Positions 1 to 64,000 of a stretch of 64,000 bases of DNA are shown piece by piece. Under the pieces are notes generated by a model, which was not told the origin of the DNA, made no database searches, and saw only the letters and a list, made by a program, of their open reading frames with translations. Source of the stretch: Heterodontus francisci (Eukaryota); contig NC_090408.1 of the NCBI RefSeq assembly GCF_036365525.1, positions 31,674,269 to 31,738,268 of the forward strand, in the 5' to 3' direction. The number at the start of each line of letters is the position of its first letter. Position 1 is the first letter of the stretch. The position numbers and the translations under genes are program-made.

Positions 1-490
1 CCGGAGCTCTACTCACTCACACGGAACCGCAGGACCAGGGACTGTACCCACTCACTCACACCGAACCGCAGGACCAGGGACTGTCCACACTCACTCACAC
101 GGAACCGCAGGACCAGGGACTGTACACACTCACTCAGACCGAACCGCAGGACCAGGGACTGTACACACTCACTCACACGGAACCGCAGGTCCAGGGACTG
201 TACACACTTACTCACACGGAACTGCAGGACCAGGGACTGTACACACTCACTCACACGGAACCGCAGGACCAGGGACTGTACACACTCACTTACACGGAAC
301 CGCAGGACCAGGGTCTGTACACACTCACTCATGCGGAACAACACGGCCAGGGACTGTACACACTCAGTCACACAAACCACAGGGCCAGGGATTGTACACA
401 CTCACTCACACGGAACCAAAGGGCCAGGGACTGTACACACTCACTCACACGGAACCACACGGCCAGAGACTGTATACACACTCATTCACA
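1..490. repeat. 39-bp tandem minisatellite (GGAACCGCAGGACCAGGGACTGTACACACTCACTCACAC)n, ~12 copies, intronic, truncated by the window edge
   Basis: Unit directly visible; it explains the 13-aa periodic ORF 9..401 (RFRVSECVQSLVL). Confidence 0.95.
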
Positions 491-671
491 CATCAAAAGT
501 ACTTCATTGACTGTTAAGCATCTGAGATGTCTGATGGTCGTGAAAGGTCTGATGGTCGTACAAACACAAGTCTTTTAAATTTTTGTTATTACCAGCATTG
601 TCCATTATCTCAGTGATAGCAATGTATGGCACAATCAGGCCAGTTTAAATACACTGGAGTTAAACAGGTAC

Positions 672-787
672 CTCATTCATTGCTCTCTGCCTCTCGATGT
701 GGTTCAGCTCATGCATATTAATTTCTTTCAGTATGACCAATGAATCATCATCCTTCTTCCGATACAGAACTGCTGTCCCATAGGCTC
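672..787 (-). CDS. NEK8/9-like kinase gene, coding exon 3 (kinase subdomains I-III)
   Basis: tttttctgacag|...GAG|gtacct; phase 1 to 0; (G)AYGTAVLYRKKDDDSLVILKEINMHELNHIERQRAMNE resembles NEK9 [22 protein letters not shown]...ALNE, with the catalytic Lys and alphaC Glu present. Confidence 0.92.
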
Positions 788-1266
788 CTGTCAGAAAAAG
801 GATACAGGCTCTGATCAAATATCTGCTGATTGGCATAGAAAACTTAAATCATCACACAATTCGTATAGGTTTTATTTCCATTTAACCTTATGAAATATTT
901 CAATAATGCTGGTTTGGTTAGTATGAGAGGACATAATCACATACTCCCCCCACTACTGCACCCCCCCTCCCCCCACCCCCACTAGCAAGACTACCAGAAT
1001 AATTGACTGGCCACTAAGCTGAAAATCCCCAAAGCTGTGATGAAGCTTAAACAGACTGGACCATTTCAGCTGAAAACAAAATAGAGTTTATCATCAAACA
1101 CATAGCTGGCGATGTTGCTCAAATCTGTGATTGAGAAATAATTCTTCAAATGTCACATTTTTTTTATTGCAGGTAATGTTTATGTAAAAGGCAGACACTT
1201 TCCATGCGACTATTTCCTGGTTCATTGCGTTCCATCCAGTACTGCCTTCTTGTTCTCTGACCTCAC

Positions 1267-1443
1267 CTTTTCCTACTATGTGTATCTTTTCAAACTCTGC
1301 CAATGTTTGTGGGTGTGGGCGCTTCAGTTTATCACTCTCACAGTAAAGATCTAAGACGTGCATCTTTACCCCGTCCGGCACCTGGTTTGGACCTGCCTGT
1401 AGCTCACTGCCCAGCAGGTTTCTTGCCACGGCAACAGGAACAC
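1267..1443 (-). CDS. NEK8/9-like kinase gene, coding exon 2 (end of DUF4347-like domain and start of kinase G-loop)
   Basis: ttccttttgcag|GTG...AAAAG|gtgagg; 177 nt, phase 1-1; (G)VPVAVARNLLGSELQ...LAEFEKIHIVGK(G), which joins the next exon to give GKGAYG. Confidence 0.9.
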
Positions 1444-1551
1444 CTGCAAAAGGAAATTGTGGGTCAGGTTTGTTTCACATTATTACGAGTGCAAGTAGTA
1501 ACATGGAGTGAAAATGCACCCCCCTTTACACTCACAAAACAAAAATATAAG

Positions 1552-2459
1552 TGTCATGCAGACCCTCACCTGTCAGGAATGAGGCATATTAATTTTGCTA
1601 TATGAACATTGATTTTAAACTGTTGCTGGAGTGAAGAAAGGACTTGTTAAAAAAAAATCACCAGACACTTGGCTGGAAAAACATTTGCATACTAACAGAC
1701 AGTGCTTGGAGAAGCAAAGGACCATTCCCTGGTCCACTTAACCCAAAATGGACTTTGATCACCAGACATTGACGGTGAGGACGCTCACGTTCCAGGATGA
1801 CTGCTAAGATGGCAGAATCCACAAACAGAAGTGGTCAAACCAGCTAGTCACATGACTAGCCTTCTAGGCAACCTGGGTTTTTTAGAATTGTGCCACAGAG
1901 AAAGGCAGAAGGCAGCGTGCAACTGAAGTTGAAACAAGCAAGTCTGTCGCCTGGCTGTTTCTCTGTCTCGTTTTCTTCCAAGCCACCGGACCCATGGAAG
2001 ACACGTAAACCTCAAGAGAGAAAAGACTCCTACATCGGAACAAGTTGAAGCGTGAACTAGGCCCCAACAAATTGCAAGACTTACCAGCAACCAAAGACTC
2101 CACATTGAACTTAAAGGACTGTAACTACCAGATATTGCCTCAAACATTTCCCCTTTATTCCTTTTACTTTTTCTGTCTCTATCTGCGTGTGTGTTTAACG
2201 CATATGCATGTTAGCGTGGTCGCGTCGCATATTCGTAGTTGTTAACCATTTAAAATGGTTTAAAATGAATAAACTACTACCTTTCTTGTTTAAATCTAAG
2301 GAAACCTGTTTGATTTCTTTGCCTTACAATTGGAGCAGCGAACAAGGATTCACTAAAGAGGAGCTAAAACACGGTGTTTCTAAAATTAAACCCTGTTATG
2401 GTTAAACCAGGCAAAAGCTGAGAGGGAACCCCTAGGCCCCTCCTCACCTTGTCTTAACA
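1552..2459 (+). mobile_element. Solo LTR (TG...CA), same family as 56188-57093
   Basis: Starts TGTCATG, ends TAACA, flanked by 5-bp TSD ATAAG; alignable along its length with 56188-57093; orientation tentative. Confidence 0.88.
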
Positions 2460-2730
2460 ATAAGCAACAACGTATTTCCATTAACAATGTTGGTGGTGAT
2501 GCAGTCCTCAATGTCCAATCCAAACAAAAAGAATTCTTAAAGTCCTACTTTAAGGAAGCTATGGGACAATACCAGGTGATTTATAATGTACTGCTCCCTA
2601 TGGTATCTGCTATAACCTCTCCAGTCCACTATCATTATTTACCCAGAACATATTTCTACCTCCTAAGGCAGTTTCCTTCACCAGCCATCCCCTCAGCTCA
2701 GTCTGGAGGGAAAGAACATGGTATCTGTTC

Positions 2731-2868
2731 CAAATCTGCGACCTTTCATCAGAACTGAAACATTAACTCTGCTTCTCTTTCCACAGATGCTGCCAGACCT
2801 GTTGCGTATTTACAGCACTCTGTTTTTATTTCAGATTTCCAGCATCCGCAGTATTTTGCTTTTATTAT
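2731..2868 (+). mobile_element. Penelope-like element terminal repeat (pLTR) fragment with an inverted 5' piece
   Basis: gaaacattaactctg...ccacagatgctgccagacctg...cagatttccagcatccgcagtattttgc matches the other pLTR copies here (30390, 42444, 62364); 2731-2755 is in the opposite orientation. Confidence 0.7.
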
Positions 2869-5800
2869 TATTATGGTATCTGACCCACCTTGTCCAGGCA
2901 AGGGGAGGTGTGGGGATAGCGGGAGAGGGAGAACTCTGTTTCACTTTTCTACACGCATTTACTTTTTCACGACAGCCATTGAATTAACCAAACTGTGGCC
3001 CTAAATCTCTAATTACAGCAGTGCGGAGCCAACAACGTAACTATGAGGTTGAAGTGCCCGACAGACTTGTAATTAAGGTACAGTGTCACATTAACATGAT
3101 AGCATAATTAATTGGCAAACCAAACTCATTAGCACTTTGCATCCTACTGATTACAGTGAACAGGTCTGGATCTCAAAGCATATCTATGTAAGCTTAATTA
3201 TAAAACAAATTATTTTCAAAACATTATCTCAAGAGCAGTGTCTAGATTTCTTTAATGAACCCCAGCTTTATATTAAATTAGGATTGAATACCAATTTGTT
3301 TTATTCCTCCTTGGGTAGCTTTCTGTGCCTTAAGACTCGAAAAGTACACTTCAAGATTGTTCTTAAGAAGGCATTATCAAAGAAGATTGGGATTTGTTTA
3401 AATTAGTCTCTCTGTGTTCAGTAGCTAACATCTTGTTCAAACCATTGTGTCTTTAGCATATTCCATGCAGATACTTATATAACTTGTAATGGCATATATA
3501 CACAAACATATTTATTATATACTATATATATATATTCATAATACTAATCGGATGAACCATGGAATAGGAATATGATTCATGAAAACAATATGGGCACACA
3601 ATACCTTAAAGAGGCCACAGCACATCCAATTTTCCATAACCAGCATCTTGTCCTGCTGTTCATCCACAACACATAACGTTGTGCACATTAACCACACCCA
3701 ATTCAGTCTGACTGCTCAGAAGTAAACAGACAGTAAGCTGAAGTTATTTAGACTACCTTTTCTTTCAATGATTAAGGTGCCTGAATGCCAAAATGTTATT
3801 CTCTCCCAACGGCTTATGCACACACAAGCAGAGTGACCCAGATGATTTCTACTTTAACACCATTATATGTTGAGTGCTGTTTGGATAGTTATTAATCTGG
3901 TACACCTTGCAAAAACTTAGAACAACCACTTATTGATGTGGAATCAGGGAGGTCTAATTTGCAAGGTCACTGACTTCCTGGAATTACACTATCTTTAGTC
4001 ACTGGGGTATCATTTTTTACATTTATATTAAAAGGCCTGATCAGTAATCGGTGTTCTAAGTCATTTGTTTCTCCGCTGTTTCCTTCCTTCCTCTCCCGAT
4101 GGTGCTGTCCAGTAATTTGCTCCAATGACATTCTTAATATGTGATTTCGTGCATTGAACCTCTGGAAATTTGCTCCACTGCTCCACCCACTCCACCATCA
4201 TAGCTACTGGCCCCAGACACTCCTGACCCCTTGCAAATTCCTGGGGTCAGGGGCCATAACGTAAAGTAGGGGTGCACCCCCAGTAGCAGCGCAGCTGGGA
4301 CTCCCACTAAGTAGGATGGAGGAAACTGGCAAAGCAGGTATGCTGCTGGGGAGGAGTACTGCCAGGTCTGGACAAAGAGAAAATTATTTTTTAAAAAGCC
4401 TGTGCTTTTCCAGAAAGGCTTCACAACCAGCTGCCTTAGGAAACCAGCCTTTCAGTCAGCAGTGGTGCCACTTCTGCCAGGATGTGATCCTGGCAAGCAC
4501 GGTGCTCCTGTTTTATGTGCGAGTGCATTATAATGGGGCAAAATCCCGCTGGATGGCACCTTTCTGCCATCTCCACTTCTTTCCCTGACATTATCAGCAA
4601 CGGGGATCAATATAGGAAGTGCCCACCCATCCACTGCTTGTGGAAAACCTGTGAATTCAAAACAGGAACGAGACCTGGCATAAATAGCCCCACTCCATGT
4701 TCTCCCCCCACTACCTCCTACCCATCTTGATAACGTCTCCATTACACCCAAAATCCCAAGGAAATTTAGAGCCCATGTGTCAGTAGGTTATGTAACCATG
4801 CAGCTTGACTCTCTGCTCACCTGAAAGTCGTATGCTTGCACTTTCCAGCAGACGGCACTGATGAACAACAGGGTGTGCAAACCTTGGCTGATTTTCCCTG
4901 TCTTTGTAGTTGTGAGGTCAATCGGTGCAACCCAACTGGTGACCTCCAGCACACACCACAGCTTCTGGCCTCTATGGCTTAGTGTTTCGCCAGGCAGGGC
5001 TTTCAACTGCTAAACCATTAAAGAGCTTTTTTTTCAGGTTTCCTTCCTCTTTCTCAATGAGGGGTTTTCCAAACTGGCATCTATTTCCCACTGTGCACAG
5101 TGTAGCCTCACAGCCTGCCAGTACTGGTTCAATAAAAATTCTCCAATGCCTAATTTAATCATCAGAGAAATAGAGATGCTCAATGACGCAAAGGCAAAGC
5201 AGTTACTTAACGAGATGTGAAGATTGGAGTGATAATCCAGTTGAATGCAGCAGATGCTGTGGGAATGGCATCATGGCTTTTTGAGCAGCTCACAGTGGAA
5301 TTGGAAGAATCATTAGCTTTGGTCAATAATTTATTTCCAGAAGCATGTTGAAGCAGAATTGATTTTGGGTTTATCCCACAGCTGTTAATGGAAGTGAACT
5401 TGCAGGAGGTCTGCTTATAACATAAAGTGTTCCTTAGCTGCACCATCCTGGCCATTTAACCAATATTAATCAACTGAGAACTACAGTTGTAAATGATAAA
5501 AACTAATTGAGCAGTAAATATATCTCAAGACAGTCAGCTTTACTACTTTTGTAGAGGGAAATTGTTTAACTGCAGATTAATTATCACACTGGCTTCCAAT
5601 ACTCTGCTATATTGAATAAGCAACCCAACCAAGGAGCCTTCACACCACACAGGTATAGCATTGGTGTAAAGCTAAAACCCATTGGCACAGACTCTAAAAT
5701 CTGAAGTAAACTAGAGACTCCATCACCCAGCGAGTCTCACCTCTGTTTGTTCGAGTGTTAGGTGGCCCCCCAGCACTGGATTCAGGCTACATTTACACTA

Positions 5801-7399
5801 CAGCAGCATGTTAGTGCAAAGCAAAAGCACTAATCTAGTGTAAATGCACTCTTAATTCTGCCGTAAAAGATTTGTGAGGGGTTTGAATGGAGAGATTCAC
5901 ATTTCTGAATATTTCTCTGCATGCAATAATACAATTAATATTATAAAGAGCTCCAATTATGGGCAGTTTATTGCAGTTGAGGGAATCATTAACAGCTTGT
6001 TTGGTAAAAACTGGTTAGTTATTTCATTTATAGAATGTTGGAGTTAATTATTGCACTGAGTTCTGAAAATCAGGTAAATAATTAAAAGATTCCTCAGTGC
6101 AATTATTTGTGTGGTTCTCCTGCTTGCACAGGTGACTAACTGCTGGCAGGTTCTGACTCCAGAATATATAAAGTCCACAAATTCAGATTAGTAAACTGGC
6201 AAAACTCAGATAACAGCAGAAAATTGCTGCAGTGAGGGTCTTGAATCTGCAATAATCTAAATTGCATTTCGTAAAGTTCTGTTTACTTGTGTCTTCCTTT
6301 GTAGGCACTTGAACAGCACCCCCAGTGTTATATTTTGATGTCAGAAGTGGGATGATCAGCCAGAACAGGGTGAGTGACTCATGGGATATCATGGGATAAT
6401 GGGAGTTATTTCAGCCAAAGGGTTGAATGTAAGTAGTCTGCAGCTATAATTGATGGGGATGGAACACAGATACTACTATAGAGGAACATTAGGTAGCTAG
6501 CATCCCCAAACCCTATCTAATCTCAAGCATGTTTTTGGATAAAAGAGGGAAAAAGTCAAGATCCAACTTCAATTGGCTGCTGTAACCAGTGAAGCCAATA
6601 CTCCAGATGGCAAGCTGGGTCAATAAAGATAATGAGATGTGTGACCAGCAGACAAAGTCAGATAAGCAATCTGATGGGCTACAGATGGAAACAGAAGAAT
6701 GGAAGAGGAGGCCAGAGGGATTAAAACAGGAGAGGCACCAAACTTCAAACAGACTAATCCAACAATAAAGACACATGTGCCATGACAGAAAGGGTTTGTT
6801 GTTTATTCGGCCAGACCAAATGACAGCAGAAAGTTCATAAGTAATAGATAACTCAGGTACATTAAGGGGTAATGCAGAATAACACATGGCAGCGGGAGCA
6901 AGGGGGAACACTCCTTCAGGTTTGAAACAGCTGTGGAACAGGACACCAATCAATAGCAATTACTAGAGAAGTAGCTCCAATCGCAGGCGTCAAATATATG
7001 AACTAATCAGCAATTTCCTCACCTAACTCAAATGTCTCAATTGTGAATGTTATAACAATGGAATAAAACCCAGTGATTCATTATAATAACACTTGTAAGG
7101 TGATTCTTAGGGAAGAAATTCTTCTGATTTACCTTGTCAGGATCTGTGATGATAGACAGCACACTACATATACACACAGACTGAGGGAATGACTTCGGTT
7201 AACTACAGAGATGGACACAAAAGAATCAGGGCCCAGAGAAGCCTTTTGACTGTCCAATCTGCAAAGAAGACAAATTTTTGGTAGGAAAAACAGAAACATC
7301 ATCTATGCTTAAGAAAATAAGAATGGGGTAGAAGAGAAACTGGTCTAGGGACACAGGTGAAAAAAAATCATTAAAAGCAAAGCAATTAAAATGCTAAAA

Positions 7400-8020
7400 A
7401 AAAATGGGATTTATTTTTAGGGGTATCGAATTCAATATTAGTGAAGTTATGGTAAACTTGTAGAGGACCCTGATGAGATTGTACTTAGTTTATGTTCACA
7501 GTTTTGGTCTCCATACAATTAAATGGACATAGAAGCACTGGAGAAAGAGCAAAAAAGATTTCGCACAGAGAGATTACAGCATCTGGAAAGATTGAACAGT
7601 GGGGCTTTATTCTTTAGAAAAGCAAAGACTTAGAGGTGACCTGATAGAGGTAATCAAAGTTGTGAATGAGAGGGACAGGTAATTGTGGAGAGAATGTTTC
7701 CACTTGTGGGAGAATCCAAAACTACGGGCCATGAATACAAGATATTCACTAATAAACCCAATTGGGGAAATAAGGAGAAATGTCTTTACTCAGAGTGGCT
7801 AGAATGTGAAACTCACTACCACAGAAAGTGGTTGAGGCAAATAGCTTAGATGTTTTCAAAAGAAAACTAGGTGAGTACATGAGAGAAAAGGGTATTGAAA
7901 AATATGCTGGAAGGATGAGATGAGATAGATGGAATGGGAAGATCTTGTGTGGAGTATAAACACCAGCACAGACTAGTAAGGCTGAATAGCCTGTTTCTGT
8001 GCTGTCTATTCTGTGTAATT
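7400..8020 (+). mobile_element. Degraded CR1 LINE 3' fragment
   Basis: Remnants of QFWSP and LRGDLIEV coding sequence plus a CR1 3' tail (gcctgtttctgtgctgtctattct). Confidence 0.8.
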
Positions 8021-8747
8021 CTAAGACATGAAGTCATGGATTTTAATGACTGTATGGTCATGAGGTGGATTGTGCCTCATTTAATTGATGACATCCAGAA
8101 AGGTCCACAATTCTTAAGGTAGTTCAGCTGATTCATTATAAACCACATCCAGGAATATACTCAACCTGTTAGTGACAGGTATGAATGGGATGGAGGAGGA
8201 AGACAGCTTAATTTGACGTCAAGTAAGAATTAAAGGCCTGAATAAGGATGTCAACTTTTACCGTCTCCAATAATGGACAGTGGTCAATAAAGGCACAGTA
8301 TGGGTTAGAATTGTGATTTGAGGTTCTAAGATTTGTCCTGTGTGAAAATATTAATATCGCATGCCTACGCATCAAGAGAGATAGAAGTAGGAAATGACCT
8401 TTTATTTTAAAAACAGATTTTTAATTTTGACCTTGCAGTTTAGAAATTTAGAATTAAAAAAATTCTGAACAACCCAAAAACTGGACCGTCTGGTCCAAAC
8501 TCCAGTCAACTGGTAATCCTAATAGTGAAAATCAAAAAGTGTGATTCTGAAATAAATGATGGGGAGAGTTGACTAACTCTTACAGGTGAAAGCATTTTGG
8601 GATTGTAATTTAAGTAATTAGGAAGCAAACATATAGGCATGAAGTTCATAGTGAGAAGGAACATTATAGAATGAGGGATATCAAGAAAGGTAACTTGGAA
8701 AACAATGCATTGAGTTATTAAACATTTCTTTTGATTTATATTTGGAA

Positions 8748-11700
8748 TTTTCTTTATTCATTCATGGGATGTGGGCATCGCTGGCTAGGCCAGCATTTGT
8801 TGCCCATCCCTAATTGCCCTTGAGAAGGTGGTGGTGAGCTGCCTTCTTCATCTGCTGCAGTCCATGTGGGGTAGGGACACCACAGTGCTGTTAGGAAGGG
8901 AGTTCCAGGACTTTGACCCAGCGACAGTGAAGGAACGGCGATATAGTTCCAAGTCAGGATGGTGTGTGGCTTGGAGGGGAACTTGCAGGAGGTGGTATTC
9001 CCACCTATTTGCTGCCCTTGTCCTTCGAGGTGATAGAGGTCGCGGGTTTGGAAGGTGCTGTCTAAGGAGCCTTGGTGAGTTGCTGCAGTGCATCCTGTAG
9101 ATGGTACACACTGCTGCCACTGTGTGTCGGTGGTGGAGGGAGTGAATGTTTGTGGATGGGGTGCCAATCAAGCAGGTTGCTTTGTCCTGGATGATGTTGA
9201 GCTTCTTGAGTGTTGTTGGAGCTGCATCCATCCAAGCAAGTGGAGACTATTCCATAACACTGCTGACTTGTGCCTTGTAGATGTTGGACAGGCTTTGGGG
9301 AGTCAGGAGGTGAGTTACTTGCTGCAGGATTCCTAGCCTCTGACCTGCTCTTGTAACCATGGTATTTATATGGCTATTCCAGTTCAGTTTCTGGTCAATG
9401 GTAACCCCCAGGATGTTGATAGTGGAGGATTCAGCGATGGTAATGCCATTGAATGTCAAGGGGAGATGGTTAGATTCTGTCTCGTTCGAGATGGTCATTG
9501 CCTGGCACTTGTGTGGCATGAATGTTACTTGCCACTTATCAGCCCAAGCCTGTATATTGTCCATGTCGTGCTGCATTTCTACACAGACTGCTTCAATATT
9601 TGAGGAGTTGCGAATGGTGCTGAACATTGTGCAATCATCAGCGAACATCCCCACTTCTGACGTTATGATTGAAGGAAGGTCATTGATGAAGCAGCTGAAG
9701 ATGGTTGGGCCAAGGACACTACCCTGAGGAACTCCTGCAGTGATGTCCTGGAGCTCAGATGATTGACTTCCAACAACCACAACCATCTTCCTTTCCGCTA
9801 GGTATGACTCCAACCAGCCGAGAGTTTTTCCCCGATTCCTATTAACTTCACTTTTGCTAGTGCTCCTTGATGCCATACTCTGTCAAATGTTGCCTTGATG
9901 TCAAGAGCAGTCTCTCTCACCTCATCTCTTGAGTTCAGCTCTTTTGTCCCTGTTTGAACCAAGGCTGTAATGAGGTCAGGAGCTGAGTGGCCGTGGCAGA
10001 ACCCAAACTAAGCAGCACTAAGCATTATCGACGACCCCTTCCATCATTTTACTGATGATTGAGAGTAAACTGATGGGGCAGTAATTGACCAGGTTGAACT
10101 TGTCCTGCTTTTTGTGTACAGGACATACCTGGGTAATTTTCCACATTTCCAGTGTTGTAGCTGTACTGGAACAGCTTGGCTAGGGATGTGGCAAGTTCTG
10201 GAGCACATGTCTTCAATACTATTGCCGTAATGTTGTCAGGGCCCATAGCCTTTGCAGTATTCAGTCCTGTCAATTGTTTCTTGAGATCACACAGAATGAA
10301 TCAAATTGGCTGAAGTCTGGCAGCTGTGATGCTGGGGACATCAGGAGGAGGCTGAGATAGATCATCAATTCGGCAGCTTTGGCTGAAGATTGTTGCAAGT
10401 GCTTCAGCCTTATCTTTTGCACTGATGTGATGGACTCCCCCATCATTGAGGATGGGGATATTTGTGGAGCCACCTCCTCCAGTTCGTTGTTTAATTGTCT
10501 ACCACCACTCATGACTGGGTGTGCAGGACTGCAGAGCTTAGATCTGATCCATTGGGTATGAGATCACTTAGCTCTGTCTATCGCATGCTGCTTACGCAGT
10601 TTGGCACGCAAGTTGTCCTGGCTTGTAGCTTCACCAGGTTGACACTTCATTTTGAGGTATGCCTGGTGCTGCTCCTGACATGCCCTCCTGCACCCTTCAT
10701 TGGACCAGGGTTGGTCTCCTGGCTTGATGGTACTGGTAGAATGGGGGATATGCTGGGCCATGAGGTTACAGATTGTGGTTGAGTACAGTTCTGCTGCTGC
10801 TGAAGGCCCACAGCACCTCATGGATGCCCAGTTTTGCATTGCTAGATCTGTTTGAAATCTATCCCATTTAGCACGGTGGTAGTGCCACACAACACGATGG
10901 AGGGTATCCTCAATGTGAAGGCGGGACTTCGTCTCCACAAGGACTGTGCGGTGGTCACTCCTACCAATACTGTCATGGACAGATGCATCAGTGGTAGTCA
11001 GATTGGTGAGGATGAAGTCAAGTATGTTTTTCCCTCTTGTTGCTTCCCTCACCACCTGCCGCAGACCCAGTCTAGCAGCTATGTCCTTTAGGACTTGGCC
11101 AGATCGGTCAGTCGTGGTGCTACCGAGCCACTCTTAGTGATGAACATAGAAGTCTCCCACCCAGAGTACATTTTGTGTCCTTGCCACCCTCAGTGCTTCC
11201 TCCAAGTGGTGTTCAACATGGAGGAGTACTGATTCATCAGCTGAGAGAGGGCGGCAAGTGGTATTCAGCAGGAGGTTTCATTGCCCATGTTTGACCTGAT
11301 GCCACAAGACTTCATGGGGTCTGCAGTTGATGTTGAGGACACCCAGGGCGACTCCCTCCTGACAGTATGCCACTGTGCCACCACCTCTGTTGCATCTGTC
11401 CTGCTGGTGGAACAGGACCTACCCAGGGATTGTGATGGCAGTTTCTGGGACATTGTCTGTAAGGTCTGATTCCATGAGTATGATTATGTCAGGCTGTCAC
11501 TTGACTAGTCTGTGGGACAGCTCTCCCAACTTTGGCACAAGCCTCCATATGTTAGTAAGGAGGACTTTGCAGGGTTGACAGGGCTGGGCTTGCCGTTGTC
11601 GTTTCCGGTGCCTAGGTCGATGCCGGGTGGTCCATCCAGTTTCATTTCTTATTGACTTCGTAGCGGTTAGGTACAACTGAGTTTCTTGCTAGGCTATTTC

Positions 11701-11987
11701 AGAGGACATTTAAGAGTCAACCACATTGCTGTGGGTCTGGAGTCACATGTAGGCCAGACCTGGTAAGGACAGCAGATTTCCTTCCCTTGAGGACATTAGT
11801 GTCCAGATGGGTTGTTACGACAATCAACAATGGTTTCATGGCAATCATTAGACTAGGTTTTTAATTCCAGATTTATTAATTGAATTCAAATTCCACCTTC
11901 TGCTGTGGTGGGATTCGAATCCATGTCAATACCCTGGGTCTCTGGGTTACTAGTCCAGTGACAATACCATTATGCCACCGCCTCCCC
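8748..11987 (-). mobile_element. Near full-length CR1-group non-LTR retrotransposon (APE endonuclease + RT, frameshifted) with a tRNA-like SINE head
   Basis: EN motifs (QPDIIIL.ES, TRGKNILDFIL, GRSDH) and RT motifs (GVPQGSVLGP, FADD) in ORFs 10564-11055, 9247-9876, 8848-9231; 5' end has A/B-box-like GGTGGCATAATGG and GGATTCGAATCCC; 3' end GAATGAATAAAGAAAA. Confidence 0.92.
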
Positions 11988-12384
11988 AGTTTGCTTTGGA
12001 TCACTAAAATATTTTTTGCAGTAAAATGAGGAAACCTGGAATCATGCCTGATATAATTATAGCCATTCAATGCACTAAAAAAGTTAAGTCTTCATTCCCA
12101 CCACTTTGACAGAAAAGAAATACTCAGTACCAACTCAGTTGTAAAGCTTTCCATTTTCACCTCACTTTTCGCTTGTGCCCAGAGAACTGTGAATGCTGGT
12201 CTTTATACCTGGAACTTGCACTCTTCAGTAAATGGACAATGTCCATTATCTGTGATTCACACAGGCAAGATTACACGACCCATCTAAACATCACAGCTGT
12301 TTCTAAAACACCTGTGCAGTTTAGATCATTATCTTAACTTCACATTCATGAATGTACTGTTTGCAGAACAGTACAGAAATATGA

Positions 12385-13395
12385 TCTCCAATTAAATATT
12401 GGGAAGAGCAAAGCCATGGTCTTCAGGCCCCACTACAAACTCCATTCTCTAGCCACCAATTCTATCCCCTCCCTGGCCACTGTGAGGCTGAACCACACCA
12501 TTTGCAACCTCAGCATCTTACTTGACCCTGAGCTGAGCTCCTGACCTCATATCCACTCCATCACCAAGCCCACCTATTTCCATCTTTGTAAGATCGCCTG
12601 TCTCCTGCCTCAGACCATCTGCAACTGAAACCCTCATCCATGCTTTTGTTTCATCCAGATTTGACTATTCCAATACTCTCCTGGCTGGTCTCCTGTCTTC
12701 CATCCTCCATAAAGTCCAGCTCATCCAAAGCCCTGCTATCCATATCCTTACTCACACCAAGTCCTGTTCATGGATAACCCCTGTGCTTGCTCACTGACCT
12801 ACGCTGACTCCTCGTGCAGCAACACCTCAAATTTAAAATTCTCATCCGAGCATTCAAATCTGTCCATAGCCTCATCCTTCCATATCTCTGTTACTTCCTC
12901 TAGCACTATAAGCCTCTAAGAATGCTGCATTCCTCCAATTCTGGCCTCTTTTGCATCCCTGATTTCCTTTGCCCCTCCATTGTCGACTGTGCCTTCAGCT
13001 ATCCAGGCTCTAGAATTTCCCCCATAAATCTCTTCACCTGTTTCCTCTTTTAAGATGTGCCTTAAAACCTACCTCTTTGACCTGTTCTAATATATGGATA
13101 CAATACTTCAGAGGCAATTATTGGAAGGAAAGATCGATGGAAAACTTAGGAGAGGGAAGCAGAGAAGAAAATGAATGACAGATATAATGGACTGGTTGCA
13201 GCTGACCTATGCAGAATGTGTAAGGACAGCACAGGGCAGACAGAGGTGGAAATCCATGACAGTCAACCTTCTGGGATGAAGATGACACCAACGAACGAAT
13301 GAATATTACCTTATCTGGTTCAGTGTCAAATTTCGTCTGGTAAATCTCATGTGAAGGCCTTGGGAGGTGCTATATAAATGGAAGTTTTGTTGTTT
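12385..13395 (+). mobile_element. Degraded L2-type LINE 3' fragment, interrupted by an RTE fragment
   Basis: ETLIHAFVSSRFDYSNTLLAGL-like coding remnants; tail ...gtgctatataaatggaagttttgttgtt. Confidence 0.75.
13094..13301 (+). mobile_element. RTE-clade (BovB-like) 3' fragment nested in the L2
   Basis: Encodes LLEGKIDGKLRRGKQRRK*MTDIMDW; tail (ACGA)n/GAAT; possible AATAT TSD (13089-13093, 13302-13306). Confidence 0.7.
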
Positions 13396-13987
13396 TTGAA
13401 AGTGGGAGAGTTTAGGTACAGGAGGGATGAGCTTCAATTGCCCACACAGCCTATCTCTCCTCCTTGACTTTTCTTTTTTATGATGTCGCTATTACTTCAC
13501 TACATCATGTCAAGTCTTCCATCACGCATATTGCTTATTAACACTCATATATGCTCATTTACGCTATTTTCTAACATCTAAAATTCCACACAGAGTGGTT
13601 ACCTGCCAATACTTATATTCTTAAATACATCCCGACTTTGCTATTTAGTTGGGCCCATCTTCGATAAATATACGTACTGGATACCTGCCATATATCTTCC
13701 ATTTCCAATACCATTTAGGAAACCACAGCAATGGAACAGGCAGATAAGGTTTACACATGGGATTGTATCAAGTGAAAACTATTAAATTGAGTTTTATTAA
13801 AAATATTGAAAAATATTATCTTTTCACTATATACTGATATACATCCGGCATGGACTCCTTCTGTGCAGTTACGACTCTATGACATGCAGAAGATTCTGCT
13901 GACGTATGATTTTGGATTCAACTACATGAGTACAAGAATGACTAGTACAATATTAAAAAGTCTAACATAACTATATCTACAATATAC

Positions 13988-14672
13988 CTGTCAGAGTCTT
14001 CAGTTCTCTTTTGATTGCCTCAAGGTCTGCAGTCACTAGGGCTGTACAGCCCAGGAAATCCATGCTGGTATTTGATTTCTCCACATCCAAGTGACTCATC
14101 ACAATATTATTAAAGAACCTGCGCAGAGCCATATGCTCACGGACAGAAACTGGTGTAAGTGTCTGAACCTCTCCAGCACCGCAGATATGAATTGCATCTT
14201 GCTGATTATGAAGAATGAAGGCAATGGATTTGACTTTCTTTCCACTTAAAGCCTCAGCAACTTGTGCTAAAATAGAATCCAACGTGGAGGACTCATATAC
14301 ATAATTCACCACAATCACATGTGGCCACGATAAACCTGTAATATCAGAGCAACGTTTGACTTTATCGCAGATTATTAAAACTCTCGGAGTGGAGAAACCA
14401 TGTGTGATTTCCAATCCAAAAGTAGGGCCTGTTCCCTCTCCCGCTGTTCCTTTAGTTATCTGCTGATCAGAGAAATCTCCACCTTGGCTAGCTCTGCAGC
14501 CGTGTCCCTGTTCCACTTCGGTCCCACCTGTATTCTTTCTTCTTTTAAACTCCTTTGGACTACTTGAACCTGGCTCAAATTTGTTTTCAGATGAATCTGA
14601 GATAACCCCACTGTCTGTATGCATTGAAGATCTCCTTATGTTGTGGTCAGGTTTGAAGGTACTACCACTCAT
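13988..14672 (-). CDS. NEK8/9-like kinase gene, first coding exon: Ser/Gly-rich N-terminus plus NSMF-C-terminal/DUF4347-like domain
   Basis: ORF 13977..14672; donor ACAG|gtatat at 13987 (phase 1, matches exon 1443); PRVLIICDKV...VIVVNYVYESSTLDSILAQV...SIAFILH...MDFLGC...ELKTLTG parallels NSMF (RILLISSKV...ILYDHEHATFEDIL...IHIMGC). Confidence 0.82.
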
Positions 14673-15060
14673 TTTGGACTGTAAAGCAGTGCAGTTGGGT
14701 TTGGTAATATTTATGAATGGAATTTCTGTGTCGATTTGAATGGCGTGTCACCACGTTGTTTCATCTTTCCAGGTGTCCGAATCTGCACATTGACCCTAGG
14801 TATTGTGCCACAAAGTGTAAACTGTCTATTAAATCCTCTCTGAAGCCATTGCCAGCATTTTCATCCTCAGTGTTGGACTGTGAACTCTGAAGCTTCAGTG
14901 GTTTAATCTGCTGCCTGGATATGCGAATACAGTTCTCTATAAATTGGTAAGAAAATGCAATAAACTGAAGCAGCTCTTGGGTGCTCCTGCCAAAATAAAC
15001 AGATATTCTATTAAGACGAAAATACACAAATAAAACTGGAAAGTCCAGGCAATCATCACT

Positions 15061-15415
15061 GGGCGGCACAGTGGCGCAGTGGTTAGCACTGCAGCCTCAC
15101 AGCTCCAGGGACCCGGGTTCGATTCTGGGTACTGCCTGTGCGGAGTTTGCAAGTTCTCCCTGTGTCTGCGTGGGTTTCCTCCGGGTGCTCCGGTTTCCTC
15201 CCACATGCCAAAGACTTGCAGGTTGATAGGTTAATTGGCCATCATAAATTGCCCCTAGTATAGGTAGGTGGTAGGGAAATATATAGGGACAGGTGGGGAT
15301 GTGATAGGAATACGGGATTAGTGTAGGATTAGTATAAATGGGTGGTTGATGGTCGGCACAGACTCGGTGGGCCGAAGGGCCTGTTAAAGTGCTGTATCTC
15401 TAAACTAAACTAAAC
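15061..15415 (+). mobile_element. tRNA-derived V-SINE (HE1-like), young and full length
   Basis: A box TGGCGCAGTGG, B box GGTTCGATTC, V-domain core GTGGGTTTCCTCCGGGTGCTCCGGTTTCCTCCCACA, CR1-like tail ending (TAAAC)3. Confidence 0.9.
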
Positions 15416-15689
15416 ATCAAGCCATCAGGAGGAAAAGAGTTAATTAGGCATAGATTATGGCACATAGACTTTGACATGCTCTTGCAATCCGCCTGAACGT
15501 GCCCTTAGAAAGTAAGATTAGCGACATGTACAGTATTGTGATCATTTTTCAACTGAAATCATTTTACGCATACCTCAGAATGTAATGTTGCTCTCAGGAA
15601 AGAGGAAAGTGACAAAAGCACATTTTCAAAATTCCGTCAAGACATTTTCAACTTTGTGATATCTATGACTGGAGAAGACCAGAACTGAG

Positions 15690-16095
15690 AGTTTTCAACA
15701 ATCAGGAAAGACTAAACAGGCTGGGGCTCCTTCTTCTAGAAAAGAGAAAGACCTGATAGAAGTTTCTAAAATGACGAAGCATGTTGATCGGGTAGACATG
15801 GTAAGGGATTCAAAAACTAAGGGCCATAAATATAAGACAGTCACTTGTAAATCCAATCGGGAATTCACAAGAAACCTCTTTTACCCATAGAGTGGTTACA
15901 ATGTGGAATGTGCTACCACCTGGAGTCGTTGAGGCAAATACCATAGATGCATTTAAGGGGAAGCTGGATTAGCATATGAGGAAGAAAGGAATAGGATATG
16001 TTGATAGGGTTGGATGTAAGGTGGAAGGAGGCCCATGTGGAGCATAAACACTGGCACAGAACAGATGGGGGCCAAAATTGTCTGTTTCTGTTCTG
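15690..16095 (+). mobile_element. Degraded CR1 3' fragment
   Basis: RLNRLGL/DLIEV remnants and CR1 tail. Confidence 0.7.
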
Positions 16096-16371
16096 CGGTC
16101 ATGATGTCTACCCCGGTTTTTTTTTTCATCTCCTCTCTTCTCCAGCATCAAGAGTCTCTGTGTTGGACCAGGAACCTGTCAATATATTTTGGGGTTAATG
16201 CTTCAGCCAAGTGTGAAACAGTTTCTTCTATGATTCAACAACGTCTTGTGTGAAGCACTGAAAGGTGCTACTAAATGCCCTATAGCTCGAGTTTTGCTAA
16301 AGCATTTCTGATTCACAACTTCAACCTGATCTGGGCAGACTTCAACTTGCATTCTTGCTCTGAGTACTTAC

Positions 16372-16613
16372 CAGCCTTTCTGATCTCTCGCCAGCCGCAC
16401 TGTCACCTGCCGCCTCTTCTATAAAACAAGAACTGTAAGCAGCTCTCCTTGTTTTCTTCTTTGACAGCTTCTGGGGGGACCACCGTCTGTTCGAAACTTG
16501 GGGGGGGGGGGGGGGGGGGTGGGGGGTGGGGGGAGAAGCAAGTAGAAAGCAGTTCCGCAGTCAACAGAGCTGGAGCCAGCGTACCGAAAGCGTCAGCGGT
16601 TGCTATTGGAAAC
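16372..16613 (-). promoter_or_regulatory. Candidate promoter and non-coding first exon of the kinase gene, with an RFX X-box-like site
   Basis: Strong minus-strand donor CTG|gtaagta at 16371; local CpG enrichment; GTTGCT-ATT-GGAAAC at 16599-16613. Confidence 0.45.
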
Positions 16614-17149
16614 CTCCCGGGTCTGTACGCAGCTGTCAATCAGAGTCAGGAAGACGTGTTGCAGAGTGACTGCCTCCAAAGGGAAAGACATTAAGCTCCA
16701 TGGGCTTGCAGCATTGAAATTCTTCCTTGCCCAAAGGTTGCAGCAGGAGCAATTCTTCAGGTTGCCCCTGCCCAGACAATACAAGAACAGTTTGGAGACA
16801 CAGGCAGAAAGCTTTAGTAATTTCTTACAATACTTCCTTAGAAATTGTGGCCAATGCAGAGAGATCCACTAATGAGCCCCCTGCCTTCAGTAAGAGTGAG
16901 ATCTTGCAGGGAAAACAAGGAAGCCATTTAGTAATAATACTGGTGTGAAAAGCATAGGAGTCCACACAAAGAAAACATAACTTCAAAGCCAGTCTTGGTG
17001 AGAAAAATGGAGGTTATATGTTATCTGTAAAAGACAGGATTGCTTTGATAATTGCACAACTGGCAGGTACTAGGTGTGAGTCTTTGGAGTCGGGTTGTCC
17101 AGAGAGAAGTAGGTTCTATTCACAGATCTTGCTTTCACATCTCACAATG

Positions 17150-17557
17150 GGGGAGATGGTGGCTCAGTAGTAATGTCACTGAATGAATAATCCAGACGCC
17201 CAGGCTAATGCCTTGGGGACACGGGTTCAAATTTCATCACAGCACCTGGTGGAATTTAAATTCAATTAATTAATAAAAATCTAGAATTGAAAGCTAGTTT
17301 CGGTAACGTTGCCATGAAACGATCATCGATTGTCATAAAAGCCCTTCTGGTTCACCAGTGCCCTTTAGGGAAGAAAATCTGCCATCCTTACCTGGTCTGG
17401 CCTACAAATGACTCCAGACCCACTGCAATGTGGTTGACTCTTAACTGCCCTCTGAAATGGCCTAGCAAGCCACTCAGTTGTCAAGGGAAATTAGGGATGG
17501 TCGACAAATGCTGGCCTTGCCAGTGACACCCACCTCCCATGAAAGAATAAAAAGAAA
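17150..17557 (+). mobile_element. tRNA-headed SINE sharing both its head and tail with the 8748-11987 LINE
   Basis: Core ...aaatctgccatccttacctggtctggcctac...cactcagttg joined directly to tcaaggg.aattagggatgg...cccatgaaagaataaaaag. Confidence 0.85.
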
Positions 17558-17912
17558 TGGTAAGTGTTTCCCCCGACTCGAATGATCCGTAGAACTATTT
17601 AGGAAGTGGTTGACATATAAACTGACTGGAGTTCAAGCTGTGTGAGTGGTAATCTGATAATTTCAATGGAAAGGTCAGTCAATTAAATAGGGTGGTTGTG
17701 TAAGTTGACATTCTGTGAGCACACTCCAGGTCTGGCATTTTGTCAGCAATATCAGGTCACCCTTCCTGTGCCAATAATGTAGAATATGGTGGTAGACTCC
17801 CAGAGATAGGACAACATGTACAGTGCTCTTGGTGCAGATTGTATAGTTGTGATCTTTTGGCTAATTTTCAGACAATTCAAGGCACTAGTTGAAGCCTCAA
17901 TGATCTCCCATT

Positions 17913-18350
17913 TAAAGAAAGAAAGATTTGCATTTATATAGCACTTTTCATGACCACTCCAAGTGCTTTGAAGTGAATGAAGTACATTATGAAGTGTAAT
18001 GTAGGATATGCGACAGCCAATTTGCACATAGCAAACTCCCACAAACAGCAGTGTGACAATGACCAGATAACCTGTCCTTTTGTGATGCTGATCAAGGGAT
18101 AAATATTGGCTGGGACAATTCCCCTGCTCTTCTTCAAAATAGTGCCATGGGATGTTTTACATCCATCCATTCAGGCAGATGGAGCCTCAGTTTAACATCT
18201 GATCAGATAGATGCCACCTCTGACAGTGTAGCACTCCATCAGTACTGTACTGGAGTGTCAAAATTGATTTTTGCACTCCAGCCTTGGAGATGGAATTAAA
18301 CCCAGAACCTTGTTACTCAGTGGCAAGAGTGCTACCAACGCAGCCATAAC
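17913..18350 (-). mobile_element. DeuSINE-like (SacSINE1/AmnSINE-type core) SINE
   Basis: Reverse complement carries the Deu-like core (...cccatggcactattt...agcagggga) and tail tatataaatgcaa; same family as 51638-52086. Confidence 0.75.
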
Positions 18351-18999
18351 ATGGATGGTTGGGCGGGGGGAGGAGTGGGGGGTGGGGAATGGGGGATGGG
18401 GAGGGAATTATTTCTTTATATCTTCATTTCATTCCCTCTTATCATGGGAATTATGTAGAATATTCAGGTACGGGGACGAATATTAACCCCAATAACACTT
18501 TATTGCTGATAGGAATCAGAATTCTCACAAATGCTGGAAATGAGTGTCTCTGGTTCATAAGCCGGATATGTAACTAATATGAAAGAACAAATCAGGCTCC
18601 GCCTATGCTTGATACCATTACTCTTTCCTTTGGCGGTAAACATTCTCTTTGCATCCAGTTAATCACCTACTATTCACAATTTCTAAATGAGTTGGCTATT
18701 GCTTTATGCATTTTGTACCTTTTTGGTGAACAAAATATTTGTACTATCGCTTTCTTTTCCCTCAAGAGTATTACATAAAATTTATAGTAGAGAAACAGGC
18801 CATTCACCCAACCGAGCTGAACTGGTGTTATACCCCACACACGCCTCCACCCCTCCCCCCCCCACATACATCATCTAACCCAATCTGCATAGTCTTCTAT
18901 TCTTTTCTCCTTCATGTACTGATCTAACTTTCCCTTAAAGACAACTTATATTTTACTTTCTGTTATTACTACTACTTAAGCCACAGTGCATCTATAATG

Positions 19000-19545
19000 G
19001 TGAGACCACAGCTGGAGTACTGTGAACAGTTTTGGTCTCTGTACCTAAGAAAGGATATGTAGCTAATATGGAAGGATATAACTACCTTAGAGGGGGTGCA
19101 ACAAAGGTTCACTAGATTAATTCCAGGGATGAGAGGTTTGTCCTATGAGAAGAGGCTGAGTAGAATGGGCCTATACTGTTGGGAGTTTAGAAGAATGAGA
19201 GGTGATCTCATTGAAACCTATAAGATTCTGAGAGGGCTTGATAGGGGAGATGCTGAGAGGCTGTTTCCCCTAGTTGGAGAGTCTAGAACTGGGGGCATTG
19301 TCTCAGGATAAGGGGTCAGCCATTGCAGATTGAGATGAAGAGAAATTTCTCCACCCCGGAGGGCTATAGATGTTTAGTTGTTGATTATATTCAAGGCTGA
19401 GATCAATAGATTTTCGGCCTTTAAGGAAATCAAGGATATGGGCATCTGTGGGAAAGTGGAGTTGAGGTCAAAGATCAGCCTTGTTTTATTGAATGGTGGA
19501 GCAGGCTCGAGGAGCTGTCTGGCCTAATCCTACTCCTATTTCTTA
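19000..19545 (+). mobile_element. CR1 3' fragment
   Basis: ORF 19096..19311 QQRFTRLIPGMRGLSYEKRL...MRGDLIETYKIL. Confidence 0.85.
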
Positions 19546-19654
19546 CGCATAGCATCACATGGAGCCTGTATAACTCTCAAAGATAATGCAAGACAAAACA
19601 TTATAAGAAATATAAATTTCAGTATCTGTCTGTTAATAACTGCATTTTAAAAAT

Positions 19655-19900
19655 TAATTCTTGGGATGTGGGCATCATTGGCAAGATTGGCATTTATTGC
19701 TCATTCCTAGTTACATAGAATTTGATACAACAACATAGCCTACTAGGTCATTTCAGAGGGCAGTTAAGAGTCACTAACATTGGCATGGGACTGAAGTCAC
19801 ATACAGGCCAGATCATCCAAGGGATGCAGGTTGCCTTCCATAAAGAACATTAGCAAACCAGCTGTTTATTTTTAATGACAATCCGATAGCTTCACGGTTA
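19655..19900 (-). mobile_element. Degraded copy of the tRNA-headed SINE family (as 17150)
   Basis: gggatgtgggcatc...catttcagagggcagttaagagtc. Confidence 0.7.
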
Positions 19901-21744
19901 CTTTTGAAATATGTCATTTCTTTTTACCCTGTTTCACATTAACAACTCTCAATTTAATTATCAAAAACTATTATGAATTTCCTAATTCTTTATTTCACAG
20001 CATGAGTGAGTGAGTGCTTTGCTAGAAATGCTTCGATTTCTGACAGTAGCCAAAGTGATGGGCCTCTGAAGAGTGAACAGTGGGCAAATAGCTTCTTTAG
20101 AAAAGATTGATTGATAGACTTGCCATGTTCACGTCTTTATCAAGCAATGTCTTCTGGGAGAAAGCAGCCTACAACATGGCTTTAAACTCATCTTTTTCTT
20201 GGACCTTTAACCATGAGATACAGTCCATGATTTTACTGCCTTCTGTAATCTGTGGAATAGTTTGATAGCTTGAGTTATGAGCCTAGGAAAATAGGTGACT
20301 ATAATTTCTAGGCTTTAATGCAATGTGTATAAATAGGAATGTGTTAGATGTTTTTTAAATGAGCTGCCTGTTTAGAATGTAATGTGTTGGGTTTGGCCAT
20401 GTGCAAATGTGTACAGTAAGATTGTAAGTTGAATTGCATGTTATGGCTCATTAACCTTTATCTTCTTTTGATGTATTACACCAAATACACTGAAAAATAG
20501 CACTACTCTCCTGCACAAAGAGTGAAGAAAAATAGGGAGGAAAATATGGGGCTAAGCCATATGTAGTCTTTTAAATTAAGGCCCTTTAGGTTGTACTGAG
20601 ATAAGCAAATTGGATATTTTTGCAAATAATATTTTTTCGAATGGAGCTTGATGCTAAGCTTAGGCAAACGAGTAGTCTGAAGGAAATCTTGTAGGCTAAA
20701 GAATATGTATACCATGTAGCTGTCCAGTCTCCTAAATAGGAATTGTGCAAAATAACTCCTACTGCCCTCACACATGCACACACAGGCAAAGTAGTACCAT
20801 TTACCTGAGGTGTGAGAGGACCAATTCAGGGCAGGTTTTTTTTGAAAATGCATGATGCAATGCAATACAATGCAATGCATGGGCAGCTGGAGAGGCTAGA
20901 AACTGGGCAAGGTCAGCAAAACTCTTTTGACTACAGATTGTGATCACACACACTCTCTTTGCACTGCGTCTCATGTGCTTTATTTTTAATATTTTTTGCT
21001 GGAGTGGGAAAAAACAGGTGGAGCTATCCAGTATGCTTAGTGCAAGTGAAAAGAGTCCATATCTGCTTCAGGATACAAATAGAATCTACATTTTTACTGC
21101 TTGCACTACATAGTTGGATAAGGAGGAGATCCATATATACTCAATTACACGCCTGGAGTGCTGGTCTCCCACAAGTATGCTATTCCCACTGTTACCAAGA
21201 GACATAACCTGGTTACTCTAATAACAACAGAAATACGTCAATGACTTAAACATGGTAAATACATTTAACTGAAAAACTGGTCATTGTGGCCCTAGTTTTC
21301 AATCTAGCAGTGTAAATCTCAAGAGCAAACCTGCGTGCATTTGGAAGATAACTCCATTTAAAATTATTTAGATGGAGCAACAGTAAATGCAAAATAAGAA
21401 TAGTGATAGAAGAGAGAGATAGATTAGGGGAAAGGGAAGTTGGGGAAACAATTTTTATTTGAAATTGTTTCAAAGTGTTTATTTTTGCAGTCTAGGATTA
21501 ATATTAAGAGCAATGCTGATAAATGAGTCCTCTTATTAGTATTTATTTCACTATTGTGTGTATGAGTTGAATTTTGTTTTAAGCATAGCTTGATGGAACC
21601 TGCACCTTGTCCTGCTGGCAATCAGGGTTAAAGTGTAGATTTGTCAGTCCCTCTTGTAGCAAAGGTATTATTTAGTTGAAGTGATTAAATTATTATGATT
21701 GAACCTAATTATTATTGTGCAGTGATGGGATGGCTTTGCTCCCT

Positions 21745-21813
21745 GGCACCATGGTAACTGGGGAGGGCAGCTTGACCCGGAAACGGAAGTGGGCGTTGGT
21801 TGCCGAGGGCGAC
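21745..21813 (+). promoter_or_regulatory. PARP16 CpG-rich promoter with tandem ETS sites and X-box-like motifs
   Basis: CCGGAA and ACGGAAGTG (21777-21791); GGCACCATGGTAAC (21745-21758); GTTGCC-GAG-GGCGAC (21799-21813); about 100-160 bp before the ATG. Confidence 0.5.
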
Positions 21814-21907
21814 ATTTCCTTGTTGCTGCTGGGGGGGGCTGAAGCTGAGAGTTTGTATTTTATTTTTTGGGAGTTTTATTTACTGGCTCTTTCCCCCGGG
21901 CGGAGGG

Positions 21908-22102
21908 ATGCAGGGCGACCGCCGGGGCTGGGCTCTGGGCCTGGGGGAGGCGATGGAGGAAAGCCTGAGGAGGGACCTGTTGGCGGCCGACCTCAAGTGC
22001 AGCCTCTTCATCTCGGCCTTGCAGAGCTACCGGCGGGACTCGGTGCTCAGGCCCTTCCCGGCCCCTTACTTCAGCGGGGAGAATAAGGACTTCGATGCAT
22101 TG
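21908..22102 (+). CDS. PARP16: PARP16 exon 1
   Basis: MQGDRRGW...[30 protein letters not shown]...KDFDAL|gtgagt. Confidence 0.96.
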
Positions 22103-22104
22103 GT

Positions 22105-22570
22105 GAGTGGTTGGGGGTGTAGGTAGGTGAGGAGTGGAGGTGGGTGGGAGAGTGTATGTAAATAGATGGGGGGTGCTGGGCAGTGGAGGGGATTTTGGGT
22201 GGAGTTGAGGGTGTTTGGAAGGGGTGGGATGGGTACAGTTTGTGTGCGGGGGAGGTGCAGGGGGTTGGGTAGGGGATGGAGTGGAGTTGATTGGGGGGGG
22301 GGTGGAGGGGGCGTAGGAGGGAGTTGGGGTGTCGGTGAGTGAGAAGTGGAGTTGGGTGGGAGGGTGTATGTAGATTGATGGGGGGTGCTGGGGAGTGGAG
22401 GGAATTTTGGGTGGAGTGGAGGGTTGAGGGTGTTGGGCAGTGGAAGGGGCGGGTGCAATTTGTCTGGGGTGGGGGTGGAGGTGCAGGGGTTGGGTAGGGG
22501 ATGGAATAGAGTTGATTGGGGGGTGGTGGAGGGAGTTGGGATGCAGATGGTTGGAGGGGTCTGTGGGGGA
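22105..22570 (+). repeat. G-rich, G-quadruplex-prone tract with an internal ~220-bp imperfect duplication (PARP16 intron 1)
   Basis: Dense GGG runs; gatggggggtgctggg.agtggaggg.attttgggtggag and ggaggtgcagggg.ttgggtaggggatgga each occur twice. Confidence 0.8.
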
Positions 22571-22807
22571 ACACAGGCCTATCAATCCTGGGGTATAAGT
22601 GTGGCTCTGGCTTGCTGTCGGCTCTCGGCTTATGTCTGGGCTGCCCATCAGTCATTCGGGGACACTTGAGTCATGGAGAACAACACTGTAATTTGTGCCA
22701 GTTCTGCCCAAAGCAGAACATCTACCCCTTGATCTTTAACTTTATGGTGTTGTAGAATATTAAATATATGGTATGTTTTTGTACTGACAGATTGTGTCTG
22801 CTTACAG

Positions 22808-22945
22808 CTTGCTGATGCCCAGAATCTGCCAAATTTAAAACAATTGCTACACTCTAGAACAATCCCACAAAAAAGGACCTTGGAACTTCTCAACTGGGCC
22901 TGTTTGTCAAAAAACCTAACTATTAAAAGTTTGGAGAAAAAGGGG
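22808..22945 (+). CDS. PARP16: PARP16 exon 2
   Basis: ttacag|LADAQNLPNLKQLL...SKNLTIKSLEKKG|gtaaga; 138 nt. Confidence 0.95.
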
Positions 22946-23049
22946 GTAAGAGCCTCTTTGTGTTATTGAAAACTTTCAATAACTGATTAGACAGTGTTGA
23001 AACTTCCTATAGTCAGGAATACATATACCTCCAGTATAATTTCAGTTGA

Positions 23050-23785
23050 AGTCACACACCATCCTGACTTGGAAATGTATTGCCATCCCTTCGTCATCAC
23101 TGGGGTAAAATCTTGGAACTCCCTACCTAGCAGCAATGAGGGAGTACTTTCACCTCAGGGACAGCAGCAGTTCAAGAAGGCGGCTCATCACCATCTTTTT
23201 TCTTTCTTGGGATTTGAGTGTCACTGGCAAGGCCAGTATTTGTTGCCATCCCTAATTGCCCTTGAGAAGTTGGTGATGAATTGCCATCTTGAACATTGCA
23301 ATCCATCTGTTGTAGGTATACCTACAGTGCTACCAGGAAGGGAGTTCCAAGTTTTTGACCCAGCGACCGTGAAGGAGCAGCAAGATACTTCCAAGTCAGG
23401 ATAGTGTGTGACTTGGAGGGGAACTTGCATGTGCTGGTGTTCCCATGCGTCTGCTGCACTTGATCTTCTAAATGGTACAGGTGGTGGGTTTGGAAGGTGC
23501 TGTTGAAGGAACCTTGGCGAGTTGCTGCAGTGCATCTTGCAAAGGGTACATGCTCCTGGCATTGTGCACTGGTGGTGGAAGGAGTGAATTCTTAAGGTGG
23601 TGGGTGGGGTGCTGGTCAAGTTGGCTGCTTTATCCTGGATGGTCTCAAGTGTTGTTGGAGCTGCACTTATCCAGATAAGTGGAGAGTATTCCATCGCACC
23701 CGCATTTCCCTAGGATGATTAGGAATGTGCAATAAATGCTGGCCTTGTCAGCAATGCCTACATTCCCTGAATGAATAAAGTAAAA
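23050..23785. mobile_element. Two nested, oppositely oriented 3' fragments of the 8748-11987 LINE family
   Basis: Plus-strand piece 23050-23195 and its tail 23705-23785 are split by a minus-strand copy 23197-23700 (ORF 23221..23694). Confidence 0.78.
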
Positions 23786-25261
23786 GGCTATTTTGGACAG
23801 CAAAAAAAAGTTTATTGCACCAGGAATCACTGAATAATCTTGCCACCATGGAATGTCTTTTTCTGCAAATCTTTAGGGCATAAACTATATGTCACCTAAA
23901 TGAGTCTGTAGAACTGCTTTCACAGGAACGATACATATAGGAGTTACAGTATACAGTGATGTGCATAAGATGCTGTTTAGAGATGCAAACAAAGGAGTTA
24001 ACAATTGTAGAGATATGGGTGTAGCCATCCTGCTGCTTTGGATGCGGCTGTGACTTGTTCCAGAATTACTTTTGGATTCAGTTTTGATTTCAAAGAATAG
24101 TGCTGGAACATTTCACTCGTCCCTTGTAAGTGTTTTAATTCTTTGTTAATTTATAACTAGAACTTGAGATGCTGCTGCAGGCAATTTGCCATGTCTGAAG
24201 GATTTTCATTGATATACTAGATTGATAATCTTATTGTTTGTGACTTACCATGTGTGTGCTCTATTTCTTGGTAAATTAGTGAGAAATGACAACGAAGTAG
24301 GAAAGTAGGCTCTTTCACAGCAAAGATTACCCACTGTCATTTTGTAAAGTCTACAATTTTGTTGGTACTTACAGGTAGATACATTGACGCATTAAGGCAG
24401 GAAACTGCAAGTTCTTTGTGAGTTCAGGGTAATTTGTTGCTCAACTTTGGCTGTGTGATGGTGTTTTGTGGGTCCCGCCTCTATAGTGAGGGTTCTTGTG
24501 GAGGTGGGCCATTTGCTATGTAAATTTTTGGGGCCAGTCTAATGGAAGAAATGCCTTGTTCACTAGTGGTCTTGTTTGAGGTTGGTTTATTTTTACCTTT
24601 GGTGGGATGCGGGCTTTTGGCGGAAGTCAGGTTTTATGGGCAAAGATGTCTGCGTTCTGTAGGCTTCCTGGAGAGAACATTCTACCAGAGTTCAAGGTAG
24701 AGAATGTATGTTATCCAATAATGTGGTCCACACTTTTTTGTGGAAGGGGGAAGTATTTTTCTATCATGGGGGGGAATGCATCTTTTCACAGTGGATTGTG
24801 ATGGGGGGGGGGGGGGGTGGTGGCGGGGGAGTGTGAAATTAAAGCCGAGCATTTGAGGCTTTGCTTGTAACTCCATCTCTCTATTCCAAAGTGATAGGTT
24901 AGTGATTGAAGCTGACGATTTCCCACATGGTAAGTTTGCAGGTTTTACACTGTATCAGGGCGATGCAGTGTGCAGAGCAGCAGCTGCTCTGCAAAGTACA
25001 TGTGATAATTAGAGGACTGATTGCTTAAAAGGTTTATCTCATCATGCCATACTGTTAGTTGTTGCATACGGAGTGGTACTGATGACAGATCTACCTACTT
25101 ATGGTCAGGGATTGTGTCAAGAGAATTTGAAGGAGTGAATAAAGTATTAGTTATCTCACCGCACTCCCCCCTACCCCGCCATCACCAAAAACCAAAGACT
25201 TCAAGTATTCAGATATATTTTGCAATAGCAATTTTTACAGGGAATCTTGTTTGTGTTCTAG

Positions 25262-25468
25262 TTTGACGATATCCAGGAACTCATTGGGTTCACAACACCC
25301 TCTGCTGCTACACCAGACTTCCTGTTTGAGATTGTTTATTGTGATCAGATGAATGCCAAGTTCGAGGAAACCAAAGGAGATCGAGATCTCATCTATGCAT
25401 TTCATGGGAGCCGACTCGAGAATTTTTATTCTATAATACATAGTGGTTTACAGTGTCATCTAAACAAG
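25262..25468 (+). CDS. PARP16: PARP16 exon 3 (catalytic His)
   Basis: ttctag|FDDIQEL...PDFLFEI...[29 protein letters not shown]|gtcagg; 207 nt. Confidence 0.97.
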
Positions 25469-25939
25469 GTCAGGAATTCATTGTTTTCATGTGGGGTAAC
25501 ATGGTTGCAACATTATTTTATTTAAACGAGCATTCTATCATAGGCTGTACAGGCTCTTAAATTAATCATTAATTTTAAGCATTAAATCTCATTTTATAGC
25601 AAAAAAAATTAGGTTGGGTTTAAACAGCAATTTTAACATTGCTGTAAATTGGTGCTCCTACTTGAGTATTCTCTGACGTCATCCCCATTCTCCTTTGCCC
25701 CATCCATGGAGTACTCTTGGGCCTTGCAGCACAGTCAATGAGCACTCCCATCTGGCAACATTCTCCCCCATCCCCCAGAGTTGCTGCAGCCCAGCCCCCC
25801 ACTTTACTCCCTGGCTTGATGTCAATCTCAGTTTCTCTCTTATCTGTTCCAGTACTGCAGAATCTCTGATATCCTCTTTGTTGGGTACTTTCAGGCTTTG
25901 ATCTTTGTGCTCACTCGAGTCCTTAGCATCGGTAAGAAA

Positions 25940-26330
25940 TGGGGAGACGGTGGCATAGTGGTAATGGTCGCTGGAGTAGTAATCCACAGGCCCAGGCTAA
26001 TGCGGTGGGGACCCTGGTTCAAATCCCACCATGGCAGCTGGTGGAATTTAAATTCAATTAATTTAATAAAAATCTGGAATCAGTTTCATGGCCCTAGTAC
26101 TATCATTTATTGCAGTAAAAACCCATCTAGTTCATGTCCTTTAGGAAAGGAAATATGCTGTCCTTGCCTGATTTGGCCTACCTGAGACTCCAGATCCATA
26201 GCAATGTGGTTGACTCTTAACTGCACTCTGAAATGGCCAACAAGCCACTCAGTTCAAGGGCAATTAGGGGTGGGTAACAAATGCTGGCCTGCCAGCGACG
26301 CTCACATCATGTGAAAGAATAAAAAAAATA
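25940..26330 (+). mobile_element. tRNA-headed SINE (same family as 17150)
   Basis: ggggagacggtggcatagtgg...ggttcaaatcccacc...cactcagttcaagggcaattaggg...gaaagaataaaaaaaa. Confidence 0.85.
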
Positions 26331-26570
26331 CTGACTATATGATTAAAGGAACATAGAATTACGTAGAAATGATAACACGGAAACAGGTTGTTTCCCCCAA
26401 TCAATTGGCGGTTATCCTCCATGTGAGAACTTCTCATAGTGCCATATGTGCCTACCCCTGCCTTTGACACTAATTACTTCAAAAAAAAAATGCAAATGAC
26501 ATAAGAGTACTGGTTTGTTCACTTGCTCTGAAGGGTTGTGTATGTTCAGACATTGTTCTTTTCTTCATAG

Positions 26571-26742
26571 ACTTCTCTCTTTGGGGAAGGAACCTACCTT
26601 ACCAGTGACCTGAGCTTGGCTCTTCTTTATAGTCCCCATGGTAATGGCTGGCACCAAAGCATTCTGGGACCTGTCCTTAGCTGTGTTGCAGTTTGTGAGA
26701 TCATTGACCATCCTGATGTTAAGTGCCAAGTTAAAGGAAAAG
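26571..26742 (+). CDS. PARP16: PARP16 exon 4
   Basis: ttcatag|[24 protein letters not shown]...[16 protein letters not shown]|gtatca; 172 nt. Confidence 0.97.
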
Positions 26743-26859
26743 GTATCATTTATTTTGAATCTTAGGATAAATATTTTGTAAGTAAGAAGTATGATTGTTG
26801 TACCAATACTGTAAATACCTGTTTTTGTATTTGGGCTTGCTTTCATCCAGCCATCAGTG

Positions 26860-27225
26860 AGTTTAGAAGATTAAGGGGTATATTAATTGAGGTGTTTAAG
26901 ATGAAAGAATTTGATAGGGTAGAGACTATTTCCTCTGGTTGGGGAGTCCACAGCAAGGAGTCATAAGCTTAAAATTAGAGCTTGGCTGTTCAGGGGTGAT
27001 GTCAGGAAGCACTTCTTCATGCAAAGGGTAGTGGAAATCTGGAACACACTCCCCTGAAAAACTGTTGAGACCACGCCAATTGAAAGTTATGAAACTAAAA
27101 TTAATCTATTTTTGTTGGGTATGGAGCAAAGATGGGTAAATGGAGTTGCGGTACAGATTAACCATGCTTAAATTGAATGGTGAAAAAGACTCAAGGGGCT
27201 GCGTGGCCTGCTCCTGTTCCTATTT
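26860..27225 (+). mobile_element. Degraded CR1 3' fragment
   Basis: FRRLRG.LIEVFK and RKHFF.QRVVEIWN remnants; tail cctgctcctgttcctat. Confidence 0.75.
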
Positions 27226-27527
27226 TGATTGTCTCCCGACACTTGGGTGTTAAAGCAAACCAAATTTTTCCTCAAAAGGAATTCCCTAACTGTATAAATT
27301 TTTCAATATTCTTAAGCTTATACCGCTTTGAACCATTACTGCGGCTGCAACTATAGAAATATCAGCCCAAGTTTTAGTGACACTGAGTGACTAAAAACTC
27401 CTGGGCTCAGTGATGCATGACATTCACACTTTAAAACCCTATTATATGTCATAGATTTATGAAATAAATTATCTGTTTTTCTACGTTCTCCTATGCTTGT
27501 AAGTGAATGTTGCTAGCTTGATTCTAG

Positions 27528-27672
27528 ATGCTGGCGGCATAGATCGACGAAGAGCAAGGGTGAAAAACAGCGAAGGGGGGGATGTTCCACAAAAATACTT
27601 CGTGGTCACAAACAACCAGCTGCTAAGAGTTAAATATCTGCTCATTTATTCTGAGAAACTGCACCGAAGAAG
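27528..27672 (+). CDS. PARP16: PARP16 exon 5
   Basis: ttctag|(D)[47 protein letters not shown](R)|gtaaat; 145 nt. Confidence 0.97.
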
Positions 27673-28429
27673 GTAAATTCAACTTCTGTTAAATTTTACC
27701 AAGTATTTACGCAGCCCTCTGACTAAATCATTGGACTCATTCTGGAGCTATTTCTTTTAATTTGGCCATAAATGCACTGAATTCAACAGGCTTTCTTTTT
27801 TGTACAGATCAAATTGAATGACAGTGAGCAAATGGCTAATCTGGGGTTTGGAGATGGCTCTTTTAGGCTTCACTTTTGTCTGACAAACTTTGTCGAGACA
27901 TTTTGGTTGACCTTAATGAACACTTCCTACAGGTTAAAATATCTATCTGCAAGAGCTTTGAAAAAAGATTGTATCAGGGCATTGAATGCTACTGACATGT
28001 GCAGTACTTGTGAGCAAGTATATTGGAGGTAAATTTTCACTATTTGTACTTAATACTGATGCTAGCATTAGGAAGCGAAGGAAAATATACCACATGGTGA
28101 AAACCTGCTGTATCATTCTGTTAGATACTGAAGCTGTTTTTTTTTTATTTTCCAATTCCTGCCCTTTCTCCATATCCATTGTATCTTCAGTTTCTAAGTA
28201 AGTGCCTATTGCTGTTTTAAACACTTCAGTTGATTCTGTGTCTATGGCTTTCTGTGGCAGTATATTTCACATCTCTGGAGTAGCTTTTAAATTGCTTATT
28301 GTCAAATTTTGATCTTGAAAATTATAACTTTTTTAACCAAAGGATCAAAAGTTAGTAACACTTGCTTTGTAAGGTTTAGTGCATCTTTAGTAAGCTGCAT
28401 TATAATTATTTTCTGTTTTAATATTACAG

Positions 28430-28574
28430 ACCCACGAAGCAGCCATCTTGGATCTCCCAACATAGTTTTATAGTCATGATGATGCTGTATTTGTTGCTCC
28501 TGATAGCTATTGGTGCCTGTAACTCGCCAGCTTTCCAGTATTACTGGAATCGATTTCTCGAATCAAAGCGATGA
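28430..28574 (+). CDS. PARP16: PARP16 exon 6 (C-terminal transmembrane anchor, stop)
   Basis: ttacag|PTKQPSWISQHSFIVMMMLYLLLLIAIGACNSPAFQYYWNRFLESKR*; total CDS 1002 nt, 333 aa. Confidence 0.95.
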
Positions 28575-29384
28575 ACTTGTTGCTGCAATGATGTTAACTG
28601 GCCAAAATGTTGACATGCACTACAATACTTACCTGATGCCTTAGATACCGCTGTTTTAGAAAGGCACAAGTCTGGACCAATATTAATTTAATTTACAAAA
28701 TCAGTAGACACCTTGCTGTGCCAAGAATGTTTTTCAGATTTTGGCGTTCTGTACTGTTCCGCTGCAACTCTTTAATGGTTCTATTTAATTCTGAATAGTG
28801 TGTACTTTTGTGTTACTCATGGGTGATGACTGGCTGTGCCAGGGAATGGGACAGTTTTGTTTCCAATTTTGCATCAGGCAGCAGTTTTCACCCCTGTGCT
28901 TAACATGGTGCAGGCATAGAATCATGTGCCTTTTGCATTGGTCCCACCAATTAGCTAGAGCTTAACATGGAAGTGAAATCTTCGATGCAGCTTATTCACC
29001 TAGGCCTCCAGTGCATCAGAGGCAACTGAAACCATTGCATTTGGAGTTTACATATTACTCTCAAATTTTTAAATTCTGACCTTGGCAGCCATTGGAGAGC
29101 GGAGATCATTGTGGCCCTGACGTGAACCTAAAGCAAGCTGAGGATATTAGAAAAACTTTAATTGTTTCCGATATGGTGATACAAATCCTATTAAGCAGAT
29201 CATTTTCCAAGTGTGTTAAGATGCCTATTTTATATGTTCTTTACAATAACAGTGTAAAATATGACATATTTGGCATCAAAACAGCAGCAATGTCCCTGTA
29301 ACAGGCTCGCTGTTTGTTCTCCCTGCAATTTTTTCCAAAAATTCCACAGTGAGATCCTTGGGGAGTAAACAAGGGCTATGAGCA

Positions 29385-29390
29385 AATAAA
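29385..29390 (+). terminator. Candidate PARP16 polyadenylation signal AATAAA
   Basis: Canonical hexamer about 810 nt after the stop; usage not demonstrable from sequence. Confidence 0.4.
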
Positions 29391-30389
29391 GAATGTACAA
29401 TGAATAATTTTAAACTGTATTATACATTTTTATACTCTTGAACTGAACGTGGAGTTTGTTAGTAAGCTGTAGAACAGCACTTGCCTAGTAATGTCTCAAA
29501 GCATTAGCTGTACCCTGCATAAAGTACAGGAAAGTCTTTCTTGCTTTTAATGTAAATATTAACCCAAGGGCTTAATAGATCAGATTGAGGGCCGTTTTCA
29601 GCCTATAAAGTAAATTTATTCTTCCTTGGGTTACTGAAATCACTTCAGTAGAAATTTTCCTGCAGCTTTTATGGCTTCTATATTATAACTACCCTGTAAC
29701 CCAACCTGTGGGAAGTATTTATATAATATATGTTATACTTATAGGCACCTGATTGATGGGATTTGCTTTGTGCGATATTTAACTATGGAAATAATTCCAA
29801 GAGTGATGAGTATTTCCAGCCTGTAAATTTTCTAAAGTAATTTTAGATTTTGACCTATTTGATGATACTAAGGTATGGCATCAATATAATTGATTAAGGG
29901 GATAAGATGTTTAGCAAATTAAATCTCCATCGCTACGTCCCAGTGTTGTTTAATCTAACAGGGTACACCCAAAATCGAATAACAGCAGGTCGTGCTATTC
30001 ATCCAGTGCCTACTTGGAGTTTTAATCTGTTTGTTTTGTTCTGGTTCCAGTTTACCTCAACATCGATCATTTTCTATGAATATTTCATTACCAGCTAAAA
30101 ATTCCTTGAAACTGATGTAATTTCAATGTTGTGACTTTGGTAGATCAAATATTGCCTAGTTTGTTTAAAGGGCAATGGTTATTTAAATTTCTTTACCACT
30201 TTTACTTCAAACAAAACCAGGTTCACATTGGTGAGGGGGTGTGGGTTGGAGAAAGTTCACTTTGGTTTTGGGGTGCTTGGTAGAATATCTTTCCAGATTG
30301 AGTATTTGACACAAGTCAGTTATTTGCAAAACCATACCTGTACTGGCTTTCTATGTTGAGTTGCAATGGAAGGCCAGATTCTACCTATA

Positions 30390-30940
30390 ATAAAAACAGA
30401 AAGTGCTGGAAAAAATCAGCATGTCTGTCAGCATCTGTGGAGAGAGAAGTAGAGTTAACATTTCAGGTCAGTGACCCTTCTTCAGAACTGGCAGATATAA
30501 GAAATGTAAAAGATTTTAAGCAAGTAAAGTGGTGGTGGGGCAAGAGATAACAAAAGAGAAGATATTGATAGGACAAGGTCTCAGAATAGCTGACCAGAAG
30601 GTCATGGAGCAAAGGCAAACAATATGTGCTGAATCACAAAGAATTAGTACAGATAGGGTGTTAATGGACTGAAAACTGAACAGCCGCAAATACAAACATG
30701 AAAAAGCAATGGGTAGGCACAGTAGAAACAAACTGAACAAACTGAAACAAGCACAAAAAATAAAAGAAAAAATAACTAAAGATGAAAGTAAAACGAGGGG
30801 CCCGGTCATGCTCTGAAATTATTGAACTCAATGTTCAGTCTGGCAGGCTGTAGCGCGCCTAATCAGTAAATGAGATGCTGTTCCTTGAGCTTGTGTTGAT
30901 GTTCATTGGAATACTGCAGCAATCCCAGGACAGAGACCTT
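30390..30940 (-). mobile_element. Penelope-like element 3' end (GIY-YIG C-terminus and pLTR)
   Basis: Minus-strand remnants LGLLQYSNEHQHKLKEQHLIY*LGALQPARLNIEFNNF; pLTR with CTGAAGA...GAAA. Confidence 0.82.
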
Positions 30941-31154
30941 GTTGCACTAATTAAAAAGGTACCATGTCCAGTAGCCTTAAACTTCTTGATGCTACTTTCA
31001 CACGCCTTTTATACTGGTGTAAGAATGTAAATAAAAGAATAAAATGGGAAGTGCAGTAATCTGATGAGGGGAATGAAGCAATTTTCCTCTTTCCCTTCCC
31101 AAGTGCAGGATTGCAGTAATGTAGATTACTCATGTCTGATCCAGTGTTCTTGTC

Positions 31155-32045
31155 AGATTTGCTGATGACACCAAGATGGGTGGCATTGTAAGCAGTGTAA
31201 GCAATATTAAATTATATAGAAATATTGACAATGAGTGAAATGCATTTACCCATCCAATGTAGGCAAATGTGAGATTATCCACTTTAGACCTAAAAAGGAT
31301 AGAACTGGGTACTTTCTAAATGCGGAAAAGCTAGAAACAGTAGAAGTCCAAGGAGTCTTGGGGATACAGATATATAAAGCATTAAAATGCCATGATCAGG
31401 TTCAGAAACTAATCAAAAAGGCTAATTGAATACTGGCTTCTATATCCAGAGGACTAGGGTACGAGGGGGTAGAAGTCATGCTTCAGTTACACACAGCTCT
31501 AGTTAGAGCAGTCCTGGAATACTGTGAGCAGTTCTGGGCACCATAACTTAGGAAGGATGTATTGGACATGTGAGGAAGTGCAGCGTATATTTGCCAGAAT
31601 GATGCTTGGACTCCAATGCTTAAATTACAAGGACAGATTACACAAACTAGGGTTGTATTCTCTGGAATTCAGAAGGTTAAGGGGGTGATTTGATTGAAGT
31701 TTTCAAGATATTGGGGGGAACTGATAACGCAGGTAAAACTATTACTGCTGGTTGGGGAATCTAGGACTAGGGGTATAGTCTAAAAATTAGAGCCAGACCT
31801 TTCAGGAGTGAGATTAGCAAACACTTCGACACAATGGTAGAAGTTTTAAATTCTCTTCCGTAAATGGCAATTGATGTGAGATCAGTAGTTCGATCAATCT
31901 CAGATTTTGCATTTTTGTTAACCAAAGGTATTAAGGGATATGGGGAAAAAGGTGAGTATATGGAGTTGGCTCACAGATCAACCATGAACTAGTTGACTGA
32001 CCGAACAGGCTCAAGAGGCTACGTGGCCTACTCCTGTTCCTATGA
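31155..32045 (+). mobile_element. Degraded CR1 RT/3' fragment
   Basis: FADDTK, KCEIIHF, LEYCEQFWAP remnants; tail cctactcctgttcctat. Confidence 0.85.
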
Positions 32046-35000
32046 TTCCCTGCTTTCTCCTGTTCTGGCTTCCCAAACTGTGTGCCTTTGGTGAGGTGCT
32101 CCCCACAATCACCAGTGCTGCTATTCAGGCAGTGGCTTAGGAATTGCATTAGAATAGCTCAGTGTCAACCTCCTGTCTGAATTAAGGAGATGTTTGGTCT
32201 CTGTGCTTACAGCAGCCTGTGTTCTGCAGGTCACATTTGACGGGAATTCATCTTAGATATACTTCTCTATGGAGTGAGTGTCTTCAAGTCCTGTGATCAG
32301 TTTTAAATTAAATAACCTGTTTGTTATATTTAACATTTTGAAGAACTGAATTATGACTCAGTCTTTTCTGTTGTGGGAATAAGTCTCATCATGTCAGTGC
32401 CTCTCATAATTTTATGCTTTATGAAAATGTTAATATTTTTACCCTAAGAGGATAGAGAGGAAATGACCAATAAAGCCTTTTGTTACTTATATTTTTTTTA
32501 CAGTGAATTTACATTCTTTTACTAAATTTGGAAACTGCAACTTCCACCTGCATTGTGTTCAGGCAGCAGCATGTATTGACCCATATATATTTTCAATCAC
32601 TTTGAATTTAAAGGTACCTCCTACAATTTTAACTTCTAGCCATGCAATTACACAGCACATTTAAACACAATCTAAAAGGTTGAAATCCAAAACCAGCAGC
32701 TTATTGCTCTTGGGATGTTGCTGGTACAGTGAAAGGAAGAGGAGGAATCTCAATGTGTTGCTGTCGCAGTGAAGAACAGAAGTCTTAAACTGAATGACAG
32801 GAGATGAGGTGAGGAGTTATTTATTAAGTTTCTTATCTTGGTTTTCCAGCCTGCATTTTGCAGCTTATTTTCATAGTTTCTCATTAATATTTTTCTATTT
32901 TGTTGGATTGTCTTTGGCCAGACTATTCCCCACCTGACTGCGTCCAACTTCCAGGTGAATTGCAAAATCCCCTCTTAAAGCCTCCCTAATTAAGGAGCAG
33001 GTTTGATTGACATATCCTCTTCCATGCCTTGCCTCCATCTGACAGCTTGACTGAAATTGGCATTGCTATGTGGGGAGCAACCTTTAGCATCAAAATTCCA
33101 TGCATGCCTACTAGGATAACATGCATTGTGCGCACACAAATGTCATGGTGCGGTGTCTTGTACCAGGATGCCAATTTTACAAACTTAGAGCAGCAGAACT
33201 GCATCCTGCTTAGTCACTGCACATCTGAGAGTGTAATTTGGCAAGATTGTCTCAGTACCATATTTTTAGAATAAGTCACCTTCTTTCATAGTGGCCTGCA
33301 TATAACTGTGTGTGCATGTTCCTATTCACCACTGACATGACTTATCAACATTCTAAAACTGTTTGCATTTACACATGAAGCTCTACTTAATTCACTAAGT
33401 GGCTGAACTGTTGAGACGAGTAAAGTGTACTAATTGTCCACTATCTAAAATCAGAAGTTAATTTGAAGTACAAGATACACTATGTTGCCTGTCAGATGCA
33501 CATCACCTACTTGAGAATGTTCTAGTATATTTTGCACAAGAAATGTTTTGTTATATTGCGAGAACACTAATCTTATTTGTCGTACATGTTAAAAAAAGTT
33601 GATTTTATTTTGGCGTGACCTAGGTTTAATTCTAATTATTTGCCTGTGATTGCCTGACTGCTTTACTGGCATCTGGTGTGTTCTGAGTGATTTCAGCATT
33701 ACTTAAACTGTTGCTTTCACTTGTACTGTCATTTTTGCTGTCCCTGTTAGCTATGGTTGGTACCTTTTGTAATGGTCTTGAGCTGTCACTACTGTTAGTG
33801 ACTGTCACTACTAATTATTGCTTGCTAATCTCTATATGACTGGCACTGCTATTTATCTGTCAGTTTTTCTGTTACTGTCACTGTTTCTACTTTATTTGAA
33901 CAGTGAGTAACAGTTTATCTGGCTTTCAGTACAATGTGGGTGATACTTGGGTGCCTCTCTATCACTGTCCTTCTATCTCATATGCCTGACTATCAAGCTA
34001 TCCATACTCTCCAATTTTATTTTCTATTTTTAACCTGTTGTTCCCTCTTTGTTCATCACCCTTTTATCCCCTCCCACTGACTAATTCATATCAAATTGGT
34101 GTCTAGCTCTATGGAGACAAAACTGTAACCTGAATTCAATATAAACATTTTTCTCTTTTTTCAAAAAAATCAGCCCAGTTGAGATGAAAATTGAGAAGTT
34201 TCTTGCCGGTATATATGTTCAACTATGCAACTTATCAATATTCTAGAACTTGTTTGTATTTGTACATCAAACTTTATTCTCAACTCACTAATCACTGAAC
34301 TGTTGAGAGGATTGCACAAAAAAACTAACTGTCGGCTATCTGAAGTCAGATGTTAAGTTGAATTACGTTATAAGCTACAAGGTCCACCTAGAAATATGTT
34401 ACAGTTGTCCTATCTCAGCATTCAACTGTTCCTTAGATGATTCCAGGGGTTTGCCTTCCCTATTCTACCAGGAAATCCATTCCATGTGATGATCACTCTG
34501 TATGAAGGAAATGTTACAAACTCCAGGATTTATCACTAAGTGCTCATTTTATCAGTGGTTAAATGGGTAAAAGAAAGACTTGCATTTAAATGGTACCTTT
34601 CATGACCTCAGGATGTCCCAAAGTGCTTCATAGCCAATGACCTACCAGCTGCTTGATTATTTTCACACTTTGTAATGTTCGTTCTCTTGCTGAGGTAATA
34701 AGTTACAAGGACTATTTTCAAACTTTTTCTGTGGAAAAAGTGCAGACTTCGGTAATGAAACCATTTTGCAAAAATAAGTAGTTTTGAGTTTTGCTTTTTT
34801 AATACAGTAAGTAGTCTGTAGATGGACTAGTCTGAATCATGGGACTAATAGTTTTACACACAGGCTGATTTTGGATACTGTGGTTGATATTGATAAAAGA
34901 ATAAGACTTGATTATACTGCTTGTGCTTTTTAGACACATTTTCTTGTGTAAGTGGCTGGATGACAGCTTGCATAGTAAACTGCACGTCCTATGAACCTGT

Positions 35001-36034
35001 TTTTAATCTCTGGTTCACCAAATTAGTCTGCTGTGTCTGTAGTAGCATAATTAATCTTGATTATTGTACATCGTTTACTGAAGAATACGTAGGATTCCCA
35101 TTGAATCCATCATTCAGCCACTCTCTCTTTGTAGAAGTTAATTTATGGACATGTTTTTTTACAGTTTAAAAAAGATTCACAGAAATGGAAAATACTAAAT
35201 AGCACAACATTAATATGAGAGGACTGGAATCCATCCATAAGGGCTTCATATACCCTCCACCGAATGTTGCCTTCAAAATTCCTTTCAGTTACTTTAAATG
35301 GATCAGATTCTTTAGGCAAATCAGATGAGCCTTTGCTAATTCTTGGATAAACAATAGGTATTTTTAAAGGATTATTTTATGCACCTCTGAAAGTGCAGCA
35401 CTCCCTCAGTACTGCTCGCCTGAGTTAGCTTAGATTATGATGCCGGTACGGGCCCCAAGCCAAAAGTGTTTCCAGCTGAACTAGAGTTGACACGTTAAGG
35501 AATGTCAGTGACATTTTAATGTGCCAAAATGTAAAGTAATATATATATATTAGTACAGTAAATGTGAAACATACAATGGTTGGGCCAAATGGCTTTCTTC
35601 AATGTTCAAATTTCTGTGATGATTTCATTTTGTTTTAAATTATATTCACTTTATTGAAAATGTACATAGGCATATCCAGCAAAGGTTAATGATTGTGAAA
35701 CCCCCCAAAAATTGGAGGTCAGAGCCAAGTTGTCAGCTGGAGACTGGCTAGGCAGGTGCCCACGTTCAGAGGTATTGCTCATGTAGACTAACATATTTGA
35801 GATACTATGATAAGGGCTGGAATGAGAAGGTCATAATTGGGATGGGTGACATTGCTAAGGAGCCATTGATGCTTCAAGTTATTTTTAATTGGCTGTGTGG
35901 GACATACAGGCCACTTAAGTTTGCTCCTACATGGAAATGTGAAACCGATATCCTGTTTGAAAATATTTTGCATTTTATTTTAAGATTTAATATATTTAGC
36001 TAATTCTTTAAAATACTAAAAGATTAACTAATTA

Positions 36035-37205
36035 AATTTTTGATGAAGGAAATGCAGTGGATGTTGTTTATATGGATTTTAAAAAAGCGTTTGATAAGGT
36101 ACCACTTAAAAGGATGGTTAACAAAATTGAGGCTCTTGGATTAGGAGGTTCAGTGTCCAGTTGGATAAAAAATTGGCTTAAGGACAGCAAACAGCGAATC
36201 ATGGTAAATGGTTGTTTTTCAGACGGGAGGATGGTAAACAGTGGTGTTCCCCAAGGGTCAGTGCCAGGACCACTTTTTTTTTGCTATATATAACGTGGAT
36301 CTTGGAATACAGAGTAGAATTTCAAAATTTGCCAATGACACCAAACGTGAAGGTGTGGCAAACATGATCTGAACCACCTGCAACAGGATGCAGAGAGGTG
36401 ATAGATGGAATTTAATCCTGACAACTGAGAGGTGATGCATTTTGGCAGAAGGAGTAGGGAGAGGCAATAAGTACTTAATGGGACAGTTCTAAAGAGTGTG
36501 CAGAAACAGGGACCAAGGAGTGCATGTGCATTGATCTTTGAAGGTGGCAGGGCATATTGAGAGAATGGTTAGCAAAGCATATGGGATTTTGGGCTTCATA
36601 AATATAGACATAGAGTACAAAAGCAGGGAAGTTATGCTGAACCTTCATAAAGCTCTGGTTAAAGTGGAGTATTGCATCCATTTCTGGTCACCACTCTTTA
36701 GGAAGGATGTGAGAGTCCTTGAGAGAGTGCAGAAGAGATTTACCAGAATGGTTCCAGCGATGGAGGATATTAGTTACGAGGTTAGGTTGGAAAAGCTGGG
36801 GTTGTTCTCCTTAGAACAAAGGAGATTGAGGGGAGATTTAATGGAAGTGTACAAGATTATGACAGACTTAGATAAGTCAGACAAGAAAAAATAGTTCCCG
36901 TTAACTAATGGTACAAGGACTAGTGGACACGAATTGAATGTTTTGGGCAAGAGATGCAGGGGGAATATGAGGAAGACCATTTTTACGCAGTGGGTGGTAA
37001 TGACCTGGAACTTACTGCCCACAAAGATTGTGGAAGCAGAGATGATCAATAACTTCAAAAGTAAATTGGATGGTCCATTTGAAAAAAATAAACTTGCAGT
37101 GCTATGGGGATTGAGCGGGGGGGAATGGCACTGACTGGATAGCTCCGTGGAGAGCAGGCATGGACTTGATGGGCCGAATGGTCTCCACCTGTGCTGTAAA
37201 TGACT
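36035..37205 (+). mobile_element. CR1 RT/3' fragment
   Basis: ORFs DVVYMDFKKAFDKVP...SGVPQGSV and FWSPLFRKDV...LRGDLMEVYKIM; tail gggccgaatgg...ctgtgctgtaaatgact. Confidence 0.9.
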
Positions 37206-37936
37206 GACTATAAATATCCAACTTGGTCACTCAACCTAACCCAAGGATACATAGGCTTGTTATAAAACCAAGTGTTCTTTTGTGGATATAAATAAAGATT
37301 TGTTTTCCTTATAGCAGTCACACCATTTGTGGTGCAGACACAAAAAACTGGTGTAAAACAGGGCATGCCAGAAGAGTGCGGTACATACCATTTGAGATAC
37401 AGACTCTACAGTGCAGGTTGAAGTAGCACAGAAGGATACACTGGTAATAGCCATAGTGCCATCGCCATTAGGAGACCTTGATAGGGTGAGTTTATATAAA
37501 AATATGTCTGCATCATGTGCCCTAATGGAGTTGTCAGGAATAACTAATTATGTTAGTATCGGTTATTTGGTGTGTTCAGTATTCAATCCAAGTTTCTATC
37601 TGAGGTCTGATGAGCTAGCTTATTGGAGAATACCCAACGCAATCTTAGGTTTAAAATATACGGACACTTATTGGAATCTTGAGACATGCTAATTGTATTG
37701 TTAAAAGTCAAGTTTGATTTTGAAGACTAGATTTCTAAGAATTACTTTATGAAAGAATGGAATACGTTCAGAGAAATATTTGGCAGTTATGAATTTACTT
37801 TGGGATTGGAAGTAAATACAAGGTGATGTATTACAGAGAAAAGTGATAAGTTTTCTGTCACTGATAATTTAGAGCTTCACCGTCGGGCAGTGTTCTGGAA
37901 GCAAACCTCCTTTAAAATTTTGTCTTCATTATTGGT

Positions 37937-38187
37937 GGGCAGCCATAAAGACGGGGCTAAAATGTGGCGAGTCGAAGAGACTCAGTAGTTGGCAGGAAAA
38001 AAGACAGAGACGCAAGGGGAGAGCCAACTGTGCAACAGCCCCGACAAACAAATTTCTCTGCAGCACCTGTGGAAGAGCCTGTCACTCTAGAATTGGCCTT
38101 TATAGCCACTCCAGGCGCTGCTTCACAAACCACTGACCACCTCCAGGCGCGTATCCATTGTCCCTCGAGATAAGGAGGCCAAAGAAG
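37937..38187 (+). mobile_element. Young RTE-clade LINE 3' end with a C2H2-like motif
   Basis: Encodes ...QEKRQRRK...FLCSTCGRACHSRIGLYSHSRRC; tail AAGAAG; ATTGGT TSD at 37931-37936 and 38188-38193. Confidence 0.85.
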
Positions 38188-38508
38188 ATTGGTTAATATT
38201 TCTGTGATATAACTGTCTAAGTTTCTCACTTCAGATTTCACTCAGTGACAGTGGATTGTCAGAAAAAGTAATCCGTTATAAATTTAAATTAGAGGTTATT
38301 TAACAAAGCAAGAATTTGCTTTAAGTTAGTAAGCGTTAGGAATAATTTGGGCAGGGTAGTAGAAACAACGACATTGGGGGACATTCAAAATGAGGATGGA
38401 TGCTGGAATTGGAGAGTTAGGCTACTGGAGGCATGAGATTAGGATTAATTGGCCTTTCATATCCTTGACTTTGTTCTTATACCAGCAGAGTTTAATGTGA
38501 CAGCCATT

Positions 38509-39479
38509 TGTCATGAGTCCCAACTGACAGCCATTTGGTGTTGAAAGACGTTTCAGGATGTTGTGGATAAATAGAGGTCAGAAAAAATATATACGTAACC
38601 ATATTTTATTTTCTCCTTTGATTAAAACGGTGTACCTTTAAGACAGGGAGAGAAGCTTTTGGATTTCGGCACAGTGTGCCAGCTGCATTTTGTTACCTAG
38701 GCGACAGCAGGAGAGAGAGGTGTCACATGGTATGGTTTCACTTAACTGTAAAAACCAGTCTGAACCAGTTTTTGAGAGACTCCAGCGAAGCATGCTACTG
38801 AAGAGAAGAGCTGTCTATTTTTCTCAGCAAAAATTCTACAAGGAGCTACAGGACAAGTTAATTGCCTAAGGAGGAAAAAAAAAAGCCTTTTTTTTTTAAA
38901 AGAGACTGTTGGTATTGCTGAAGTAAAGTTTCAACTGAAAGACTGTCGGTTTTAAAATTCAAGTTGACCTATTGGTGTGCTCATCATTGAAAGAACTGTT
39001 TGATGCCTGCTACAGCCGAAGTATTTTGAATGCCTATCAAGAACAGACTATTTCATCAAATCCGCATGGAGATTTCAAGTGGCATTTGATTATTTTCACA
39101 TTAGAATACCTCATCCATCAGGAATGTACCCCACAAAGGCTTACTTATTTACTTAAGAAACAGCTAATTTTTAAAGCATCATTTTAATAAAGAAACCAGT
39201 TAACCATGATTTTTGTGTGTGTGAATGGGGGAATTTGGTTAAAATAAGTTATAAGGTCTTTAGACATAGGTTTATCTTAATGGTGTTTAAGATTTAGCTT
39301 TAATAAATAGTTAATTTATTGTTGTCTAAAGAGACCTGATTTGGTCTGTTTTATCCCAGCGGTTACTAGAGTGTTTAATTTGGCTGTTTTCCAGTTGGGT
39401 GGGAAAAGTTTATTATGAGGTGACCTGTGGAGTGATGGGACTGAATTGATGGTGCATTGCTCTCCCCTCGGTCCTAACA
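38509..39479 (+). mobile_element. Possible solo LTR of a second family
   Basis: Begins TGTCATG, ends CCTAACA like the other solo LTRs, ~1 kb, internal AATAAA; no clean TSD. Confidence 0.45.
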
Positions 39480-40900
39480 ATATATAAAGCCTGTATGGGA
39501 AAGTAAGGAAAGAGGTTAAGAGAAGGATAAGGAAAGCACAGGAGTTGGAGGGGAGAACCTCAAAATATTAAGAATGGTAGAGTATTCTATAAACATACCA
39601 TAAAAAGAGAATCGTTAAATGTGAAGTGGGAATCCTGAAAGAGGACATTGGTAGAGGTACTTAACCACTAGTTGCATCAGTATTTACAAATGAGAAGGAG
39701 GTAAATACTGAATTGGTTCAATGCGAGATGAAAGATAATAACTGAAAGGAAAATATTACAGAAGTTAGTTAAGAGAGGAAGACAAATTTTTGGAACCTGA
39801 TGGGTACATGCAAGGATCCTGAGGGCAATAATGGAGGCCCAAGAAATTTTATTCAGCATTATGTTGAGAATGGATGTGACTGGAGAGTGGCCAATATACC
39901 GATTTTCAAAAAATGACATAACCCAGGTAATTACAGACGAGTTAACTAACATTGACAGAGAAAAACTTGGAATCTTGAAATGACTAAATGTCTAGATAAA
40001 GTAAAATAATTAGAATCAGCAGCATAGCTTTCAGATATGATAATGCTTGACAGAGCTGCTATTGCTCTGAGGAGGTGACATAAATGGTGAATGGGGGAAA
40101 TGCAATGGATTTGGTTCACTTGGACTTTCAGAAAAGCTTTGACAAGATACCACAAAGGAGACTATTGGAGAAGATAAAAGGCAAGGAATCAAGTGAAGGG
40201 TAGCAAATAGATTAAACATTTCTTTGAAAGAAAAAAGAGGGTAAGAGTTAAAGGTAGTTTCTTGGTGAGTTAAGTGGTTGGAGTGTGTCGTGAGCTTCTG
40301 TTCTGAGACTGCTTCTGTTCCCCCTCTACAAGAATTTGGATATAGCGCTAGAGGTGTCAATTTGCAGATGATACTGAAATAGGCATAGTGATTAATTCTG
40401 AGGACTAAAGGCAACTAAAAAATGACATTGATAAGTTGGTGGAATGAGCAAATAAAACTGCAAGAATGTATTCAATGTCAGTACATTTTGGTTTCAAAAA
40501 TGTAAAAATTATAGTTGGGGAGGGTTGGATAATGTGGAAAAGCAAAGGGTTTTGGGGCTTCAGGTTCACCAGGCATTAAAAGTAGCTCCTTAAGTGACAA
40601 AGATCTTTTAAAAAGCTAATAGAATGCGGGGTTTTATGGCAAGACAATATATACATTGCAATATAGTGGTTAATCAGAATCAAACCTGAATAAGACCACA
40701 GTTTGAGAGCTGCATGTAGTTTTGGGCTGCACAGTATAGGACTTGCGTTGAGACCAAGTCATTTCAAAAATTAAAATCTTTTTGTGAGAACATAACACAG
40801 CAGAGTATGGCTGATTGAGTGCTTAAAATTATGAAGAGATGGGACGGAGTAGATAAAAACAGTTTCCATTGGTTAAAGGAGTTGAGAATGAGGAGGCATA
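39480..40900 (+). mobile_element. Heavily degraded CR1 ORF2
   Basis: PGNYRRV.LT, DFQKSFDKIP and FADD remnants. Confidence 0.7.
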
Positions 40901-42443
40901 GCGCAATGAAATGCTACATTACCCCACTTAAGTGGATGGCCTTATTTAAACAATATGACTCGGCATTTTATCCTATAGCCCAGGGCACATTCTCCTCTTC
41001 TGCAGCATTTTGCTGACTGCTTCCAGCTTTTACAGCTCTTTTTAAAAACAAAACTTGCCCAGCATCAGCTTTTAGCCAAAACTGACTCCCAACATTCCCC
41101 CGCCCTCTTTCTCCTCTTTTCCCGCCCCCTTCCCCCCAAACCTTTCTCCCTCACCCCCCCCCCCCCCCCCCAAACGCGCGCGCACGCAAGCAAGCACAGG
41201 TCCTGCTGAGTTTGAATGATTGTTGCAGCAGAAATGTGTATGAGCTGCCATTGAAAAGTCAAACAATCTTTCATTGTCTCCAGAATGCTGAAACTTAATC
41301 TACACCTTTGCTGTGATCAAAGTTTATAGAGATATTGCCATTAGTTGCTTAAGCAAAAACATCTTTTAGAAGATAACAAAAGTTGGTTAAAAATACAAAC
41401 CCTATTCGTGTTTATTTGTTTTGTAACTTTGATTTTAAATACAAGATCTGATGGTTAAAGAATCCCTGCTTAAGAGATTTTTGTATGCAAGTGAAACTTT
41501 AATCTAGAGCTCCAATGTTATTGGTCAGCCAGAGCCTGATTTGCCTACAATACAACAGCGACAACCTTTTAAAAGAACATCATTGGTGGGATTGTGCTTT
41601 GGGATGTCCTAAGTGCACGTTAAGTGCTCTGTTGACCCATGAGTTTATAGCCCTGCTATGATATATTCATATAATGCATAAAACTGCTCTGGGATTGCTG
41701 GTCTCATCTAGTTGGTAAAGTAGGCTAACCATTTATAGTACTTAAACATGTAATCAGGACCAGTCCAAAGGGCAGCACTGCGTACCACTGTCACCCTAAC
41801 GAAGACATTACTACAATTCCTCCCCCTCTAGAGGAGGGCAACAGTGATACATAAATGGTCCAATCATCCTAGGAAATGTACAAAATTAAAAAAAAAACCT
41901 AACTCATATCAGTGTTTCAGTCTATGTGGAATTGTAAGAACTGTTTAGAAATCGTGATGCAGAGGCAGGAAACAACCCACTCGGTCTTATTCGGCAAACT
42001 TGATAATGAACCCCTATTTACCTTCTGTTTCGACTATTAGGAGAGATGAATCATCATGTGATTTTAAATGAGCAGTTGTCTGAATAAAGAGCTTTTTCAT
42101 TAGGTGTTTGAGCGCATAAGGATGTGACAAAGGTGCACTTTAATCACACCAAAGCGGATTGTTGTTTATGCGGCAATGGCATTGAATCCTCCTTGTGTGT
42201 GTCAGTCACTGTCTCCTAAAGACTTTGATTTCAAAGGAACTTTTGTACCTTATGCTGTACAAGAGGCACTCTGCTATCTCAAAGCTCTTTCCAGCTAATT
42301 CATCTCTCTTTCATTCCCAGCAAATCAATCAGTTTTAATTGGATCTCCTCTGTAAAATAATGGTAGCTTTTACTGCCTGCAGCCACTCAGCTTGTATGTG
42401 TGATTTCTTCATTTGATAAAGAACCAACAGTAGCAAGTAATAG

Positions 42444-42570
42444 AAGCAAAATACTGTGGATGCTGGAAATCTGAAATAAAAACCAAGTGCTGGAAATGCT
42501 CAGCAGGTCTGGCAACAACTGTGGAGAGAGTGAGTTCATGTTTCAGGTCTGTGATCTTTGATCAGAACTA
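42444..42570 (-). mobile_element. Penelope pLTR fragment
   Basis: aagcaaaatactgtggatgctggaaatctgaaataaaa...tttcaggtctgtgatctttgatcagaact. Confidence 0.75.
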
Positions 42571-44069
42571 GTAACAAGTAAATGCTTTGAATGCATTTGG
42601 AGTTCTGGACTGCCTTGTTGCAAGCCCACTCACTTGCCTTAAGTCCTCACAACCCGAGTAATCTTGAAGCTGAATAATGAATGGGCGGGCCCTAACATTC
42701 CAGCACCCTCCACAAAAACTGTCTGCTGCCTCAACTCAGTGTCTAATGGAAGTCTTCTCCCCTCCCTTCTGCCTCGATGTGCCTTAAGATCCTTAACTAG
42801 ATGATCTTGGCTTTGTCATGGAATACTATCCTACTGCATAGAATGGTATGAAGCATGAGTGTTCTACAATGTCCTGAGCATGTGTGTAAATGTTTTGTAC
42901 ATAATGCAATAAGTTTGAAGGTTTTTTAAAAAAGTCCCTAAAGTATAGAAGGTTACTCTTTTGTTTTTGCATTAAAATAAGCCTTTAGAAGTTATCTTTA
43001 TACTAGGGATTTCTAAAAGTTTCTGTGGTTTCCAATTGATACAGTGCCTTATCCCGGTCTGAGAGATTGCCAGTACTGTCTGAATAAGTGTTAAAAGTTT
43101 AAACTTTAGCTATAATGCTTGCAATTTGTATTCATACATGGGGAGTGGCACTTGATTGCATTAGCAGAGGCCTGGAACCCATGGAAAAGGGGAAGAGAAG
43201 GCAATTCAGGAGGCACAGGTTTGTAAAGTAGTATTTGTAAACGGTGAATTTGCATGAACCTTTCTGAAAAGCTGAGTGCGGCACTTACTACCATCCGTTA
43301 TCATGTGACTGATTCTCTGTTACTGTGAGCGCTTTTCTCGGTTTATTGGATTTTGTACAATTCAGTAAAAATGATAAAACATTTCAAATTGCTGAGGTAA
43401 TTATAACCTTCGAAAGAGATAGAACTTCCTGAATATGGTTTGCATTGCAATCATTAATTTTTCAAATAGATCGGAGACTACTATGCATTTGATGTAATAA
43501 ATTAATGGGAATAGTTGTTTATCTGTTACATTGTGCAGCTGATTATATATCTGAATGAAGATTGTATATCTATGGAAATGTCAGCTGATTGGGCCACTAA
43601 CGTTTATCAACAATGCGAAATATTTATTGGATGGAGATATTGATTAAAATTTAACAGATGATGAATTAGCCAATAGTAATTCTGCAGTTCCTGAAGAACT
43701 GCTTTCCTTTGCACATCGGAATGTTCCAATAAACCATTCGAATTGTTCCGATACCACCAGTACAGTCTGAGGCAACCAACATGACAATTTTCTGTTTCCT
43801 GCCACACAAAGAGCTGAGACACTGAGGGTACATCTCGGATGCACAGCTTAATCCCATGACCACGATTAACTCTTTGCTGTTGTCAAAGCAGAGGTTTAAT
43901 CATCCCATTGGGGTCTAGTCGCTACACCAAATGCTTTGTTTTAATATGCAATGACTGCAGCTGTACCAGTGAAGTTGGCGGGGTGGGTATAAAAACAGTT
44001 CCATGCTGGAGAGAAATTAAGTAGAAAGTGCATGGGAGGAATAGGAGGAAAAATGGGAAACCTGGGGAA

Positions 44070-44960
44070 GAATAGTTAAGAGTTATCAAAGTCCGTGTTC
44101 AGACCAAAAGGCAGCAGGGTGCCAAAGAGAATAATGAGATGCAGTTCTTGAAGTTTGCTTTGGGCCAGGCAGAAATATCAGAGTGGGAATGGGAAAGAGA
44201 GTTGTTGTGGCGAGTTACAGGGGGGCTAGCTCATACTGGCAGACAGAATGGGGATGTTTGAGTGGCCGCCCAATGTGAGTTTGTTCTGTGCGATGCACCG
44301 TGAGCTGTAAAGTATATCAGATTGGAGGAAGAACCTGTAAATTGCTGTCTGATAAGGAAAGGAGTGTTTGTACCCTGGGCAGTGGTGTGGAAATTCAGAA
44401 AGGCCAGTTGCATTTGCTGGATTTGCACAGGAAGGGCAAATGGAGGTTTGGATGGTGATAGAGTGTACAAGGGTATCCCAGAGAGAATGGTCACTCTGAA
44501 CAGCAGAAATAAGAAGGGAAGGAAAGATGGGGCTTGGATCAAACTGTAGCTGGTGGAAAGAGCAAAAGAGAGGAAAGGGATAAAAAGACGAATGGGATTG
44601 AAGGAGAGGGAGAGTGGAAGCACATAAAATGGGGTATACATGTTCAGTTTACAGTCTAGTGAAAAATGTGAGATAACAGGATTGCGGAAGAGGAGATTGG
44701 GAAGAAACATAATCCAAATAGTTTTGGGAGTCTGTTGGCTTGTAATAGATCTCAGTGCAAAACTCATTGTCAGAGATGAATGAAGAAATACAAATGAAGG
44801 GATTGAAAAATCCGAGATGGACCAAATGAAGGTGCAGGGCAAGTGGAAATAGAAAGCCGAGTAAATTAGTTTTGTCAGATCAAAGCAAGAGCAGGAAGCA
44901 ATTTCAATAGAGTCATCGACATAAAGGAGGAAGAGATCAGGGAGGGTGATGCTAGAGCTT
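44070..44960 (-). mobile_element. Degraded Penelope RT/GIY-YIG fragment
   Basis: Minus-strand FLLYVDD, TFIWSISD and KLQELHLII.FGTLLPFGLNTDF remnants; homologous to 63708-64000. Confidence 0.75.
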
Positions 44961-45312
44961 GTAGAGTGAACAGGAGAGTGGGTTTAGACTGGGAGGCTCC
45001 TGTGAAGATGAGCGCTGGCCTGTCCTGAATGGGACTGTTTCTGTGCTGCCACGTTTTGAGATTCTACAAGCAAAGCTTTCAAACGCTTAGATATGCACCA
45101 CGGGATTATTGTGGATAGATGGACTGAAACTCTTCCACCTGAAACTATTATGCATTTATTTTTTTTTAAAAACTCATCAGTTACTTATAAAATAAAACTT
45201 TCAATTTGACATTAAACAGCCAGTTCAGCAGTTTACATCAAATATTTAATTGAAGTTATGGTTGCTGGTCAGATAAAATGTGTGACGCTGCATTGTGCCA
45301 AAATGTTTTTTA

Positions 45313-45675
45313 TTTTATTCGTTCGTGAGATGTGGGCATCGCTGGCAACACTGGCATTTATTGCCCAACCCTTATTGCCTTCAAAGAAGGTGGCAGTGAG
45401 CTGCCACCTTGATTACAACAGAGTGGCTTGCTAAGCCATTTCAGAGAGTCTGCAGTCGCATGTAGGCCAGACTGGGTAAGGACGGCATCTTTCCTTCCCT
45501 AAATGACAGTGAGTCTGGTAGTTTCATGGTAACCAGCTTTTTATTCCTGATTTATTTAATTATCTGAATTTAAATTCCCCAGCTGCCGTGGTGAGATTTG
45601 AACTCCTGTCTCTGGACCATTACTCTAGGCCTCTGAACTACTAGTCCGGTAACACAACCATGATGCTACCACACC
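45313..45675 (-). mobile_element. tRNA-headed SINE variant with a longer LINE-derived tail
   Basis: Same head and core as 17150; tail additionally keeps gcagctcactgccaccttc, the end of the LINE ORF. Confidence 0.75.
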
Positions 45676-45679
45676 CTTT

Positions 45680-47287
45680 TTTTAGAATTAGAACATTACA
45701 GCGCAGTACAGGCCCTTCGGCCCTCGATGTTGCGCCGACCTGTGAAACCATCTGACCTACACTATTCCATTTTCATCCATATGTCTATCCAATGACCACT
45801 TAAATGCCCTTAAAGTTGGCGAGTCTACTACTGTTGCAGGCAGGGCGTTCCACGCCCCTACTACTCTCTGCGTAAAGAAACTACCTCTGACATCTGTCCT
45901 ATATCATCATCCGAGGAAAAAGACTCTCACTATCCACCCCATCTAACCCTCTGATTATCTTGTATGTCTCTATTAAGTCGCCTCTCCTCCTCCTTCTCTC
46001 TAACGAAAACAACCCCAAGTCCCTCAGCCTTTCCTCGTAAGACCTTCCCTCCATACCAGGCAACATCCTAGTAAATCTCCTCTGCACCCTTTCCAAAGCT
46101 TCCACATCCTTCCTATAATGCGGTGACCAGAACTGCACGCAATACTCAAGGTGCGGCCTCACCAGAGTTTTGTACAGCTGCATCATGACCTCGTGGCTCC
46201 GAAACTCGATCCCCCTACTAATAAAAGCTAACACACCCTATTAACCTGGGTAGCAACTTTCAGGGATTTATGTACCTGGACACCAAGATCTCTCTGTTCA
46301 TCTACACTACCAAGAATCTTCCCATTAGCCCAGTACTCTGCATTGCTGTTACTCCTTCCAAAGTGAATCACCTCACACTTCTCCGCATTAAACTCCATTT
46401 GCCATCTCTCAGCCCAGCTCTGCAGCCTATCTATGTCCCTCTGTACCCTACAACACCCTTCGACACTATCCACAACTCCATCGACCTTCGTGTCATCCGC
46501 AAATTTACTAACCCACCCTTCTACACCCTCATCCAGGTCATTTATAAAAATGACAAACAGCAGTGGCCCCAAAACAGAACCTTGCGGTACACCACTAGTA
46601 ACTAAACTCCAGGATGAACATTTGCCATCGACCACCACCCTCTGTCTTCTTTCAGCTAGCCAATTTCTGATCTAAAGCTCTAAATCACCTTCAACCCCAT
46701 ACTTCCGTATTTTCTGCAATAGCCTACCGTGGGGAACCTTATCAAACGCCTTACTGAAATCCATATACACCACATCCACGGCTTTACCCTCATCCACCTG
46801 TTTGGTCACCTTCTCGAAAAACTCAATAAGGTTTGTGAGGCACGACCTACCTTTCACAAAACCGTGCTGACTATCGCAAATGAACTTATTCTTTTCAAGA
46901 TGATTATAAATCCTATCTCTTATAACCTTTTCCAACATTTTACCCACAACCGAAGTAAGGCTCACAGGTCTATAATTACCAGGGCTGTCTCTACTCCCCT
47001 TCTTGAACAAGGGGACAACATTTGCTATCCTCCAGTCTTCCGGCACTACTCCTGTCGACAATGACGACATAAAGATCAACAACAACGGCTCTGCAATCTC
47101 CTCCCTGGCTTCCCAGAGAATCCTAGGATAAATCCCATCTGGCCCAGGGGACTTATCTATTTTCACACTTTCCAAAATTGCTAACACCTCCTCCTTGTGA
47201 ATCTCAATCCCATCTAGCCTAGTCGGCTGTATCTCAGTAATCTCCTCGACAACATTTTCTTTCTCTACTGTAAATACTGACGAAAAA
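45680..47287 (-). mobile_element. Young 5'-truncated CR1 LINE
   Basis: ORFs 46672-47304, 46228-46638, 45899-46234 (KSPGPDGI, PGNYRPVSLTS, QHGF, FADD); tail ...gtaatgttctaattctaa; small internal deletions. Confidence 0.95.
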
Positions 47288-47804
47288 AATGTAATAAATT
47301 TCATATGTAATAAATTGTTAATCTACAAGAGTAATTGAGAGAACCTGGTGCACTGTTTGCATGGTGCGTAAACCTAATTTTATAGCCACCCTGTCCAATG
47401 TAACATGCTTTGTTTAAAAAAAAATACAATTTTTTTCAATACTGGCAGAAACCTGCAAACATTTGCAGTCAAATTATTATCTTTATTGCAACAGTACTTC
47501 TTTAAATTAAGGATTTCTTATTTCACCAAAACTTTTAACAGAATCAAAACTTCTCACTCTGGAAAAAGCTGCGTAAAGCTGTCCAAGACCTAGGAATATA
47601 AAAACAAATTTTGTCAAGTGTCTGGCCTTGTGACTTGTTTATAGTCATTGAATATGAAAGTCTAATTGGAAACTGTTTTCACCTGAGTTGAAAAGGCAGG
47701 TTTACATCTGATGGGCTCAATATTGTTTGAGGAATAAACACTCTTTCCTTGAAATCCGCATCTATCATCGAAGAAAACAGCTTCCTAACTACCAATCTTC
47801 CATG

Positions 47805-49110
47805 ATGAACTTATTAGTGAGAGACAGCATGGTTTTGTGAAGGGGAGGTCGTGTCTTACTAATTTGATTGAGTTTTTTGAGGAAGTGACGAAGATGATTG
47901 ATGAAGGAAGGGCAGTGGATGTTATCTATATGGACTTTAGTAAACCCTTTAACAAGGTCCCGCATGGCAGACTGGTACAAAAGGTGAAGTCACACGGGAT
48001 CAGAGGTGAGCTGGAAAGATGGATACAGAACTAGCTCGGGCATAGAAGACAGAGGGTATCAGTGGATGGGTGTTTTTCTGAATGGAGGGATGTGAGTAGT
48101 GGTGTTCCGCAGGGATCAGTGCTGGGACCTTTGCTGTTTGTAGTATATATAAATGATTTGGAGGAAAATGTAGCTGGTCTGATTAGTTAGTTTGCGGACG
48201 ATACAAAGGTTGGTGGAGTTGCGGATAATGATGAGGATTGTCAGAGGATACAGCAGGATATAGATCGGTTGGAGACTTGGGCGGAGAAATGGCAGATGGA
48301 GTTTAATCCGGACAAATGTGAGGTAATGAATTTTGGAAGGTCTAATGCAGGTGGGAGGTATACAGTAAATGGCAGAACCCTTAGGAGTATTGACAGGCAG
48401 AGAGATCTGGGCGTACAGGTCCACAGATCACTGAAAGTGGCAACGTAGGTGGATAAGGTAGTCAAGAAGGCATACAGCATGCTTGCCTTCATCGGTCGAG
48501 GCATAGAGTATAAAAATTGGCAAGTCATGTTGCAGCTGTACAGAACCTTAGTTTGGCCACACTTGGAATATTGCATGCAATTCTGGTCGCCACACTACCA
48601 GAAGGACGTGGAGGCTTTGGAGAGGGTACAGAGGAGGTTTACCAGGATATTGCCTGGTCTGGAAGGCATTAGCTATGAGGAGAGGTTGGAAAAACTCGGA
48701 TTGTTTTCACTGGAACGACGGAGGTGGAGATGCGACATGATAGAGGTTTACAAAGTTATGAGCGGCATGGACAGAGTGGATAGTCAGAAGCTTTTTTCTA
48801 GGGTGGAAGCGTCAGTTACTAGGGGACATAGGTTTAAGGTGCAAGGGGCAAAGTTTAGAGGGGATGTGCGAGGCAAGTCTTTTTACACAGAGGGTGGTGA
48901 GTGCCTGGAACTTGCTGCCAGGGGAGGTGGTAGAAGCAGATACGATAGCAACGTTTAAGAGGCATCTTGACAAATACATGAATAGGAATGGAATAGAGGG
49001 ATATGGGCCCCGGAAGTGCAGAAGGTGTTAGTTTAGGCAGGCATCAAGATCGGCGCAGGCTTGGAGGGCCGAATGGCCTGTTCCTGTGCTGTACTGTTCT
49101 TTGTTCTTGA
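47805..49110 (+). mobile_element. Young 5'-truncated CR1 LINE (different subfamily)
   Basis: QHGFVKGRSCLTNL, FADD, ORF 48449..48958; tail ctgtactgttctttgttctt. Confidence 0.95.
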
Positions 49111-51637
49111 CAAGGCCATTGTTTAGGATTCAAGTTTTATAGCAACATTATAACTGCTCCTTCCTTGAGTCTAAGTTTGTCTGGTGGCATGCCCATTGGA
49201 ATCAGACTGTGTAGAAACTCTGGGAGATGTAGACTGGTACCGTCTTCTTGTCTATAGAATCAATGCTGATGTATTTGAATTCACCTGACAGCTTTTCTAA
49301 AACTTTTCATTCAAATCGAGTGAATCTTCATTTTTAGCATCAAGAATAGCTTTCGACTAATTTTGTATCAAAAAATTGTACCCTCCAGTTTGCTGCACTT
49401 AACCAATTCCATCATCCCATTCCATCCCCATCCCACTCTTACCATCCCCACCCCATCCCTTCCCTCACAGAAATCTCAGCCAGGGCAACTCTGGGCTCCC
49501 CTTACTTTCTGCTGTTTTGGTTCTCCACTAATCCCGCTGCCCCTATCCAATCTTTGGCAGCTGCATGTGCGTCGCACACCCCATGTGCCACAGTGTGTGT
49601 GCCAGGCACTGCACACTAAATAAATCCACCAGCAGACATGGCCCTTAAAATGACCAATCAAAACAGACAAAAATTGATGTATGGCTGTATTCTCGCAGAA
49701 ATTATAGTGAGAACTAACATTGTATCCCAGTATTATAGGAGGGATTGTTTTATAATCTCACTATTTCCAGATCTGAATCTCTCAAACAGATTTGCCAGTT
49801 CCTCCTTAATATTACTATTCCATTTGTCTAACTTACAAGTTAAAACTGTTAATCTGTGGTGTTATAAGAGATTGCATCCTGACCTTGCAAATCTCCTGGA
49901 ATCTTTGAATGATGGAACACTATCTTTTTAATACCATCTCCACTGTCTCCATCAGCATCTGCTGCCTGTTAAAGTGAGAGTACCTCTCAAGGTTAAGCTC
50001 CGTGATATTCAGTGCAATAGAGTTGAATTCAGATTTTGAAGTGAATGTATCATTAATGTCTCTTTGAGACAGGTGCCATTCCCTTGGAAAAAAGGCCAGG
50101 CTGATGAACATAGCGTTCAGCACAATGATTACACCATTTTCTTAATGGGGAGAGCAAGTTTAAAAAACAAATTGCAAATGCTGAAAGTTCAAAACTGCTC
50201 TTTCAGCATCTGGCCAGAGAAAAGAAAGACTTAGATCGACAATTGCACCTTTCACAACCTCAGGATGTTCCAATGTGCATTCCAGCAAATGGATAACTTT
50301 GGGGTGTAGTCACTGTTGTAACGTAGGGAGCGCAGTTGCCAATTTGCACGCAGCAAGCTCCCGCTAACAGCAATGAGATATTGAAAAACTAGTACTTTAG
50401 GACAGTGACATTTCATCAAAACTTTGACCAGGTCTCTGTCCAAAACTCTAATCATTCTTTGTTTCAGGTGTTGAGGGGCCTGTTGTGTATTTCCAGCATT
50501 TTTTGCTTTTATTCCATCCTCTCAATACAGCTCTTATGTGCCAATGCATTTTCCTCACATTTGCAGTTTGGCAGGGAGTTAGCGAGGTGGTGGGTACAGA
50601 CTGGCTCCTCCCCCACTTGGAGGGCTGAAGGGAAACTGAAAGACAGGTTATTCTGCCCTGCTTCGTCGCACCTCAGAGTAGACTAGAATTGCTAAGAGAC
50701 CGGAGGAATGGTGTAAAATGCAGAGTAACCAGAAAGGAGAGGGAAAATCAAAATAAATGTATTAAAAGTTCTTTGATGGTAACTCATACCTAAACAGATT
50801 CCTAAAAATCTGAGCTTCGAATTGTTTAGTCAATAATTATCCATGAGGTTGTTTCCTGGGTGAGGCCAGCCACAGCTCCCCATCATAATGTGCCTAATCT
50901 CTGTGTGTTGACAAAATTCTGAGACCCCAAAGGAGTGGACCTCCTGTCTGCTCGTATCTGACAACACAGGTGATGACCCAGATCTCTGGGGTGGGCGCTT
51001 AAATGGCTCCTGACTCAGTCCACCAGCTGATGTTGGGGTGGCATCCAACTTCCCCAGCAGGCCCTTCCCGTACCAAAGAACAACTGCCGGTATGTTTTTC
51101 TTTGCTCTTAAGTGATCAACATGCGGACATTTTAAAGGCAATGGATTCCTTCTGGGGCCCTCAGCAGTACCCATGCCAGCTCTTGGTTGATGTGAGCTCC
51201 ACTGAGGCCTTTTAAGGACAAAATGGATGGAAGTTTTGGGTAAGCTTAGGAACTCTTCCAGACATGACCTTGATGTAGGTGGGCACGGATGGAAGATCCA
51301 TCCACCGAATCTCCTTTAAAGGGCCAGTGCAAATGGTGTGGATTTCTACTGTAACTGGGATCCACTCAAAATTCCTGGTCACCCCTTCTGGTCTCAGCAG
51401 TTTCAGGACTTTTTAGTCACACTAAAATGTATTGATTTCTGTTCCACTATAGGAATGCAATGAGTTTTGCAGTGATTTTTTTTCAGGCTGAGCTCCCATA
51501 CCAAAGATCGCAAAAGATTCAATATTTTCTCTGGAGCAGCCTTAGAATTTGTTCCTAACACATTGATTGAGCTGAGATGACGCAATCACGGTAACTGAAC
51601 TCAGACTTGCTGCTTTCTCCATGGCATCAAACCTACT

Positions 51638-52086
51638 GTGTGGCTCAGTTGGTAGCCCTCCCCCTTCTGAGTCAGGAGGTTGCGTTTTCAAGTCCCACTG
51701 CAGGACTTGAGCGCAGATGACATGGCTGCCACTGTAGTGCAGAATTGAGGAATGCTGCACTGTTGGAGGTTCAGTCTTTTGGATGAGATGTTCAGTTGAG
51801 GCCCTATCTGCTGTCTTGGGGATGTAAAAGATCCCATGGCACTATTTAGAAGAGCAGGGGAGTAGTCCTTGTGTCCTGCTCAATATTTATCCCTCAATCA
51901 ACATTACAAAAATAGATTATCAGGTCATTAGCACATTGCTGTTTGTGGGAGCTTGCTGTGTGCAAATTAGCTGGATGGTTTGCTACATTACAACAGTGTT
52001 GATACTTCAAAACTATTTAGTTGGTTGTAAAGCACTTTGGGATGTCCTGTGGTTGTGAAAGGTGCTCTATAAATGCAAGTCTTTTC
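51638..52086 (+). mobile_element. DeuSINE-like SINE, full length
   Basis: tRNA-like head TGGCTCAGTTGG...TTCAAGTCCC; Deu-like core ggatgagatg...gtaaaagatcccatggcactattt...agcagggga; tail tataaatgcaagtcttt. Confidence 0.8.
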
Positions 52087-53569
52087 TCTGCACATCAAGG
52101 CAACATACCTGAGCTGAGATCAGTTCTTCACTAGAGGGAAAGCGCACTCACCAAACTGCTTACTGATACTGAACTTTTGAACTACTTCAGTGTTAACCAT
52201 AATTTTATTAGGAACAGGTTACGATATGAAACTATTCATTTTACTGGCTGATTTGAGGAGTCAGTCCAGTATGGCTCTCCTAATCATGATTTGTGTTTGC
52301 ACTTTCCTCAATTTCAGTTCAATAACTTTGAGCTACTTGGAATAAAAACTAGATTAGCAATGGAAAGGCACAGATCACAAACCAGCAAAAGTCTGTCTGG
52401 AGGGAATTTTCAGAGTCCTGTGTCATTTATGTCATTCAAAAGCGATCTAGATAATATCAAATTGTAAATAATATCAAAGTTACTGATGACACTAACCTGT
52501 TTGGCCAGTGTGCAGCACAGAAAACATTCAAAGGAATCCAGACAAATTTATCAGAGGTGTTTAAGGATAAGTGCTTATATTTGTATAGCACCTTTAACAT
52601 AATAAAATGTCAACATTGGAATGAAGCATCTCAAGGTATTTGATTACAACTTTAAATTAATTATTTTTAATGCACCCCTATTGGTTCTGGCTGCACTTGG
52701 AATATTTTGTGCCATTTTGCATTGGAGAGCGTTCAGAAAAGAACAACTCTTCTAAGATTAGGAGTAAGAACCGTGGAGGGAGTTGGTCTTTGTCAAACCT
52801 GATCTGGGAGTGCAGGGTACCTGAATTGGGAATGTGCTCTATTCTGAACACACAAAATGGAAACATGTAATACTTCTAAATGTCATGAACATATTTATTA
52901 GAAAAACATTGGCACACTAAAAGGGTCATTTTAATTTACCATTCTGGTAAAAGTTTAAATATGCCATTCATTATCTAATAACAAATGACTTAATTGCGTA
53001 AAGCATTGAACAATTATGAGGGTTGTTATGTTATAAAACTGGTTTCATTGCACTCTCAATGGGACACATGCTTCTGCATAAAGGGAGAAGCTTCATTTTA
53101 TAAGTTAATGTGGTCTTTCTGATTTCCTCAGTTCAATACTTCCAATGATTATTTTGTGTGGTAACAACTAGGGAACTACATAACTCCTCATAGATTTGGT
53201 GTGAAGTTTTAGTCAGAGCGATATTGAAGGAATTTCCAAGTTTCATTGCTATTTTCTTTTATTCCTGATGTGCCGTCTCATGAGCTGCCCCAAGCCTGTG
53301 TGCCACCTTGCTTTACTTCATTTGACTGTAGTGTTGGTAGTGAAGTGACTAGTTTACACTTTTAGACACAATGCAACAGGGTGTTTTGTAAACAGTTTCT
53401 TCATGTTTCTCTGTGTCTTCTCTGATAAAGTTCAGCCTGCTCGTCTTCATCTAGGCCATCCTGATGCGCATTAAGATCTCTCTGTTTAACCCCTTACTTT
53501 GCTCTGCACAATGCTTCATACTGTGTTTCAACATATTTTCCCTCTCTTCTCTCCCTCTCAATCTGTTCT

Positions 53570-53745
53570 ACATACAAACATGCAAAATAGGAGCAGGAGT
53601 AGTCCACTCAACCCCTCGAGCCTGCTCCGCCATTCAATAAGTTCATGGGTGAACTGATTACTCCACATTTCCACCTACCCCCGATAAGCTTCCACCCCCT
53701 TGCTTATCAAGAATCTATCTATCTCTGCCTTAAAAATATTCAATA
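53570..53745 (-). mobile_element. CR1 3' tail fragment
   Basis: ataggagcaggagtag...cctgctccgccattcaataag. Confidence 0.7.
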
Positions 53746-55689
53746 TTCTCTGGTCTTTTTTTTGTTCCTCACTGGCACTCTGCATTTCTCAATCCCCTCG
53801 TTATTGTAGGTTAACCATCTTGAAATTTAATTCTCCTAAGATCAGATGGGTACAAATCAACAGCATGCTTATCATCATCATTATTAAATATTTAGATAAT
53901 ACAATTTTTCAAAACTCCAGCATTTTTTGTTTTGTTCATTTTAAAATCTGTTTTTCTTTATCATTTTCCTTCATTACTTATAGTTTTCTAATGCACATTT
54001 TGAGAGAAGAGTTGAATGGTGAACATGATTTTTAATTTTAATGGGCAGTAGATAGCGGATTCAGTGGTGAAGAGGGCAAAGAGGAAATGGCAAATGTGTT
54101 AAGCAGATTCCTGTTATGTGTTTACCAGTGAAGTCTGAGATTAAGTTGCAGACGCAGTGTTTTTGTCTCGGGTTTCTCTGGGATACTTGATGTACAATGA
54201 ATAATGGATGGAATGCACAGAGGGAAATCAAACAGCAGATCACATGGCTGTAATGTAGCCTGCTCAGCATTTCATCCATTTTTAAATTAATGGATGGAAA
54301 GGTCCTTTGGACTGGTATGTAAAGTCTGGTATATGGCACACATGCCCTGTACAATTAACTTTATTTTCTGCGTCATGGTTTTTGAGTCCACATTTACATG
54401 ATGCATACTTCTCTAGTAAAACCATTACAGGTCTTCAGCCAACGCATGGTATAGTTGCACTCTCCCCGATGGTTCACCCACAGTTATTTCCACCCCATTT
54501 TTGTGCTGATTTTCATGTTTTTTGCACAACTTGGATAGCCTGGTTCTGCATTCCTGCTTGCTCATCCCATTTGCAGTTGCCCATTTCCAATTGCAGATAG
54601 AGCCTACATACTCCCCACTCATTACTTTCCTTGCTGCTAATTGTTGGGCCTTAACACTAGCACTGTTGGTACATCTGACCTGTTTGTTGCAGCCCAGTTA
54701 TGATTTTGGTCTCTTCTGTCTTCCGGTTCTGTTTAGTACACTTCAGGTCTCGTGCACCCACATTACAACCCCAAACCTCATGACACCAATTCCCAACTCT
54801 CAACATTCTGACCCCATAGCCCCAAACCCCGGACCTCCAACTGCTCCACAAACCCCATCCCTCCTTGGTCTGGTCTAATGCATCCTCTGGTGGATTTCCA
54901 GCACTGACCTAATAGCATTAGTTCATTACAAATACTTGAACTGATTATTGTGTGCCAACATTTCCCCCAGATTATGTGGTGATAATGATGGTGAAACTGT
55001 CACAGTTCATCATCTTTACTCCATTGGAACTGATGGTGACTTCTGGAGTCTGCACATGTGCAAAATAATGTGGAAATCCCGAAGTTGTTGCCAGTGCTTC
55101 TATGCTTCTCCATGGGGGGTCACCCCCCCCCCCCCCCCCACCACCCTCCAAGACTTCAATGGATTTCCCATTGATTGTATTGATGAGGACTTCCACCCTT
55201 GCGCTGTCAGTCTTAACTAATACAACGGGGACCCCAGCTTGGCTAAAATAAAAGTTAGAGGCACTTTGCCCTAAAGATTTAATGGTGCCTGACCCTACAA
55301 TATGTTGGGAGGAAGCTCCTGCTCCTGCTCATTTCCAGCTGAATTGCATCACTCCACCTGCCATACTGGTGTAGACAAAAATAAAGGCTTTTGGGATAAT
55401 GCTTGAAACAGGCATTAGCCCTTCTGCATATGCAAGTAAGAGGCTTGGTGCCTGTTTGAGGTCCTCTCTGCAATATTTGTTTGCCCTGTTGCAGCAGCCA
55501 CCATTTCTTAAGATGGAAACAAGTTTAGGTCTATGGTGAGTGTACTTGGATGTGCGAGTGAAACATCTGTGAGAACGTGTGAGCATATGGGCGAATACGT
55601 ATATATGCTTATATACATTGGGGTGTATATGTCTCTTAATTAAGGATCCATGCATCATATTTGACCCCGAGATGAACTTCTGGCCACAT

Positions 55690-57195
55690 ATCCCCACCAT
55701 CACCATGACTGCTTATTTCCACCGTCGTAACATGTCCTGACTCTGTCCCTGCCTCAGTTCATCTGCTGAAACGCACATCCATGCCTTTGTTACCTCTAGA
55801 TTTGCTGTCCTAGTTAGCTTACTATCTTCCACCCTCCATAAACAAACCTCATCCAAAACTGCTGCCTGTATCCAAACTTGCATCAGGTTCCATTCACCCT
55901 TCATCCCTGTGCTCACTGATCTACATTGGCTTCTGGTCATGCAATGCTGCAATTTTAAAATTCTCCTTCTTGGTTTCAATTCCCTCTGTGGCCTCAGTCC
56001 TCCCTATGTCTGTAACCTCTTCGAGCCCTACAACCCTCTTGGGCTTTCCCAGTCGCTCTACTGTTGGTGGCTGTGCCTTCAGCTGTCGCGGCCCTAAGCT
56101 CTGGAATTCCCTCCCTAAACCTCTGCCACTCTACCTCTCTTTCCTCCTTTAAGATGCTCCTTGATACCTATCTCTGCCCTAATATCTTGTCATGCAGACC
56201 TCCACCTGCCAAGAATGAGGCATATCATTTTGTCATATGAACATTGATTTTAAACTGTTGCTGGAACAAGGAAGTGACTTGTTAAACAGATCAGCCGTGG
56301 CTAGAAAAAAACATTTACATACTAACAGTGCTTGTGGAGACAAAGGACCATTCTCTGACACATTCACCCCACAATGGACTTTGATCACTAGACATTGAAG
56401 GTGAGGAAGCTCACATCCCAGGATGAAAGCTAAAATGGCTGAATCCACAAACCGATAAGGTCAAACCAGCTAGTCACATGATTAACCTGCTGGGCAACCT
56501 GAGTTTTTTTTTGAATTGAAGGCAGTTTGAGAGAGAGATAGACTGTTTGCTCCTGGACTGTAAAGACCTCCTGTCTGGCTCGCCACAGCCTCTCCTGTCT
56601 GCTCCCATCGCTTTCTCATGGAACTCCAAGTCCACTGAAGACGTGAACCTCGAGAGAAAAGTCTCCTACATCAAACAAGGTTTAAGAATAATACTGGGCC
56701 CCAACAAAAAGCAAGATCTACCTACAATCAAGGACTCTACAGCGAGCTCGAAGAACAGTAACCAAAACCATCTTCAGATAGTGCCTCAAACTTTTTCACT
56801 TTATTTCTTCTCTTCTGTCTCTATCTGCATGTGTGTTTATCACATATGCATGCTAACATGGGTGCGCTGCATATCCAGATGCGTTAACTGAATTAGAGTT
56901 TAAGTTTAATAAAAGTTCAACCTTCTTCAAACCTAAGAAAAGGCTGGTTTTTTGGCCTTATAATTGGAAAGCAGTGAACAAGGATTCACCAAGGGGGAGC
57001 TAAAACATGGTGTGTTTAAAATTAAACCCCATTACGGTAAGACCAGGTGAAGGCTGAGAGGGAACCCTGGACCCTTCTCACCTGGTCATAACAATCTCAT
57101 GTACATGACGTCAAGTTTTGTTTGATAATGCTCCTGTGAAGAGCCATGGGATGTTTTACTATGATGAGGGCACTATATGAATTCAAGTGGTTGTT
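55690..57195 (+). mobile_element. L2-type LINE 3' fragment split by a solo LTR
   Basis: AETHIHAFVTSR, LTDLHWL and GPKLWNSLP remnants before 56188; tail resumes after 57093. Confidence 0.7.
56188..57093 (+). mobile_element. Solo LTR (family of 1552-2459)
   Basis: TGTCATG...TAACA, 4-bp TSD ATCT on both sides. Confidence 0.88.
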
Positions 57196-58095
57196 GGTTA
57201 TTGTGTGGAGAATGTTTACAATGCACTATATCTAATGTTAGATCCAGCACTGGTATTCCAGATGTTTTGCATCCTCCTTTCCCACCGTGAATTTTGTGTT
57301 TGAAGATGGCATTATGTCTCAGTTTCCACGTTCTTAGCTGGATTCAATAAAGGGAGCAATTTATGATTTTAAATCTGCATTATTTTTTTTAAAAGATTAT
57401 TAAACATGTCTTTATTTTTTCTGTAAAATGTTGACATTTATTATTTAACCGGTGTAAGCATGAAAATTCTCTTTCACAAAATAGTGTTCTCTGATATCAA
57501 GGTGCTGTCATTATTAATGCAGACAGTTCTCACTTAACAGTAACCTGCAGCATGTAAATGCCAACAAAGTTACTTATACAATATATCAATGCAATGTTAA
57601 CTTCACTTTTTGAATTTCAAAAAGCAGTCTGAATAGTTCACACAAATACAACATCAATAATTGAAAATCTTACATTTATACTTAATTACAGCTTGCCGAA
57701 GATTCAAAATGCTTCACAAACAAGGAAGTGCAGTGACTGTTACTATGCAGACAAACACGATAGCCATCCCAGAAACAACAAGCAGATGGCTCACCAGTTA
57801 ATCTGTTTTGGTGGTGCTAGTAGAAGGAGGAATGCTGCTTAGGACATTCTAAGCCTCTTGCGTGTCTTTGAACTATGCTATGGGATCTACAATGCCCACC
57901 TGAACCACTGGCATAGCCAGAGGGAGCCTCAGTTTGATGTCTCATCTGAAGGATGATGTTTCCAACATTACAGCACTTTACTGTATGAAAATGTTGGGTC
58001 TAAATGATGTGCCTAAAGCTAGAGAGGGGTTTGAACCCTCAACTGAATAATGTGACTGAATTAAATCAAAGGCTTCAATTTCTAGGAAACGTAAT

Positions 58096-58514
58096 TCAAA
58101 AGTCAGACTGAGCTGTTCCACTGGGGACAACAGGGACCATCTGAATGTGATTAAGGACCTTGCCGTTTATATCGCCTCGTGCAAAGTTGACAGTGGCTAG
58201 CTTTCCAACATGTTTCGCTTCATACCGCGTGATCTGTGTTCCTGTCCCTCTCCAACACGTCATGATATCCTTTCGGAAGGAAGGGGTGTAGAATCCATAT
58301 ATGATGGGATCTGAGCAGGTGTGCAGCAAGGCAAATAAAAACAGAATGTGGTTGACATATTCTGGCACGTTCTTCAGTATGTCCGGCTTGAACCAGTACC
58401 ACAGTCCGAGGAAGTAATATGGGGTCCAGCAGATGATGAAGGATACAACAATGACGATGGTCATTTTAAGGGTTTTCATTCGTGCCTTCAATATGTAATC
58501 ATTTTGTGTTCTTG
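58096..58514 (-). CDS. GNRHR: GnRH receptor exon 3 (ICL3, TM6, TM7, C-tail)
   Basis: ttttgcag|(A)RTQNDYILKARMKTLKMT...CWTPYYFLGLWYWF...VPEYVNH...HTCSDPIIYGFYTPSFRKD...SDF*; paralog number not assignable. Confidence 0.95.
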
Positions 58515-59074
58515 CTGCAAAATAAATCTCACTGTAAGTGCCTGAGTCATATAAACTGATACAAGTTGAAGTGAGATAATTTCAACAGTCTCTACACTAT
58601 ACATACAATGTTACCGTGCTTGCGACTGATTTCCTGAGCAATTACAGTGCATTAAATACTGGTCTTTCATCCAATCTGCATGAACAGTTTTATATTTCCC
58701 TGTTAAAAGCCTATTCTTTCTCGCTGACCCTTCTTTTAGTTTGCCCCTGACAACCAAATCCTGAAAGTGTGCTGGGGTCCCCATTGCATTAGGATGAAAG
58801 TAAGTGGTGGTGTTTCAAGAGTATTCAGCATTCTTTCACTGACTCTGGAACCCAATGCCCTGGCCTCTGACTCCTACAACACTCCCAGCTTTCTGGAAGC
58901 ACCATATAAATATTTAAATGAGCCCTGTATCTATTTGCATATGCAATCAGCTTATTTGGGTGTAGGTGCACATAATCCTTGAGCCGTGCGTCTGGTGGTT
59001 CTGTACTAGGACTGCATTCTACACCCCACAGTATATAAAATACAGCTTGCGACAAGCAGATAAACAACAGAAAA

Positions 59075-59490
59075 ATAAGAAAGACTTGCATTTATATAGC
59101 ACCTTTCACAACCTCAGAACAGCCCAAAGCCCTTAACAGCCAATGAAGTACTTTTGTAAGTGTGGTTACTGTTGTAATGTAGGAAACACAGCTGCCAATT
59201 TTGCACACAGCAAGCTCCCACAAACAGCAATAAGGTAACAACCAGATATTTGTGATGTTGATTGAGGAATAAGTATTGGCCAGGACAACACTTCTGTTCT
59301 TTGAAATAGTGCCAAGGGATCATTTATATCCATTGGAGGGATCAGACAGGCCCTGGGTTTAATGTAACATCTAAAAGACTGCATCTCCTTGAATGCTAGA
59401 CTTGATTTTCATGCTCAGGTCCTGGAGTGAGACTTGAACCCACAACCTTCCTGCCTCAGAGTTAAGAGTGCTACCAAGCAGGCCACAGCT
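59075..59490 (-). mobile_element. DeuSINE-like SINE in GnRHR intron 2
   Basis: aagacttgcatttatatagcacctttcac...gacttgaacccacaacc...agagtgctacc, as in 17913-18350. Confidence 0.75.
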
Positions 59491-59696
59491 GATACCTTTA
59501 GCAAGGGCAGGGATCATGAAGATGTGTTTCAGTTAAAAGCTATGCCTGCTACAGGCACATATTAGAAAATTGTTGGCACACTCCCCATAAATTGCCCTCC
59601 ATCCATGGATTGTACATCTGTAACACTAACTTATAGAACATGCTTATAAAGAACACAGGAAGCTGCACGACTGTGGAGCAAATACTCAAACCTCAC

Positions 59697-59898
59697 CTCT
59701 GTTTGCTTTCATCTGCTTGCTTATTTCCCACAGAATCCTGCTGTAACAGATGACCATGACAGTGAGAGGTGTGACATACAGGGTGATGAAGGTGAACATG
59801 TTGTAGAAGGTTTCATGCCAATGTTCAGTGAAGCTTCCATACGTCACACACTGGGTGAAGTTCGTGCCATGGACGTTCTGCACCTGGAAAATGAAGAG
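59697..59898 (-). CDS. GNRHR: GnRH receptor exon 2 (ECL2, TM5)
   Basis: tttctcag|LFIFQVQNVHGTNFTQCVTYGSFTEHWHETFYNMFTFITLYVTPLTVMVICYSRIL...KANR|gtgagg; 202 nt. Confidence 0.96.
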
Positions 59899-60117
59899 CT
59901 GAGAAATGGAGAGGGGATGTTACTCTTTGTAGGTGCTGCTCTTGACATTAATGTGTTGTCTGTGCAGAGTGAGTGTTGCTGTAGTAAGTGATGTCAGGCT
60001 GTGCAGAGTGAGTATGAGCTGTAGTACTTAACAGGATGAGCATGCAGCTTGAATATGGCTCTAGTAAGCTTAAAAGCTGCTCACTGTACACTGCAGTCCA
60101 CCCCCTAGATAGCATAC

Positions 60118-60636
60118 CTGAGGAGCTGCCAGGAGCATGCTTGCAATCCATGCCACGGAAAGCATTAACCTGTTCCTGTGACTGGCACTGATGAAGCTGA
60201 ATGGGTTCAAGATAGCTGAATGGCGATCCATGCTGATAACCACGAGGACGAGCGCTGATGCATACATGGCAAACAACTTCAGGAAGTTCAGGGCTTTGCA
60301 TGCCATGTCCCCTGCATACCACTGGATGGTTATATTCCAAACTGCATCCAGTGGCATCACCAAAACAGTTACCATTAGGTCAGCGACGGTGAGGCTCAGA
60401 ATCAAAATCCTGATGTGTGAATTTCTTCTTTTCTTGATGACATTGAGCAGAACAGCGGTGTTGCTGAACACGGACAGGACGAAGAAACAGAATGTCACTA
60501 TTACGCGGGCTCTGGCTGCCACAGTGAAGGCTGGAGCAATCCAAGGCTCCAGAGGAGTGGGCCTTGCATTAGAAAATCCAAACTCTAAAATATGAATTCT
60601 TTCCGATTGATTAGTAGATGCTAATGAATCCATCAT
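60118..60636 (-). CDS. GNRHR: GnRH receptor exon 1 (N-terminus, TM1-TM4)
   Basis: MMDSLASTNQS...PAFTVAARARV...ADLMVTVLVMPLDAVWNITIQWYAGDMACK...LKLFAMY...MDRHSAIL...AAPQ|gtatgc; an acceptor just before the ATG suggests an upstream 5' exon. Confidence 0.96.
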
Positions 60637-62320
60637 TGTCTGTGGGAGCAAAAAATACTAAAAGTAACATTATTGGCATGTTTTCACCTTTAGCATTCCT
60701 GATACAGTGCTGCATGTAGCAGGCTTGTGTCTAAATTTCCGCCATTGACTCCTAGATCAAGAAACCCTGTGCCTGGACAACTAAATAGGGAAACATAACC
60801 CCATGTTAAAATTAGCTTGCACTTTCTGTTTTTATTTCAGATTTCCAGCATCCCCAGTATTTTTCTTTTGTTCAAAACTAATGTTCTTGACCCCTTGCTT
60901 CAGTGATATATTTCAGAGATATTGGGGTTGATTCAATGAATTAGTACTTTTGGTGCAGAGCTTCGTGTGGTGGGAGTGCATGACAGGTATTTGGTTGCAC
61001 AGGTCAGCTCATCTCTGCATCTGTATCCCTGTTGGGCACAGGGCTTTAACTCATGTTATTTGTTATTCCTTGACAATACCATTACTGAAGTTAGCACTTT
61101 TTGCTTACTGAAAATCTTTAGGTTTATCTGAGGTTTTTAAATTCTAAATTACTTCTAAATTATTAGGATGTTGTTATTAGAAATGGGGAAAAATAGCCTA
61201 GAATTCACCTTTTCAAATATCATCCTCCCTGGCATTAGAGTCACACTTGAATACTCCTCCCTCTTCCATTGTTGAGCAATAGCTCTATCTTTTCTTGTCA
61301 TACTAGACTGCTGGCCTTCAAAGCTGTGGCATCCGATATTATCTTTATATGATGGGCATTCTGTTTCACTTATTTCATATAGTCCCAGTGGGATTGTATT
61401 CATATTAGCATCATTAGCAGATACACAATGAGTTTAAAAAGATAAAAATCTTACAAAACTGAGCAATCACTTGTATCTGCAAAGTTATCTCATCAAATGC
61501 AATCATTGAAATCTGTCCTGTAATCTATTCCACAATGTGCTACTGTTTGCACCTAATCTTAGATTTCTTGCAGTACTGGCAGTGACTAAAAGCTACGGTG
61601 TTTGACATTGAATTGGGAGCTATGCTACAGCGTGACAGTTAATCTTAATGCCAGTTTTTACCAATTAGTATTTGAATGGGATGCTGAATCACTGTAGTTG
61701 CCTGTTGGCCAGTGCTGGTCACTGTGGGTGCAATGCTCATTTAAAGATCTGACTGCGCATCGCCACCTTTTCAATGTTGCATCTGTCAACAGCACTGAGA
61801 GCTTGAGCACTTCATATTAAAATTAGAATTTGCACTTGAGAAATTAATATATAACAATGAATAAAATATGGTTCAGCTGTGTTGAGACCTCTGATCATCA
61901 TCTTCACCGTTGCTTGTTATTTTGTGTTTTGTGAACCGTATTGGTTTTATGGCTTTGATTGGGCTTTTGTAGCAAATAGAACAAGTGGCTGCAAAATGTA
62001 GGTAGTGCTGTTCTGTAGAGTTAGAAATAAGTAACTATTAATGAAGCGTAGTCTATCAAAGCTTAAATTGTACAATATGTTTAATTTCTCATCACTTACT
62101 GATCCAAAAACATAATTGAGGGTGAGCCACTGCACCGAGCAATTTTTAATGGACGTCGTCTTAGAGAAGAAAAAAAACAAATGATTGAGAGAAAGCCATC
62201 CTTTTAATTCATTATATCATTACATCCAGTGACAAATGGGAAATAATTTAAATCAGTTAACTGTGCTAAGATAATCATACGTGCAACCCTTTCATTACTG
62301 CGGTAACTCCTCCTCTTTGC

Positions 62321-62499
62321 TTGTTAACTACATCAAACTAGAAAGGAGGGTGATATACACTTAAATAAAAGCAAAATACTGCGGATGCTGGAAATCTGAA
62401 ACAAAAACAAGAAATGCTGGATTCACTCAGCAGGTCTGGCAGCATCTGTATAAGTATACACTTATATCACCCTCCTTTCTAGTTTGATGTAGTTAACAA
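62321..62499. repeat. Perfect 37-bp inverted repeat enclosing a Penelope pLTR fragment
   Basis: 62321-62357 is the exact reverse complement of 62463-62499; pLTR piece at ~62364-62450. Confidence 0.92.
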
Positions 62500-63707
62500 T
62501 CAGTTAATGTTTATTAAGGCAAACATTCCAGCTATCCCAAATATACCTTTTTTTCCTTTCTGATGCAATATTTTGATAAGGGAATTTGGTTAACTTGTAA
62601 ATCAAGTTCGGTTACTATATTAGGTTATTACAATGATTAGTTACAGTATTAGTTAATATCAAAACATTGTTAAACTTGAACCACAAATTGCACAAGTTAC
62701 TTTGTTAAATTATCACAGCTAGTAACTAAATTACTAGATGATTACTACAATGAATTGTTACAGAATTAGTATGATCAAAATTAGATATATTTTTAATTGG
62801 ATTGAATAGTCATGCCATTAAATTATCACATTGCCAGTTAGATTACTGGAAATTATAACAGTGAATAGGTTACTTTATCAGATTATCACAGTTGATGATT
62901 ACATTATTAGATGATTATCACAATGCTTAGTTACTGCAATAGATCATCACTGTCCACGATTGTAGTATTGGATCACAAAGCACACAGCAATGCCAAATAC
63001 AATTACTTACAATGAGCAGAGCCACCCTTTCCTGGTCGATTTCAGGCACCTAAACTTTTTCCTGTTTTCCCATTCCAGTCATGACTGAATTGTCATTGCA
63101 AACCAAGACACTGAATGCCGGGCTGAAGGTCTCTGATCTGTGAACCAACCACACAGTGTAAAGGCTGGAGATTCTAAGGAAAGTTATTTTTATCAGTTAA
63201 AGCCAGGTCTCAAAAAATCTATCTATGCTGTCAGTTCAGCCTAGCTCCTCCCTCTTGTACAAGCCGTTACCATGGATAAATTAACACGTGAAGAGCTGGG
63301 GGGTAATTTTTGGAGGATGATGGCAATGTTCTGTGGTAGCTTTTGAAAATTCAGTAAATCTTTGGAAGCTCATTATTATGAAAATAATGCTCAAAGATGT
63401 TTTAATCCAAAAGAAAACACATTCCCCACTTTTTGCTTATCCTATTCTGTAATACTGAGCTATACTGCAAAGAGTGAAACCTAACACAACAGCATTCTCC
63501 CCAAGCAAGAAGGTAGGATGGATGCGAGTGGAAGCAGGAGTGACAAATAGCGCTCAGAGCAGTGTACCAAACCCAAGGTGGGGAACAACATGATGGCAGC
63601 AAAGGCCATGTGGTATTTTCTGGAACAGACAGCATGTTGAGGCAAGAGCACAGTCGGCAGGAACTCGTATTTACCTGCTGGAAAGCAGGCAGGTAGATAT
63701 TGTACAC

Positions 63708-64000
63708 TCCAATTTCCACCCTTCTCTCACCTTTACATGGGCCATCTCTGACACTTCCCTTCCCTTCCTCGACTTCTCTGTCTCCATCTCTGGGGATAGG
63801 TTGTCTACCAATATCCATTATAAGCCCACTGACTCCCACAGCTACCTCGACTACACTTCTTCACACCCTACCTCCTGTAAGGACTCCATTCCATTCTCCC
63901 AGTTTCTCCGTCTCCGACGCATCTGCTCTGATGATGCTACCTTCCATGACGGTGCTTCTGATATGACCTCCTTTTTCCTCAACCGAGGATTTCCCCCCAC
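63708..64000 (+). mobile_element. Young Penelope-like element RT region (5'-truncated, continues beyond the window)
   Basis: Open frame SNFHPSLTFTWAISDTSLPFLDFSVSISGDRLSTNIHYKPTDSHSYLDY...FSQFLRLRRICSDD. Confidence 0.9.

What the first reader, a model, noticed from the sequence alone, without database searches (positions are those of the whole stretch)
8748..11987. Autonomous-type LINE with a tRNA-SINE head, and local SINEs that look like its internal-deletion derivatives
Seen: the 5' ~310 nt of this EN-RT element (11987-11677) is a tRNA-like A/B-box head plus a conserved core ending ...ctcagttg. It runs into the endonuclease region with no room for an ORF1. The SINEs at 17150 and 25940 consist of this same head joined directly to the LINE's last ~75 nt (tcaagggcaattagggatggg...gaataaa). 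Copies at 45313 and 19655 appear to use different junctions, one keeping the end of the LINE ORF. Established: SINEs usually share only a 3' tail with their partner LINE. Inference: either a LINE acquired a Pol III/tRNA-derived head and repeatedly spawned SINEs by deletion, or a SINE captured an EN-RT ORF.
Basis: partly seen in the sequence, partly recalled or inferred. Interest (0 to 1): 0.7.

Follow-up and report, generated by a model that had tools for sequence, protein, structure and literature searches.

The report
Shark Zenon LINE with tRNA head
This is a dead copy of a common shark-and-ray jumping gene that codes for its own copying enzyme. It starts with the tRNA-type promoter of short non-coding repeats and lacks the T-runs that stop RNA polymerase III, so it may be a protein-coding retrotransposon made by that polymerase.

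Summary
11987-8748 (-) is a decayed single-ORF EN-RT LINE that begins with a tRNA-like A/B-box head and a ~230-nt core. Four short copies in the window join core to tail. It is the elasmobranch CR1-Zenon family of Stuart et al. 2026 (PMC13343379). All 7 of its shark/ray consensus sequences, extended outward from RT seeds, start with this head and junction; the 3 hagfish/coelacanth Zenons do not. So the junction is family-wide, and the missing ORF1 is normal for Zenon. That paper's text never mentions tRNA or Pol III. New here: the sense strand has no TTTT in 3240 nt. The longest TTTT-free stretch of the window (3303 nt; next 1442) is this element, and TTT is its most depleted trimer (6 vs 17-32 expected); 39 related LINE ORFs all have such runs. 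This fits Pol III read-through, but transcription and translation are untested (about 0.6). The SINEs show at least three junction types, favouring deletion from older Zenon masters (about 0.65); a SINE-first origin is not excluded.

The parts
8748..11987 (-). Full-length, decayed copy of an elasmobranch CR1-Zenon LINE (3240 nt); no run of 4 or more T on the sense strand
11900..11987 (-). tRNA-like head: A box 11977-11967, anticodon-arm-like stem with AGT, B box 11921-11911
11674..11899 (-). Core (rest of the 5'UTR), its 3' half nearly invariant between the shark and ray consensuses; not recognisably Deu, Meta or UCON3
11566..11673 (-). Linker: variable A-rich spacer, conserved ATG at 11645 (not in the EN frame), and basic N-terminal codons in the EN frame
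8810..11565 (-). Single broken ORF: APE endonuclease (PF03372, PF14529), reverse transcriptase (PF00078) and C-terminal region; stop at 8812-8810
8748..8830 (-). 3' tail: stable stem-loop (z -3.1), gaataaa and short A-rich end; shared with the SINEs
17150..17551 (+). Full SINE: head+core joined to tail at LINE positions 11673/8822 (junction 17473-17487)
   Evidence: same joint
25941..26329 (+). Full SINE: head+core joined to tail at LINE positions 11675/8822 (junction 26248-26260)
   Evidence: same joint
45314..45680 (-). SINE with another junction: keeps the first linker bases, resumes about 8848 in the ORF end, TCAA on both sides; internal deletions in the core
19653..19900 (-). 5'-truncated core+tail copy with a third junction: keeps about 8 linker bases, short filler, tail from about 8816
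23194..23694 (-). 5'-truncated copy of the same LINE (3' 500 nt, 78%)

Best explanation
An ancestral elasmobranch CR1-Zenon LINE (single EN-RT ORF, no ORF1) acquired a tRNA-derived 5' end before sharks and rays split, and kept it. The A/B boxes serve as the element's internal promoter. Pol III starts at the first base, which regenerates the promoter in each full-length copy, and reads 3.2 kb because selection has purged T-runs from the sense strand. The conserved core next to the ORF start probably serves translation of an uncapped RNA. The protein binds the 3' stem-loop and inserts copies by target-primed reverse transcription. A deletion that joins the end of the core to the tail leaves a complete tRNA-SINE (promoter plus RT-recognition tail); this happened more than once, in masters older than the subfamily of this copy. 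Shown: family-wide head (about 0.98), Zenon identity (about 0.95), T-run depletion, several junctions. Inferred: Pol III use (about 0.6), deletion origin of the SINEs (about 0.65), role of the core (speculative).
For: Head in 7 of 7 elasmobranch Zenon consensuses, 0 of 3 hagfish/coelacanth ones, first 400 nt read by eye; those consensuses were seeded on RT and extended. Depth continuous over linker and head, and one divergent contig spans 11489-11801. Whale shark model P0142 aligns in one piece to 11697-11371, across the junction. 0 TTTT runs vs 5.4 expected; TTT 6 vs 32 (base composition, P 2e-8) or 16.8 (dinucleotide, P 0.0024), lowest of 64 trimers; A, C and G runs near expectation. Longest TTTT-free stretch on either strand of the window is 12005-8703 (3303 nt; next 1442; 902 runs in all). 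39 of 39 related LINE ORFs have TTTT (lowest obs/exp 0.76); three CR1 fragments in this window have 6-9 each. Phe codons TTT 1: TTC 13 (P 0.019 against other T/C pairs); Phe 1.7% vs 2.1-6.2% in 41 in-clade proteins. The 400-nt 5' ends of the 7 headed consensuses show no TTTT by eye, the 3 unheaded ones do. Copies 45313 and 19655 keep linker bases beyond the common junction, 45313 with TCAA microhomology. Zenon precedent for deletion derivatives.
Against: No transcription data: X17 is only guessed to be RNA and contigs show no start, strand or cap. With stricter nulls the absence of TTTT alone is not significant (P 0.11 dinucleotide null; P 0.09 synonymous-codon shuffle), though these nulls absorb the very bias tested. 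The T test rests on one full copy; only 1 control locus (L001) lies in the same clade, and the in-clade Phe values are not independent of each other. Published definitions have LINEs made by Pol II, and A/B boxes are called an indication, not proof; Pol III RNAs are described as short. An uncapped 3.2-kb RNA must still be translated, and the one conserved ATG is out of frame with EN. The window's SINE heads carry Squalus-type letters, unlike this LINE copy, which also fits an independent old SINE line. Breakpoints cluster within about 10 nt on the head side.
Confidence: 0.55

Rival explanations
1. Pol II LINE with a borrowed 5' end: the tRNA/SINE-derived head is fixed in the family but works as (or sits in) a Pol II promoter or 5'UTR, or copies are read from host promoters. 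T-poverty comes from avoiding splice acceptors or premature polyadenylation, or from codon bias. Pol III makes only the short derivatives.
For: LINEs are defined as Pol II elements. A tRNA-like sequence in an RTE family and SINE sequence inside an Ingi 5'UTR are on record with no Pol III claim. TTTT absence is not significant under dinucleotide or codon-shuffle nulls. A capped RNA solves translation.
Against: The depletion is specific to T homopolymers on the sense strand and ends at the element's borders. CR1 copies in the same window and 39 related ORFs lack it. The element starts about 10 nt before the A box, as a Pol III internal promoter would set it. It does not explain why A and B boxes are kept in sharks and a ray.
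Confidence: 0.3
2. SINE first: an old tRNA-SINE with its own body and a Zenon-derived tail gave its 5' part to a Zenon LINE by template switching. The short elements are mostly descendants of that parental SINE, not deletion products. This concerns origin only and is compatible with Pol III transcription.
For: Zenon-tailed tRNA-SINEs arise often (bivalves; ZenoSINE). Non-elasmobranch Zenons lack the head. The window's SINE heads are 18-23% diverged from this LINE and from each other and are of Squalus type at five sites read by eye.
Against: At least three junction types in four copies; two keep linker bases that continue as in the LINE, one with microhomology. The core matched none of three published SINE bodies. 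It ends where in-clade ORFs put their first Met (tblastn extrapolation 11646-11688), as a native 5'UTR would.
Confidence: 0.3
3. Chance composite: a 5'-truncated LINE landed in or beside a SINE at this locus only.
For: None beyond the abundance of both repeats; no convincing target-site duplication was found (best 6 nt, 7 nt off the start).
Against: The same junction is in 7 of 7 published consensuses from 5 species, in whale shark gene models and in contigs of public runs.
Confidence: 0.01

Closest known systems
Elasmobranch CR1-Zenon LINEs (CarCar, RhiTyp, ScyCan, HypSab, SquAca Zenon; Stuart et al. 2026, PMC13343379; passages, sections 21 and 32, supplement rows cut at 400 nt)
   Same: Same 5' head, core, linker and EN start; most are 3.1-3.3 kb long; single APE-RT ORF, no ORF1, A-rich end. 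It is this family.
   Different: Nothing in structure. The paper's main text has 0 hits for tRNA, promoter, Pol III, polymerase or deletion and 1 for SINE (a reference title), so the head, the T-run purge and the SINE derivatives are not described there.
Persaeus SIDEs of lepidopteran Zenon (Wang et al. 2019, PMC6740152; parts 1-3 of 5 read)
   Same: Short elements made of the Zenon 5'UTR plus the ORF end and 3'UTR, arising several times by internal deletion, with microhomology at the break.
   Different: Persaeus has no tRNA homology and no Pol III promoter, so it is not a SINE; here the deletion product is a tRNA-SINE because the parent already has the head.
Bipartite SINEs from RTE/Vingi LINEs (Bov-tA, SINE2_Gav, CoeSINE4; Kojima 2018, PMC5786205; parts 1-4 of 5 read)
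   Same: tRNA head + LINE 5' part + LINE 3' part.
   Different: There the head is added after deletion and the parent LINE has none; the clades listed are RTE, Ingi, Vingi and R2. Here the full-length coding element has the head.
RTE-1_DAn and relatives (one sentence in PMC5786205)
   Same: A LINE family holding a tRNA-like sequence.
   Different: Other clade; position, function and SINE derivatives are not described in the text read.
Shark SINEs SacSINE1 (Deu, L2 tail, 463 bp) and HE1 (V-SINE, HER1 partner) (PMC5499810 parts 1-2, PMC2746220 and PMC3747384 passages)
   Same: tRNA-headed SINEs of cartilaginous fish with a LINE-derived tail.
   Different: They share only a tail with other LINEs. 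The core here does not match the Deu alignment seen. HE1 could not be compared in any call.

Membership tests
CR1-Zenon LINE (elasmobranch) | Sequence identity to the published elasmobranch Zenon consensuses | tested here: met
   A 14-nt linker motif of the window hits 3 supplement rows (the two shown are Zenon) and a core motif hits 7 rows, all elasmobranch Zenon; first 400 nt agree by eye. No percent identity computed.
CR1-Zenon LINE (elasmobranch) | Single ORF with APE endonuclease and RT, no ORF1 | tested here: met
   Pfam hits; 5'UTR holds only short frames, longest 46 codons; ORF colinear with intact 959-976 aa relatives.
CR1-Zenon LINE (elasmobranch) | Poly-A tail | tested here: inconclusive
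   Ends in gaataaa plus 5-9 A-rich bases here and in the SINEs; loose ends in runs are A-rich on the sense strand but of low agreement.
CR1-Zenon LINE (elasmobranch) | RT falls in the Zenon clade, apart from canonical CR1 | tested here: inconclusive
SINE2 (tRNA-SINE), for the short copies | Short, tRNA-derived head with A/B boxes, LINE-derived tail | tested here: met
   About 390-400 nt; A+B boxes; relaxed ARAGORN fold in 2 of 3 SINE heads; tail 83-89% identical to the LINE's in the three headed copies. The 60% identity to a named tRNA asked by SINEBase was not tested.
SINE2 (tRNA-SINE), for the short copies | Transcribed by Pol III; at least 100 copies | not testable with these tools
   No genome held; contigs show recurrent head-tail joints in 4 runs but give no copy number.
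DeuSINE / SacSINE1 | Deu central domain | tested here: not met
   By-eye comparison with the published Deu alignment; two 12-13-nt Deu motifs match the core no better than shuffles (P 0.65). A coarse test.
MetaSINE / UCON3-SINE | Meta or UCON3 body | tested here: not met
   By eye; one motif each, P 0.95 and 0.12. A coarse test.
V-SINE (HE1) / CORE-SINE | V or CORE domain | not tested
   SINEBase, Luchetti 2017 and part of the MetaSINE supplements could not be read.
SIDE (short internally deleted element) | 5' and 3' parts both homologous to one partner LINE, joined by deletion | tested here: met
   Direction of descent is inferred, not shown.
Pol III transcription unit (full-length LINE) | Internal A/B boxes and no T-run terminator before the 3' end | tested here: met
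Pol III transcription unit (full-length LINE) | Pol III/TFIIIC occupancy; uncapped full-length RNA | not testable with these tools
   No raw-read RNA run was offered.

The most novel reading that the evidence does not exclude
Elasmobranch Zenon is an autonomous, protein-coding retrotransposon transcribed over its whole 3.2 kb by RNA polymerase III from a captured tRNA promoter, with its coding sequence reshaped to avoid terminators and its core acting as a cap-independent translation element. It is a LINE-SINE intermediate that yields finished SINEs by one deletion.
Probability: 0.5. Interest if true: 0.88.

Novelty: new variant of a known kind. Interest (0 to 1): 0.72.

Why it matters
Textbook definitions split LINEs (Pol II, coding) from SINEs (Pol III, non-coding). 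A family with hundreds to thousands of near-full-length copies per shark or ray genome (for example 2313, 1419 and 612 listed) that has a tRNA promoter and no terminators would be a natural long, translated Pol III RNA. It raises a testable question: how is an uncapped 3.2-kb transcript translated? It also gives a living case of a SINE body being a LINE 5'UTR, the hypothesis of Kojima 2018, by a route not listed there: head first, deletion second. In practice shark repeat annotation will mislabel these heads and SINEs, and gene models already pick them up.

Tried and rejected
No genome is held for the window, so copies could not be counted. A 26-nt linker pattern found 0 matches in viral contigs and 0 in metagenome contigs. 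The protein alignment found no relatives in viral contigs. In metagenomes it gave 80 loci (best 80 of 540 confirmed); none resembles the head or tail (best E 0.08), and 3 relaxed ARAGORN calls lie inside or beside the RT match, not upstream. Only L001 is in-clade: about 1 kb of 5' sequence, no ORF1-sized forward frame, no A+B pair. My first guess that the core is the Deu domain was dropped. Rfam gave only chance-level hits. Head and core fold no better than shuffles (z 0.4-0.8). No reliable target-site duplication. PDB and ESM Atlas gave only generic EN-RT matches. The longer-protein search with the EN segment found 1 protein, a horn shark gene model with a TE piece. Joints at 11685-11710 are mostly flagged 'between: not known' and may be alignment effects of diverged cores; I do not count them as separate deletions. 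That the head or Pol III idea is not in print rests on 10 library searches and term searches in PMC13343379 and bioRxiv 10.1101/443036. Repbase, Dfam and most subscription papers were not searchable, and unread supplements may hold this SINE under a name.
Full report
What is there. The minus strand from 11987 to 8748 holds a 3240-nt element. It opens with an A box (11977-11967) and a B box (11921-11911). Such a pair occurs three times in the window, here and at the SINE starts 17160 and 25951, against 0.02 expected from 100 dinucleotide-matched simulations. ARAGORN finds no tRNA at default threshold, but at a relaxed one it folds 3 of 4 heads as a tRNA with anticodon AGT, scores 87-92. From recall only, the long extra arm looks like a serine-type tRNA. 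A core follows to 11674, then a ~108-nt linker, then an APE endonuclease from 11565 and a reverse transcriptase (Pfam). Intact relatives of 959-976 aa align along the whole ORF, which ends at a stop at 8812-8810. The copy is dead: five internal stops in the two segments translated and several frameshifts. The last 80 nt form a stable stem-loop (z -3.1, 0 of 200 shuffles). Four short copies join core to tail.

Is the junction a local accident? No. (a) Contigs of four public runs (three organisms by code; X1 and X17 are one sample, which may be the window's own) give summed depth, in X1, of 0.72 million over the linker bin, 0.89 million over the next EN bin, 0.58-0.92 million over the two head bins and 14 beyond 12014. 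One 368-nt contig with 50 differences spans 11489-11801, and 613 loose ends sit at 11987 in X5. No loose end at the junction is among the 24 listed, but 17633 were not shown, and depth is not copy number. (b) Two whale shark gene models carry core-derived peptide ahead of EN; P0142 aligns in one piece to 11697-11371. (c) The supplement of Stuart et al. 2026 (PMC13343379) lists 10 Zenon consensuses. The 7 from white shark, whale shark, catshark, dogfish (3) and stingray (species read from the row codes) all begin with this head and core and run through the same junction; the 2 hagfish and 1 coelacanth rows do not, judged by eye on the 400 nt shown. They were seeded on the RT domain and extended outward, so the head was reached from LINE-only sequence.

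What it is. It is the elasmobranch CR1-Zenon family. The paper says Zenon elements lack ORF1 and have a poly-A tail, and that the elasmobranch ones had not been deposited in a repeat database. My own tree puts the element in a 62-row clade apart from the window's CR1-like copies but held no named Zenon. In-clade proteins begin with Met and a short basic leader, like the basic codons in the linker here. So 'no room for ORF1' is ordinary. The head is not: the paper's main text has no hit for tRNA, promoter, Pol III or deletion. The one in-clade locus with DNA, L001, has no such head.

The T-run signal. Pol III stops at runs of about four or more T (established knowledge). The sense strand has none in 3240 nt (5.4 expected from composition) and only six TTT (32 expected from composition, P 2e-8; 16.8 from dinucleotides, P 0.0024). 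TTT is the lowest of 64 trimers, while AAA, CCC and GGG are not significantly off. Of 902 T-runs on the two strands of the window, the longest gap is 12005-8703, 3303 nt, which is this element; the next is 1442. All 39 related ORFs of at least 2.4 kb have T-runs (lowest obs/exp 0.76), and three CR1 fragments here have 6-9 each. Phe is coded TTC 13 times and TTT once (P 0.019), and Phe is 1.7% against 2.1-6.2% in 41 in-clade proteins. By eye the 400-nt starts of the 7 headed consensuses have no TTTT and the 3 unheaded ones do. Against this: for TTTT alone the dinucleotide null gives P 0.11 and a synonymous-codon shuffle P 0.09; the test rests on one full copy; most controls are out of clade; and SINEBase warns that A/B boxes are no proof (passages). 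I found the signal, before seeing the earlier AI notes with the same idea on other copies; those are unchecked and are not independent support.

The SINEs. 17150 joins LINE position 11673 to 8822 and 25940 joins 11675 to 8822. Both joints recur in public contigs: the first in X1 (10) and X17 (8) only, the second in all four runs (5, 12, 15, 4); 15 of 14228 joints were shown. 45313 keeps the first linker bases and resumes near 8848, with TCAA on both sides. 19655, which lacks the head, keeps about 8 linker bases as in the white shark consensus, then a short filler. Keeping LINE-side bases past the common junction, at different points, is what repeated deletion predicts. Zenon does this in Lepidoptera, where the products lack any Pol III promoter (PMC6740152). 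But the three full SINE heads are 18-23% diverged from this LINE and from each other. At five sites read by eye they mostly side with the dogfish consensuses, while this LINE sides with white shark, catshark or whale shark. They are therefore not products of this subfamily. They came from older masters or from an old SINE line that once gave the LINE its head; Zenon-tailed SINEs are common elsewhere (passages). I put repeated deletion at about 0.65.

How it most likely works. Shown: a fixed tRNA-type head on a coding LINE across sharks and a ray, a strand-specific purge of T-runs, and short head-tail elements with several junctions. Inferred: Pol III starts at the first base and reads through; the protein recognises the tail; deletion yields SINEs that keep both ends. 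Open: translation. Pol III RNA is uncapped (established knowledge). The ATG after the A-rich spacer is present in 6 of 7 consensuses but, in this copy and in the stingray row counted by hand, opens a short frame that overlaps EN out of frame. The region between core and ATG varies in length among species, so it is not coding. A frameshift, a non-AUG start or re-initiation is needed under any polymerase.

Novelty. The family is known and its consensus sequences are in print. A tRNA-like sequence in a LINE has one passing precedent (RTE-1_DAn), bipartite SINEs are known for RTE and Vingi, and Zenon deletion derivatives are known. I found no description of a tRNA-headed, terminator-free coding LINE or of its SINEs in 10 library searches; Repbase, Dfam and several supplements were out of reach. 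Verdict: a real feature, a new variant of a known kind, interest 0.72; 0.88 if Pol III transcription of the coding RNA is shown.

Papers seen: PMC13343379 (outline, passages, sections 21 and 32, supplement rows); PMC5786205 (parts 1-4 of 5); PMC6740152 (parts 1-3 of 5); PMC5499810 (parts 1-2 of 6); PMC7245038 (passages, supplement 1); passages only of PMC3747384, PMC10886601, PMC2746220, PMC4824008, PMC5753468, PMC3905857, PMC6685494, PMC11481361, PMC3531059 and bioRxiv 10.1101/443036.

Noticed in passing
window 11645-11507 (-): An ATG kept in 6 of 7 elasmobranch Zenon consensuses opens a 46-codon frame that overlaps the start of EN out of frame, here and in the stingray consensus; a whale shark gene model (P0254) starts at it. 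How the EN frame is entered is unexplained.
   Followed up: partly
window 23049-23784: A 5'-truncated Zenon copy (23694-23194, -) has a second Zenon tail on the opposite strand just upstream (23718-23784, +) and an opposite-strand ORF-end fragment just downstream (23049-23197, +).
   Followed up: partly
window 45908-47300 (-), 47795-48805 (+), 36036-36870 (+): RT fragments of another LINE family that groups apart from Zenon (CR1-like by recalled motifs); used as T-run controls.
   Followed up: partly
window 12513-12917 and 55652-56039: Two copies of a further repeat; the first has an open frame (12537-12797) that looks like an L2 C-terminus by recall.
   Followed up: no
window 11-491: Tandem array with a period of about 39 nt (self-match offsets 78, 117, 234).
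   Followed up: no
window 2750-2867, 30389-30489, 42438-42569, 60823-60875, 62361-62449: A short dispersed repeat family with five copies, not classified.
   Followed up: no
L001 390-485: The 5' region of the one in-clade metagenome locus has a two-copy direct repeat of about 55 nt, seen by eye, and no tRNA head.
   Followed up: no
P0003, P0132, P0142, P0254: Horn shark and whale shark gene models include pieces of this LINE, so they are probably false or chimeric models.
   Followed up: no
window 8822 / 11696-11710 (table 5): Runs X5 and X8 show many joints 25-35 nt further inside the core, rare in X1; possibly another SINE subfamily in those organisms, possibly alignment effects.
   Followed up: no
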